A stretch of 63,289 bases of DNA, the filler included, from Parasitella parasitica NRRL 2501 (taxonomy: Eukaryota > Fungi > Mucoromycota): assembly GCA_025201805.1 (NCBI GenBank). It is 5 parts of 5 records of this genome, joined end to end, with 100 filler letters (N's around TTAATTAATTAA, not from the genome) between each part and the next. Parts side by side here need not be neighbours in the genome. Positions count along the whole stretch, not along the records: positions 29,095 to 50,837 come from MU619329.1; 4 more parts are not named here. One strand, 5' to 3'. The position numbers and the translations under genes were made by a program. The notes under the pieces were generated by a model. It did not search any database. It was not told where the DNA came from and worked only from the letters and a program-made list of their open reading frames with translations. Of this stretch, positions 1-63,289 are shown one piece after another (positions within the stretch are counted from its first letter, which is position 1; each line of letters starts with the position of its first letter).

Positions 1-107
1 TAAAGTAAGTATTTTTGATACCACAAGAATACATTTCTTCAAGATATACTATAATCAAACAGATGTGGCCGATTGAGTTGTAAGCAAAAGATAATGATAA
101 GCCTTTG

Positions 108-132
108 TTAGAGCATCTCCAACGGAGATGCT
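108..132 (+). mobile_element. Possible PIF/Harbinger (Tourist-type) terminal inverted repeat
   Basis: TTA followed by GAGCATCTCCAAC (111-123) resembles Tourist/PIF termini with a TTA/TAA target duplication. It also forms a local hairpin AGCATCTCC-aac-GGAGATGCT. No convincing partner TIR was found on this contig. Confidence 0.3.
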
Positions 133-619
133 AAACAAAAAGCCATTTAAAGCACCTTTTTTTTTTACTACCCGAAAATTTTTTGTCTGCTTTTTTGGAA
201 GTGCTAATTTGATACGAAAATTTTAGAAATTAAGCGATCTAATTCTCATAAATCATCATTTAAATGGTTGATTTCGATGGACATTTTGATATAATATTTG
301 TTCAAATTAAATAAGGGTGTGTAATATCTGAGATTATGTAATTGAGGTTTTCTGGAATAATATGATATTGATTTATCGATAAAATATATGGAGTATTTAT
401 ACTATTTGATATTCGATTAAAATAATATGTTTTGGTTATTCAGTTATATATATTTGACATGGTTAAGAAGGGTCTTGATACCAGAAAGATAATGGTAACT
501 ATCCACTGGCCTTGGTTCGCGGTTAGGGAATCGTCTTGGAACACCTCGAGGGTTACCACCAACACAAATTTCAATATAGCTTTTTCAAAAATAACGGCCA
601 AATTTGGCTTCCTGGCAAT

Positions 620-780
620 CTTACTGTGCTTCCATTCTCAATTTACTGAATTTTTGAAAAGTCCGCCCACTTTTTTGAATTATTTTGGAGACTAATTTAA
701 CCAGGTGTTTGAAGCCAGTTTGCCCAGCTTTTTGAGAATAAATTCACCACCTTTTTCAATCAAGTTGACCAATTTCTGGT
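620..780 (+). repeat. Diverged homolog of the inner part of the 1-kb inverted-repeat arm at 52618-52790
   Basis: Shares TACTGTGCTTCCA, CCGCCCACTTTTT, GAGACTAATTT and TTTGCCCA in the same order as 52618-52790. Confidence 0.65.
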
Positions 781-1357
781 CAAATCTCTAAGTGGTTATG
801 AAGGTTTTTTATTAAGGCATTTGGGGAAAATATCGATATAATGCTGGATGAAATTTTACAAGTGCTCAATTGGAACATCTTTGCTTCCTTTCATAGCCCT
901 AAAAGTAAGAGTTTCCATAATACTTGGCTTGTCTACTTTTACTCTTATCTTTAATAGATGTAATGATTTATAATATAAAACGGAAAAGCTTTTAACACAC
1001 TTTGAGATCTAAAATACGTTTGATAAATATTGGATTAGGAAGCAGTCTATTGTTCATGTATCGCATACATATTAATAAGTGGCTTTCTGTGTTGATTCAA
1101 ATGATCGCAACTTGGCACAATGAAAAAAATTCAATGTTTAACTAAATTTTTCATTCAAAAGACATGCACTAAAATATTAGGACTGTGTTATGTTGAAACA
1201 TAGTGACTATAGTCAGTGTATGCAGGTTGGATCAAATTGCTCATCCATATATTGGACTATGAAATAAATTTACATGAACCAACACAAAGTAGTAAACAGC
1301 ATATTTAAAGGGCAATGCTTAATGGCGACGTCTCATACACAAGTTGAATGATACCGA

Positions 1358-1406
1358 ACCCGCAGGGCGACGACGCCCCGAGCGTAGCGAGGATGAGGCG
1401 GCTAGT
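1358..1406 (+). mobile_element. Helitron-like 3' terminus
   Basis: GC-rich, imperfectly palindromic island (CCCGCAGGGC...CGCCCCGAGCGTAGCGAGGATGAGGCGG) in AT-rich DNA, ending in CTAG (1402-1405) followed by T. Confidence 0.5.
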
Positions 1407-1481
1407 AAAAATCATACCAAAATATGCCAGTAAAATATATGTGTAATTACTCTAAAACTTGTAATCAATGGAAGCACAGTA

Positions 1482-3169
1482 CTATTGCTTGATATCCATA
1501 ATTGGATTACAAACCCAACCGAGAATATCACTTATTTTATGCTTGTTTTCAGCTATCAATTGAATTTGTTCACAAACAAGATCTCGTAACTGTAAGAAGG
1601 AAGACAAAGTGTTAATTACTACTTGGAAATCTTCAGAACAGCGAGGAAGAAAGCACGTTCTTATCTTCACCATTGTGTATACTTTTGGTGCAACTAAATT
1701 CATTTTGTAGATCGAGCAACTGAAGCCTATTCAATGTAAATATTTAATTTTTCTTTTCTGAGTATAAACAAGAATCAGCTAGCAACTTACCATACACTAA
1801 CACACCATAAACAGCAGGATTGTTGGCGCCATGTTCAATAAATCGATTCAAAATGAGCTGCATTTCTACCGACAACTTATACAAATCATCTTTACAGGTA
1901 CTTCTTGGGCATTTAACCTCAAGTAACAAACAATCGAATCGAACCCCGTCAATCGCAGAATAAAATTTCATATCGGGTCTAAGATCTGAATCGCCTTCTA
2001 AGGGTGTAAAATGCCTTTAAAAAAGATAGTCAAATAATTCATATAGTGAGTCTATTGTTTTGGGTTTGGTAATTCCTTCTATTAAAACGCATTTACCCTG
2101 ATCTCTGTAATTTATGGCTTATAGGTAATACAGCTTTGATGAAAGGATTCAAGGCTAAATCAATAAAAAGTGACTCGTCAACAGTACCAAGATCAAATGA
2201 GTTGTCGTAATTTGTTGTCCTAATAGAGAGAGAAAAAAAAGAGAGGCTCTATTATTTATTTTTTCAAAGTGTGGCAATTCAATTACTTACAAATTAAATA
2301 AGGCTGTTGCATATACTTCTAGTTCCACATTTGTCAACTGTCCGATCGCCAAGTTTTTAGCTTCCATCGCTGTGCCGTTTGCTTTACTCTATGTTGAAAG
2401 GAGATCATAATTAGTTTTATGATGTTTTAATGATCCATCAAATACAATTACATATGCTACATAATTTACGAGCTTGGTTTCTTCATCGGAAGCTTTTCTG
2501 TAAAACTTGTTTATCTCAAAGTATTCAATCAATTTGCTTTTCATACTATTCAGATCACTGCAATAAGCGAAGCAATCATTACTTTGATTCAATAAATAAA
2601 CATGATTTAAAGCCATTTTCTCTGTGACAGCCAGCGTTTCTTCAAACAAGCTCTTTCTGTAACATTGTGATCCGAACTCAATTAAAAGTCTACTCAAGTT
2701 ATTGCCGTCTATGATCCACTACATGCAGCCAGCAAAATTAAATAAGGAACATCAGAGTTTATTTCGTTTGATTTACATACCATGGGCTCCAAAAGGTCAT
2801 TGTTATCTTGAGATGAATCCGATTCAGAAACATAGGGTGTCTGACTTGATTGGCTTTCTTGTGATGATTCTGTAGACTGTGATGGTTGGGAAGACTGGGA
2901 GTTTTCGTCTTTATTAATAGCATCTTCCTCAGCTTCTTGACGCAAGCGTTTGTTTAAGCGGGTTGTCATGACAGTTTGCGTCTGTAAAATTTCGTGTTCC
3001 ATATGTCTTTTCAATTTATTCTGTGGTAACGAAAAATAAATAAATAATAAGAGATCAAGTAGATAGACATAGCTCTTGCTGAACTTACTCTTTCCTTTTC
3101 CAAACGAAATCTATCACACAGTTCTGTACATATTTCTTTGATATCTGAATTACTTTTTTTTGGTCCCAT
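1482..3169 (-). pseudogene. Multi-exon disrupted gene with PD-(D/E)xK nuclease-like motif (Mucorales-expanded, Crinkler/REase-like)
   Basis: ATG at 3169. GT-AG introns at about 3021-3088, 2220-2290 and 1727-1790. Contains LRPDMKFY...LLLEVK...DDLYKLSVEMQ. A frameshift near 2700 and an in-frame stop at 2389 disrupt it. Confidence 0.55.
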
Positions 3170-3801
3170 TTCATAAAAAGATAGTTTAGTGCGTTATTTC
3201 GTGTACGTAGGCTAACATGCCGCAAGCTATATAAATATACTTTTTTTCATTACCTTTATTTCTCTGGCTTTAATAACGCTAAAAATCTCACAGAATCGGT
3301 TGGACCAAACTTCAAGAAACTTATCCGCTTGTAAGGGATCCTCGTGCCATTTCTCAAAAGAATCTTTATGCTGTAGAAGGAATCCACGTAAACAAGGCGA
3401 CTTTGATCTAGCAATATATTCGGAAAGTTCTAAAGAAAAGTTTAGAAAATGTAGGATAGTAAATGAGTATTATTTTTCACCTTTTTGTCCCTTATAAAAT
3501 TTAGAATTCATTTGGTTGGAAGACTTTGAAAACTTTACATGAATGAAAGGAAAAGATAAAAAATAAAACTGCGCAAATCAATCAATACGTTTCGACGTCA
3601 CCAAATTAAAATGACTGCTTTTATTACAGTTGACGTCATTGTTGCCAAGGAGTTTTTTTCATTTTTTCACGTATTCATAATTCTCTATTTGATTCGAGCA
3701 AGCAAGTCATTTAAGATAAGTGTATATGTGTTTGTACAGTGTAATATAGGGATGGTTATGTAGCTGTTGTCAATTATATTCGACATCCAGTTATAGATTA
3801 C

Positions 3802-4191
3802 CAGTGTTTGAGGCTCTTTGGAAGGCATCGTCTTCTTAAAGGGTGTACTGAGTCCTTCCTTGCGGGTGTAATGCTCTGGGCTTGGATCAGTTTCAACACT
3901 TTTTAATCCCAAGTGATGGATAGTTGGTGATGACTTATAGTTTTTCCGTGATGAGGCTCTTTGGAAGGCATCGTCTTCTTAAAGAGTGTACTGAGTCCTT
4001 CCTTGCGAGTGTAATGCTCTGGGCTTGGATCAGTTTCATCACACTCTTGCCTAGATTGATAGGCTTTTGATGTTAAGCTATTTTTCGTCAGTGTTTGAGG
4101 CCCTTTGGAAGGCATCGTCTTCTTAAAGGGTGTACTGAGTCCTTCCTTGCGGGTGTAATGCTCTGGGCTTGGATCAGTTTCAACACTTTTA
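3802..4191. repeat. Three-copy tandem repeat, ~140-bp period, near-identical ~87-100 bp cores with diverged linkers
   Basis: Cores at 3802-3905, 3952-4038 and 4089-4191 (TGAGGCTCTTTGGAAGGCATCG...GGATCAGTTTCA). The minus strand reads repeated ETDPSPEHYTRKEGLSTxFKKTMPSK. Confidence 0.95.
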
Positions 4192-5406
4192 GCCCTTTCC
4201 ATTGCGCTCTTAATTTTTAATATTTGGCCAGATTAAAACCAACTCCTTTTTTAGTATGATTCTAAAGGTCTTTGTAAACTGCCTGTTTCTTTTCCAAAAC
4301 CTCTCAAGATATTGCTTTCAATATGGCATTGGGGCCACCATTGGTTGTTATACACGTTCTTTTATACCATCTTTGAAGTAGCAATAACCATAGCAACTTA
4401 CCCAAGACTGGCGTTAACTTCAAACCCTAAAAATCACTATCAATCAACCCCTCCAATTATTTTGAAGAACTTTTAACATTAATAAAAAACACTAAGAGTC
4501 ATACAGTAAAAGTAATTACTAGTTTCTATTATAGTGCGATTATAACGGGTTGAACTGCTTATGTTCAATAACTGTGGAATGTATAAATGTAACTATTTTA
4601 TCTAATAAACAAGAGAAGAGCCTCTCGTTGTCTCTTTTTGCTACAGTTCTTTTCATATATATATATTTATCTCAAGTGTAGAATTTTATTAAACAACGAG
4701 GATATTATTTTGAAAGTAAGCATGGCTAGAAGAGGAAGTAGTAGCTGCTTTTTGCTCCTTCAAATCAGTAACTGTTGTGCTGTCGTTTTTCGAAAAACTA
4801 CATTGGGGAGGGGAGGTTTTTTATAAAAACTAGACTAGCTCAATTGCTGAAAACAGAGAATCATACAATCAAAATTGCAGATAAGTGTTACATAGTCTTG
4901 AAAATTTTATATATACACAAACTAAACAATTACTTTCTCAAGAAATAATTGTAAAGAATTAGTAGAAGACTTGCTCTGAATATGCCCAAAAAAAAAGCGT
5001 GCCTGTGATGAGATTTTTGCCGTACAACAAAGATCCAGAAAAGAAAATCCCCACAAAGAAAACAAATCGTACTGCAAACCGACCTCCGACCCAACTGAAT
5101 GAAAAACACAAGGCGTACCGGTACAAGCTTTTAAAATCCAGATATTTTTGATCACTTCAGAATGGTTGCAAAGCTATTAAACTGCAATAAAATCTAGTAA
5201 CCGCTTATTTCGATGCAAATTGAAGCTTAATTCATAATGCCAACGTTTCAATCAGTAAAAAATATAAGCTTGCTTTTCATAAACCATGCAAAAGGGGGGG
5301 GGGGATTTATTGTAAATTTCTCAATTTCTTCATAAGGATTTTGATACAAAGCAATTTAAATGCTTTAGGAGATATCTAGTGGCGATTATACCTCGAATAT
5401 GAAATT

Positions 5407-5447
5407 TTTTTTAATGAGGAGAGCCTCCAGCTCTCCTCATTAAAAAA
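5407..5447. repeat. Perfect 18-bp-stem hairpin
   Basis: TTTTTTAATGAGGAGAGC-ctcca-GCTCTCCTCATTAAAAAA. Confidence 0.9.
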
Positions 5448-5466
5448 TTAATTCTGAACTCCAGAT

Positions 5467-6046
5467 ATGGGTATAGGGCCTGTGCACGATACTGTATCTG
5501 ATTTACTCCTGAAGGTGGACCTTAGAATTTTACATGACAGAGTTCGACAAAGATACAACGTTGAAGCAGATGTTGGCGTTTTTGAGGCTTCTGAAGAGGA
5601 TCCCGGAGATGCGAAATATATTGGTGACAGATGCAAAGCTGTTATTGATAAATTCATACTTGATGGCTGTTTGATTGATTCTGTCGACTCTCTTCAAATA
5701 TGTGGTCTTGAAATCCACTTTGGTAATACCACTCTCGCTGAACCTGGACTTTATGTAGGTACCCAATTCTACACTGTAACTATCGACAAGTCGCTCAGCA
5801 ATATACCCAAATACTTTGACCTGGCTCTGTTTTCGTGATCAATGTGTTGCAATCTCGAATCAATATGAAGACTATCTGACAAGTACTCGCTCAAAGAAAA
5901 TTTCCACGAAGAGAACTATCCACGGCTTACCCAAAGATGATCTCATAACGAAACAAAGTTCAACCCGTGGATGTTGGAACCCACCTCGCACTACAAAGAC
6001 TCCACCTCCGCCTCCATCGAAAATTTTATTTGGTAATGACTCTTAA
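5467..6046 (+). pseudogene. Fragment of a Mucorales nuclease-fold-like hypothetical gene (frameshifted, 5'-truncated)
   Basis: LLKVDLRI...VGVFEA...KYIGDRCK...LQICGLE pattern. Frameshift near 5830 and a Pro-rich C-terminus. Confidence 0.45.
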
Positions 6047-7021
6047 GCCAACCATTAATTATAATAAAGAACAAGATATTCATTGCATAGTACAACAATT
6101 CCAATCAAAGTGATTATTGAAGCAGTAAAATGCTTTTAATTTCTCGTAATTACTAGCATTGCCTTCAAATTTGCGTTTTAAAATTTCCGCATTCTTAACA
6201 AAGAAACTGCAATTCATGCCGCACGCAAGCATCTTAAGTACATATAAACGCAGTTGTACCAGAAGTAAGCGTTTTATAAAGGATGTAGGTGTAAGAACTA
6301 TTCGTCATGATAAAAATACGATTGGAATACACCCGGTTTGTGATTCAGCGGTAGAACCGGTACTCGCTCAACAGTCGATAACTTCACGATGCATGATGTT
6401 ACCTTGGGGGAATGTCAACTTGTTAATGAAAGAACGTCATCTTAGGCTAGTTTACTATTTCTTTTGAAGTTGAAATCAATCATTATGCCCAAGTTATTTG
6501 CATTTATTGGGAGCTCATATGACTTAACTATAATACAGTATGGATACGATATATGGAATAGAGCATATAATTTGTAGGTTGGGTATTTATAGTATTTCTA
6601 GGAGGGATATTTATGGGAATTGGAATGCTTGTACAGTATTTATTGACGACAAAGATATTTCCCTTTGCAAAGAGCTGAAGTCACCACTGCCTATTAATGA
6701 CTCAAAACGTACTTATACAGACGCAGTTGTTCTGCTCAACTGAAAGTTTGACCAAACTAAAGCGTGACAAAGGGATCATTGGGATAGCAAGGAAACCTAA
6801 GAAAATGCTTGAAAAAAAAAAAAAAGAAATACGCTGTTGAACCTGTTTTGTGACAATTATGACGTTTCCAGGATAAATCACACACTCGCACAAGCACGCA
6901 CGCACCAACCAAGAGGTCTTCTCGCTTCTCCTATTTGTTCTGTCTGTGTGCGTCTCTTTTCTTTTCTTTTCTTTTTTCTTCTTTTTCTTTATTATACAAA
7001 AAAAAACAAAAAACAAAACGT

Positions 7022-7453
7022 ATGAACGGTTCAAAACTACCAGGTACGATACTACAAATGTTAAAACGAATATCCAGGTCCAGCATTGATGTTCCAACTT
7101 TGATAATAGCAGAGCCGCATAAAGTAACCAAAGTCTCGGCCAAAGATGGTAAAACTGACCAAGACATCCAGTTGCACTATACAAAGTACAAGGTAGCCGG
7201 TAATGGATCATTCGGCGTTGTTTACCAGGCCAAGCTGCTCCAAACGGGCGAAGATGTCGCTATCAAAAAAGTGCTGCAAGATAAAAGGTTCAAGGTATTG
7301 CTTCGTATATAATGAAAGTCTAATTAGAGGAGGAGAGGCTAATACTGTAAACTTTAGAATCGTGAGCTGCAAATAATGAGAAATATCTCCCATCGTAACG
7401 TAGTATCCTTGAAGGCCTTTTTTTATTCCCAAGGTGATCCCAAGGTAAAATTG

Positions 7454-7495
<42 letters not shown>

Positions 7496-8461
7496 CGTGT
7501 GTGCGTATGATGTCTAAATATCCAGAGCAGAAAGACGAGGTTTACCTCAATTTAGTATTGGAGTATGTGCCTGAAACTTTGTATCGCACAACAAGACATT
7601 ATGCTAAATCTAAACAGCTCATGCCGCCGCTTTATATCAAGCTGTACACATACCAAATCCTACGCTCGCTTGCTTACATTCACGCCAACGGTATTTGCCA
7701 TCGCGATATCAAACCACAAAACCTGCTCATGGATCCGGCTACTGGCACAGTAAAATTGTGTGATTTCGGAAGGTAACGTAGACATAGTATGCTCGCAATA
7801 TTTCTTATCTTGACGTAAAAATGTGTGTATGTTCGTATATACAGTGCCAAGATGCTTTTACCTAACGAACCCAATGTATCCTACATTTGCTCACGTTACT
7901 ACCGCGCCCCAGAACTCATATTTGGAGCACAAAACTACACTGTGACAATTGACATCTGGTCAGCAGGCTGTGTCATGGCTGAATTGATGTTATGTCAGCC
8001 TCTATTCCCAGGTGAGAGCGGCATTGACCAACTCGTAGAAATCATCAAAGTGTTGGGTACGCCTACAAAAGAGCAGCTGTTATCCATGAATCCCAACTAC
8101 ACAGAGCATCGATTTCCGCTAATCAAGCCACACTCTTTCTCCAAAGTATTCAAGTCGAAAACACCTCAGGATGCCATTGAGTTTGTTGCACTGCTGTTGA
8201 GATATTCGCCTGATAAAAGACCTACTGCTTATGAAGCCATGGCACAGCCCTATTTCGATGAGTTGCGTGACCCCAATGTCAAAATGCTGAACGGATCAAA
8301 GTTGCCAGAGTTGTTTGATTTTACTGATAAAGGTAGGTTGTGAGACAGTGAACGTGTGTGTAAAAGAGCGCGATATTGATCATCTTTTAGAACGTTCTTC
8401 AATGGGACAAGACCTCTTATCGAAAGTAGTTCCAAAAGACAAATCAAGCCTTGTCAATTAA
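7022..8461 (+). CDS. gsk3: Glycogen synthase kinase-3 (GSK3/shaggy/RIM11 family)
   Basis: [50 protein letters not shown] and [16 protein letters not shown] across six exons with GT-AG introns. Confidence 0.97.
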
Positions 8462-8633
8462 ATACCCTCCTTACGCCTCTACTATTACCACTATTACTAC
8501 ATATCTGTATCAGCAATTACATCTACGAATCGATGCTCTCTTATATTTCTATTCCCTTGTGAAATCGTTAATAAAGAACCAAAAAAAAAAAACTTTTTGT
8601 TTTTTTTTTTTTTATTTTATTTTAATCAAATCA

Positions 8634-10533
8634 CTACAATCTCTTGTACTTCCTCTCTGTTTCGAAAATAAGAGCTCTCCACAACTTCATTACAAAAACC
8701 GGAGCATCCTCGTCCAGAGCGCCTTCCAACTCACTCACAAGCTCGTCTGGGCCTTTTCTCTCTCGAATAAATTGCAACACAAACTTTACCAGATCGTCCT
8801 CTTCCATGCCCAGCAAATCAACAATCTTTTTGGATACGAATGGGTGCAACTTGGTGTCAATCAAGTTCTACAGAAGGTGGCGGTTATTAATGTGTGGTTT
8901 TTGTATTCATGCTATTTGCACATACCTCATTTAGTTCATCCCATTTGACAGTGTACTTCCATAGCTCTTCTTGCGAGCTAGGTATAGAGTCAATCAACTC
9001 CTTCACTCTGCGCGCTCTTTCTTCAGACGATATGGGCTCTTCGTCGTCGTAATCTGTGTTTAGTTGATCGATATCTCCATAGTCTAAAGGAACCAACACA
9101 CGACGCTTCTTTTTGGCCTCTTCGTCTTCGTCCTCGTCAGCACTGCCGAGTGTGTTTCTCTTGATGGGCATGTTGAAGTTAAGCTTGGTGGGCTTCAGTG
9201 CAATTTTGGCATCGTCTGCTCCTCTGTTGAGGAACCTGCTGTCTTTCTTGCGTCTCTCCTCTTCCTCTAACCGGACCTTTTCGTCTTGGATCTCTTGAAT
9301 CTCTCTGCGTCGGTCTTCTTCGTCGCGCTCGTCTTCTCTTCGACGCTGCGATTCTCTCATGCGCCTCCATCTCGATCTATCGTGGTAATAGGGCTCCTCT
9401 CCTTTGGCCATTTCTACGTCGTCGTCCCAGTTGGCAAGACGTTCCAGCCAGTAGGCTTTGTCTTTCATCTCTCGTTCTTCTAACTCCAACTCTCTCTTCA
9501 TGTCCTTTTTGTATTCGCGTAGTTTGTGCATTTCTCTGGACTCGAATCGCTTCTCTCGTTGGTGAAACGCATTCTCCACATCACGATCGTGTTTTTCTTT
9601 TCGTCGTTTTTCAATTTCTTCGTCCGTGGCCATGTCTTGTTGGTGCTGTGCCGCTACTGGTGGCGGCTGTGAGTGGTATTCAGTAGGTCCCTTTACGAAT
9701 CCATCGCCTCGTCTTCTTTGCGCTTGCTGGTAGTCGTTTGAAGAATCTCGGCGTCTTTCATGCGAGTGGTCTCTCTCTGCAGCACGTTCTTTGAAAAACG
9801 CTAGTTCTTTATCGATGGATTCAGCAGCGTCGCCGCTCGATGGTTGTTGGCCAGTGGTGATGGCATGGATGTATTGCTGAATCAAAGTGTATTTTTCGTT
9901 ATCTGATGCTACAATTTTAGCTTCATCTTGTTGTAACTGTTGGCGCTGATATCCCTCTAAATGTGTACGTACATTATCGTCTGCTTTAACAATCAGTTTC
10001 TTTTCAACACCACTGCCATCTTGCGCTTTCAGGGTCACGCCCTCTGTTTTTTCACCTCCCAAGACACGCAAAGCACACAACACACTGTCTGGATCGTCGT
10101 ACGTCGCAAATCCAAAGCCTTTAGGATTTCCAGACGGATCCTTGGTGCGCTTCCAATGCACTAGATTGCCGCATGTCTAGACTGCATCGTTAGTAAAGCA
10201 GGAGCAATCTGTAATTTACGTGCAAGCTTTGCTTACTTTTAACAGTGTCTCAATCCATTCATCAGAGACACCAGCCGCAATGGCACCTACAAACAGAGTG
10301 TTTAGTTTGTCCTTCTGTGCATCTCTTGGAGGTGGGCCTGCTACTTCTGGTGCTGTAGCAGACGAGAGTGCCATGGGAGGCCCGTTTGGGGGTAGCCTTT
10401 GCGGCAATGGGTTTGGTAGATAGCCACCTTGTTGAGGTGGTGGTGGTTGCTGAAAACCTATCGGTACGTGTGCGTCAGAAGCTTTTACAAGGAGCTAAAG
10501 AATAATCTTACCGTATTGATTATATGGATCCAT
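8634..10533 (-). CDS. RBM25/Snu71-like U1 snRNP-associated splicing factor (RRM, charged region, PWI domain)
   Basis: RRM (TLFVGAI...KGFGFATY), long R/E/D-rich region and C-terminal PWI (HPFVSKKIVDLLGMEE...FVMKLWRALIFE). Spliced. Confidence 0.9.
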
Positions 10534-10740
10534 GCTAGTATACCGTGATAATGCAGAAAAGAGCAACTAGCAAAAGAAAATGAGAAAAATGATACTGAAA
10601 TAGGGTCACCTCTCTTATAGTAGTTCCCAAAGCCATAAGCCACAACAGTGTTGTTTAAAGGAAAAAAAAGAAAAAAAAAACCTCTCCCAGTGAACTGATC
10701 TCTCTCTCTCTGTCTCTCTCTCACTTCCATTCAAATCAAC

Positions 10741-11757
10741 ATGGTCTTCCACATTGAACAATTCCCTGACATTGTCATTGAAGGCTTAGCATTTATCCTC
10801 GATCCTGAGGATCTTTCTCAACTGGCCCTGACATCCAAGCCATTCCACCAAATATTCACAGACAACAATCTATGGAAGAGTAAAGCCTTGCACGATTTTG
10901 GAGACCTATTCCAGATTTACACCATCCTGACAACAACTACAGGCTTCACTCTAGACGCTGCATTAACCGAAAAATTCAGCCAAACACCTAGCGACTGGCG
11001 TAAATACTACCTGCAAAAGAACAGCACAGTGAACGAGAACGACACGGCTTTAATGGACCAGGCTGACCAGGAATATGCCATTGCGCAGACACAGCTCGAG
11101 ACTTTCCAGCAAGACGGCAATATGGAAACACTGGTCCAAGTTGCCTGCAAAATGATGCACATTCTAGACGTATTCCCTGGGCATGCCGGATGCTATTATA
11201 TCTTGGGATTCATCCTGTTTGTTCTCAACAAACTGGAGGAAGCCATTATCTTGTTGGAAATGAGCAAAGCAGTAGATTCTAGTTTTGAGCCGGTCGATGG
11301 TAAGCTACATAAATCTGTGTGGGTGTGTCTGTGTGGGTGGGTGGGTGTGGATATGCATTGACGCTGAGCACACTATATAGTTTTAGAAGAAGAAATCGAA
11401 CGAATTGCGCAGGGATACAAAGGAGAAGAGGAGCTCTTGCAAGATAACCAACTGTCAGAGACACTGCAACAAGTTCTTGAGGAAGTATTCAACAAATTTG
11501 ATGCTGACCAGGACGGTGCGCTCAATGCCAAAGAATTAGATGCATTTATTTTCACCACAAACGGCGCACATCCACCACCAGCGTTTCTACGCCAGATGGG
11601 CTTACGATTTGGAGGCAACAGCAAGGGATGGTTAACAAAGGAAGGATTTTTAGGATTTTATTTAGAACAGACATTAGACGATCCGTCCGAGACTAGAAAT
11701 GACCTGGGTGTTCATGGTTACGACCCCCAGACGTTGAAATTAAAGATGCACGATTAA
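10741..11757 (+). CDS. F-box-like / TPR-like / EF-hand protein
   Basis: N-terminal F-box-like [26 protein letters not shown]...LWK, TPR-like [20 protein letters not shown], and EF-hand [17 protein letters not shown]. One intron at about 11299-11380. Confidence 0.85.
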
Positions 11758-13069
11758 TAAATGATGGTTTGCATCCAAGGCATGTTTAGCACGTCTTGGA
11801 CTGTAATACGGCGGCTGCAATCAGGATTTAGCATAGCGTACATGAGTGTGCGTGGCTCGCGCGCCAGCTTGTTAAACGGGTCATATTGTCGCAAGGGCCG
11901 TTTGCGTAGATAGATAGGGTAGTTTGTGTCTGTCATGAGAGCTGATCCGAAAGGAACGCCGTCGAATTTCATGCAGAACAGAATAATGCCAGCTGCCCAT
12001 ACATCCACTGGCGCTGCCCAATAGCCTTGGTCCAGGAATATCTCCGGCGCCATGTAGGGTGTTGTGCCGCACAGTCCATCAGACAGTCGACTGTGCTCTT
12101 GCCATGCTACTCGAAACACATCAGCAGATCCGAAATCTGAAATCTTCAAAACGCCGTTGTGGATCAGCAAGTTTTCCGGCTTTAAATCGCGATGAGCGAC
12201 ACCCAGAGAATGCAGATAGTTCAGGCCTTGCAGCAGCTGTTTAAAGTAGGCGTATATCTCTGCGTCCTCCATCTTGCCTAGTTTGATGAGAGCATACATG
12301 TCACCCTGGGGACACTGTAAAAGAGGGCTTTAGTAAAAACTCTGCAAACGACAATGGTGGAAAACACACTTACAAACTCCATGACAATGCAGTATCTCTC
12401 ATGGTCATTGTCCATGCGTACAAAGTCCAAGGTCTTTACAATGTTTGCATGGTTTAGAGCAGAAGCAATGCAGAATTCACCAGCCAGTGCTTTCATGTAG
12501 CCTGTCAGCGTCTCTCTTCTTTTGCGCTTGCGAAATATTTTAACTGCAAATAGCGCATCGTCGTGCTGTCGCTGAGCCAGTTGGACAGTTGCAGACACAC
12601 CCTCGCCGATGTGTTTATTGATTAATGTGCCATAAGTGCTCAAACAAGGCGAAGCGTCTCCGAATTCGTGGTTGTGAGGCGGTGGCGGCGATGAGGAATG
12701 CGGGTTGTTGCTGTGCAGTCTCAATTTCGAGAACAGGCCCCGCATGAATGACCATTTCTGCGGTTGAGATATATCTGTATCTGAGTCTTCTTCATGATTG
12801 CTGCTGTTATCGCTGTCTTGGTTGGACGAATCGCAGAGCGTAGAGTCGTAGCCGTCGTCGTCGGATTCGTACTCATATTCATACAGTGTCTCTTCCTCGT
12901 CTTGGTCTGTGTCTGATTGCGGTTCTTGATTCAACCGAATTGTTGCATGTGCCGTGGCGGTGGCCGTCGCTGCAACTTGATCGGAGACGTTTGGTTGTCT
13001 ATCGGATTCAATAAAATGTCTGCTAATCTCTTGAGGAACAAAAGAATAAAGCTCTTTTTTTTTATCCAT
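11754..13069 (-). CDS. HAL/NPR-family Ser/Thr protein kinase (SAT4/HRK1-like)
   Basis: [49 protein letters not shown] and [12 protein letters not shown]. Intron at about 12316-12373. Confidence 0.92.
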
Positions 13070-13307
13070 GAGTGCGTGTGTGTGTGTGTGTGTTTTTTGT
13101 AAAAGTTAGGAAATCAAGAGTGGTTTGAATGGCATTTTGATGGAATAAATTCAAGGTTGTGAGAGGAATTGGGGGGGGGCGGGGGATTGGGGTCCATTTC
13201 GTGCACTTCGGGGCATATAAAAATATTTACTATGCACTTTAAAATTTTGTTTGCTTGTTCTCTAATTTTTTTTTTTCCTGTTTATTATACACAAATCTTT
13301 TAATATC

Positions 13308-14090
13308 ATGGAAGCATCTATTGTCCACTACAACCGTGCAGAATATATTGAAACTGTAAAAATAAGATGCGAAACAAAATGCGCCAAATCACAGTAAATT
13401 AACATGCTGATGCTGTAGGATACAGGGAACAAAGTCAGTAGAAAATCAGTGATTTGTGGAAGTCAAAATATCATTCTTGGTGGAAAAGTAAGGCCCACAG
13501 GCGTACCCTTTTTCTTTTTTTTTCTTTTTTTTTTATGCAATAAACAAAAAGCATTATTAAGTGAGCCTCTAGACCATTATCCAAACAGATTGTGTCATTC
13601 GCGGTGATCTACGTCGAACTGGAGGAGGACATGCTGTTGTGATTGCTATTGGCAGATATTGTCTATTGTCGCAAAGCTCTGTTATCCGACCTCCTTACAA
13701 AACTTACAAAGGGTAATCATAGCTTTCTGCATTTTATTTTTCATATCTTGCAAATCACTAAAATAGGTAGTATGTGCTAGTATTTTCAGTTACTATCCGA
13801 TGAAGATTGGAGACCATGTCACTATAGGCGAGGGCAGCATTGTCGAAGCAGCAACCATTGGATCTCATGTCAGCATTGGCAAGAACTGCATCATTGGAAG
13901 ATTTGCCATTATCAAGGATTGCTGTTCGATCACAGACAATACCATTATACCACCAAATACGGTCGTACCCTCATTCAGCGTCTATTCGGGTTCACCAGGA
14001 AAATACCAGGACGAGCTACCTGAATGCACTCAGGAGCTATACGAGAACAAAACCAAAGATTACTATGCGAAATTCATGCCCAAAGACTAG
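13308..14090 (+). CDS. DCTN5: Dynactin subunit 5 (p25)
   Basis: Spliced [41 protein letters not shown]...IRPPYK...PMKIGDHV with hexapeptide (left-handed beta-helix) repeats. Confidence 0.93.
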
Positions 14091-14635
14091 ATGAAGAAGT
14101 AAATGTCTATTGCAATACTCGTTTTTTTTTTCCAAGTATTTTAGTCATCAAGATATATGAATTGCTATAAAGTAAAATGTTTGTCTTATATCTGGAATCC
14201 ATTGATTCGATGCATTTTGCCATGTATAAATTTAATTTTTGCAGTAGAATCAATTTTCTTTTTGTCATTTGATTGTCGTAAGAATTTACAATCAAAGAAA
14301 TTGACGGCAGTAAGAACTGAACAACGTGTAGGCCGAGCAACTGGTAGAATTTTGCGTATATCATGCCTATCATACGCAAAATAGACCTCGTTCATTAGGT
14401 GATGATTTCGATACGAACCGCAAGTTTATCCTTCAGTTTTTTTTTTTTTCTGCTCCAGTTTATCAACAAACAATAAAAGCTTATTTTTGCAGTTACCATA
14501 ATACATGGAGGATCCACCTAGGTTATTAATTAACCAAGTATAATGGAGCACATTTGCTATATATTCTGTCTTGCTTTCTGTCTCTTTTGCTTCTATTTTT
14601 TTTGTTTTTGTTTTCTCTATCTTTCTTGAACCGCC

Positions 14636-17549
14636 ATGTTTAGTGTCATTCGATTGATTGTGTTTATTGCGATATTTGCAGTTTACACATCATCGCTCGA
14701 AATTGATTTTGTACCCAACACATTTGTCATTGAATTTGACCGACCCATTCACTCATTTGCATCAAAAAGACATGTGCTCAGCAAAAGGTCTATTTTTTAT
14801 CAGCAGCTGGCAGCTTATAATATCAGTTATGATGTTCGACATGAATATGAAGTAATCAATGCTGTGTCCGTTGCGTTCAAATCAGCACAAGACTCTTCCT
14901 TATTTTTTGAAAAGGCGTTGGGCGTAAAAAAAGCATGGCCAGTGGTAAAGTTGATCTCTCCCTCCCCCCCCCTCCCCCTCGTTTCATCACATTACTGTGT
15001 AGTATATTAATTAGAGACATTAGAGCACTATATCGAAACCCGCTGTATATCAAACAAAAAGCCAAGACAGCAATGACAACATTAGCTCGTTGTTCGGCTT
15101 ATACAATGCTACTGGTATTAGCAGAGTTAGAGATGAATTAGGGTATGTTGACATACGCGGATCAATAAACTCTAACATCGCAGAGCGCTGATGAACAATG
15201 TATACAGTATCACTGGGAAAGGTATCAAAGTAGGCATTATTGACACTGGTGTTGATTATCTGCATCCTGCTCTGGGCGGCTGTTTTGGCGAAAATTGTCG
15301 GGTTGCCTATGGTTATGATTTTGTAGGTGACGAGTACAATGGTGACAACGCTCCCAATCCTGACAGTGACCCTCGAGACACTTGCAACGGCCATGGCACT
15401 CACGTTGCTGGAATCATTGGCGCAAGAGATGCAACACTGCAGTTTACAGGCATTGCTCCTGATGGTAATAGTTACCGTTCAAAAAGAGAGAGAGAGACAA
15501 GCAAAAGAATCTAACCTTGTCTATAGTTACGTTTGGCGCTTATAGAATATTTGGTTGCGCTGGTAGCAGCTCTGACGACGTGATTATGAAAGCCATGGAA
15601 CGAGCCTATCTGGATGGCATGGATGTCATTAATCTATCGCTCGGTGATGTCGGGTGGCCCGAGTCTCCTGCTTCTCTGCTGGCTGACGAACTCGCATTGA
15701 AGGGCATGATTGTGTGTGCTGCTGCTGGTAACGAAGGCGATAAAGGTATCTTTGAAGTAGGCGCTCCTTCACTCGGCAAACATGCTCTGTCTATCGCCAG
15801 TGTGGACAACACACATGTTCTCTCGCACACCATTAGGCTGCAAAACAACCTGACTTTGGGCTACCTAACTGCAAACGGCACCAGATTCAATATTTCAACC
15901 GCCCGTCTTACTACTTTGGGCGAGTTCTTGGCTGACAGAGACGGCTGCGACCCGCTAAAAGTCAATGCCATGGGCAAGGTAGTGCTGATGAACCGCGGCG
16001 GCTGCATGTTCTCGCAAAAGATCCTAAATGCGCAAGAAGCTGGTGCTATCGGTGTCATTATTTACAACAACATTCCTGGGCCTGTCACCCCATCTATTTC
16101 TGAGGGCAAAGTAGATATCGAGTATGGCGGCATCTCCAAGGCAGACGGCTATGAATTGTTCCACTATCTGAAAAGGAATCCTGATTACGATACTATTGAA
16201 TTCTTGAGAGAAGACTTGAGCTTCCCCGTGCCCACCGCTGGTTCGATTAGCGATTTTAGTTCGTGGGGCTTGGGCCCTGATTTGAGCCTTAAACCCGATA
16301 TCAGTGCTCCCGGAGGCCAAATATACTCGACGTAAGTAGAAAGAAAAAAAAAACCAGTGCGAATGTAATCGGACATCATTTACAATGACATTTATGTATC
16401 AGGTATCCAGTCGACTTGGGCAGCTATGCAACTCTAAGTGGCACAAGTATGGCAAGTCCGTACGTTGCGGGTGCAGTGGCGTTGCTTCAAGAATCGCGGG
16501 GCGGTAATCGTGCTATTGGAGCCAAGGAAGTACGCACCATGCTGATCAACAATGGCCATCCTTTCAACATCCTCAACTCCGAGTCTTTGGAATCTGTAGC
16601 AAGACAAGGGTCTGGCCTGATTGACGTCTACCATGCGGTGACATCTGATACCAGCGTTTTTCCCGAGCAAATCCGTCTCAATGATGCAGAGCATGGCGCT
16701 GAAAACCACGAGTATACGCTTACGATCAAGAATAACGGCCGTCTAGCTTCGGAGTACCTGATCACTCATATGGTAGCAAGCACTGCGCAAGGGTTCAAGA
16801 TAAAGGGGACAGGCAACGATGCGTTTCCCCTAAAAAAGCCAATTCTGCTATCCAACCACGAAGCGGATGCCATGGTTGATATTTTGAGCCCTGTGGTATT
16901 GGTCGAAGCCAATGAGGAGCTGAATGTTACTGTACGAATCGCACCTCCAGCCAACTCGGCATCGATGCCACCGTCTATTTACTCGGGATACATTGCCATA
17001 AGTAAAAGCCACGAACGAGAAGATGTCAAATACGTGCCCTACGCTGGACTGACTACTAATCTATCACAACTGCCCGTATTGCTGATCAATAGCACCACGC
17101 CTCATTTACTCAGCCAGCACATCAACGTGTTCTCGCCCGCATTGTTGTCCATGCAGTTGGCAGAAGCCTCGCCATTGCTGAGTGTGTCGGTCGTAAATGC
17201 AGCCGATGTCAGCCAAAACTATGGCCTTGTTCCCGGCGGCTACTCACGATACGTAGGAAGAAACAGCATCGACGACCCGACAGATGTGCTGATCTTGTCG
17301 TGGTACGGCAATGTTGCAACGACGCCCGAACAAGCTTCACTAGGCGCCTTTTCAAGGCAAAGCAGGACTCAAGATGTGCAGAACCAAGAACTGGCATCTA
17401 CAGCGCTCAACCAAGAAATCTCTCAGATTGGCACAAAACTTGAAAAAGGAGTCTATAAGCTAAAGGTGATGGCTCTGAAACCATTCGGTAACGTGGATAA
17501 CGATCAGGATTATGACATCTGGTATTCCCCAGACATCGTGTTGGAGTGA
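14636..17549 (+). CDS. Secreted subtilisin-like S8 peptidase with PA and Fn3-like domains (Vpr-type)
   Basis: Signal peptide. Catalytic triad motifs VGIIDTGVDY, HGTHVAGII and SGTSMASPYVAG. PA domain with RGGCMFSQK. Confidence 0.95.
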
Positions 17550-17881
17550 TTTTTCAAGTCCGGTCGAAAATTTTACACAGGAAACTAAATGCTTTCCACT
17601 ATCATATATATATATCTTTTCTTTTTCCCTCCATTATACAACCTTTTCTTCCCTATTCAGAAATATAGGCATTAATAAACCTTACTCATAATTATATACA
17701 CTAGGTAAAAAATCATATTTTTTTCTGGTTTTTTTTTTAGGAATTCAAGAGCTGTTTGTTCCAAAGCTAAAGAGACACACATTTTTAACTTCAACCAACA
17801 ATAGCAAAAGGGCGTTTTTCTTCTTCAATTAAACATACGAAAAAAAAAGAAATAAAAAAAAAATAAAAAAAAAGAAAAGAT

Positions 17882-20144
17882 ATGGAAAGAAGACCCAAGC
17901 GTTCAAACGCTGTAGAGAAAGACTACAGAGAACATAAGCGAGTTCGAAGAAGAAGCAGCACTGATAATGTAAGGCCCGTCTTTCTTCTATCAATGGATCT
18001 TTTTTTTATTTCTATTTTTTTATTTCGTAAAATAATCGAGTTCATAGCCTGTAGCCACCAGCAGCAAGCACACTAATGCCAAGGCAATAAACAAGGATCG
18101 ACAAGCAGGAAAAGACGAGGAATCTTCCGATACTGCGATAATCCAAAGCATATACAACGATCTGTTGCAATTGAAAGATGCCGAAGAGTAAGCTGAACTA
18201 TTCAATCCGTCAAGGGCTGGTTGCTGATTCTCTTTATAGCGAGGAATACGATCTTTGTGGCATATTCATGGAGCTACCTTCGAAAGACGACTATCCAGAC
18301 TACTATCAAGTGATTAAGCACCCCATTGCGCTGGAAAATATCAAGGTAATTGGGACACTAACGCGTCAACTCTGTCGTATTAACTCGCCTTTTCCATCCT
18401 CAGGCAAAGATGGATGCGCACGAATATAGAGAATTGGCCCAGTTCAAGTCTGACATTGACCTGATGGCTTCAAATGCAAAGAAATACAATGTAAAAGGAT
18501 CACAAGTCTACGAAGACGCTATCAAAATCCAGGTAATTTTGGATGTCTCCGTGACAAGTGGAAAAAGATGGCAATGCTAATCTCCCGCGCTTCCAAATAG
18601 AAATTTGTTAAAAGCTGGCAACCATCCACAGCGAAAACAGCGCTGAAGTTTCCAGGCAGGACCTTTTCACCATCGTCGGCGTCATCAGCGTCGTCGAAAG
18701 GCACCTCACCAGCAAAGATCAAAGCTATCAAGCTTAAAGCCGTCGACAAGCACAAGAGCAAAAGCAACATGAGGGCGCTGATGACAGCCATCACGAAACG
18801 AGAAACAAAGCGATGCTTGGATTTGTTGGAGGAAGATCAGGATTTGGATCCCAACGAATTAGTGTCTGTTGAAATGTTCAATGATAAATTCACGTGGTCA
18901 CCCCTTCATGCAGCAGCGTACGCCGGAGATGTCAAAGTGGTGGAAGCACTGATGGCTAGAGGAGCAGATGTCGAGCTGAACGATACGTGGCACGCTGCTA
19001 CACCACTGGGCTGGGCTGCCTTTGGTGATAGAGACAAGGTCGTCAAAGCTTTATTAGAGAAATACCATGCAAACACTAAAGCTGAGAATGTGCATGGCCA
19101 GGTACCCTTTGACGTTGTCTCTGATCAAGACGATCCTCGATGGATTGGACTTTTCAAAGAAGCACCGCGCAGCACTGTTACCCCTACTGCTGCCAAAATT
19201 TCCTTGCCGCCAAAGCTGCAGATGCAGCAACAGCAATTGCAGCAAAAGCAGCAGCAGCAACAAACGCTTCAGCAACAACAAGCGCTTAAGCATCAGCAGC
19301 TGCAGTCTCAGCAAATCGTGCTGCAGTCATATCCATCAGCAAACAATAATGCCAAGAATACAACAGGTAAGAAGTACATCTGAACCGCACTTTGTATCCA
19401 CCCCCCGTAAACCTAACCTTGTTGGGCACCAGGCGATGGACAAATACTAAAGAAGAGAAGAGGCAGACCACCAAAGAGCGAAACAGACGCGGCGGCTGTT
19501 AGACCCACAGCCGAGATTGACATCAATGCGTTTGATCCTGTTGCATTCGAGATTGAATTGTTCAACGCCATCCGAACACATACAGATAACCAGTAAGTTA
19601 CATCTGTTAATTGCTCTCTCCTTTCCCTTCTCTTTTTCTCATTCCTGTCATAACCAACTCCAATAGAGGCCGTCTGTACTCTGAACAGTTTGAAGATCTG
19701 CCTGATCGCAGAGAATATCCTGACTACTACAAGGAAATCAAGAAACCACGGTCATTGACCGAGATTGCAGAAAGGATGCAGACTCGCGCCTATCGCAACC
19801 TTGCCGCGTGGATAGCAGATATGAAGCTGGTGTTTGACAATGCCCTTAGCTACAACGAGCCTGGATCCAGAATATTTCGAGACGCCAAACTATTGCTACG
19901 TTTATTACATCGTTTGAAAGAGCGTATTTTAGCAAGACTACTTGTCCCTATCAGCCAAGAAGACGCTGTGTTCAATCTAGATTTGTCCTCCAGACCCTTT
20001 GACGTGGACGCTTTGAGCGAAGACAAGCGAAAGATCAAGCGCTTCCTGAACAATAATAAATCAAGGACTCAAAGTATGGAGCCTGCCGAGCTTCAGATGA
20101 ACTCTTCTTATTTGCTACAGCAACAGATGATGCTCCAGCAGCAA

Positions 20145-20176
<32 letters not shown>

Positions 20177-20954
20177 ACAGCAACAACAGCAGCAACAGCA
20201 ACAGCAGCAACAGCAACCGCAACAGCAAAGAATGGTGTCTCAAGCTCCATCTCAGCAATCACAATTGGGCACACCTATCATGATGATGCCTGCACCAGTA
20301 CCGCCTCCACAACAACAGCAGCCCTCCTTTGATGTCAATGCCAATAATATGGCTGCATCCAATGCTGCTGCCGCTGCTGCTGCCGCTGCGGTTGCCGCAG
20401 TTGCCGCTGCATCTGCTGTCAGTAACACTAACAACCGCGCATCACCATCTATATTCTCGCCTAATCCAGAAGTTAGTCAGTCATCGCCTAATTCGCCGCT
20501 TCCCAAAGCATCCAAAGAATTTTATGCAACGTGCCAAGACGAATGTGAGTATTGCGTACAAAACAAAGATGGCTTAATGACACTTTTTCTTGTAGTAAAC
20601 CTGTTTATGAATGAATTGCGAATCACAAGCTCCCACAACAGCACTGTCGAAATGTCAATCGACGGAGAGTATCTGAACCATTCCGTGTCTGTGCCCTCCA
20701 ATGTTGAAACACTGACCATTCAGCCGGAGCTTGCCAAAGCCTTGAGGGCGGAAGAAAAGAGATTGAGTATCGTTGTGCTTCAGAACAATATGAAGCTGAA
20801 CACTCCCAATCTGGATGAATGGCAAACAGTTCCATTGACGAGAGGAACCAACATCATTAAAATCAATATCACGGCTAACTGTACAAAGCCAGAATCAAAC
20901 ATCCCAGAGTACAAGTCCAAAACTTATCATCTGTTTGTCACTCGTACTTGGTAA
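17882..20954 (+). CDS. Chromatin protein: bromodomain, ankyrin repeats, AT-hook, bromodomain, polyQ/polyA, C-terminal Ig/cadherin-like beta sandwich (Rsc4/polybromo-like)
   Basis: FMELPSKDDYPDYYQVIKHPIAL; WSPLHAAAYAG and TPLGWAAFG; KKRRGRPPK (about 19447-19475); FEDLPDRREYPDYYKEIKKP...YNEPGS; VPLTRGTNIIKINITA...KTYHLFVTR. Confidence 0.88.
20128..20410 (+). repeat. CAG/CAA polyglutamine and GCN polyalanine coding repeats
   Basis: Direct reading of (CAG/CAA)n and (GCT/GCC)n within the CDS. Confidence 0.95.
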
Positions 20955-21489
20955 TTATAACAAATCTTTCTTATACAATAAACAATAATTCTCTACCATA
21001 TTTTGTTGGTCGTATGCAAAAATTGTTATTATTCTCACAATGTTTGGTGTTTGAAGAGACACCGCTCTATTAATCATTTGACATGCTGTTTGAGACTTTG
21101 AAATAAGCCTTATAGATCGATATTCATAAACTTTGTATCAAAAGATTGATCAGAGTGCCTCGGATAAAGTCCAACTGCTCACTCAGATAGATCAAAGTCA
21201 TCTTTAGTCTGCTGAGATACCGTTCAACATGAAATCACAAGATGCTAATTAATGATAGTAACATTTGTCCATAATAGCTCTAAGGTTCGTCTACCCGGCC
21301 ATAATCATAGCTAGGAGATCATGGCAATGTGCTTCAATTGAAGATTGTCCAATGATGTGATGTGATACGCTTGTGTAAACTGGAGAATTAACTCACTGTT
21401 TCAAATCAAGAAGTTTATTCCAGCAGTAACACGGATCTGAGCACCAGGATAAAGGCTAAGGCACTGTCAGATCAAAGCCGTGTAGCCCT

Positions 21490-21670
21490 TGTTGTATAAC
21501 CTTACTTTGAACCCTGTCAACAAGTAGATTGTTACTGGAAACTAATCTTGTCAATTAGTGAAATAAATGAGCAACTATAAATTCATGTGGTTGCAAAAGG
21601 TATACATAGCAGATGCAATTTCGATCTTAACTAAAGCATCATAAACTTTTTGTATCTCGTTAACCTCTCT
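21490..21670 (+). repeat. Dispersed repeat family Y (copy 1)
   Basis: Homologous to 59296-59454 (direct) and 56780-56962 (inverted), e.g. CTTGTCAATTAGT, ATAGCAGATGCAATTTCGATCTTAA, GTATCTCGTTAAC. Confidence 0.85.
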
Positions 21671-21899
21671 GATTTCTCTATGTTTTTTTTTTTTTTTTTG
21701 TATCCAACAATCACCTCTGTTTTCCCAATATAAAGGGCACGGCGAAATGTTTGTGTAAATGTGTAGTTTTAACCTCATACATACTTTCTGAATAAAACTC
21801 CAGATACGCAACCGGAGACTTTTATAGACATAATTAAAAATATGATATCTCTATTCATACTAAAATTAAATCTTGATCAATCATTATCCACATAACTTG

Positions 21900-22480
21900 C
21901 CGTAGGCCCATATACTGTAGAATCAGCAAAATTGTCTTGTTTTGGCAGTAGCTTGACAACAAAGATAGATATTGGAATTCGGAAAGCGTGGCGAGAAGTT
22001 CATTTATCGTATTAGTATTAGCGTGTATACTTGGCTTGGACCCCAAATCTGTACCTGAAAATGACCCTGAAGCTCGACCCAAAGTTGAAAACTGAAAATC
22101 GAATCTGAAGTTTGGGGTCCAAACATAGCAAAATCTGAAAAACAATCGAAGGTACGTGAAACTCGGGTATGTTGTAAAACGCTGCAAAAAAAGAAGATTT
22201 TGGCAGAAGGTTGTGTCTCTATCACTTAATAGTTGCTAAAGATATCAGAGATTGCATAGTAGGCCTTTAAGCAGGGAAAAAGGTGATGGTCTTAATTAGG
22301 TGGTATTTATTTTAACCAAAACATAAAGTTACATGAAAATAGTTTTTGATGTCATATTTCACAGCATCTTCGCTATTGATTCATATCAAGACATAATCAG
22401 ATTGCTTATGGAGTCTATGTTTTGCTCCTCGATTGAAATAGGTGTTTCACTGCTAAAGGCCTATATTCACAGTGATAAAT
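21900..22480 (-). repeat. Dispersed non-coding repeat family X (copy 1), probably a non-autonomous DNA transposon
   Basis: Reverse complement matches 29480-30030 (TTTTGCTATGTTTGGACCCCAAAC, TTTTCAGTTTTCAACTTTGGGTC, TCTTGATATGAATCAATAGC) and partly 31100-31255. Confidence 0.85.
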
Positions 22481-22889
22481 TAAAGCTCAGTTTCTCAAAA
22501 ATAATAAGCATAATACTGCTAAATGTTTTTTTGTCAGCCTCTGAATTCTGCATCAAACCATATTGGTTATTAGACTTTAAAGAAAATCTTTCGTATTCCA
22601 AACGGTCTTGCTTGTTGTATCCATATAAAAGCTACATATGTAATCTTTTTAAAAGTAAGAATAGCTCTAGGCTTATTTGAAGATTACATCAAGATCAGAT
22701 GGAAATGCTGTGATTTAATAATGTTTGATACTTCCTGTCAAACATCAGATGTTATAGAAATAGACATTGATAAGCATATTTTTTGGTATAGATAGAGATC
22801 ATGTTTATGTCACCTTGCACGACATGGCTACCACTTGATTCCAGACGTATCTCATATTAGGATGTGAGCGTTGATAACTTTGTGAAATT

Positions 22890-23870
<981 letters not shown>

Positions 23871-24813
23871 CCGCGAACTGAAAAGGAACTTTGAAAACAT
23901 CCTTGACAGATGAAAACTCAAGGCCAATATGCGAGTCAAGTACTCTACATTCGAGAGTCATAGGCTCCTGAGGAGCTAGACTTTCATGTCAGAAACATAA
24001 ACAGATCCTTATGATCTCCTTCACTAGATGTACCAATCAAAATTGTTTAGAGTCCCTTCGACTTGGCTGCTGTTTTGGACTTTCGTGCAATAGTAGCAAC
24101 CCATAGAGATGCCCTCCGTCCCTCAGAAAGATTTATACTGGCAACGCTTAAACGCTCCTCAGGACAACCGCTTCCACCTCTAAATCACAATTCCGCTCAA
24201 ACGCCATTTGACAAAGGCCGCGCCTCTGCCTTAGGTGGGTATTGGTTTGAGTAACCTTTGGTGCAGGTAAATTCCAGTTTTAACAGCATACGAAAACGCA
24301 CTATTATGTAGATCTTGTCAATAAATATTTGCATGTTTCGATGTAAATTGGGCTAGTTTTATGCAGTGCCAGGTTTCTACTTTATAAACAGCTTTATCTG
24401 CAAGGCGTTTGGACAAACTATTTTGATTCTGACCTCGGTATATTTATTTACATCGATTCAACAGCATGAGCGTGTATTAACTAGACAAAGCCATGCATAT
24501 TTTCTGTGGGCTGTCAGAGCATTTTACAAGTACATGTGGTTTTACATATTTATGTGGATTTGAAGTTTAGATAAGAAAATATGTTGCTGCATTGAGGGTG
24601 CTGGTACATGTACCACAAGTGATCTACAGCTTACATGTGGATTTTCGTTTATGAAAAAGTTATATAAACCGCTCTCTGTGCAATTTCAACTCTTGTCATT
24701 TACAAACCTTCGCTTCCTCAAACTAATTCTCGGTAAGCGTGTGTTCACTAAACGAAATGCATGTATAAAATCACAAAGTTGGCCAATATATTTAAAAATG
24801 TGTTGTATAGGAA

Positions 24814-25089
24814 ATGATGGCCAAGCTCTGTTTATCACTAGTTATTGCTCTCTTTGCCTCTTGTGTTGTTGTTGCTGACAAATCTGTAACCATTAATAAT
24901 GTTCCTAAAATGAATTTGGTGAAAAACAAGTGCTATCATGTGAAGAGAGCGCCATGGTATGATATAGTAAATGGCAGTGGAGGCACTCTTCATTTATACA
25001 CTGTACCTGGTTGTCATGGGCCAAGCATTGATATGGCTCCATCCAAATCTCAAGAGTATGCTTATTTAGTGTCTTACAAGTTTACATAA
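24814..25089 (+). CDS. Small secreted cysteine-containing protein (91 aa)
   Basis: Hydrophobic signal peptide MMAKLCLSLVIALFASCVVVA. Mature part has C...LYTVPGCHG. Intronless, with a TATAAAA upstream and AATAAA after the stop. Confidence 0.7.
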   Translation: MMAKLCLSLVIALFASCVVVADKSVTINNVPKMNLVKNKCYHVKRAPWYDIVNGSGGTLHLYTVPGCHGPSIDMAPSKSQEYAYLVSYKFT

Positions 25090-25429
25090 GCAAAGATAAT
25101 AAAAAGTTGTAGAAAATTTTCATAATGTACTTTAGATCTATATAGTCTGAATGTGCAGTATAATCGCACGAAAGCGACGCTTATGCCATTCAAGGTTCAG
25201 TACATGCGCTTTCGATATAGCAAAATTATTTTGTAATTAAGCCAAGCTAATGCAAAGTGATCCATTAAATTAAAAATCTTGATTCATAGTACCACTGACA
25301 TCTCACATCAAATAATATGCCTTTACAGAAAAATCTGTGATATGTGTATCAAAAGGTAAATGTTTAGATCTTGATTATCTGTATGTACAAGAAAATCAGA
25401 TTACAGCAAACGAAAGGCCAAGGCAGCTG

Positions 25430-25924
25430 TTTAAATCTTTGGAAAACCTCTTTGTATTTACCTGAATGAATGGCAATACTCAAACACAAGGAGCTTTCAA
25501 GTTGATTAAGAGATCCTAAATATAAACCCTGCTGCTTGATATAGGCAACTGCTCTCCTCTGAACCATTAAACACATTAGGATCAGCCATAGCAACACAAA
25601 TGATTGCTGGAGAAAGGATGTTATTCTAGGCAGGCGATAGCTCCTGGTGCCTACATCCTCTTATGTATTGAGATTTTTTACATGTAATAACATTCAACAC
25701 TTTTACTTCAGTCAAATGCTCTTCAAAGAATAACGGTTCAACATGGGTTCTTTCTCTCGGATCCTGAGAGAACGCAGAAGGGTTTCACATTCATCTAGTA
25801 GCGATGGGGAACAATTGAAAGTGGACTGATATGTGTATTCAATTTGTTTCTCATATGGAAAGACGACATCCAACTCGCGCTTAAGCTTGCTCATTAGCTC
25901 AACATCTACTGCGCGTTTGCTCAT
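25430..25924 (-). pseudogene. Possible cytochrome P450 C-terminal remnant
   Basis: MSKLKRELDVVFP...LLDECETLLRSLR (J/K helix-like), EDVGTRSYRLPRIT (EDxxxxGYxIPKGT-like) and DPNVFNGSEE, in P450 order. The heme-Cys motif is not recognisable. Confidence 0.4.
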
Positions 25925-26338
25925 TCAAATATTACAACCATAAAATGATTGGCATTGAGTTCAAAGAGTATCAGTAAGCAGCGTATTACTGGGTGTCTTT
26001 AAACATGGTCCAAAATGCAAATCGAAATATCATAATGAAGAGTGATAGTCTATATCTATGTCTACGCAAGGAAATGCACAATTCTTATGCCATATATTTT
26101 GCTCGCTGAGGGCCTTCATACAGCAAAGAAGAAAAGAGCCATTTAACCTTTGCTCGAGCATCGTTGAGATCCCGAAGTACGATGGTCTTAGATTCGGAGG
26201 CACTCAGAGAACCTTATAGCAGCATGTGCAAGATGTTGAACAATTACATCTGTAGACTGGTAAAACAGCTCAATTGATATAAATACAAACTGTAAAACCC
26301 TGATCTTTTTCAAAAACCTACATCTTATATTACACACA

Positions 26339-28600
26339 ATGAGGACTATTTTTAGTGCTTCATTCATTGGCCTTTTTATGGCTACTAGGATGGTTACTGC
26401 TGCTACTGATCCCAACACAAAGGCCACTTGTGCACTTACTGGTTCTACCAAAGATGGCTCTATTAATGTAAAGGACAAACAACTTGCTCAGTTCACCATA
26501 GTTGATAATGGCGGGCAAGAAACCTCTCAATTTGGTGTTAAGATCAATAATTCTGACAGCTTAAAGGCTGGTCTAGACGGTCCTGGGCTTATGGAAGATT
26601 TTATGATGCGCGAAAAGATCATGCACTTTGGTAAAATTTACATGTACATACAGCCATTCTTGCGTGATATTGATGTCATATATTATGTAGATCACGAAAG
26701 AATCCCTGAACGTGCTGTTCATGCTCGCGCGGTTGGTTTACATGGCTATTTCGAGTCCTATGGTGATTACTCTAATATCACTGCTGCCAGTTTCTTAAAA
26801 GAAAAAGGAAAAAAGACACCAATGTTTGTTCGTATCTCTACTGTTCTAGGCTCTCGCGGCTCTCCTGATACCGTTCGTGATGTTCACGGTTTTTCTCTTC
26901 GTTTTTATACGGATGAAGGTCTCTTTGACCTTGTTGGTAACAATGTTCCTCCTTTCTTTGTCCATGATGCCATCAAATTCCCTGATCTTATTCATGCTGG
27001 CAAACCTCAGCCTGATACCGAGACTCCTCAAGCTGGCACGGCTCACGAAACTGCTTACGACTTTTTTGCTGCTTTCCCTGAGACTCTGCACACCGTCCTT
27101 TGGGCTCTTTCTGGTCGTGGCATTCCGAGATCTCTTCGCCAAATCGATGGTTTTGGTGTTCACACCTTCCGTTTAGTCAATGAGCAAGGCGTTTCCACCT
27201 ACGCCAAGTTCCTTTGGAAACCGAAGCAAGGTCTATCTAATCTTTTGTGGGACGAAGCTCAGAAGATTGCTGGTAAAGATATCGATTTCCATCGTAACGA
27301 CATTTACACAGCTATCAACAAGGGGGACTATCCTGAATGGGAATGGGGAGTTCAGCTCATCCCTGAACAAGACTTTAACAAATATGATTTTTCTCTTCTC
27401 GACCCTACAAAGCTTGTGCCTGAGTCTTTGGTGCCTTTCCAGCCTCTGGGCAAGATAGTACTCAACCGTAACCATGAAAACTACTTTGCTGAAACTGAAC
27501 AGATTACCCTCCATCCTGGCCATGTTGTCCGTGGTGTTGGCTTTACAAACGATCCTCTTCTCCAAGGCCGTCTCTTCTCGTATCTTGACACTCAACTTAA
27601 CCGCATGAGTGGCCCCAACTATATGCAGCTGCCTATCAATCGTCCTGTTAACATTGTCCACAACAATCAACGCGATGGCTTCATGCAAACGCAGATCCAC
27701 AACGGAAGAGTCGCTTATTTTCCCAACGGGATGCAGGGAAACACTCCTTCCATGGTTGACGGCGATAAGGGTGGCTACATAGAGTATCCTGAAAAGATCA
27801 ATAATGTTACAAAGATCCGTGGACGCTCCTCCAAGTTCTTTGATTTCTACTCTCAGCCTCAACTAAACTACAACTCCCTCACTGATGCTGAGAAGCAGCA
27901 GCTTATTGATGGCCTTCGTTTCGAAATAGGCAAATCCAACTCTATGGATGTTCGTAAGAGGATGATTAACCAGCTCAATCACGTTGATAATGACATGGCC
28001 CGTCGCATTGCATACACTATTGGTGTCAATCTTCCTGACAAGGTTGCTGATAATCAAAATAAGACCTCTGTTGGGATCTCGATTGAACAATACCCCAAGG
28101 CTACTAGCATCAAGACCCGCACTGTTGCCATCCTCACTGCCCCAGGCACTAATAACACTGAAGCTCAAGCCATTTTTGACTTTCTTGAAAACAAAGGCGC
28201 CTATCCTGCTTTTGTTGGTGTTCGTCAAGGCACACAAGATGGCCTTAATATCACGCAATCTTACCTAACTACCTCATCTGTTCTTTGGGATGCCGTTTAT
28301 GTTCCTGGTGGCAACAAGGCCCTCGAAGTTATGGCTTCTCGCTCTTCCTTGTTTCCTTACGATGAACCCAAGATGTTTGTTTTAGATGCTTTCTGCCATG
28401 GTAAGCCTATCGCTGCCTCTGCCGAAGGCTCCAAGCTTCTTGACTATGCAGGCATTGACATACCCCCTAATGGTAACTCTACTGCCGAGCTGAATGGTGT
28501 TATTGTCGCTGATACAGAAGCTAATGCCGAAAGTGCTTTCGAAGCTGCCCTTATTCAGCAAAGGTATTGGTCTCGATTGCCTTTGGATTCTCCAATGTAA
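26339..28600 (+). CDS. Secreted large-subunit (clade 2) catalase with C-terminal DJ-1/GATase-like domain
   Basis: Signal peptide. FDHERIPERAVHAR after removing the 60-nt intron 26631-26690. Also DLVGNN, proximal RLFSYLDTQ and DAVYVPGG. Confidence 0.97.
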   Translation: MRTIFSASFIGLFMATRMVTAATDPNTKATCALTGSTKDGSINVKDKQLAQFTIVDNGGQETSQFGVKINNSDSLKAGLDGPGLMEDFMMREKIMHFGKIYMYIQPFLRDIDVIYYVDHERIPERAVHARAVGLHGYFESYGDYSNITAASFLKEKGKKTPMFVRISTVLGSRGSPDTVRDVHGFSLRFYTDEGLFDLVGNNVPPFFVHDAIKFPDLIHAGKPQPDTETPQAGTAHETAYDFFAAFPETLHTVLWALSGRGIPRSLRQIDGFGVHTFRLVNEQGVSTYAKFLWKPKQGLSNLLWDEAQKIAGKDIDFHRNDIYTAINKGDYPEWEWGVQLIPEQDFNKYDFSLLDPTKLVPESLVPFQPLGKIVLNRNHENYFAETEQITLHPGHVVRGVGFTNDPLLQGRLFSYLDTQLNRMSGPNYMQLPINRPVNIVHNNQRDGFMQTQIHNGRVAYFPNGMQGNTPSMVDGDKGGYIEYPEKINNVTKIRGRSSKFFDFYSQPQLNYNSLTDAEKQQLIDGLRFEIGKSNSMDVRKRMINQLNHVDNDMARRIAYTIGVNLPDKVADNQNKTSVGISIEQYPKATSIKTRTVAILTAPGTNNTEAQAIFDFLENKGAYPAFVGVRQGTQDGLNITQSYLTTSSVLWDAVYVPGGNKALEVMASRSSLFPYDEPKMFVLDAFCHGKPIAASAEGSKLLDYAGIDIPPNGNSTAELNGVIVADTEANAESAFEAALIQQRYWSRLPLDSPM

Positions 28601-28994
28601 CTTATTAACCATGACAATTGAACACTTCATCTTGCACCTTCATATTGTCCGAATCATGATAATAAAATAGGAGTATTTATATGTGGGTCGGGAAACCTGA
28701 GGAGACCAAAAGGAAACCTCTGATTTCATATCCCGCAGGCAATTAATTGAACTTATTCAAGAGGAAACTTCAATAAGTCGACTTATTTGAAGGTTGGGAA
28801 ACCTGTAATAAATTTATTAGTTTATATAGCAGATGATATATGATGCCTCAAATATTTTGCTATATAACTATAACTTTATACATCACAAAAAAAACTAATA
28901 TATTGTGTAAAAGACTTTTTTTATTTAGAGTAATGTAAAAATTAAATCACTATTTTTTGAAAGGTAATCTAATGATTTTTTGTTTCTAACTCGC

Positions 28995-29094
28995 NNNNNN
29001 NNNNNNNNNNNNNNNNNNNNNNNNNNNNNNNNNNNNNNTTAATTAATTAANNNNNNNNNNNNNNNNNNNNNNNNNNNNNNNNNNNNNNNNNNNN
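28995..29094. other. Artificial contig linker N44-TTAATTAATTAA-N44
   Basis: 100-bp spacer with stop codons in all six frames, occurring four times in the window. Confidence 0.97.
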
Positions 29095-29479
29095 TTTTTT
29101 ATTATAATTTTTTTCCGTGAATCCATATAACAATTTATACCGATTCCACAGTTTCAATACTTTTCTCAAATCAAAGGCACTAGGGAGCCTTTGTGAGTCT
29201 CTCGACTTGTTTTCCAAATTATGTAGATAACCAACGCAGAGTATCAAAGGGGCAAGATTTAGAAATTACCAGTATAAAAAGTTGTTTCTAGAGCATATTA
29301 GCCTATATATTCGATACATAATCAAAAACTGACAAAAAAAACACTTTGCAAGCATATCCAATAAACCTATTAATGTTGTGCGAACATAAGCTATGAAAAT
29401 TTTGGGATCTTCGCAAGCTGCAATGGGCAACATATTTCTGAGCTTGAAATTACCACAGCTAATATATAGGCCCTTAGCA

Positions 29480-30030
29480 TTGAAGCACCTGTTTCAATTG
29501 AGGAGCAAAACATGAACTCTATAAGCAATCTGGTTATGTCTTGATATGAATCAATAGCCAAGATAATGTAAAATATAACCTCAAAAGCTATTTTTATCTA
29601 GCTTTATGTTTAGGTTTAAATAAATGCCGCTTAATCATGACCATCACCTTTTCTCCCGCTTAAAATTATAATCTACAATCTCTGATATCTTTACAAACTA
29701 TTATGCGATAGAGACGCAACCTTCAGCTAAATTCTTCTTTTTTTGCAGCATTTTACAACATATCCGAGTTTTATGAACATCTGGCCATTTTTTAGATTTT
29801 GCTATGTTTGGACCCCAAACCTCATATCCGATTTTCAGTTTTCAACTTTGGGTCAACCTTCAGGGTCATTTTTAGGTACGAATTTGAGGTCCAAACTAAG
29901 AACAAAGGTTAATACTAGTATGATAAATGTACCTCACTACGTCTTCCGATTCTCGATATCTATCTTTGCTGTCGAGATATTCCCAAAACCAAATTTTGCA
30001 GATTTTCCAAATTTTACAGCATATGTTCCT
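29480..30030 (+). repeat. Dispersed repeat family X (copy 2)
   Basis: Inverted homolog of 21900-22480. The spurious ORFs MQHFTTYPSF.. and MQRFTTYPSF.. mirror each other. Confidence 0.85.
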
Positions 30031-31099
30031 ATAACAAGCACCATATTTTGCAACTAAACCAAGTTTAAGTTCCTAAGTAAAATAATAAAGCACATTTTGG
30101 TACACATACTGGTATAAAACATGTTGTACGTGATCTCGAATTCGACAAGCTTGGGCCAATTTTGTCTTTTTACGTTAAACTTTGTCCGTCTGTTTCTCAA
30201 AAAGCTACTATGACACTTTGGCTTGAGTGATTATTAAAATCTATTTGAAACTTAACTATCTACTAGTCTTATTAGTTTTTAGATAGATATGTCGAAAAAA
30301 ATATTTTTTCAGATGTTTTTAGCAGAGGCTTCATATATTTTCACAACTTTCAGAGCAATAAATAGTATTTAAAGATACATGATATAGCAATATAAACATA
30401 GAGCTACAACACAGCTACGGAATAGTTTTTGTTTGATCAAAAAATACCAATTTTTGAGCGAGAAAATCTCGAAAAATGGAATTGATTTTTACCCTTTTGA
30501 ATGGGTTCATTTTGGCCCTCTAAGTATAGGGCCGGAAAATCGTAGATTCATTTTGATCGCCACAAGATTTTGATTTTTGGCAGACATAATAGAGCTACAG
30601 CTGCGTAAAAAATATTGATGCGTAGGCATTGAGATTATGGTTTGTTTGGTCAACTTTATAGAGCTGAGTGTGCTCAAAATATGCTTGATTTTACTCAAAA
30701 ACTATCAAAAAAGGCGTTTTTTGAATATTTGAAAATTGTTAATAAGAAAAGATGTTTTTATGCCCTTGTAATTTATATGGTTGGATGCAGAATTTATTTT
30801 GTTGAATAAAACACTTAGTACGCATATCCGATATACCTATTGCGTTTATGAGATATTTAGCAATGAACTATGCGAAAAAAGCTGGAAAATGGTTTGCGTT
30901 AAATGGAAACACAGTGCTGAGATTCAATATACAGCCTCTTTATTCGATGTAAATGTGGGCACCTACTATTTCCAATTGAAGAACATAGCATAATTCTAAT
31001 AGTTATTATGCTTATGTCTCCATATCAATCGATAGCTGAGATACTGTATAATACAGTCTCAAAAATAATTTTTGTATTGCTTCACTTTTGGTTGAAATA

Positions 31100-31255
31100 A
31101 ATACCACCAAATCTGAAATATATCCTGTTTCCCCGCTTAAAAGACATAATTTGCAATATGTAATATTTTTTTCTTTTGTACCATTCTAAAATGTATCCGA
31201 GTCTCATGTACCTCTAATCATCTTTAAAATTTTGCTATGTTTGGAACCCAAATTT
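31100..31255 (+). repeat. Dispersed repeat family X (partial, more diverged copy 3)
   Basis: CCCGCTTAAAA, TATCCGAGT and TTTTGCTATGTTTGGAACCCAAA shared with copy 2. Confidence 0.6.
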
Positions 31256-32079
31256 TATCTATAAAATACAGCGGGTACAGATTTATCAGAAAAACTTGAA
31301 AGAAATTAATCAGGTAGAAATCCGTTTATTAAATTCAAATTGGAGGGTTTACGTACTTTCTATGAACTGAAGGAAGCGATGTGAGGATAAAAGTGTTAGT
31401 GATGAGATCCAGGAGATAGAGTAGATTGTACCTACCCCCAAATGTCGTGCCATATTATTTTATGATCTGATGTTTTTCTCTTTAGTATGAGTTTATGCCA
31501 TTATATTGGCATCCGATTTTAGAATTGATATATCAGGTATGGTGGATTTTTGGCAGTTCATCAAATTTAATTGGCGGTTAGTCGTCATCTGCCTCACTTT
31601 TTCTAAAAGTTATCTATTATTTTGCGTTTGATTTGTTTTATATCCTATTCAAAGACTTAGTAACGTAGGAATCTCTTGATTAGACCATCCGCATTCAAGG
31701 GTAGCGGACCTTCAGGCTGCGTCCTTAGTGAAAATGTAGTTGGCATTAGAAGATTTTCTTTTGCCTAAAGACTATTAAGAGTAGCGTAGTTACTGTGAAT
31801 TGTATTTCGTAAATCTGGTGTTGTTCCACGAACTGGAAAAAGGAAGTTATCTATCGCAGATTTTAGCATTGTCAGTTGCTATACATGACTCATTTTAATA
31901 AAGCCATGTTCTTTAATATCCCACAGCTCTAAAATATATTTTAAAAAAGAAATATGGATGTTTGTATATATACATTAACCTAAAAAGTTGGATGTCCCTT
32001 TTTAGTGAGACGGAATAGAGACGTTATACTATTACAGTCTTGGGTGAGATATGTGAAGAAATGCAGTTGATTTTATTTA

Positions 32080-33400
32080 TGAGAGTCAAAAGAAAACCTC
32101 CATTTGGTGGATGTAGTGAATTAGGGGGGGGGGATCCACTTTATTTGAGCCGTATTGCTAGTCCACACAATCAACGTATAATGCACTTTCGATCTAATAT
32201 TTACGAATTATTGCTTCCCAATATTAAAATTCAAGACAGATACAGGATCTCGATTCCATACTCATGTTGGCTCAGTTTGTAAAACTAACGGCATTCTAGT
32301 TAGAAACCTCCTCATAATTCCTCATAGTATTCTCATATTTCTGGTAGCAGCCCATGGCAAAGCAGAGTAGGCAAAGTCTTTCTATTGTAACTTCTTGAGG
32401 GTTTCTTACCGTTTTAAAAGTTTCCAATCCTCCCTCACAAAAAGAGAAGAAAGCAAATGTGCTTTGTTTGTTGTGAATCATTCCCTTAGTAGTAAGGACT
32501 AAGAGCTTTTTCAACCAATGCCCTTAACCTGATACACTTTTCGTATTCTTCTGTATCAATGAATGATGATTTGGTCTTTGTTCACTTTGCTCCTGGTGAT
32601 TGAGAATTTGATGATGTCTTGCAATCTTTGTTCTTGTCATTTTTGTGTACACCTGACCTGCTTGTTTTCTTCATGAAGTAAAGCAAATCTTGCCTTAAGG
32701 GTCCATTAAAACGCATTTATTTTTTGTTTTCTTCGATTCTGCCTTGGTCAAACTTTCTGTATATGCTGCTGCATTTTCCTTTTTTCATTTCCGATTTGGG
32801 GGGGGGGAGCCATTTTTCTGTTTGCAGTTTCATTTTACTTGATTATGGAGACACCGATACCATCAGTTTCAATTGTTCCTGAAAGCGCATCAACTTGCCC
32901 ATTCTTTGATAGTATTTAAAAGCTTTGTTTTGTAGCTTGACTTCAACATCCCAAGTTTGAAACTTTTTGTCCATTTTAAACATTGATTTGAGCTTTAAGG
33001 TATTTTGGTGGATGATCTTGAAAATTGTCATGTAGTTAAGGGATAAACGCGGCTCGCAAAAGAAAGCAAAGAAACTGGCACGTAATCCATATCAATTCTG
33101 CTCGAATTGGTTGCTACAATAAATTGTATCTTTGCGAACAAACTTAAGGGTTCAAGAAGCTCTTCTTGGCACAGTAAATGAGAGTTTCAACACACCGAAA
33201 GCAGGGAATTGATAAACAATCAGAACTTAAATAATGTCTGTTTTGAGACACTGAAAAGATAAATTTGATAGCCAAAATAAAATGTTCATGAATTTCACTT
33301 AATCCTCTACTCAACACTGACAAACATTGAACAAGGACTACGAAGCGCAAGACTATGATTTGCGTCATTTGGGCGTCGACAATATGCATTGAGGTGAATT
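32080..33400 (-). pseudogene. Degenerate, internally deleted Fanzor1, copy B, with candidate omegaRNA and element end
   Basis: Minus strand in order: FLCFLLRAAFIP/NYMTI; NKAFK...GTIETDGIGVSIIK (32880-32840); KNKCVLMDP (RuvC-I D at 32703)/RQDLLYFMK; KGIG; FCEGGLETFKTVRNP; CHGLL; VWNRDPVSVLNF (RuvC-III, 32258-32247). The 5' limit near 33400 is approximate. Confidence 0.9.
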
Positions 33401-34817
33401 TATTCTCATTTAAAAGTAGATTGAAAGTACTATGCTCGGTCTTTGGGCTTGGAAGCTTATCATAAAGCGTCGATAAGCACTTGCTCTATTATAGAATTGT
33501 TTACCATAAACTTTCTATTGATGGGCGGGATAGTTAAAGACTAATATTGGCCTTCTCTTCCAATGTTTATGAGGCTTTTTCTTTTTTCATATTGGATTAC
33601 CTTGGTCTCCGGTATGCATTATATCTTTGCTCAACTCACATAATGAATTGAATGTCTCCGTCTTGGAGTCAAAATTACTCTATGATGCTCATTGTTGGTT
33701 CGGCTAAAAATGTAACATGTATCGAATACGCTTGACAATGTAGTCTCTGTCTTGGGTGTCGGATTTGATGCGAATTCTTTCTCGGCTGAATGAAAATTCC
33801 TATCCATATAAAGGTTACGATGATCAGCAGTAATAGCCATACTCACTACCAGTGTTTTCGTTTGTCGAGGATTCATTGGAGGTATACCGGTAACCAGTAG
33901 TCTTTTATTGAGTGGGTGAGCTAATTGGGTAGTGTTAGACGCATATCTTATGAAAACTACTGGTTTTATTTGATTGATCATTGACGGCTGAACTCTCCTG
34001 TTGATGAATGGAGCAGGCAATGGTTGCATTGGATCTATGCGCTGATCATCAAACAAGTTGGCTCTTCTGAAAGAACACTCTACAGCAGGACCAGCATGAT
34101 GGATAGTTTTGGCGGGGACCACTGCATTGATCAACGATACTCTTGTCTATGTCTCTATTTCATCCTTGGCGTCGTCCATGCAAGAACAGCTTGCTGTTCT
34201 TATTTGACTCAACCCCATTGAGATGCGATTCCTTTTCTCCTCGTTTCGATGCCCACTTGATAAGATGCAGGCTGAGGAACATCTCATCAACGCAAATAAG
34301 TCTACTACATACATATGCTTTATTTATTAACCTTAATTCAAATAAACTGTTTTGTTGTACAAACATTGGGGTGGTGATCTGGGCATATTCAGCAAAACAT
34401 TTATACATTTTTGATGCGACTATTTAAACAGTAGATCATGCACAGCTCTTTTTTTTTCCGTTGGTGTAAAAAATATATGAATACCATGCAAAAAATACGT
34501 TTTTTTTTTTTTTTTTTTTTCAAAAAAGCAGAATGTAAAAAGGGAAGAGATTATGGGCAATCAAGTACAAGAGAATAGGTTGATATTTACAAGTTTTGCA
34601 ATTGTTAGGATAGTTTGTTTGCTTGCATTGCATTTATTGTCTAATTGACTCTTACTACTCCTTGAAAATGCCCCTCTTCTTGTAAAATTCTTTTGCACAA
34701 ATAGCATATCTGATTTGGTTAAAATTTGTAGCCAAAACCAAGTCCTCGTGTACTTCTTAAGGCAAGTTGGTTGAATTCAATCTTCGATACATAGCCTTTT
34801 TGTCCCCATATACCTTC

Positions 34818-36839
34818 ATGTACAAACTTAAAAAGAAACTGACCAACTACAACCACTGTATACCGCTTGAAATATGGATGCATGTCTTTAGCTACATCAA
34901 ATCTCCCAGACAATTGCTTCAATGCAGGCTGGTTTGTAGAAGATGGGATTATCCTGCAGAGACGGCCATGTTAAGCAAGGATTTGGAGATATATGGAGGA
35001 AGTGCAGTGAAACTGTACAACCACCTAGCCAAAAAGCCTGGCCGAACTCACCTAGTACGGTTTATTGATGTGGACGTTTATCGCGAGGATTCTGACATGA
35101 TCAACCTGCTCAAAGTGTCCTTCAATCCAAAAATGCGGCACTTTGCAGCTGGCTTGGACCCGGTCGGTGCTGAATTCTTTGCTGCTTTCCTTGAAATCAT
35201 CAAAGCCCTCCCCCAGGATACGGTTTACAGCATGCGCAGAATTCCCGAACCCGCTGTTCTGAAAGATAAAAATTACGCAAGGGTTGCTTATACGTTTCGG
35301 AGGACCTTGCAACACTTGCAAATCTCAGTAGAGTGCAGAGCAATAAGCACATATCTAAGACGGCTCAGGGTATTCAGAAACTTGATTGCACTGACTTTGG
35401 ATGCAGAGTCCCTGGATAGCGTAACCAATTTGGATGCCATTTTAAGAAATTGCCCTTGTCTTCAGGAACTCGAGCTGACAAGTCCTGACAATAGCAGCTA
35501 CGTAGTCAAAAGCCATGACACTGTCTTACAGTGGGTAAATCAGTCTGTAACAAAGGTGAAAAGTCTGGTAGAACTCACAATCACTTTTGCCCGCCCGGAC
35601 TTGGTGGAGTATCTGATCTACAAATACCCAAATGTTAGTTGTCTCATGTGCTCGGGTGATCGCTATCAACGTGATAATGCTACGCGTGTGTTGGCTGCAG
35701 TCAAAGACGTTAGGGATTTCGAAGTGACGTATTATTTTGAGCATCTTCAAGACATAGAATCGTCGATTTCAACCATCTGCAGTGTAGATGAAAAGCCTAC
35801 CAGAATCATTGCAAAGGTGGGTTACAATCCAGTCGAAGTTGGATTTAATGCCGAAATGCAACTCAAGATTTCCAACGATGAGCAAAGGCTCATTCAAGTC
35901 AATGTTGACCTGGCATATCATTTGCCGAGTCAAGTTCATTTGCAAGTGCTGGAAAATTTGGGAATGTGCGGTAGTCATTGCATTGTGCCTCACCTGGAAG
36001 TCAATTTGCTGTCTTTGGAGCCAGCAGCCGATGCGGGTCTGATGACCTTTTACGACATAGTTGATAGAATGCCTGCAACTGAACGTATCGATCTCTTTAT
36101 AGAGCGAATCATGTATAACCCTATTGCATCGTGGAGCATCAACACTGAAAGAAGACTATCGCAGCTGGTCCTCAGATATGCCGAGGTTGATCCTAGAGTC
36201 CTTGTTCAGATCAGCGAAATGTTTCCAGGCTTGCATTCTCTTACATTCTACTCTTGCTGCATACTCGACAGCTACCCGAATGATGGCCAGGCTCAAGAAA
36301 AAGTGTTCAACATCTATATGCCTTACAACAACTTTTCCACTCTAAAGCTGATGGCGCCCACAGAGGGCAGCTACCCATACACCGGAAAGCCTCCTCAAAC
36401 CAGGCCCATGATAGAGCACAACACAATATCTGGTTATTGCTACCTTCAAGTGTCTGTACTCGAAGTCGATGTTCATATGTACTGCAGACTAAAGGCTTTC
36501 TCACCGCCCGTTTTCCTTACTCAACAAGAATTCGAAGCTCGTCCCTACAAAGCAGACGACGCTACAGTCTACATCACCTGCGCAAATTTGGTGTCTTTGC
36601 ATATAAACCTTGTTGGCATTGACTTTGATTTCAAGGTCAAAAATTACATATTCAGTTCAATCAGGGAGAGTTTGGACGACTGCACAATGGAACTTGAGTC
36701 AGGTCCCCAAAACTACTCCTTGGAAGACGAGTTGTACGAGCTGGATCGTTTGCAGAAGCTTCAATCTAACGGGCAGATTTGGCTCACATACAGACAGAAC
36801 ACAGATGCTGTAGAGAATAAGCCATTTGTCTTTTGCTGA
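34818..36839 (+). CDS. F-box protein with degenerate leucine-rich repeats (Mucorales-expanded family)
   Basis: IPLEIWMHVFSYIKSPRQLLQCRLVCRRW F-box and ILRNCPCLQELEL LRR. Long intronless ORF with first ATG at 34818. Confidence 0.85.
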   Translation: MYKLKKKLTNYNHCIPLEIWMHVFSYIKSPRQLLQCRLVCRRWDYPAETAMLSKDLEIYGGSAVKLYNHLAKKPGRTHLVRFIDVDVYREDSDMINLLKVSFNPKMRHFAAGLDPVGAEFFAAFLEIIKALPQDTVYSMRRIPEPAVLKDKNYARVAYTFRRTLQHLQISVECRAISTYLRRLRVFRNLIALTLDAESLDSVTNLDAILRNCPCLQELELTSPDNSSYVVKSHDTVLQWVNQSVTKVKSLVELTITFARPDLVEYLIYKYPNVSCLMCSGDRYQRDNATRVLAAVKDVRDFEVTYYFEHLQDIESSISTICSVDEKPTRIIAKVGYNPVEVGFNAEMQLKISNDEQRLIQVNVDLAYHLPSQVHLQVLENLGMCGSHCIVPHLEVNLLSLEPAADAGLMTFYDIVDRMPATERIDLFIERIMYNPIASWSINTERRLSQLVLRYAEVDPRVLVQISEMFPGLHSLTFYSCCILDSYPNDGQAQEKVFNIYMPYNNFSTLKLMAPTEGSYPYTGKPPQTRPMIEHNTISGYCYLQVSVLEVDVHMYCRLKAFSPPVFLTQQEFEARPYKADDATVYITCANLVSLHINLVGIDFDFKVKNYIFSSIRESLDDCTMELESGPQNYSLEDELYELDRLQKLQSNGQIWLTYRQNTDAVENKPFVFC

Positions 36840-37096
36840 GGAAGTTGATAGCTGGTGCCTTGCTTTTCTATGACGATGGGAATTGGTAGCTTGAATGTAA
36901 ATAATAATAAAACTACCTACACTCTGTTTATTGGCTGAATGACACGGCATCGTTTTTGTTGGAAAGCAAGCAATTGATTTTTAGACTCTATATGCAGCCA
37001 TCATCTTCAAACGGCGGGTTGTGTGACCAAAAGCAGTTTGGTTGTCATCTCGTTTTTTTTTGTCTTTCTTTCTACTTGTACGTATTCTTTTACAAA

Positions 37097-40000
37097 ATGC
37101 CAACGCCCAGGATATACAGCGCGATCCTTGGGTTGATTGCCATAAGATTATGTAATTTTGTATCTGCAGAGGCATCGCCAACTGTAGATCTGACCATGAT
37201 GGCTCCTTGGTCAGCACCGAATTTATTGATCGAAGTCGCGTAAGGAACCCACTGCATTTTTTTTTTTTACTGATACGCAAAGATGCTAATGCACGCATGT
37301 GCCTAAACTTGAATCAACAGCGAGACTATAGCCACCTACAACGAATCAGCCTACTTGAGCTTCATGCACGATTTCGTTTCATTAGAACAACACTCGCCTT
37401 CTTGGACACCACATCAAACCTACAAAGAAGCAATCAAGGTCATCTCTGCTTTGGGCGTAGACGAAACCAACTTCTTCAAGCTGTCATTAGCCATCCATGA
37501 AGCAGCCCCTCGCATTGAGGCCTACAACCAGTTTTACAGAGAGAGCGTCGTGCCTGAAATTGTTCAGTACAATGCTGAATGTGATGTGTGGGCACAAATT
37601 GAAAACCAACAGTACTGTGATGAAGCTCAGTTCATCGATGCATTGTCATCAAGTCAGTCAGCAGCGCCACCCACACCTATAGAGGTTCTCCCTTTTGACC
37701 ATATTGTATACAACACTGCATCAGCAAACCCTACTGTTGCACTTTATACAGAGCGTTTCTCGACCAAATTCGCCCAGTTCCTCGATGCTCTCCAACAGCA
37801 TGACGTGACACATGTCATCCGATACAGACCAGACACTGCGAACGTGCCAGTACCTCTATACTTGTCTGGCTACGGTGTAGAAATGGCCCTGAAAAAGACA
37901 GACTATCTCGTTATCGATGACAGGTCTTCTCAAAGTAAGTTTTTTTTTTTATGTAATAATACTTTGCTTACTTTTTTTTCTACGTCGTCTTCTTCTTAGA
38001 GGTGTCCGGTATCAAGGACAAAATCTCGAATGCGGGCAAAAAGTTTGGACAATCACTGTTTCAAGCAACTCAGAAAGAAGCCATTGAGCCTGTTACCCCA
38101 AGCGAAATTCATAGACTTGGTTTCAAGGCCGCACAATACGTCTCCAAATCAAACAACCCCTTGGCAACATTGAATCAATTAGTGCAAGATTTCCCAAAGT
38201 ATGCCAAAAGCGTCAGCGAATTGGACATAGATACTAGATTTGAAGAGGAAATATTGGGCAATCAGCATAATTTCCTTCGTGCTGGTATGAGTGCAGTATG
38301 GCTTAACGGTAAAGGTCTTGAATTCAGTCAATTGGATCCGTTTTTGTAAGTACTCCAGTGTTGCTGGATGGGCCACAACATCTAACTTTTTGTTAGCCTC
38401 ACCCGTGCGTTGCGCAGTGAGCGAAAGCTGGTGGCCGCGTTTGAAGAGCTCGGTTTCACACCCAAAGACGCAATTCAAGTCATGTCGAATCCAGCATTTA
38501 CTATCGCCACTCAATCAGACAAAGCTGCCAACGTCGAAGTATTTGATATGAGAGATACGCTTGAGGAACCCTTTGTCATTTGGTGGAACGATTTAGAAAA
38601 AGACAAGAGATACAGTGAATGGACATCCAGCCTGGAAGACTACATTAGGCCGCAATACCCGGGCCAATTGTTGCCAGTGAAAAGAAATGTGTTTAACCTG
38701 ATCATGATTGAGGATTTGGGCCAAAAGGAATCAATTGCCAGAGTTGTGAACGAACTTCACATGATGATCAAAAGACTTGTTCCTGTTCGATTTGGCATCG
38801 TCTCTATTATAAAGGAAAACGACAGTATTTCTACAATAATGGCACAGTCTTTGAGTTATATTATCCAAGAGCATGGCAAAGGTGCCGGCATGAATTTTCT
38901 GACTTTGGTAAGGTCTTTGTAATACAGTATTTCAAGTATGACCTAATGATGTGACATTTAGGTACTGGAAACAATTCACTCTGAGGGGAAAAGCCGACCT
39001 GCCTTAAAGACCATCTCAAATTCCTTTGCGAAAACTGTCTCTAGTTCGGGAAAGCCAAAATCTGGCAAGAAAACATCTTTTGAGGAAGCACTCACGACAC
39101 AAGATGCATACACACAAGCCAGTAGCAGCTTCTTGAAACGTATGGGAATCACTGAATTGGGAGCCCAAGATGGTATCATGTTTATTAATGGAAAGCTCCT
39201 TGAATTCAGCGAAGAACGTCCGTGGGTCCAAGTGTTGATGCCTGCATTGCATGAAATCACCAGAGAGATCCAAAAGATGGTCTACATGGGGGAGTTTCTG
39301 GATGAAGGGTTCGACTTTTATGAGCATATCATGACACAACCCAACGTTGTAAAGCACCGTAATTCATTTATTGTCCCATCAAACTCCCATCCTCTTGTCA
39401 TTCAAGAGTTTCCTACAACAAAAAAATCAGACAAGCTTAAATATTTCCAAGCTGGTGACAAGAGTAAGCAGGCCGGCGTCAATCTTTGGGTTTCTACAGA
39501 CTTGAACACTGCCCCCGGTTTGAAACTTGCATCAGAGGCATTATTATATGCGCAGACAAATCCAAATGTCAGAATTGCCCTGATCCATAACCCTGTTGAT
39601 GCTAAAGACAAACCAGAAATCACTGTCCCCATTGTTGATCACGATAACCAGCCCACAATGTCCGATTTACTTGGAACTCTCATTTTTGCAGATGAAACCT
39701 TGGATATCGAACAATTGAGTAAACTGATTGAAAATGCTATTGAGCCGATGGTGAAGCAATCATATGGCGGAAACTCGGTGCCTGAATTTATCATTCCTGG
39801 CTCACCGATTATCGAAATGGAGGCAAAAGCACAGTCTGACGGTTGGAAAAACTTGGCGGATGCGCTAGAGAAGGATGGCCTTGAGAGGTCACTCAGCAAT
39901 ATCATTGTCAATGGCAGAGTGGTCGGACCTATTTCGCCTGGTGCTGTATTCAGCAAAGAGAATTTTGCTGCTTTGGTGGATCTGGAATACAGCAAGAGAA

Positions 40001-42051
40001 TCGCTCCGGTTGAACAGGCTATCAGCCAAGTCAAATACGCCATACCCGCATCAGATGATTTGGCTGATGTGCTGACAGCAATCTCTGTTCTTATAGAAAC
40101 AGATAAAGCCATCACCAGCAAAAGTATAGTCGAGGAGAATGAGCCTAGTTATCGCCACCGTGTGTATGAAAACATTCCCAATACCAAACATACTCGTCTC
40201 GTCATAGGCGATCCAGATAACTCGTTCTTGCAGATCGGATTCATCATTGATCCTTTGAGCGAAACTGCTCAAAAATGGGTGCCTTTGATCAATACATTGG
40301 CAACAATTGAAGGTGTCTCTGTTATCATGCATCTTAACCCTGTCAATGACTTGCAAGAGTTGCCCTTGAAGCGTTTCTATCGCTACGTATTTGACAGTGA
40401 GCCGCATTTTGACCCTGCCACTGGTGTGCAAGAAATCCCTACTGCTTACTTTAGCGAATTGCCGACTGACCCTCTTTATACGTTGGGCGTCGAGACTACC
40501 AACGCTTGGCATGTTACAGTTCGCGAAGCCAACATGGATCTTGACAACATTCTTTTGAATTCACTCAGTAAGGAAGAACATGGCGTTTCTGCTGTGTACG
40601 AGCTTGAAAACATCCTCCTCGAAGGCCATTGCTTGGATTCAAACAACAAATCGCCTCCTCGCGGCCTTGAGTTTGAGATTGCTACGCCCTCTAATCATTC
40701 TCGCAAAGACACACTTGTGATGGCCAACTTGGGCTATTTCCAGTTGAAAGCTTTGCCTGGCATATGGAATCTGGGGTTGCGTGATGGCCGCTCGTCTGCC
40801 ATTTACTCCATCGAAGACATTGGAGACAAGGGCAAATGGAACTGGGATGCCACTAAAGAGAGCAAGACGACCGAGAAAGCAGGCAGAGCACTGGCTTTGA
40901 CTTCGTTTGAGGGGATTACTGTGTTGCCTCTTGTTCACAAGAATTCTGGCATGGAATCAGAAGACGTATTGGAGAGCGCAGACGATAGAAAGCACGGAGA
41001 TGGATTGTGGTCTTCTTTCTCTAGCAAACTGTTTGGCAGCAAAAAAAGCCGGGATATAGTGGCCAGCAAATCAAAGCAGGCTGATATTAACATCTTCTCC
41101 GTTGCATCTGGAAAGCTGTACGAGCGGTTCCTTTCCATCATGATCGCCTCTGTTATGAAGCACACACAAAGCACTGTCAAGTTTTGGTTTATCGAGAACT
41201 TTTTGTCGCCCGAGTTTAAGGACTTTGTTCCGCACATGGCCAAGGAATACGGGTTTGATTATGAAATGGTTACCTACAAATGGCCTTCTTGGCTTCGCAG
41301 TCAGCGTGAAAAGCAGCGTACTATCTGGGGATACAAGATTCTGTTCTTGGACGTTCTTTTCCCCCTTGATTTAGATAAAGTTATCTTTGTCGATGCTGAT
41401 CAGGTAAGCACGGTCATGCTAGGAGATTCCGCACATTGCATTAATCAATTTCATCAAATACAGATTGTGAGGACTGACCTGAAGGAACTCGTTGATATGG
41501 ATCTTCAGGGCGCACCCTATGGATACACTCCTTTCTGCTCTGATCGCACTGAAATGGATGGCTTCAGGTTTTGGTCTGAAGGGTACTGGAAATCTCATTT
41601 GAGAGGCAAGCCCTACCATATTAGTGCGCTCTATGTAGTTGACCTTGTTCGTTTCCGTCAGTTGGCTGCCGGTGATCGCCTTCGAGCGCAATACCAACAG
41701 TTGAGCGCAGATCCCAACTCGCTGGCCAACTTGGATCAAGACTTGCCGAACAATATGCAACACCTAGTGCCTATTTTTTCTCTGCCCCAAGAATGGCTCT
41801 GGTGCGAGACATGGTGTAGCGATGAAAGTCTGAAAACCGCTAAAACCATTGATTTGTGTAACAATCCTCTAACCAAAGAGCCCAAGCTCGACCGTGCCCG
41901 TCGACAAATCCCTGAATGGGAGACCTATGATAACGAAATCGACGCATTACGTAAAAAAAAATTATTAGGAAATCCAGTGGTTGCAGATGAACATGGCGAA
42001 CAAATAGTAATTTCCGCTAACAAAAAAGAGCATCTCAAAGACGAACTGTAA
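37097..42051 (+). CDS. UGGT: UDP-glucose:glycoprotein glucosyltransferase (GT24)
   Basis: Signal peptide, LSGYGVEMALKKTDY, INIFSVASGKLYERF, WGYKILFLDVLFP, VIFVDADQ, NLDQDLPNN and C-terminal KDEL. Several introns, including in-frame 41404-41463. Confidence 0.97.
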
Positions 42052-42272
42052 TATTAATTTTATGCAAATAAAAAAGGGTGCATTACGTATGATGGCATTA
42101 TTTGTTTACAGTAATGAAATGTTGTTAGCTATTTACACATTATTGCTTTGGTGGCATTTTTAAATTGAACCAAAAATTGATACGCTATGATATGTTGAAT
42201 CTGTTATGTAGTTTACTACCCTCAAAAAGATAATTTTTTTGTCTTTTCTATACTATCAACCGATACCATACA

Positions 42273-44269
42273 ATGATCAAAAGACTACTTTCTTGGATTG
42301 CACCGGTTCGAAATAATAGACCCACTAATAAAGTGCATTCAAATGTTGGCAATATCCATGACAGCAATGAAGACATACTGAGAATCATCAAACTATACAA
42401 CCAAGGCACAATAAAGACAATCAATGACGAAGCTACGTTGAATGGCATCAAGTATCCGCGCTTATTAAGATACCGAGCGTCCAATTTCTATGTTTATCTG
42501 ATGGCTGCCCTGAGTATTTTTACTAGTGTAATGTCTACAATGAAGATGATAAGTAATCAAGATTAATGATTTCTTTATACAGATCTACTCGACTGCTTCG
42601 TTATCATCCATCACAGTCTATATCATTGAAAAGCAAATCAGACCCTCGGAATCCACTATGCACAATGGCGTAGATATCTTTTCAGACGAAGCAGTGGCCT
42701 ATGTCTTGTCCAGTTTCTATCTCTCTGGCTTGCTACTAGGATCACTCATGTTTGGGTGGTTGGGTTGTCAAATTCACCAGCGAAAATATTTGCTATTGAT
42801 AGGTACCTGTGCATCCATCCTAGCAGGCGGTGCATTCATGGTATCTATCGAATACTGGATGCTGTTCCCCGCAAAGTTTTTGCAAGGTTTATCAAATGCA
42901 TCTATATGGCTTATTGGCAGTGTAATGATCGCGGATGTATGGCCACAGAGTAAGTGGGGATTTATGGTTGGATTCATCTTTTGCACGTATCCCCTAGGAA
43001 TGGCATCTGGCTTGACAATTGGAGGAGGTATACTTGGTAAATTTAATCATACAAAATTACATACTGATATCAGTTTATACATATACAGTCGTATTTAAGT
43101 ATGCTGATCATAAAGCGTGCTTCTTTTGCGCATTGGCATTATCTTGTCTGACGTTGGTCATGCAAATCTGTGTTATAGAGAGGTGCACAATTCCCAGCGA
43201 TTGGTTGGAAACCAAAGAGCCATACAGGGCAGATCATCACCCTGAAATGCAAGAAGACCACTTTAAAGAAATGCAAAGAGAGTTGGAAGAAGGTGCCATG
43301 TGGAGTAAAAGCTCATCCTTATCAACAATAAACCTTCGAGATCAGCCAATTGTCTTTGAAAATGAAAAGGATACAAACATAAGGAGCACCGCAAAGGAGG
43401 CATTTCAAAATCTACTGGTTGTTCGCCTAGTGGGTTCAGCGCAGTTCCTGTCTTGCCTCTACAGGCTCGTTGTACTAGCTGCCATTGTTGGTGCTTTAAA
43501 GGTAAAAGAGCAAATGAAACCACTGTACAATGCTAATATAGAGCAATAGCCTTCTCTTTTGATCAAACTCGAATATCAAATGGGTATACTCAACACAACT
43601 TTTAGAAATGGAGTCTTGAGCGCATTCTTACTCCCCTTCGCCGTCTTTGCACTCACAAGTGGGTTACTATGCGACCGTTTTGGCACTAAAATTGTTGGCC
43701 TGACCTCCACCATTATTTCTATTCCGGCATTCATATGGATTGGTGTTCCAAATCAGAATATTCAAAGTATCGTTTCTGCTCTTGTCGTTGGAGGCATCAC
43801 ATTGTCTGGCATAGCTGTATCTGCTGTACATACTACTGTCAATGAAATGCAAAAATTTTTGATACAGAATCAACATGACAAGACAAAGTTGCAGCAGCAG
43901 CAGCACCAGCAACAGTACATGCCAGCTACTTTTGCAGCGATTTATCTCATGTCAGCTGTTGGTCTGTTTTCAGGCTTCTTTTTGTCGAAACTCAATGATA
44001 TCATTGGATTCTTCTGGTTGTGTTTCATCTTTTCGATGCTGCTATTTACCTGTGTTCCTTTTTTGGCTTATTTTGGTAAAGGCAAGCTAAAGGACAATAG
44101 CCAAACAGGACTTAGTGCGAGTGCCAGCAAAAAATCAATCGTTAATAATACACGGCCAGAGAGCTTTGCTGAATCTATTCTCTCTGACGACGAAACTACA
44201 ATAGGGTCGTCATCAAGATCTGATTGCAACATCAACCTGGAGTCCAAGTCTATTATTGTCATTCCCTGA
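42273..44269 (+). CDS. Major facilitator superfamily transporter
   Basis: Multiple transmembrane helices, motif-A-like GWLGCQIHQRK and GLLCDRFGTK, and KFLQGLS. Three introns. Confidence 0.85.
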
Positions 44270-44473
44270 GCTGATAAGGCAACCATCAAGTTCATACGTA
44301 CCAACTAAATAAAATATTTATGCAGTTCACAATTGTAGGCAAGCCATTTAGCCTTTTTTTTTTTTGCCTTTTTGAATATTTGTAAAGGCCACATTAACAC
44401 CTTAATAATACCGTATACCGTACTACTGTTTATAAGTCTAATGATTTTCCATGTCCATTTATTTATACAATGT

Positions 44474-45510
44474 TTAGTAAGGCTTGAATTTTCTGCTTTG
44501 TTTTAATTGCGCAATCTTTGCCTTATCCTCTTCGAAACGCTTTCTCAATTCGACCAATTCATTCTGCTTCTTTTCACGCATTTGGAAACGATAGAAATTG
44601 ACCAGCTCCTTCTTCTGTTTGAGTTTATGCTCTCTTTGGGCTTCTGCGGCTTCTGCGGAAATCGATCCCACATGGATTGTGCCATCAGTTGCTTTGGTCT
44701 TTTTATGACGAACAACAACGGTAAACCCATCATCGTCCATTTGATTCATACGCTCCAGCTTTTCACGCTCCTTCTGATATTCATCAGCCTTAAATTTCTT
44801 CATGAAAGAGTCTACTTCTTGCTGAAGATCTGCCGCGTTGGGTCGTGAAAGATCGTATGCTAAAATGTAACCTAACGAATCGACAATGTTTAAAAAGAAA
44901 TACAACAAATTAGCCGCCAGCGAAACTTACGCTCAAACCCTAATGGTTGATCCACTGAATCATCGTCCTTTGCCCATTTCTTTTCAACTCGGTGCATAGA
45001 CAGCGCTTTTGTCAAATCATCCTCAGTGCTAAATATAATATGTGCTGATGATCCGCTTGTAAATAATTTTCTTAGCTCTCTCACTTCTGGCTCTATTTGC
45101 TCTTGCTTTTTTTGATGCTTTTTCTTTTTCTTGTTGGCAGCAGCATCTAATTCTTGCTGCTGCTGTTTAGCTTGAATCTTCCAGTAATCCTCGGATACAG
45201 AAGAGCCAGAATCACTATAGGTAATTTGGTCAATGCCAAGACCCTTAAAAAGCCTCTTTATATGGCGGTCGGTCGTATCAGCAGGTAAATTCAACATGAA
45301 CATGGTGCGATCCTTGATGTCTTCGTCGACAAGTGATTTGCTTTCGTGCTTTCTGATGTAAAAGTAGTGGCGAACATTTTTCTTATTTTCATCCATTATG
45401 ACTGGAAGCACTTTGAAGCCTTGAAAATCTTCCAATAGCTTGGACGTCTTTTCTTGATTTTCTAATACCTGCTTGCTAGCGCTAGTGCTAGATTTCTTTA
45501 CTTTGGCCAT
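44474..45510 (-). CDS. RRP7: Ribosomal RNA processing protein 7
   Basis: HYFYIRKH...RTMFMLNLPADTT (RRM-like). RRP7 domain DDDGFTVV...LVNFYRFQMREKK...ELRKRFEEDK...RKFKPY. Confidence 0.93.
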
Positions 45511-45633
45511 AGTGTTGATATGTATGAAGAAAAAAAAAGAATATGTCAAAAAAACATGTGGCTCATTTCAATTAAGCATTTGGAAGAATGTATTCGAGTC
45601 ACATTGACAGTGTCTCCTTTATTGATGCACGAT

Positions 45634-47236
45634 CTATGAGGCTGCTGGCGAAGCAGCAGAACTATCTAATGAAGTGGTCGATTGTTTGTCGTTTTGATGA
45701 GGTGAAGAAGTAGGAATTGGGATGTCTTCAGGGGTAATATCAGCCTTTACTTTCATATAAATGGTTCCAATGATTCTCAGTCCAATGGCCCGACTTTTAA
45801 GTGTCTCTTTAGACACAGTGGTATCTGTTAATACTCGATCGCATACTTCTCTCAAAACGCCTTCAACTTCTAATTTTGAGCCTCTCCATATAGCTTGGAG
45901 TCCCTGAAATCCATCATATGTTAGATTAGAATGCAGTTGATCTAATGCACGTTATTTATACCTTTGTTGCTGCCTCGGTTTCTAATCTGATTCTCTGCTC
46001 GTCTGATAAATCACCCTTTTCTTCAGCTTTTTGCAATTCGGTATAGCTGGATTGGAGATCGAGTGCGGACCTTAGTGTCCCTACCGTTTCACTGAATATA
46101 TATCCCTTCTCCTTCATTGAATGAAAGACTCCACCTAATCCAAATGCAAAACCTCTATTGATGTACTGCTGAGCTTTCGCTGCGTATGTGTAACCGACAG
46201 CATTTAACAGCTCTACGCCATGGCTCTCTCGTTTAAGGCCTTCTGCTTCAATTTGAATAATGTTTGAGAATGCTGCATAACGTGCGTCTTCAGGGATGTC
46301 ATTGAGTTCTGTATATAGACTGAGCTTGTTGATCAATTTTGTGGTTAATGCCTGCACTCGGGTTTCTCTAGCAACAGCGCGGGCTCTTTCTAATTTTTCC
46401 TTCTTTTCCTCGCGCTCTACTTTTTGTTCTAATGTGAGTGATTTAAGATCTGCATTTTCTTGGTCTTGCTCATGTGTTTCGAGCGCATCTCTCATGTCCT
46501 TTCCGATGGATATTTCTCCAATTATATCAACAAACCGATCGCCACCAAACGATTGTTTGAAAAAATCCTCAGGGTCGACTACGACATATGCGAATGCTAA
46601 AATTGAGTCATCCAAGCATATAACAGATAAGTTAACGTATTTACCAAAACCACCGTCAGGGCGTATGCCGTTTTCTTCCCCAAATTCGTTATATCTTTTT
46701 CGCAATGCAGGGTCAGATAGAACCTGATATGCTTCAGATATTTTTTTGAACTGAAATGAAATCAATCGATCAAAGTTGGTCCAAAAAGATGATATATGCG
46801 CTTACCTTTTCTTCCGCAGTTGAATCGTTGGGGTTCTTATCAGGATGGTATTTGATGGCTAATTTTCTGTACGCTTTCTTAATCTCAAGTTGTGTTGCAG
46901 AAATCGAAACTCCAAGAGAATCATAGTAATCTGTTGAAACTGGATTTTCATCTGATATAAAAACGAAGAATTAGATTGGCCTCCTCTGATATAGATAAAA
47001 TGAGACCTACCAGTGCCTCTTTTCTTTGACCATTTGGAACTGCTTCTATTTGTATTCGCCTTAATCTTAGTACCAGTAGCATCTATTTCGAACGATGAGA
47101 TAGCACGACACGACCAGCACTGCACTTCCATCTTGGTGTTTCTCACTCCGGGAGCTGGTAAGAACTCGACTGGTTGAGAGCACTCTTTGCATACGGCTTG
47201 AACATATGGCTCTGGTTTTCGAGATGGACAGACCAT
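45634..47236 (-). CDS. DnaJ/Hsp40 (Djp1/Caj1-like, J domain plus DnaJ-X domain) with N-terminal CxxC-CxxC
   Basis: KYHPDKNP (about 46830-46853), [38 protein letters not shown] and LREVCDRVL. Spliced. Confidence 0.9.
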
Positions 47237-47924
47237 GTTGAATTGTAGCGAGAAAGAGAAAAAGGATTGATATTTCTGTCAATAAAGTAAAATTTAATCC
47301 CGAATTTACATGAGGTGGTGGCACAAATTAGGTCATTCGTTTATGCCATGTAATCATCTGTAGCAATAAATGCAAGCTATTTTTAAAGGTCGAATATTGA
47401 AGATGAGTCATGAGCATATCCAAGTTTTCTTTTTTGGCTTAAATTTTTGCTCATGAAAAAATTTCGAGGGTCAGCTTTATACATGATTTAAAATGATGGA
47501 TAATGGCAGCAAAGCAGCTTTGAGTGGGTTTCCTCGTACTCAATGAATGATGTCTTTTGTATTTGAGATAAAAAGGAGTCTACTGCCTTTATTTATGATC
47601 TGTCTCGAAATTCTACAACATTTGATTTGTAGGTGGTATATTATGGGTCACTACAGCTCACAGGATTTTATCGCGCATCCATAATTCCTATTGAATTGTG
47701 TACTGTATTGTATAGTTTTTATTCCAGGAGATTGCCGCCTATCTTTCAAATAATGTATCGATTTGCATAAGAATACCCTAGGCTTGATCCATTCTGTCAA
47801 GAATTGAGCTTAAATTATGAAAGTCTGTGTTTTTTATTCGTTAACAGTACAACCCCCAGCCATCATCCCCTCCCACACACAAAAACTTATTTTTTTCTTC
47901 TTCTTGCATTTATATAAATATATC

Positions 47925-48386
47925 ATGATTGGATTGAAGGGTACACTAAATGTCATTGATAACTCTGGAGCTATTGTAGCCGAATGTATCCGAGTTATGA
48001 GTGGTGCTCGTTTTGCTAGAGCTGGTTAGTATTATAGCCATAGATATATCAATAATGACAAGGGGTCTTTGACACTTTTTTTTTTCTTAGGTGATGAAAT
48101 TGTTTGTGTAGTTAAGCGTGCTAGACCTATCAACCCAAATATTGCTGGAACTCAAGCAGCTGCACAAAAAGTAAAGAAGGGTGATGTTCGCCATGCTCTT
48201 GTTGTTCGCACAAAGAAAGAAATGTCTCGTCCTGATGGCCGCTCTATTCGTTTCGATGATAATGCTTGTATTTTATTAAACCAAAAGAAGGAGCCTCTCG
48301 GTACTCGTGTATTAGGTGTTGTCTCTGCCGAATTAAGGACAAAGAATTGGATGAAGGCAGTGTCTCTTGCACCCAGAATTGTATAG
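47925..48386 (+). CDS. Mitochondrial ribosomal protein uL14m (MRPL38-like)
   Basis: MIGLKGTLNVIDNSGAIVAECIRV...GDEIVCVV...RPDGRSIRFDDNACILL...LAPRIV. One intron. Confidence 0.93.
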
Positions 48387-50440
48387 TAAGAAAATTAATA
48401 AAAACTTAGAGTAATCCGTACCAGTCAGAGTGTGATGTCCATTAAGATGTTTCAAGGGTGGTGGACGACATTAAGAAGGGAGGGTATACCGTGCATTAAG
48501 TGAATTTGAATTAGCAAATGGGCTTGGAGGGTATGAAGTTAGGTTTTTATAGACGCATTATGGAATGAAAAAGACTTGGAGATTGCTAATTGATTTCAGC
48601 AATACGGATTCAAATCATGATGTGGGGATACCGTTACAATTTTGATCTCAAGAATCAAGCATATAGGCCGAACTTTTTGCCTGCGTATATACTTTGAGCA
48701 CTAACGTATATATTATGGCTCAACTAAATTTTGCTAGTATATCGATCATGAGAAGCTTATCTCTCACTGTAATAGTCATTGCACAAGCATTACACATCCC
48801 TTAATGTGTGGATGAGTCAGCTAGGGTATATCTAATTTTCATATCAGATTTTTGTGATAAGGATCAAATTCAATGTATATCGTATCTAGAGTTTTTATGA
48901 TGGAATCAACGAAGTAAATTATTAAAAATATACTTGAACTTTTACATATCGTTACATATTTTTGATCATACTGGTGTTAGTGTTAATAGTCTTTGCAAAT
49001 GTTTTTTTTTTATAGTGTTATGTGGAAAAATAAGCATACACTACAATCATAGGAAGAAATGAACACATTATTATACAATGATTTAGAGACTTTATTCATG
49101 CGTATAATATATTCATTGATAGCGTACTTGTTTTTAAATATATAACTTAGGCAACTTCTTTGAAAAAATTAAACCAAATTACATGTAAATAGAGCTCGTC
49201 TGTCAGTTTCAGCTCCATTCAGGTGCTCGATTCTGTTTGGGATGTAAAGACTAGACTATGATGTGATTAGGGCATTATATTATGAATATGCGTGGAAGTT
49301 ATCTTAGAGTAATTGAAAATGGTCAATTATGAGAGTGCCATATTACGGTTTAATATGTCAATGTAACAGTACTAGTATGATGTTGTGCCTGATATCCAAC
49401 TTCTCAGGTACTTTCTCAATCATGCAAAAGACTTTTCCATGGTTACACTGCTATGGACATTCTCTCTTTCTCTCCTTCTGTCGATAAGTAATTCCTTCTT
49501 ATCGATTCATATTCTTCGTATTATATGTTAGTGATTGATTCTTTCAGGTGCAAGCTTAATTTTATTTATCCCATTGCCACGTATCTGATGATATCCGCGC
49601 TCTACTAGGCAAATGCGTATATAGTTTGATATCTCTATATCTTTCTTTTGACTAGAATATAGCTAGTCTTAGTTGTGACAAATTGCCTTTTTGAGAGTTA
49701 GTATAACGTAAGTTGACAAATGAAAAAATACACATATATCAAAAATTGGTACTCTGCAGTGCGGGTTTTGTGAAATTGGTAGCGATGTTATGGAAAGATC
49801 TTGCAGTACACAGGTCGAACCCGAGACTAATTCAACTATTTTGCTGTTATTTAAGTGCATATTATGTCGAATAACTAAGATGGTATGGTATCTCAGCGAT
49901 AGAATAGTGTTATGCGCAGAGGATATATAAATATGATCTGCTCAAAAAATGTATAACTTTATAAAAATAAAATCAGACACAAAAACTAATGACTTTATTG
50001 ATAAGAAAATGCCATCTTTTTATACTAGATTATATCTATTGTAACACTATTTGTCATCATGGTGAAACATTGAACTTGGTATGTAATACCAAGTTTATTA
50101 CATGTTCTACTGTGTACATTAATAGCTTATTCCTTGTCATTGTATACAAAGAACTACCAATCTAATAATTGCTTAATCTCATGCCTTTCTGGCACAACAA
50201 ATAGCAAGTAAGTATATCTGACAGAATTTAAACGTACGAAAGTCTAAATATAAAGCATAATCTCTATATATATGTCTAAGGTGAGACGTTCCCAGCATTC
50301 AACATCAGATCCAGGAACGTCGCTTCCATTGACTCAAGTTTTAATCCCATCCAGATAATTAATTAGCATCAGAACATCAATTTACCCCTAAGACAAAATT
50401 AACATGTTCCTTACTGACATTAGTGATGTCGACAAACTAT

Positions 50441-50482
50441 GAACTTGGAGGCCCTGTGTTCGATCCTCGGCGGGGGATTTTA
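50441..50482 (+). pseudogene. tRNA 3'-half remnant (B box)
   Basis: GGAGGCCCTGTGTTCGATCCTCGGCGGGGGA followed by a T-run. No D-arm or A box, and no acceptor-stem partner upstream. Confidence 0.35.
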
Positions 50483-50837
50483 TTTGTTTTTGCTTTGCGC
50501 ACAGCAGAAAATTGCAATTGTCGCATCAATATTAATATGTTTTGATAAAGTTTTCCTCGTGTGAGGGTGATGTCTTTACCCATACCACCAAGCTTCTAGG
50601 AATTGGTTCAAGGTGCACCCATTTATCCCTCATCTTAGATCATGGTAATATTGTTTCGGCACTGTCAAATAATTAGAGATTATCCATGTTGGAATAAGCT
50701 GAGTCGCCGACTTGAGTCCTCAGCTTTATGCGGACTTGAAAACTGTGAAATACATTCACCATGATGATCTGCATTCCACTTCTAGATTCATCCAGTTACC
50801 TTAAATTGATATAAACTACATATGCGCACAGATAATA

Positions 50838-50937
50838 NNNNNNNNNNNNNNNNNNNNNNNNNNNNNNNNNNNNNNNNNNNNTTAATTAATTAANNNNNNN
50901 NNNNNNNNNNNNNNNNNNNNNNNNNNNNNNNNNNNNN
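50838..50937. other. Artificial contig linker
   Basis: N44-TTAATTAATTAA-N44. Confidence 0.97.
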
Positions 50938-51009
50938 AATTGACTATGCGTGACATTTGAGTCTTATTTTTTTTAGTTACTTGCTTTTAGTTATACCATT
51001 CCATTGCAG

Positions 51010-51500
51010 AGTGCTTAGCAAAGAGACTAGACTTCCCCAGGAACTCATCCTAAAGATCGGCATGCCTGTTATGCTAATTCAAAATTTAAATGTCTCCCTT
51101 GGTTGGGTAAATGGTGCCATTGCCACAGTGTTTGAAGTTGATGAAGATAATATCGGACTTAAAAATTTGCAAATAATGGTGAAGAAGATGAAGAGGAAAC
51201 ATATTGGATCCAAAGAATCTCCAGACAAGTACATGGCACAAGCTATTCTAAAGCTCAGTTTCCGATTGTACCCGCTTTTGCTACCACCATTCACAAAGCG
51301 CAGAGCGCAACTATTGATTGTGTTGGAATTTTTCTGGACCATATGTTGACGCATGGTCAGTTATATGTAACAATGTCTAGGGTCAAGAAGGCATCTGATT
51401 TGTTTTTTTTTGGCGCTCCCATACCGTTAGCAATTAGCAGAAAGTACGGTGTTGATGTGGAGGCTATCAATATCTCTAGAAGAATAATGGGTGATGGAGA
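51010..51500 (+). pseudogene. PIF1-family helicase C-terminal fragment (probably Helitron RepHel)
   Basis: LILKIGMPVMLIQNLNVSLGWVNG, then after a frameshift QFPIVPAFATTIHKAQSATID and HGQLYVTMSRV (SF1B motifs V/VI). Truncated by the contig start. Confidence 0.85.
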
Positions 51501-51759
51501 TCAAGATGAAATAAAATTACTAGTCGCGGCAGTTGTACTCAAAGTCTACCAGCTTCAACAAGACAAAAAAAAAAAGACCAGGCCGCCCGCCAGGGCAAAC
51601 TACACTTTATAAATAATTGCTTCTTAAACTCATATCCATGGTATAATATAATCCCGACCTTTTGCTTTTTAGTAGAATTCAATAAAACAAATCATACAAA
51701 GCGTCTGTGAAGTAATATAGCTATCATAATGTTTGTATTTTAGATGCTGATGTCTTGTT

Positions 51760-54700
51760 TTTATTATTATTATTATTCTGATATAAAACTTCTAGTACTT
51801 TTGCTACTTTTTTCGAGAAAAAAGCACCCAGGAGCTAGGACGTGGACCTATACTAGAGACGAGCTCCCAAAAAGATAAGACATAAGGCGGCAAGCTGTTT
51901 AAACGTAATATATGCCAAGCTGTACTAGTCATGACTGCAGGCTGTTGCTTATGCCTGCCACATACATGATCATCCTATCATATAGTGACATTAGCCCCAT
52001 ATCATGGATTCACTAATGCAATCATCTACCAAAAGACCTTTTTACCAGTGCTACAAAGAAGGTCTCGAGGCCGGCAACATAATTATCTACCAAAAAACCC
52101 TCTAATCGCACCACAAAGAAGATCTCGAGGCCGGCAACACACAGTAAACCACTACTGAGTATGAGTCTAGAACCAGAAACGAAGGACAAGACAGAAGTAA
52201 CCACTCCACTTGGAGCTTTGCAACTTGAGATACGAAGAAAGCCTTAGAAACAGAAATGTTATTACTTGATGTAAAAAATATACGGTACTATGTGCTATAC
52301 TTAACTTATGCTTTCCAGGTTGAATTATAAAAGATACTGGGAAAAGGAAGAAAAAAGAAAAAGCAAAGCAAAACTTGGTTTCTAAAAAACTTTCTTGGCG
52401 CTGTGGGAAAAATAGAGACGCAATAGCAATATTCGCACACATTGTGTTGCATCATGGTGTGACATGAAGTATATCACAACTCTTCCATTCAGAAAAAAGC
52501 GCATGTGTTTGTTTCAGCTCAATGTTGAAAAATTCCAAAATGATGCTTCTTGTGATGTCAAAATATTGCAAATATCTTGCGCATCGAAATTTGACGAATG
52601 TATCAAGACACCCAAAATACTGTGCTTCCACTCCCACTTTCCCACTTTCTTGAATATGCCGCCCACTTTTTACAATAAATTTGAACATTTGTGTGAGGTC
52701 GAATTGCCCAGAAAAATGAGACTAATTTGGTCGAATATTTGAGACTAATTTGCCCAATTTTTTGAAAAGAATTTGCCCACTTTTCAGCAATAATTCGACC
52801 ATTTATCAAAACTATTGCAAAGGCTCTTTATTTAAATATATAGGGAATACGTTAACTGAGTGTTGAATGAAGTTTTGTATATGCTCTAAAAAAGGAATAT
52901 TTTCGCTGCCTTCAATTATTCTCAAAGTCAGAGATTCCGTTGCTGTTAAGAGAGTTCTTTTAACATGATCTTTTAGCACTTTCCAGAACATCTCCAAAGG
53001 GTTAAGTTCAGGTGAATAAGGTGGAAGATACACCGGTATATAGCCTCTTCCTAAGATAATGGGGTTGATGGCTTTTGGTATATGAATAGGAGCATTGTCC
53101 ATCACAGTATAATATCCTGTCATTTCGGGTTGTTTGTCCATAATATCCAAGGTGTCGCCGATGAATTGTGCATAGTTGCCAGCTGTAGTTCCTTTTGGAA
53201 TAGCAGAAGCAGCAGAATCTCCTGGTTCCTTTCGTTTTCTAGCACCAACAACTTTCCTCTTCTTGCCATTGCCCAGCTCTCTCAAACTTACGTTTATCAC
53301 ACCAGCTGCAGAAATTGCCCCAATCACTGTATGGGATACGCCTCTTGCAGACGGCGATTCCTCAATTGCGGGCTTACCTCGCGTTGACCAACCTCTTGTT
53401 CAACGCATGTTTATATCAAACCCTGTTTCATCTAGGAAACACAATTCGGCATGTAGAGCAGGCCCTTTTGTAACCATTCTTTGACCCACTTTGCACGAGC
53501 TTCAATAGTTGTTGGGCTATTTCTAGCTTTGGGGTGGCGGGTGTTAACCTTTATACTGAGATTACAATCTTCCTACATGAATTCAGCGACCCTACTTTTC
53601 TTGATCTCCAATCCTTCGAAACTTTTTGTAAGGTTTTCGACTGCGTTCTGAATGACTGCTGTGGGATTTTCATCGAAGAAGTCAACTAAGTAAGCTTTGT
53701 GCTGTTCATTTAAACGACTTGGAACGCGATTGGATGTTCGAGTTGTTTTTTTGAAAGGAATTCCATTCTCGGGGTCGTTCTCGTATGCTCTCTTCCATTT
53801 TCTCGCAGTTTCTGGATTGACGTTTGCAAGTCGCGCAGCTTCTCAGATGGCTTCAGTAGATGTTCATGCATAAAATAAAAGTGACGTCGTCGATCTTCGT
53901 CTGAATATGTGTTGTAATTTGATATTCTCTCTTTCTTTGGTGGTGCCTCTTGCATATCGATGTCTTTGGGCTCATCATCGACAACTACTTTTTTGTTTTT
54001 GATGTTCTTCTGCAGGTTTGTCAGATTTGTTAATCGAAAGGATCTCTCCACAACAAACGCTGTTGCTTCTTTGCCAGATTCGTCTACTATTCTACCTTTG
54101 CCATCCTCGTGAAAGAAACTCATTTCAGTGTTGAATTATTGTACTGATAAAACTTTAAGAGGTCAAATTACTTCTGAAAAGTGGGCAAATTCTTTTCAAA
54201 AAATTGGGCAAATTAGTCTCAAATATTCGACCAAATTAGTCTCATTTTTCTGGGCAATTCGACCTCACACAAATGTTCAAATTTATTGTAAAAAGTGGGC
54301 GGCATATTCAAGAAAGTGGGAAAGTGGGAGTGGAAGCACAGTATTTTGGGTGTCTTGATACATTCGTCAAATTTCGATGCGCAAGATATTTGCAATATTT
54401 TGACATCACAAGAAGCATCATTTTGGAATTTTTCAACATTGAGCTGAAACAAACACATGCGCTTTTTTCTGAATGGAAGAGTTGTGATATACTTCATGTC
54501 ACACCATGATGCAACACAATGTGTGCGAATATTGCTATTGCGTCTCTATTTTTCCCACAGCGCCAAGAAAGTTTTTTAGAAACCAAGTTTTGCTTTGCTT
54601 TTTCTTTTTTCTTCCTTTTCCCAGTATCTTTTATAATTCAACCTGGAAAGCATAAGTTAAGTATAGCACATAGTACCGTATATTTTTTACATCAAGTAAT

Positions 54701-55200
54701 AACATTTCTGTTTCTAAGGCTTTCTTCGTATCTCAAGTTGCAAAGCTCCAAGTGGAGTGGTTACTTCTGTCTTGTCCTTCGTTTCTGGTTCTAGACTCAT
54801 ACTCAGTAGTGGTTTACTGTGTGTTGCCGGCCTCGAGATCTTCTTTGTGGTGCGATTAGAGGGTTTTTTGGTAGATAATTATGTTGCCGGCCTCGAGACC
54901 TTCTTTGTAGCACTGGTAAAAAGGTCTTTTGGTAGATGATTGCATTAGTGAATCCATGATATGGGGCTAATGTCACTATATGATAGGATGATCATGTATG
55001 TGGCAGGCATAAGCAACAGCCTGCAGTCATGACTAGTACAGCTTGGCATATATTACGTTTAAACAGCTTGCCGCCTTATGTCTTATCTTTTTGGGAGCTC
55101 GTCTCTAGTATAGGTCCACGTCCTAGCTCCTGGGTGCTTTTTTCTCGAAAAAAGTAGCAAAAGTACTAGAAGTTTTATATCAGAATAATAATAAAAATAA
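51760..55200 (-). mobile_element. Tc1/mariner-type element with ~1-kb inverted repeats
   Basis: Arm 51767-52787 is the reverse complement of 54174-55194 (identical wherever checked). The arms enclose a transposase. Confidence 0.85.
52812..54123 (-). pseudogene. Tc1-like DD34E transposase (frameshifts and stops)
   Basis: CFLDETGFDINMR*TRGWS, IGAISAAGV, VMDNAPIH and YLPPYSPELNPLEMFW, with 34 residues between the second D and the E. Confidence 0.93.
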
Positions 55201-56779
55201 AAATAAAATCAACTGAAAGCTATCGGCCCATACTTAATGTTATTAACCATAATAATATAGTAAAGTAATCTTTTAAAAGCCTTTACGAAACGAATTTTTA
55301 TTGTTGAGATACATGAATTATCGCCATATGTAGTGTAGTTTTTTGGGCAAATAAAACAAATTTAATCCGTAAATCTACTTTTGTAAACAATACTTGCACT
55401 GGCATTATAAAGATAAGGTAATGTATTTTATATAGTAGTAGCTCAGAGCACATACTAATCTAGTAAAAAGCTTGTATCGATATATGCAGTAAGTAGATTA
55501 AGTCAATAGCGTCATCCGTCATAGTGGTGCCATGTCCAGCCTAAATCTGTATTGTTCATCTTATTAACAGTGTACATCTGTAGTTTATATCAATATACCT
55601 GGATGGATCCTGAAGGGGAGTAAAGATCATTATAGTAAATTTATTCCAATCAACACTAATAAAATGCGACGTTCTTATTAATTTAAATATCAAAAACCAT
55701 GAAGTTAGGCAGTCGTTATCTATACTGCAGATTTGATCAATATTATGTGTAAAAACCTTTATATCGTGGTTCAAATCAGTATATTTCTTTTTATTCGTGG
55801 ATGTAATCAAGAAAGAAATTCTTACACACTATAGCGTTGAATTGCAGGAAACAGACGGCTCAACTAATGACAAGCAAGAACAAAATTTTGAGATATTACA
55901 GCTATAGCTTCATCAAAGATGCACATATATCCATCTATTAAAACAACATTCAATATGGCCTCCTGGATGTTCTCCCGATAAACATAAATGTGCTCAGATG
56001 GGAACATTATTAGGGTCATGAGAGTATTTATGTGCTTGTGAGGACATAAATGATTTTGCTCCAGAATGTGCGTTTATAAAAAAAAGTTGAGATAGCTCAT
56101 TCTTTAATTATATAATATTATTTCTGAGACATTTCGATTTTTTTTGTGCTTGTAGCAACATTCGCTACCAAATATTCGTTGAGATATTGCATTCCAAAGA
56201 TCGCATCTGTTTTGAGTAAAAGTTTATTTATGCTCGCATGATCATACAAATGTTCATTTGAGAGCAAAAAGTGACGAAGAAGTACCTACTGTTAAACAAA
56301 GTGTTGCTGAAGATGATGAAAAAAAAAAAGGCCTGAAGTGAACTACTGGCAATCTTTCACACATCTTATTTGAATTAGTAAGACATTTCTTTTTTAAGAA
56401 CCGTGTCCTTGAGAACAACATTGAACATGACAAATATCACCATTAACATTCAACATATAAAGACAATTGTACACCTTTGTGCTCCTTATGAACCACAATC
56501 GTTACTGCTTTCCCATGAAGCCTAAATTGGAGACAATCCATTTACTGCATTAGTAACATGAAGAATACAGATTATATTTTATATAAATACATCCAAGATC
56601 TTTCAACTTGATGGATCTTGGCTTACATTTTTAACTTTGAATAAATATCGAAGAGTTATAATTGTATATCCTTTCCGCTTTTTTTTATTATATTTTTTAT
56701 CGCAAGGCCGCCGGTTATGATAATGCTAGCACCAGTAGCAATATACTTGAATAAAGTGTTGGATTAAAAAAGATAATAA

Positions 56780-56962
56780 AAACCAAATGTTAACGAGATA
56801 CGAAAACTTCAAGATACTTTATTTAAGATCAAAATTGCATCTGCTATTTATACTTTTTACAACTACATAAATTTATGGTGACTTATTTAGATTACTAATT
56901 GACAAGACTAATTCACAGTGACAATCTACTTGACAGGGTACAATATGAGGTTATACAACAAC
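56780..56962 (-). repeat. Dispersed repeat family Y (copy 2, uninterrupted at the hAT site)
   Basis: Near-identical reverse complement of 59296-59454. It continues past CTTGACAG into GGTACAATATGAGGTTATACAACAA, matching copy 1. Confidence 0.85.
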
Positions 56963-57890
56963 ACCATGGCTAACTTCAGTGCCATTTTTTTTCACATTTA
57001 TCATCAGTTCTAATGACTAGTGATCAGGTGTATTACTGGATGACTGGTGATAAACCTTTTTATCACTAGTGATGCTTTTATCACAAAGACTAAATTTATG
57101 ACCAGTGATAAATACGATAATCGTTTGCGATTAGCAATTAGCAGCATTGATAAATCAATCACTGGTAAAACATCAGTAATTTTGCCTATATATCAATCAC
57201 TACGGGATGATTCGTAATCAAAAAAAATAATATACTGCTGATACTGTTCATCTACTGAACCATTGATAGACATTTATTGCAAAATTAGCCATAACACTGC
57301 ATGTATAGGGCTAGAGTTTTTTGTTTTACAATTACAATTTTATTTAAAAATGAATATATATTTTCAACTAAAGATATTATTGAGATTCATAGAAACATAT
57401 ATGTTAGATGGAAGATGATATATATAAACAAGAACAATTTATGAAAAAGAAAATATTAAGACAGTATAGAAAGACATAAAACAGAGAGAAGCATCATCAT
57501 TTCTAATTTTGATACTGTATTCAGAAAGCAAAATTTAGCCTCGATTACACTATTATTAAAAAAAAAAAGACAGCGGCTTACCATCATTAAAAGTATACAA
57601 ACTAGCAAAATCTACAATGGAAATAGCACATTTTGAATAAAAACGGCGGAAAATGTCATGATATGATAAACAAAATACTAACCAGATTTGATGTCAGTGA
57701 AGAGAAGTGTAGATATTTAAAAAGGAAAAAAAAAAAGGAAAAACAAAGTGTGCAGTATTTATAGACTCGTGCTAATCTCAAAAGCAAATCTAAGATGCTC
57801 ATTTGTTTCCAGTGATAGCTTTGAGTAAGCTGTGATAAAGCGATCACTTTTTTAATTTTCAGTGATTGTCTTGAATGCCTGGTGATGAAT

Positions 57891-57990
57891 NNNNNNNNNN
57901 NNNNNNNNNNNNNNNNNNNNNNNNNNNNNNNNNNTTAATTAATTAANNNNNNNNNNNNNNNNNNNNNNNNNNNNNNNNNNNNNNNNNNNN
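57891..57990. other. Artificial contig linker
   Basis: N44-TTAATTAATTAA-N44. Confidence 0.97.
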
Positions 57991-59295
57991 TAATTTTGTT
58001 ATGAGTTAACTATAAGCAATGATTATAACAACCCAAGGCTCAACATTTACTTGTATTTTCGTTCAAATTATGTGATCTTTTCAAATGTCAAACAATGCCA
58101 GATGTTTCTTTTGATTCACCACTTGAAAAATATTTAAGGCATCCAATTTGGGGTTCTGCTCGATCCACTGTACAAAATATTGCACCCGGAACACGTAGAG
58201 CGTAACTGTATTTCGACCACCAGGGCTTTGGTTTGGAATTAGCGGCATCGACAGTTCCACTGATAGGTATATCATACAATTGGTTTTGCTTGATGTCCAT
58301 GATCTTTCTGCGTGCGTTCTTGTTATTAGTATTCCAGAGTTTTGCTTTTTTTGCTGGGGTATCATCTATGGATGCTGATGGCGATAGGTTGTTTATTGCC
58401 GAAAATTGTCTTCGCATTACGGAGACGGTGCTAGCTGTGGTGTTGTTGTTGTTGTCTTCTTCGACACTACTCATAATCGACATCATGGGACTATCAGCGA
58501 ATGGATCGTTATCGTTGTTATTCTCGTTATTTTCATTGACTAACTCCCAACTACTATTAGATCGTTGAGTGGTGTAATTGTAATTCATCATGATAGTAAT
58601 GGTATAACAGAAGTTATTATGGGGGAAAAAAGAAGTTAAGAGTCTCAAAGCTCAACTTTACTATCAACTGTCGCACAAAATCATCTGTTTACAATTACGT
58701 TTTTTGTTGTGTGATAGTGTTGTTTACATTACCGCATACTGATAATAGATGTTAGGAGAGTTTCTTCCGTGCTATTGTAATGTCTCACAAGACATAACAC
58801 ACTTCCTTTAGATACGATGAATAAATAACGAACTTTCATTGTTCTCTTTTGAAAAGTTGACATTTGACATTTGACACTACTTGACATCATTTGACACAAC
58901 ATCTCGAAGTTATCTCGCTTTGTCTTGGTCTTCTCTTGAAGAATCTCGACTTTCATCTCGATAGACAAAAAAAGACTCGCATAAATCTCGAAATGGCTTG
59001 CATGAATCTCGAGATAGCTCGCAGAAATCTCGATAGAATCCGCCTTAATCTCGAGCATGACTTTTAGTGAACTCTCTTTAAACAATGATGAATGAGTAAA
59101 GTGAATCAATAATTATGAACTTGAGCAGATGATGATCTAATATTTTATTTTTGTGCACAAAATTAAGTTGAAATATCAAGATATCTCGATCTCGACTCGG
59201 TCTCGATATCTTGTGTCACTCGAGATTTAACCTCTGGCTCGACTCGATTGTGTCTTGGCTTGACTCGACTCGGGCTTGACTCGCTGCCAGACCTA
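57991..59295 (-). mobile_element. 5' part of a hAT DNA transposon (TIR, subterminal repeats, BED-finger N-terminus of the transposase)
   Basis: Minus strand begins TAGGTCTGGCAGCGAG at 59295, followed by dense CTCGA/GACTCG repeats (58900-59285). ORF reads WWSKY...IFC...GCLKYF...TSGIV*HLKRSH, a BED zinc finger with an in-frame TGA. Confidence 0.75.
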
Positions 59296-59454
59296 CTGTC
59301 AAGTAGATTGTCACTGTGAATTAGTCTTGTCAATTAGTAATCTAAATAAGTCACCATAAATTTATGTAGTTGTAAAAAGTATAAATAGCAGATGCAATTT
59401 CGATCTTAAATAAAGTATCTTAAAGTTTTCGTATCTCGTTAACATTTGGTTTTT
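59296..59454 (+). repeat. Dispersed repeat family Y (copy 3, interrupted by hAT)
   Basis: Starts at CTGTCAAG immediately after the hAT terminus. Confidence 0.85.
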
Positions 59455-59464
59455 NNNNNNNNNN

Positions 59465-60217
59465 ATTTTCATTGACTAACTCCCAACTACTATTAGATCG
59501 TTGAGTGGTGTAATTGTAATTCATCATGATAGTAATGGTATAACAGAAGTTATTATGGGGGAAAAAAGAAGTTAAGAGTCTCAAAGCTCAACTTTACTAT
59601 CAACTGTCGCACAAAATCATCTGTTTACAATTACGTTTTTTGTTGTGTGATAGTGTTGTTTACATTACCGCATACTGATAATAGATGTTAGGAGAGTTTC
59701 TTCCGTGCTATTGTAATGTCTCACAAGACATAACACGCTTCCTTTAGATACGATGAATAAATAACGAACTTTCATTGTTCTCTTTTGAAAAGTTGACATT
59801 TGACATTTGACACTGGACATCATTTGACACAACATCTCGAAGTTATCTCGCTTTGTCTTGGTCTTGTCTTGAAGAATCTCGACTTTCATCTCGATAGACA
59901 AAAAAAGACTCGCATAAATCTCGAAATGGCTTGCATGAATCTCGAGATAGCTCACAGAAATCTCGATAGAATCCGCCTTAATCTCGAGCATGACTTTTAG
60001 TGAACTCTCTTTAAACAATGATGAATGAGTAAAGTGAATCAATAATTATGAACTTGAGCAGATGATGATCTAATATTTTATTTTTGTGCACAAAATTAAG
60101 TTGAAATATCAAGATATCTCGATCTCGACTCGGTCTCGACTCGGTCTCGTCTCGACTCGATCTCGATATCTTGTGTCACTCGAGATTTAACCTCTGGCTC
60201 GGCTCGATTGTGTCTTG
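59465..60217 (-). repeat. Second near-identical copy of the hAT 5' region (duplicate of ~58527-59257)
   Basis: Same sequence with a few SNPs and indels, bounded by 10-N gaps. Confidence 0.9.
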
Positions 60218-60355
60218 NNNNNNNNNNACGGATCCCCTTATTTTCTGTCGTCGGATAAATGTTTCAAGAGGGTGTGGCTTCGAGTGGCTTTTAAGTGTCA
60301 TTTATAAATATTTGACGATCTTCAACCAGAATAATATAAGATAATAACTCTAATC

Positions 60356-60863
60356 ATGTCTGAAACTCCACCTATCGTATATAGTGTAGCTAATATCAAA
60401 AATGCGTTGAGCATAATGCCATCGAATCAATCAAGGAAACTACCATTGGATGTAGTGATTTATGTTAAGGCCTCAGTATGGGAAGCATGTCTATTAAAGA
60501 TAAACGAATACTGCGGTACCAAATGGACAAAACTAAGAAAATGGAAAAGTTGTGACAAAGTCGTATTTGGAGAAACAGGACAATGCCATCGAAGTGGAGC
60601 ATACGAATCCAAGCGATCTGTACGTATTGGTCAAAAAAATAGTAAGCGCTGTGGGTGTGCAGCCCAATTGAGTATTGCTAGCTATCATGCAAATGTGCCA
60701 AGTCATTTAGGATCAGATGTTGTAGAGTTCAAACTTTTGAAAAATCACACAAATCACACTCCTGGTAATTTAAATGAACTGGGCACGTTGCCAATTAACA
60801 GCACGGCTATTGACACTATCAAGTACCATTTGGCTTTAGGAAACAAATGCAGAAGTATAAGAA
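60356..60863 (+). mobile_element. N-terminus of a MULE/Mutator-type transposase (WRKY/GCM1/FAR1-like zinc-binding domain), truncated by the contig end
   Basis: CHRSG...NSKRCGCAAQLSI...HTNHTPG pattern. Confidence 0.7.
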
Positions 60864-60963
60864 NNNNNNNNNNNNNNNNNNNNNNNNNNNNNNNNNNNNN
60901 NNNNNNNTTAATTAATTAANNNNNNNNNNNNNNNNNNNNNNNNNNNNNNNNNNNNNNNNNNNN
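60864..60963. other. Artificial contig linker
   Basis: N44-TTAATTAATTAA-N44. Confidence 0.97.
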
Positions 60964-61703
60964 TTTAGACAATAGCTCCTATCAAGACATGCTTCGACTG
61001 CTACCCATCACTCTCTCTCTCTGCTCGTATTTACAGGTATCCCTATATTTTTTACATCTTATTTTTATGTGTTAATAATAATAATTATTTTTCATGTTTC
61101 ACAGTGGGTTCCAAGTGGGTTCCAGCAGGTTCCTCAGCTTATTGGAACCCAATTGTTAAATAACTACGTTTTACGATAGAAAAAAAAATATTCAAAATTT
61201 TCAAGCGTTCTATTCGTGTAAGAGCTATAACTTAAAGATGCTCTAATAGATTATGATTTCAAGGAATGTAGTATGTTCATAGATAATATAAAGCTTTGTA
61301 GTATAAAATTGAAATTGGATAATGATCATGCTTCAAGAAACTCAATTACCAGCTTCTTTATAAAAATCAATTAACGTGCCCTTTTAAGAATCTCAATCAC
61401 CATACTCAAGAATCTCATTTATCATACTTAAGAATCTGAATTACCTTGCTTTGAAACAAATCAAATCTACAATATAATTGCCAGAATCTATAAAGTAGAT
61501 ATCAAAGGTAATTTGACTGTAAGAAGCACCACTTGGAAAGAGAAGTATCCTTTGAACGGTGTTACTTTGTAATTTAGTTTATCAATGGTGCTTTTCTCTA
61601 GCCAACCAAACCTGGCATGGGGAAAAGGAATTTGTATTAATTGTGCTGTGCTTTCGGTGCACGGTTGCTTGTATTAAAAGATATTTGTAAATGCAGACAA
61701 AGT

Positions 61704-62419
61704 NNNNNNNNNNNNNNNNNNNNNNNNNNNNNNNNNNNNNNNNNNNNNNNNNNNNNNNNNNNNNNNNNNNNNNNNNNNNNNNNNNNNNNNNNNNNNNNNN
61801 NNNNNNNNNNNNNNNNNNNNNNNNNNNNNNNNNNNNNNNNNNNNNNNNNNNNNNNNNNNNNNNNNNNNNNNNNNNNNNNNNNNNNNNNNNNNNNNNNNNN
61901 NNNNNNNNNNNNNNNNNNNNNNNNNNNNNNNNNNNNNNNNNNNNNNNNNNNNNNNNNNNNNNNNNNNNNNNNNNNNNNNNNNNNNNNNNNNNNNNNNNNN
62001 NNNNNNNNNNNNNNNNNNNNNNNNNNNNNNNNNNNNNNNNNNNNNNNNNNNNNNNNNNNNNNNNNNNNNNNNNNNNNNNNNNNNNNNNNNNNNNNNNNNN
62101 NNNNNNNNNNNNNNNNNNNNNNNNNNNNNNNNNNNNNNNNNNNNNNNNNNNNNNNNNNNNNNNNNNNNNNNNNNNNNNNNNNNNNNNNNNNNNNNNNNNN
62201 NNNNNNNNNNNNNNNNNNNNNNNNNNNNNNNNNNNNNNNNNNNNNNNNNNNNNNNNNNNNNNNNNNNNNNNNNNNNNNNNNNNNNNNNNNNNNNNNNNNN
62301 NNNNNNNNNNNNNNNNNNNNNNNNNNNNNNNNNNNNNNNNNNNNNNNNNNNNNNNNNNNNNNNNNNNNNNNNNNNNNNNNNNNNNNNNNNNNNNNNNNNN
62401 NNNNNNNNNNNNNNNNNNN
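61704..62419. other. Scaffold gap
   Basis: Run of N. Confidence 0.99.
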
Positions 62420-63289
62420 CGAACGAAGGGACAGAGAAGATGAGAGACATGCGAGAGCAGAGCTCCATCATAGGCCCAAAAGCAAGCCGATACTGGATGA
62501 ATGAGTGCCTTTGGCGTGTCCAATGACGAGCTTCGCCAGCATATTATTATCCGTGATAAAGCGGCCACAAACAACGCCCGTTTGAAACACATTGATGAGG
62601 AATGAGGCTCTTTTCGATTATTCGAGCGCTGAAAATGCGGATGAATAACTCTGCAACTGTGTTGCTCAATATAAAGATCAAAGGCGACAGAAGAGGCCAA
62701 ATTATTCGATAGCAGAATTTGATCGATGCGGGATTGAGAATCTTCATATTGGAAGGTAGTAAGTGGTGGTTTTCCTGGTGGTGTAAACCCATTGAGAAAG
62801 TAATTATCAATATATCTTGGTCAAGACAGAGGAGCCCGACAATTTCGAGACAATAATGCATTTGAGTAATTGAGGTTGAAATTACTCAAAATGATTGAGC
62901 GTAAACAAGACCAAGAAAATACAAAGCTATAGCTTGTGAGCTTGGCAGAAAAATGGCATATCATTCAGACTGGGAGGCAGCAAAGCACACGATCTTTATG
63001 GTACAAAACAATTCAGATGCGACAAAAGTATGTGTTATCAAAAGGATAAAGAACTATGCGTTTCTTCAAGTGCGAGCAAACCGAGAGAACGAGTTTTCAA
63101 ATAACAAATAAACTGAGTACGAGTGGAAGATGCAGCGGTCCTGAACAGTTGAGAGATCTAATATTCATTTTAATAAAAGAGGTGGGCTACGAGGCCAGGC
63201 TCACCATTTAATTCGATACTGCTGCTATATCGAAACTACCTAATGAGAATATAAAGCTTCTGTCGTAGATAGCTCACTGTGCTATCAGA

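What the first reader, a model, noticed from the sequence alone, without database searches (positions are those of the whole stretch)
32080..33400. Hidden Fanzor1 (eukaryotic RNA-guided nuclease) remnant B, with RuvC-I and RuvC-III aspartates intact
Seen: stitching minus-strand frames gives, in order, CFLLRAAFIP/NYMT, GTIETDGIGVSIIK, KCVLMDP/RQDLLYFMK, CEGGLETFKTVRNP, CHGLL and VWNRDPVSVLNF. Established: Fanzors are TnpB-derived, omegaRNA-guided RuvC nucleases carried by eukaryotic transposons, including in Mucorales. The TDG / DPG / DExxTS / zinc finger / WNRD order matches the Fanzor1 layout as I recall it. Inference: this copy is dead. It has frameshifts, an internal deletion near 32550, and RuvC-II DE apparently changed to NK. 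It implies an OMEGA-type family in this genome that the ORF track misses entirely.
Basis: partly seen in the sequence, partly recalled or inferred. Interest (0 to 1): 0.85.

Follow-up and report, generated by a model that had tools for sequence, protein, structure and literature searches.

The report
Dead fragment of a Fanzor1 gene
This stretch is a broken, truncated leftover of a Fanzor1 gene (a eukaryotic RNA-guided DNA cutter carried by mobile elements), of a family already well known in Mucorales fungi, so it is real but ordinary.

Summary
The stretch 33081-32224 (minus strand) is a decayed fragment of a Fanzor1 gene of the Parasitella parasitica Fanzor1 (PpFz1) family.

- **Similarity.** A DNA profile of Rhizopus copies matches at E 2e-99 and 6e-23. 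tblastn with a Rhizopus microsporus protein gives E about 1e-20 to 1e-23. Two pieces in adjacent frames hit the solved PpFz1 chain colinearly.
- **Damage.** It has at least 11 frameshifts and at least 5 in-frame stops.
- **Internal deletion.** About 520 bp (about 176 aa) is missing, with the junction at 32450-32453. The loss covers the RuvC insertion (FRI) domain and the RuvC-II glutamate.
- **What is kept.** The RuvC-I (VLMDP) and RuvC-III (WNRD) aspartate codons remain.
- **What is not detectable.** The N-terminal half (about 390 aa), the ORF tail and the omegaRNA scaffold are not found. A covariance model built from 11 related loci finds nothing here.
- **Context.** The syntenic Parasitella locus has no Fanzor.

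Verdict: a real feature, a dead copy of a known family, of low interest.

The parts
32450..33081 (-). 5' block of the remnant. It corresponds to about PpFz1 residues 358-575. It includes CFLLRAAFIP (33068-33039), GTIETDGIGVSIIK (32879-32838) and the RuvC-I motif KCVLMDP (32718-32698). It is riddled with frameshifts and stops.
   Evidence: nhmmer places it on DNA-profile positions 1311-1983 at E 2.2e-99. blastn shows 66.6% identity to L001, L002 and L003 at E 4e-48. The frameshift-aware alignments give 54-59% aa identity to P0003, P0004 and P0005, with stops at 33094, 32837, 32787 and 32488.
32701..32703 (-). Codon of the RuvC-I catalytic aspartate (D of VLMDP). The glycine position that follows (DPG) is occupied by a TAA stop and a 2-nt frameshift.
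   Evidence: The family DPG aspartate aligns to SpuFz1 chain D777, which is D383; D383 is named catalytic in PMC11423790.
32450..32453 (-). Junction of the internal deletion of about 520 bp (about 176 aa). The lost segment covers the FRI insertion domain, the GNWSAP strand and the RuvC-II motif LIDE(F/Y)KT, including the catalytic glutamate and the first Cys of the zinc finger.
   Evidence: nhmmer profile positions 1983 and 2501 abut here. L003 positions 5206-5743 have no counterpart in the window. P0004 residues 314-489 are skipped. The family glutamate aligns to SpuFz1 E541.
32224..32453 (-). 3' block. It holds the zinc-finger (TNB) remnant CEGGLETFKTVRNP (32439-32398), CHGLL (32359-32345) and the RuvC-III motif VWNRDPVSVLNF (32261-32226), with further frameshifts and stops.
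   Evidence: nhmmer places it on profile positions 2501-2751 at E 6.1e-23. blastn shows 70.5% identity to L003 5743-5883. The alignment to P0005 shows stops at 32314, 32302 and 32264.
32247..32249 (-). Codon of the RuvC-III catalytic aspartate (D of WNRD).
   Evidence: The WNRD aspartate aligns to SpuFz1 chain D1000, which is D606; D606 is named catalytic in PMC11423790.
33082..33162 (-). Possible weak 5' extension (KFVRKDTIY against the family's YTFKKNSIYYDV). It is seen only in colinear protein alignments and is not significant on its own.
   Evidence: The frameshift-aware alignments reach 33145-33217 or 33162. nhmmer stops at 33081, and the segment alone scores E 8.
32080..32223 (-). The place where the last 25 or so codons and the omegaRNA scaffold should lie. 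Neither is recognisable. A 10-nt identity to the 5' end of the PpFz1 omegaRNA (ATCCACCAAA, 32112-32103) is not significant.
   Evidence: In 11 related loci the scaffold starts 101-160 nt after the WNRD codons. Covariance model R1 finds no minus-strand hit here. The string CATCCACCAAA also occurs at about 33014.

Best explanation
The stretch 33081-32224 (minus strand) is a non-functional fragment of a Fanzor1 gene. Fanzor1 is the TnpB-derived, omegaRNA-guided RuvC nuclease carried by eukaryotic mobile elements. The fragment belongs to the Mucorales family that includes the experimentally characterised Parasitella parasitica Fanzor1.

An element of about 2.9 kb (ORF plus a 3' omegaRNA) once sat in a gene-poor, AT-rich region upstream of an F-box gene. 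It has since decayed.

- Shown: many 1-2-nt frameshifts, in-frame stops, and one deletion of about 520 bp that removed the FRI domain and the RuvC-II glutamate.
- Shown: the N-terminal half, the ORF tail and the omegaRNA are not detectable.
- Inferred: these parts are truncated rather than decayed beyond recognition.

The fragment cannot make a nuclease or a guide RNA. It is a molecular fossil of past Fanzor activity in this lineage.
For: **PDB hits.** Two pieces in adjacent frames continue the same region of the PpFz1 chain.

**Family identity.**
- The one genuine hit of the representative-library search was the R. microsporus protein P0002, at 60% identity. The only other hit, P0001, is a tandem-repeat protein and was discarded.
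- The word-indexed search with P0002 returned 91 proteins, all named ones from Mucorales.
- The family profile hits PpFz1 at E 1e-243 and SpuFz1 at E 4e-48.

**Homology of the window.**
- tblastn gives E about 1e-20 to 1e-23.
- blastn gives E 4e-48.
- nhmmer gives E 2e-99 and 6e-23, with 518 profile positions missing at one junction.
- Frameshift-aware alignments show 54-59% identity, at least 11 frameshifts and at least 5 stops.
- The alignment score is 409, against 77-111 for shuffles.

**Catalytic residues.** These were mapped through SpuFz1 D383, E541 and D606.

**Missing parts.**
- The N-terminal half is not detectable.
- The omegaRNA model finds nothing.

**Placement and context.**
- The tree places the remnant on a long branch (0.49) beside the R. 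microsporus subfamily.
- The orthologous Parasitella locus lacks any Fanzor.
Against: - Some single-base frameshifts could therefore be assembly errors, and two C10 homopolymer runs lie in and beside the remnant.
- The 5' and 3' limits are soft. Weak colinear protein similarity runs to about 33160.
- A marginal N-terminal profile hit at 34163-34423 (E 0.02, then 0.1 with a larger profile) cannot be fully excluded.
- The host genome could not be identified or searched.
Confidence: 0.95

Rival explanations
1. It is a live, intron-containing Fanzor1 gene. On this reading the frame changes are introns, not frameshifts.
For: Gene models of relatives did not translate directly from the fetched loci, which suggests spliced or patched models. 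The two catalytic aspartate codons survive.
Against: - Stops fall inside conserved blocks (IIK*NET at 32837, YY*GND at 32488).
- Frame changes of 1-2 nt fall inside conserved motifs with no room for an intron (DP/RQDLLY at 32697).
- The RuvC-II glutamate and the FRI domain are absent at DNA level.
- There is no N-terminal half and no omegaRNA.
Confidence: 0.01
2. It is an assembly artefact: an essentially intact copy whose frameshifts come from homopolymer or long-read sequencing errors.
For: Two 10-nt C runs (minus strand) lie at 32133-32124 and 32806-32797. No read support could be obtained.
Against: - Substitution-type stops are present, which indel errors do not produce.
- Nucleotide divergence from the nearest copies is about 34%.
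- There is a clean 520-bp deletion, and both ends are missing.
- The terminal branch in the tree is long.
Confidence: 0.02
3. It is an exapted fragment: the leftover is kept for a new role, such as a regulatory element or non-coding RNA for the neighbouring F-box gene.
For: It lies about 1.7 kb upstream of the F-box gene start. Nothing else supports this reading.
Against: - The conserved F-box upstream DNA shared with Parasitella reaches only to 34358 and excludes the remnant.
- The Parasitella locus has no Fanzor.
- The decay pattern looks neutral.
- There is no Rfam hit.
Confidence: 0.02
4. The resemblance is chance, or the stretch derives from an unrelated family.
For: Pfam gave no hit for any piece.
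Against: The local Pfam copy gives no hit even for PpFz1 itself, so that blank says nothing. E-values run from 1e-20 to 1e-99 across protein and DNA searches.
Confidence: 0.003

Closest known systems
Parasitella parasitica Fanzor1 (PpFz1; PDB 9cf0-9cf3; P0109, 849 aa; PMC11423790)
   Same: - Same family and same motif order: CFPLR, ETDG, DPGRRD, (FRI), LIDEFRT, CPxC...CHGLLRC, WNRD.
- The remnant aligns to about residues 358-575 and 765-826 at about 45% identity.
   Different: - PpFz1 is an intact, active nuclease with a 71-nt omegaRNA listed in Table S3 (75 nt in the paper's text), lying 26 nt after its stop codon.
- The window copy is frameshifted and lacks the N-terminal half, the FRI domain, the RuvC-II glutamate, the ORF tail and the omegaRNA.
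- It falls in a different subfamily in the tree.
Rhizopus microsporus 'hypothetical protein' copies (P0002 RMATCC62417_11331, P0003, P0151, P0163; loci L001, L002, L003, L006; Pfam DUF8286 as precomputed)
   Same: - These are the nearest relatives: 59% aa and 66.6% nt identity.
- They are the sister group in the tree, with weak support (SH-aLRT 81).
   Different: - The copies are 91-94% identical to each other over about 2.8 kb.
- They keep the 3' omegaRNA scaffold, with a 30-nt insertion in the stem-loop 1 loop.
- The window copy is much older or more decayed, and is truncated.
Spizellomyces punctatus Fanzor1 (SpuFz1; PDB 8gkh)
   Same: It shares the RuvC-I, RuvC-II and RuvC-III motifs and the zinc-finger layout. 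[quoted passage not shown]
   Different: It lacks the FRI insertion: profile positions 308-425 have no match. It is only distantly related to the Mucorales family.
Fanzor1 families in Mucorales transposons described in 2013 (Rhizopus oryzae ROr, Mucor circinelloides MCi, Phycomyces PBl; PMC3627910)
   Same: They are TnpB-like Fanzor1 ORFs in Mucorales genomes, often in non-autonomous elements.
   Different: Some of those elements have MuDR-like terminal inverted repeats and 9-bp target-site duplications. No element ends could be found around this truncated fragment.

Membership tests
Fanzor1 (descent from the family) | Significant sequence homology to experimentally validated Fanzor1 proteins | tested here: met
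   Colinear PDB hits to PpFz1. The family profile hits PpFz1 at E 1e-243 and SpuFz1 at E 4e-48. Window against family: tblastn E about 1e-20 to 1e-23, nhmmer E 2e-99.
Fanzor1 (functional nuclease) | RuvC-I catalytic aspartate (DPG motif) | tested here: met
   The D codon is at 32703-32701 within KCVLMDP. It aligns to SpuFz1 D383. The following G position is a stop plus a frameshift.
Fanzor1 (functional nuclease) | RuvC-II catalytic glutamate (LIDE[FY][KR]T motif) | tested here: not met
It lies within the segment of about 520 bp that is missing at 32450-32453.
Fanzor1 (functional nuclease) | RuvC-III catalytic aspartate (WNRD motif) | tested here: met
   The D codon is at 32249-32247. It aligns to SpuFz1 D606.
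Fanzor1 (functional nuclease) | Intact zinc-finger (TNB) cysteines: CPxC ... CHGLLRC | tested here: not met
   The window reads FFSFCEGG, where relatives have SFCPxCE, so the first Cys position is F. The CHGLL Cys is kept. The next Cys is lost in a frameshift or stop (PEI*).
Fanzor1 (functional nuclease) | Uninterrupted ORF of about 650-900 aa with the N-terminal REC/WED half | tested here: not met
   The longest stop-free piece is 82 aa. There are at least 11 frameshifts and at least 5 stops. No N-terminal homology was found by tblastn at E<=1, by a 49-sequence profile, or by nhmmer.
Fanzor1 / OMEGA system | omegaRNA scaffold encoded just 3' of the ORF | tested here: not met
   The scaffold is present 101-160 nt after WNRD in 11 of 11 related loci, and its 7-bp stem-loop 1 covaries. 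Covariance model R1 finds no minus-strand hit at 31950-32260, and nothing better than chance in the whole piece.
Fanzor1-carrying transposon | Terminal inverted repeats and target-site duplication around the element | tested here: inconclusive
   Only short, AT-rich inverted pairs were found, for example 30316-30341 with 34470-34495 at 81%. The fragment is truncated at both ends, so its ends may be gone.

The most novel reading that the evidence does not exclude
The remnant records an old Fanzor1 lineage shared, possibly by horizontal transfer, between the Rhizopus microsporus group and a Parasitella-like Mucoraceae host. The remnant's nearest relatives are R. microsporus copies, while the only hit to the neighbouring F-box gene is from Parasitella, whose syntenic locus has no Fanzor. 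It would also mean that the unannotated host genome may still hold live copies of this subfamily, whose omegaRNA carries a 30-nt insertion in stem-loop 1.
Probability: 0.07. Interest if true: 0.4.

Novelty: new member of a known kind. Interest (0 to 1): 0.15.

Why it matters
It matters little by itself. Fanzor1 families in Mucorales have been catalogued since 2013 (PMC3627910), and a member of this very family has been solved and shown to cut DNA (PMC11423790). The fragment is useful in three limited ways:

- It marks past Fanzor activity in an apparently unannotated Mucorales genome.
- It is a worked example showing that frame-stitching by eye can find such fossils.
- It is a reminder that annotation pipelines miss them: the local Pfam copy does not recognise even PpFz1.

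Tried and rejected
**Searches that gave no usable signal**
- Pfam on ten stop-free pieces gave nothing relevant. This is uninformative, because intact PpFz1 (P0109) also gets no hit in this Pfam copy.
- PDB searches with pieces 32299-32523 and 32585-32716 gave no Fanzor hit. They are too short and too decayed.
- The best hit of the representative-library search, P0001 (E 5e-11), is an 819-aa tandem-repeat protein. I discarded it as a false positive.

**N-terminal half**
- The ORF 33631-34134 has no relatives.
- A profile hit at 34163-34423 reached E 0.02 with 13 sequences but fell to E 0.1 with 49. It also lies about 800 bp from where colinearity would put it. I rejected it.
- A competing weak match at 33290-33220 covers the same protein region, so at most one of the two could be real.

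**omegaRNA**
- The 10-nt identity ATCCACCAAA, at roughly the expected distance, looked promising.
- It fails the covariance-model test, and the same word recurs inside the ORF.

**How the pieces were handled**
- In the search tools the broken gene was searched piece by piece, by reference.
- An X-joined conceptual translation was made only inside scripts, for the tree.

Full report
**Observation**

No ORF longer than 82 codons covers them. The piece is eukaryotic. Downstream lie an F-box gene (34767-36839), a UDP-glucose:glycoprotein glucosyltransferase split by introns (37355-42051), an MFS gene, Rrp7 and a DnaJ gene.

**Is it Fanzor?**

- The 82-aa stop-free piece 32846-33091 hits the solved chain of Parasitella parasitica Fanzor1 (9cf0_P residues 784-839, E 2.2e-4).
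- The 26-aa piece in the next frame continues the same chain at 836-850, with 13 of 15 residues identical. The two hits are colinear across a frameshift.
- An exhaustive HMMER search with the 82-aa piece gave one genuine hit, P0002. This is a 375-aa Rhizopus microsporus hypothetical protein, 60% identical. The only other hit was a repeat-protein false positive.
- P0002 recruited 91 proteins, all named ones from Mucorales: Rhizopus, Mucor, Cokeromyces, Parasitella, Helicostylum, Thamnidium and Benjaminiella. They carry the precomputed label DUF8286.
- A search aimed at the N-terminal part returned 110 proteins, many already in that set, and added full-length members up to about 1000 aa.
- A 13-sequence profile of the family hits PpFz1 at E 1.3e-243 and SpuFz1 at E 3.7e-48 in the PDB. 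P0109 is PpFz1 itself: 849 aa, the same start as Table S3 of PMC11423790, on contig LN731931. The family is therefore Fanzor1.

**Extent and damage**

- tblastn with all family proteins hits only 33103-32142 on the minus strand.
- A DNA profile of five R. microsporus and R. azygosporus copies gives two nhmmer matches. Window 33081-32450 matches profile positions 1311-1983 (E 2.2e-99). Window 32453-32224 matches positions 2501-2751 (E 6.1e-23). The two abut in the window, so 518 profile positions are missing there.
- blastn shows the same thing: L003 positions 5206-5743 have no counterpart.
- A frameshift-aware protein-to-DNA alignment that I wrote gives 54-59% identity to P0003, P0004 and P0005 over 204-278 codons. 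It shows at least 11 frameshifts. Stops lie at 33154, 33094, 32837, 32787 and 32488, with more at 32314, 32302 and 32264. P0004 residues 314-489 are skipped.
- Against PpFz1 the score is 409, compared with 77-111 for six shuffles, at 45% identity.

**Catalytic residues**

PMC11423790 names SpuFz1 D383, E541 and D606 as the catalytic residues. In the MBP-fusion chain 8gkh_P these are D777, E935 and D1000, an offset of 394.

- They align to the family's DPG aspartate, the LIDE(F/Y)KT glutamate and the WNRD aspartate.
- The window keeps the first aspartate (codon 32703-32701) and the third (32249-32247).
- The glutamate lies in the deleted segment.
The same bases in frame 0 read GNDSQQTKHICF, which matches the family's GNETLQTKQTYF and is continuous with the preceding ALVEKALSPYY. 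NK is therefore an out-of-frame artefact.

The deleted segment also holds the FRI insertion. SpuFz1 lacks profile positions 308-425. The YPQPE loop at PpFz1 612-616 corresponds, one residue off, to the cyclophilin-binding P614 and P616 of the paper.

The zinc finger is damaged. F stands at the first Cys position, the CHGLL Cys is kept, and the following Cys is lost.

**Missing ends**

- No N-terminal homology (about 390 aa in PpFz1) was found by tblastn at E<=1, by a 49-sequence profile (best E 0.1, at a place that is not colinear), or by nhmmer.
- Downstream of LNF (32226), the ORF tail is not recognisable.

**omegaRNA**

- The PpFz1 omegaRNA (Table S3) starts 26 nt after the stop codon in L007.
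- I found the same scaffold in all 11 fetched loci, 101-160 nt after the WNRD codons.
- Its 7-bp stem-loop 1 covaries: 96% of cells are paired, 4 pairs change on both sides, and 0 of 500 shuffles reach the observed covariation score. This agrees with the paper's description.
- A covariance model of the scaffold finds nothing on the minus strand at 31950-32260, and only chance-level hits (E>2) anywhere in the piece.
- A 10-nt identity at 32112-32103 is not significant, because the same word recurs at about 33014.

**Placement and context**

- In a quick IQ-TREE of 54 rows and 219 columns, the remnant sits on a long branch (0.49). For this tree the remnant's pieces were joined with X at each break, inside the script only.
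- It is sister to the R. microsporus P0002/P0003/P0151/P0163 subfamily, with weak support (SH-aLRT 81). It lies apart from the PpFz1 and R. delemar clade (96).
- The only hit to the neighbouring F-box protein is a Parasitella parasitica protein, at 66% identity. The host is therefore probably a Mucorales species that is not in the protein database.
- The Parasitella orthologous locus is syntenic (F-box, UGGT, Rrp7, DnaJ) but holds no Fanzor.
- DNA similarity upstream of the F-box gene stops at window 34358.
- The 5.3 kb from 29095 to 34358 has no counterpart in the 22-kb Parasitella locus, has no recognisable gene, and is AT-rich.

**Verdict**

This is a real but dead and truncated Fanzor1 fragment of a known Mucorales family. 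Fanzor1 in Mucorales has been known since 2013, and this family has a solved, active member. Interest is low.

**Limits**

- No reads could be laid on the stretch.

Noticed in passing
L001:11463-11545, L002:6331-6413, L003:6053-6135, L006:6589-6671, compared with L004, L005, L007, L008, L009, L010 and L011 (alignment A3): The PpFz1-type omegaRNA scaffold is conserved just 3' of the ORF in all 11 Mucorales Fanzor1 loci fetched, and its 7-bp stem-loop 1 covaries. The R. microsporus L001-type copies carry an insertion of about 30 nt in the stem-loop 1 loop that looks like a partial internal duplication.
   Followed up: partly
P0007 and P0025 (Mucor), P0033 (Cokeromyces), in alignment A1; profile positions 308-425: SpuFz1 lacks this segment, which is the FRI insertion. 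The segment is present in family members from Mucor flavus and Mucor saturninus, and part of it in Cokeromyces. PMC11423790 states that FRI was found only in Parasitella and Rhizopus.
   Followed up: partly
window 32120-32142 and 32794-32816: Two G10 runs (C10 on the minus strand) have 87%-identical 23-nt surroundings. One lies inside the remnant (it encodes KMAPPPQ) and one lies just 3' of it. They may be a small duplication or homopolymer-prone sequence, and could be a source of assembly indel errors.
   Followed up: no
window 29335-29819 and 30805-31252: A diverged direct duplication (71-84% identity) with a period of about 1.47 kb lies in the AT-rich region beside the remnant. Its identity is unknown. 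It has no protein, Rfam or tRNA signal.
   Followed up: partly
window 33631-34134 (minus strand): A 167-codon ORF lies in the AT-rich DNA between the remnant and the F-box gene. It has no Pfam, PDB or Atlas relative and a low protein-likeness score. It is not the Fanzor N-terminus.
   Followed up: partly
window 34358-34724 and L012:9471-9872: The upstream region of the F-box gene is conserved with Parasitella parasitica (70-90% identity) up to window 34358. No similarity to the 22-kb Parasitella locus is found below that point, and Parasitella's upstream neighbours (GDSL lipase, PQ-loop) are absent from the piece.
   Followed up: yes
P0109 (PpFz1), P0124, P0004, P0005: The local Pfam copy lacks PF26935 (DUF8286) and gives no relevant hit, not even OrfB_Zn_ribbon, for intact members of this Fanzor1 family. 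Most database names for them are 'hypothetical protein'.
   Followed up: yes
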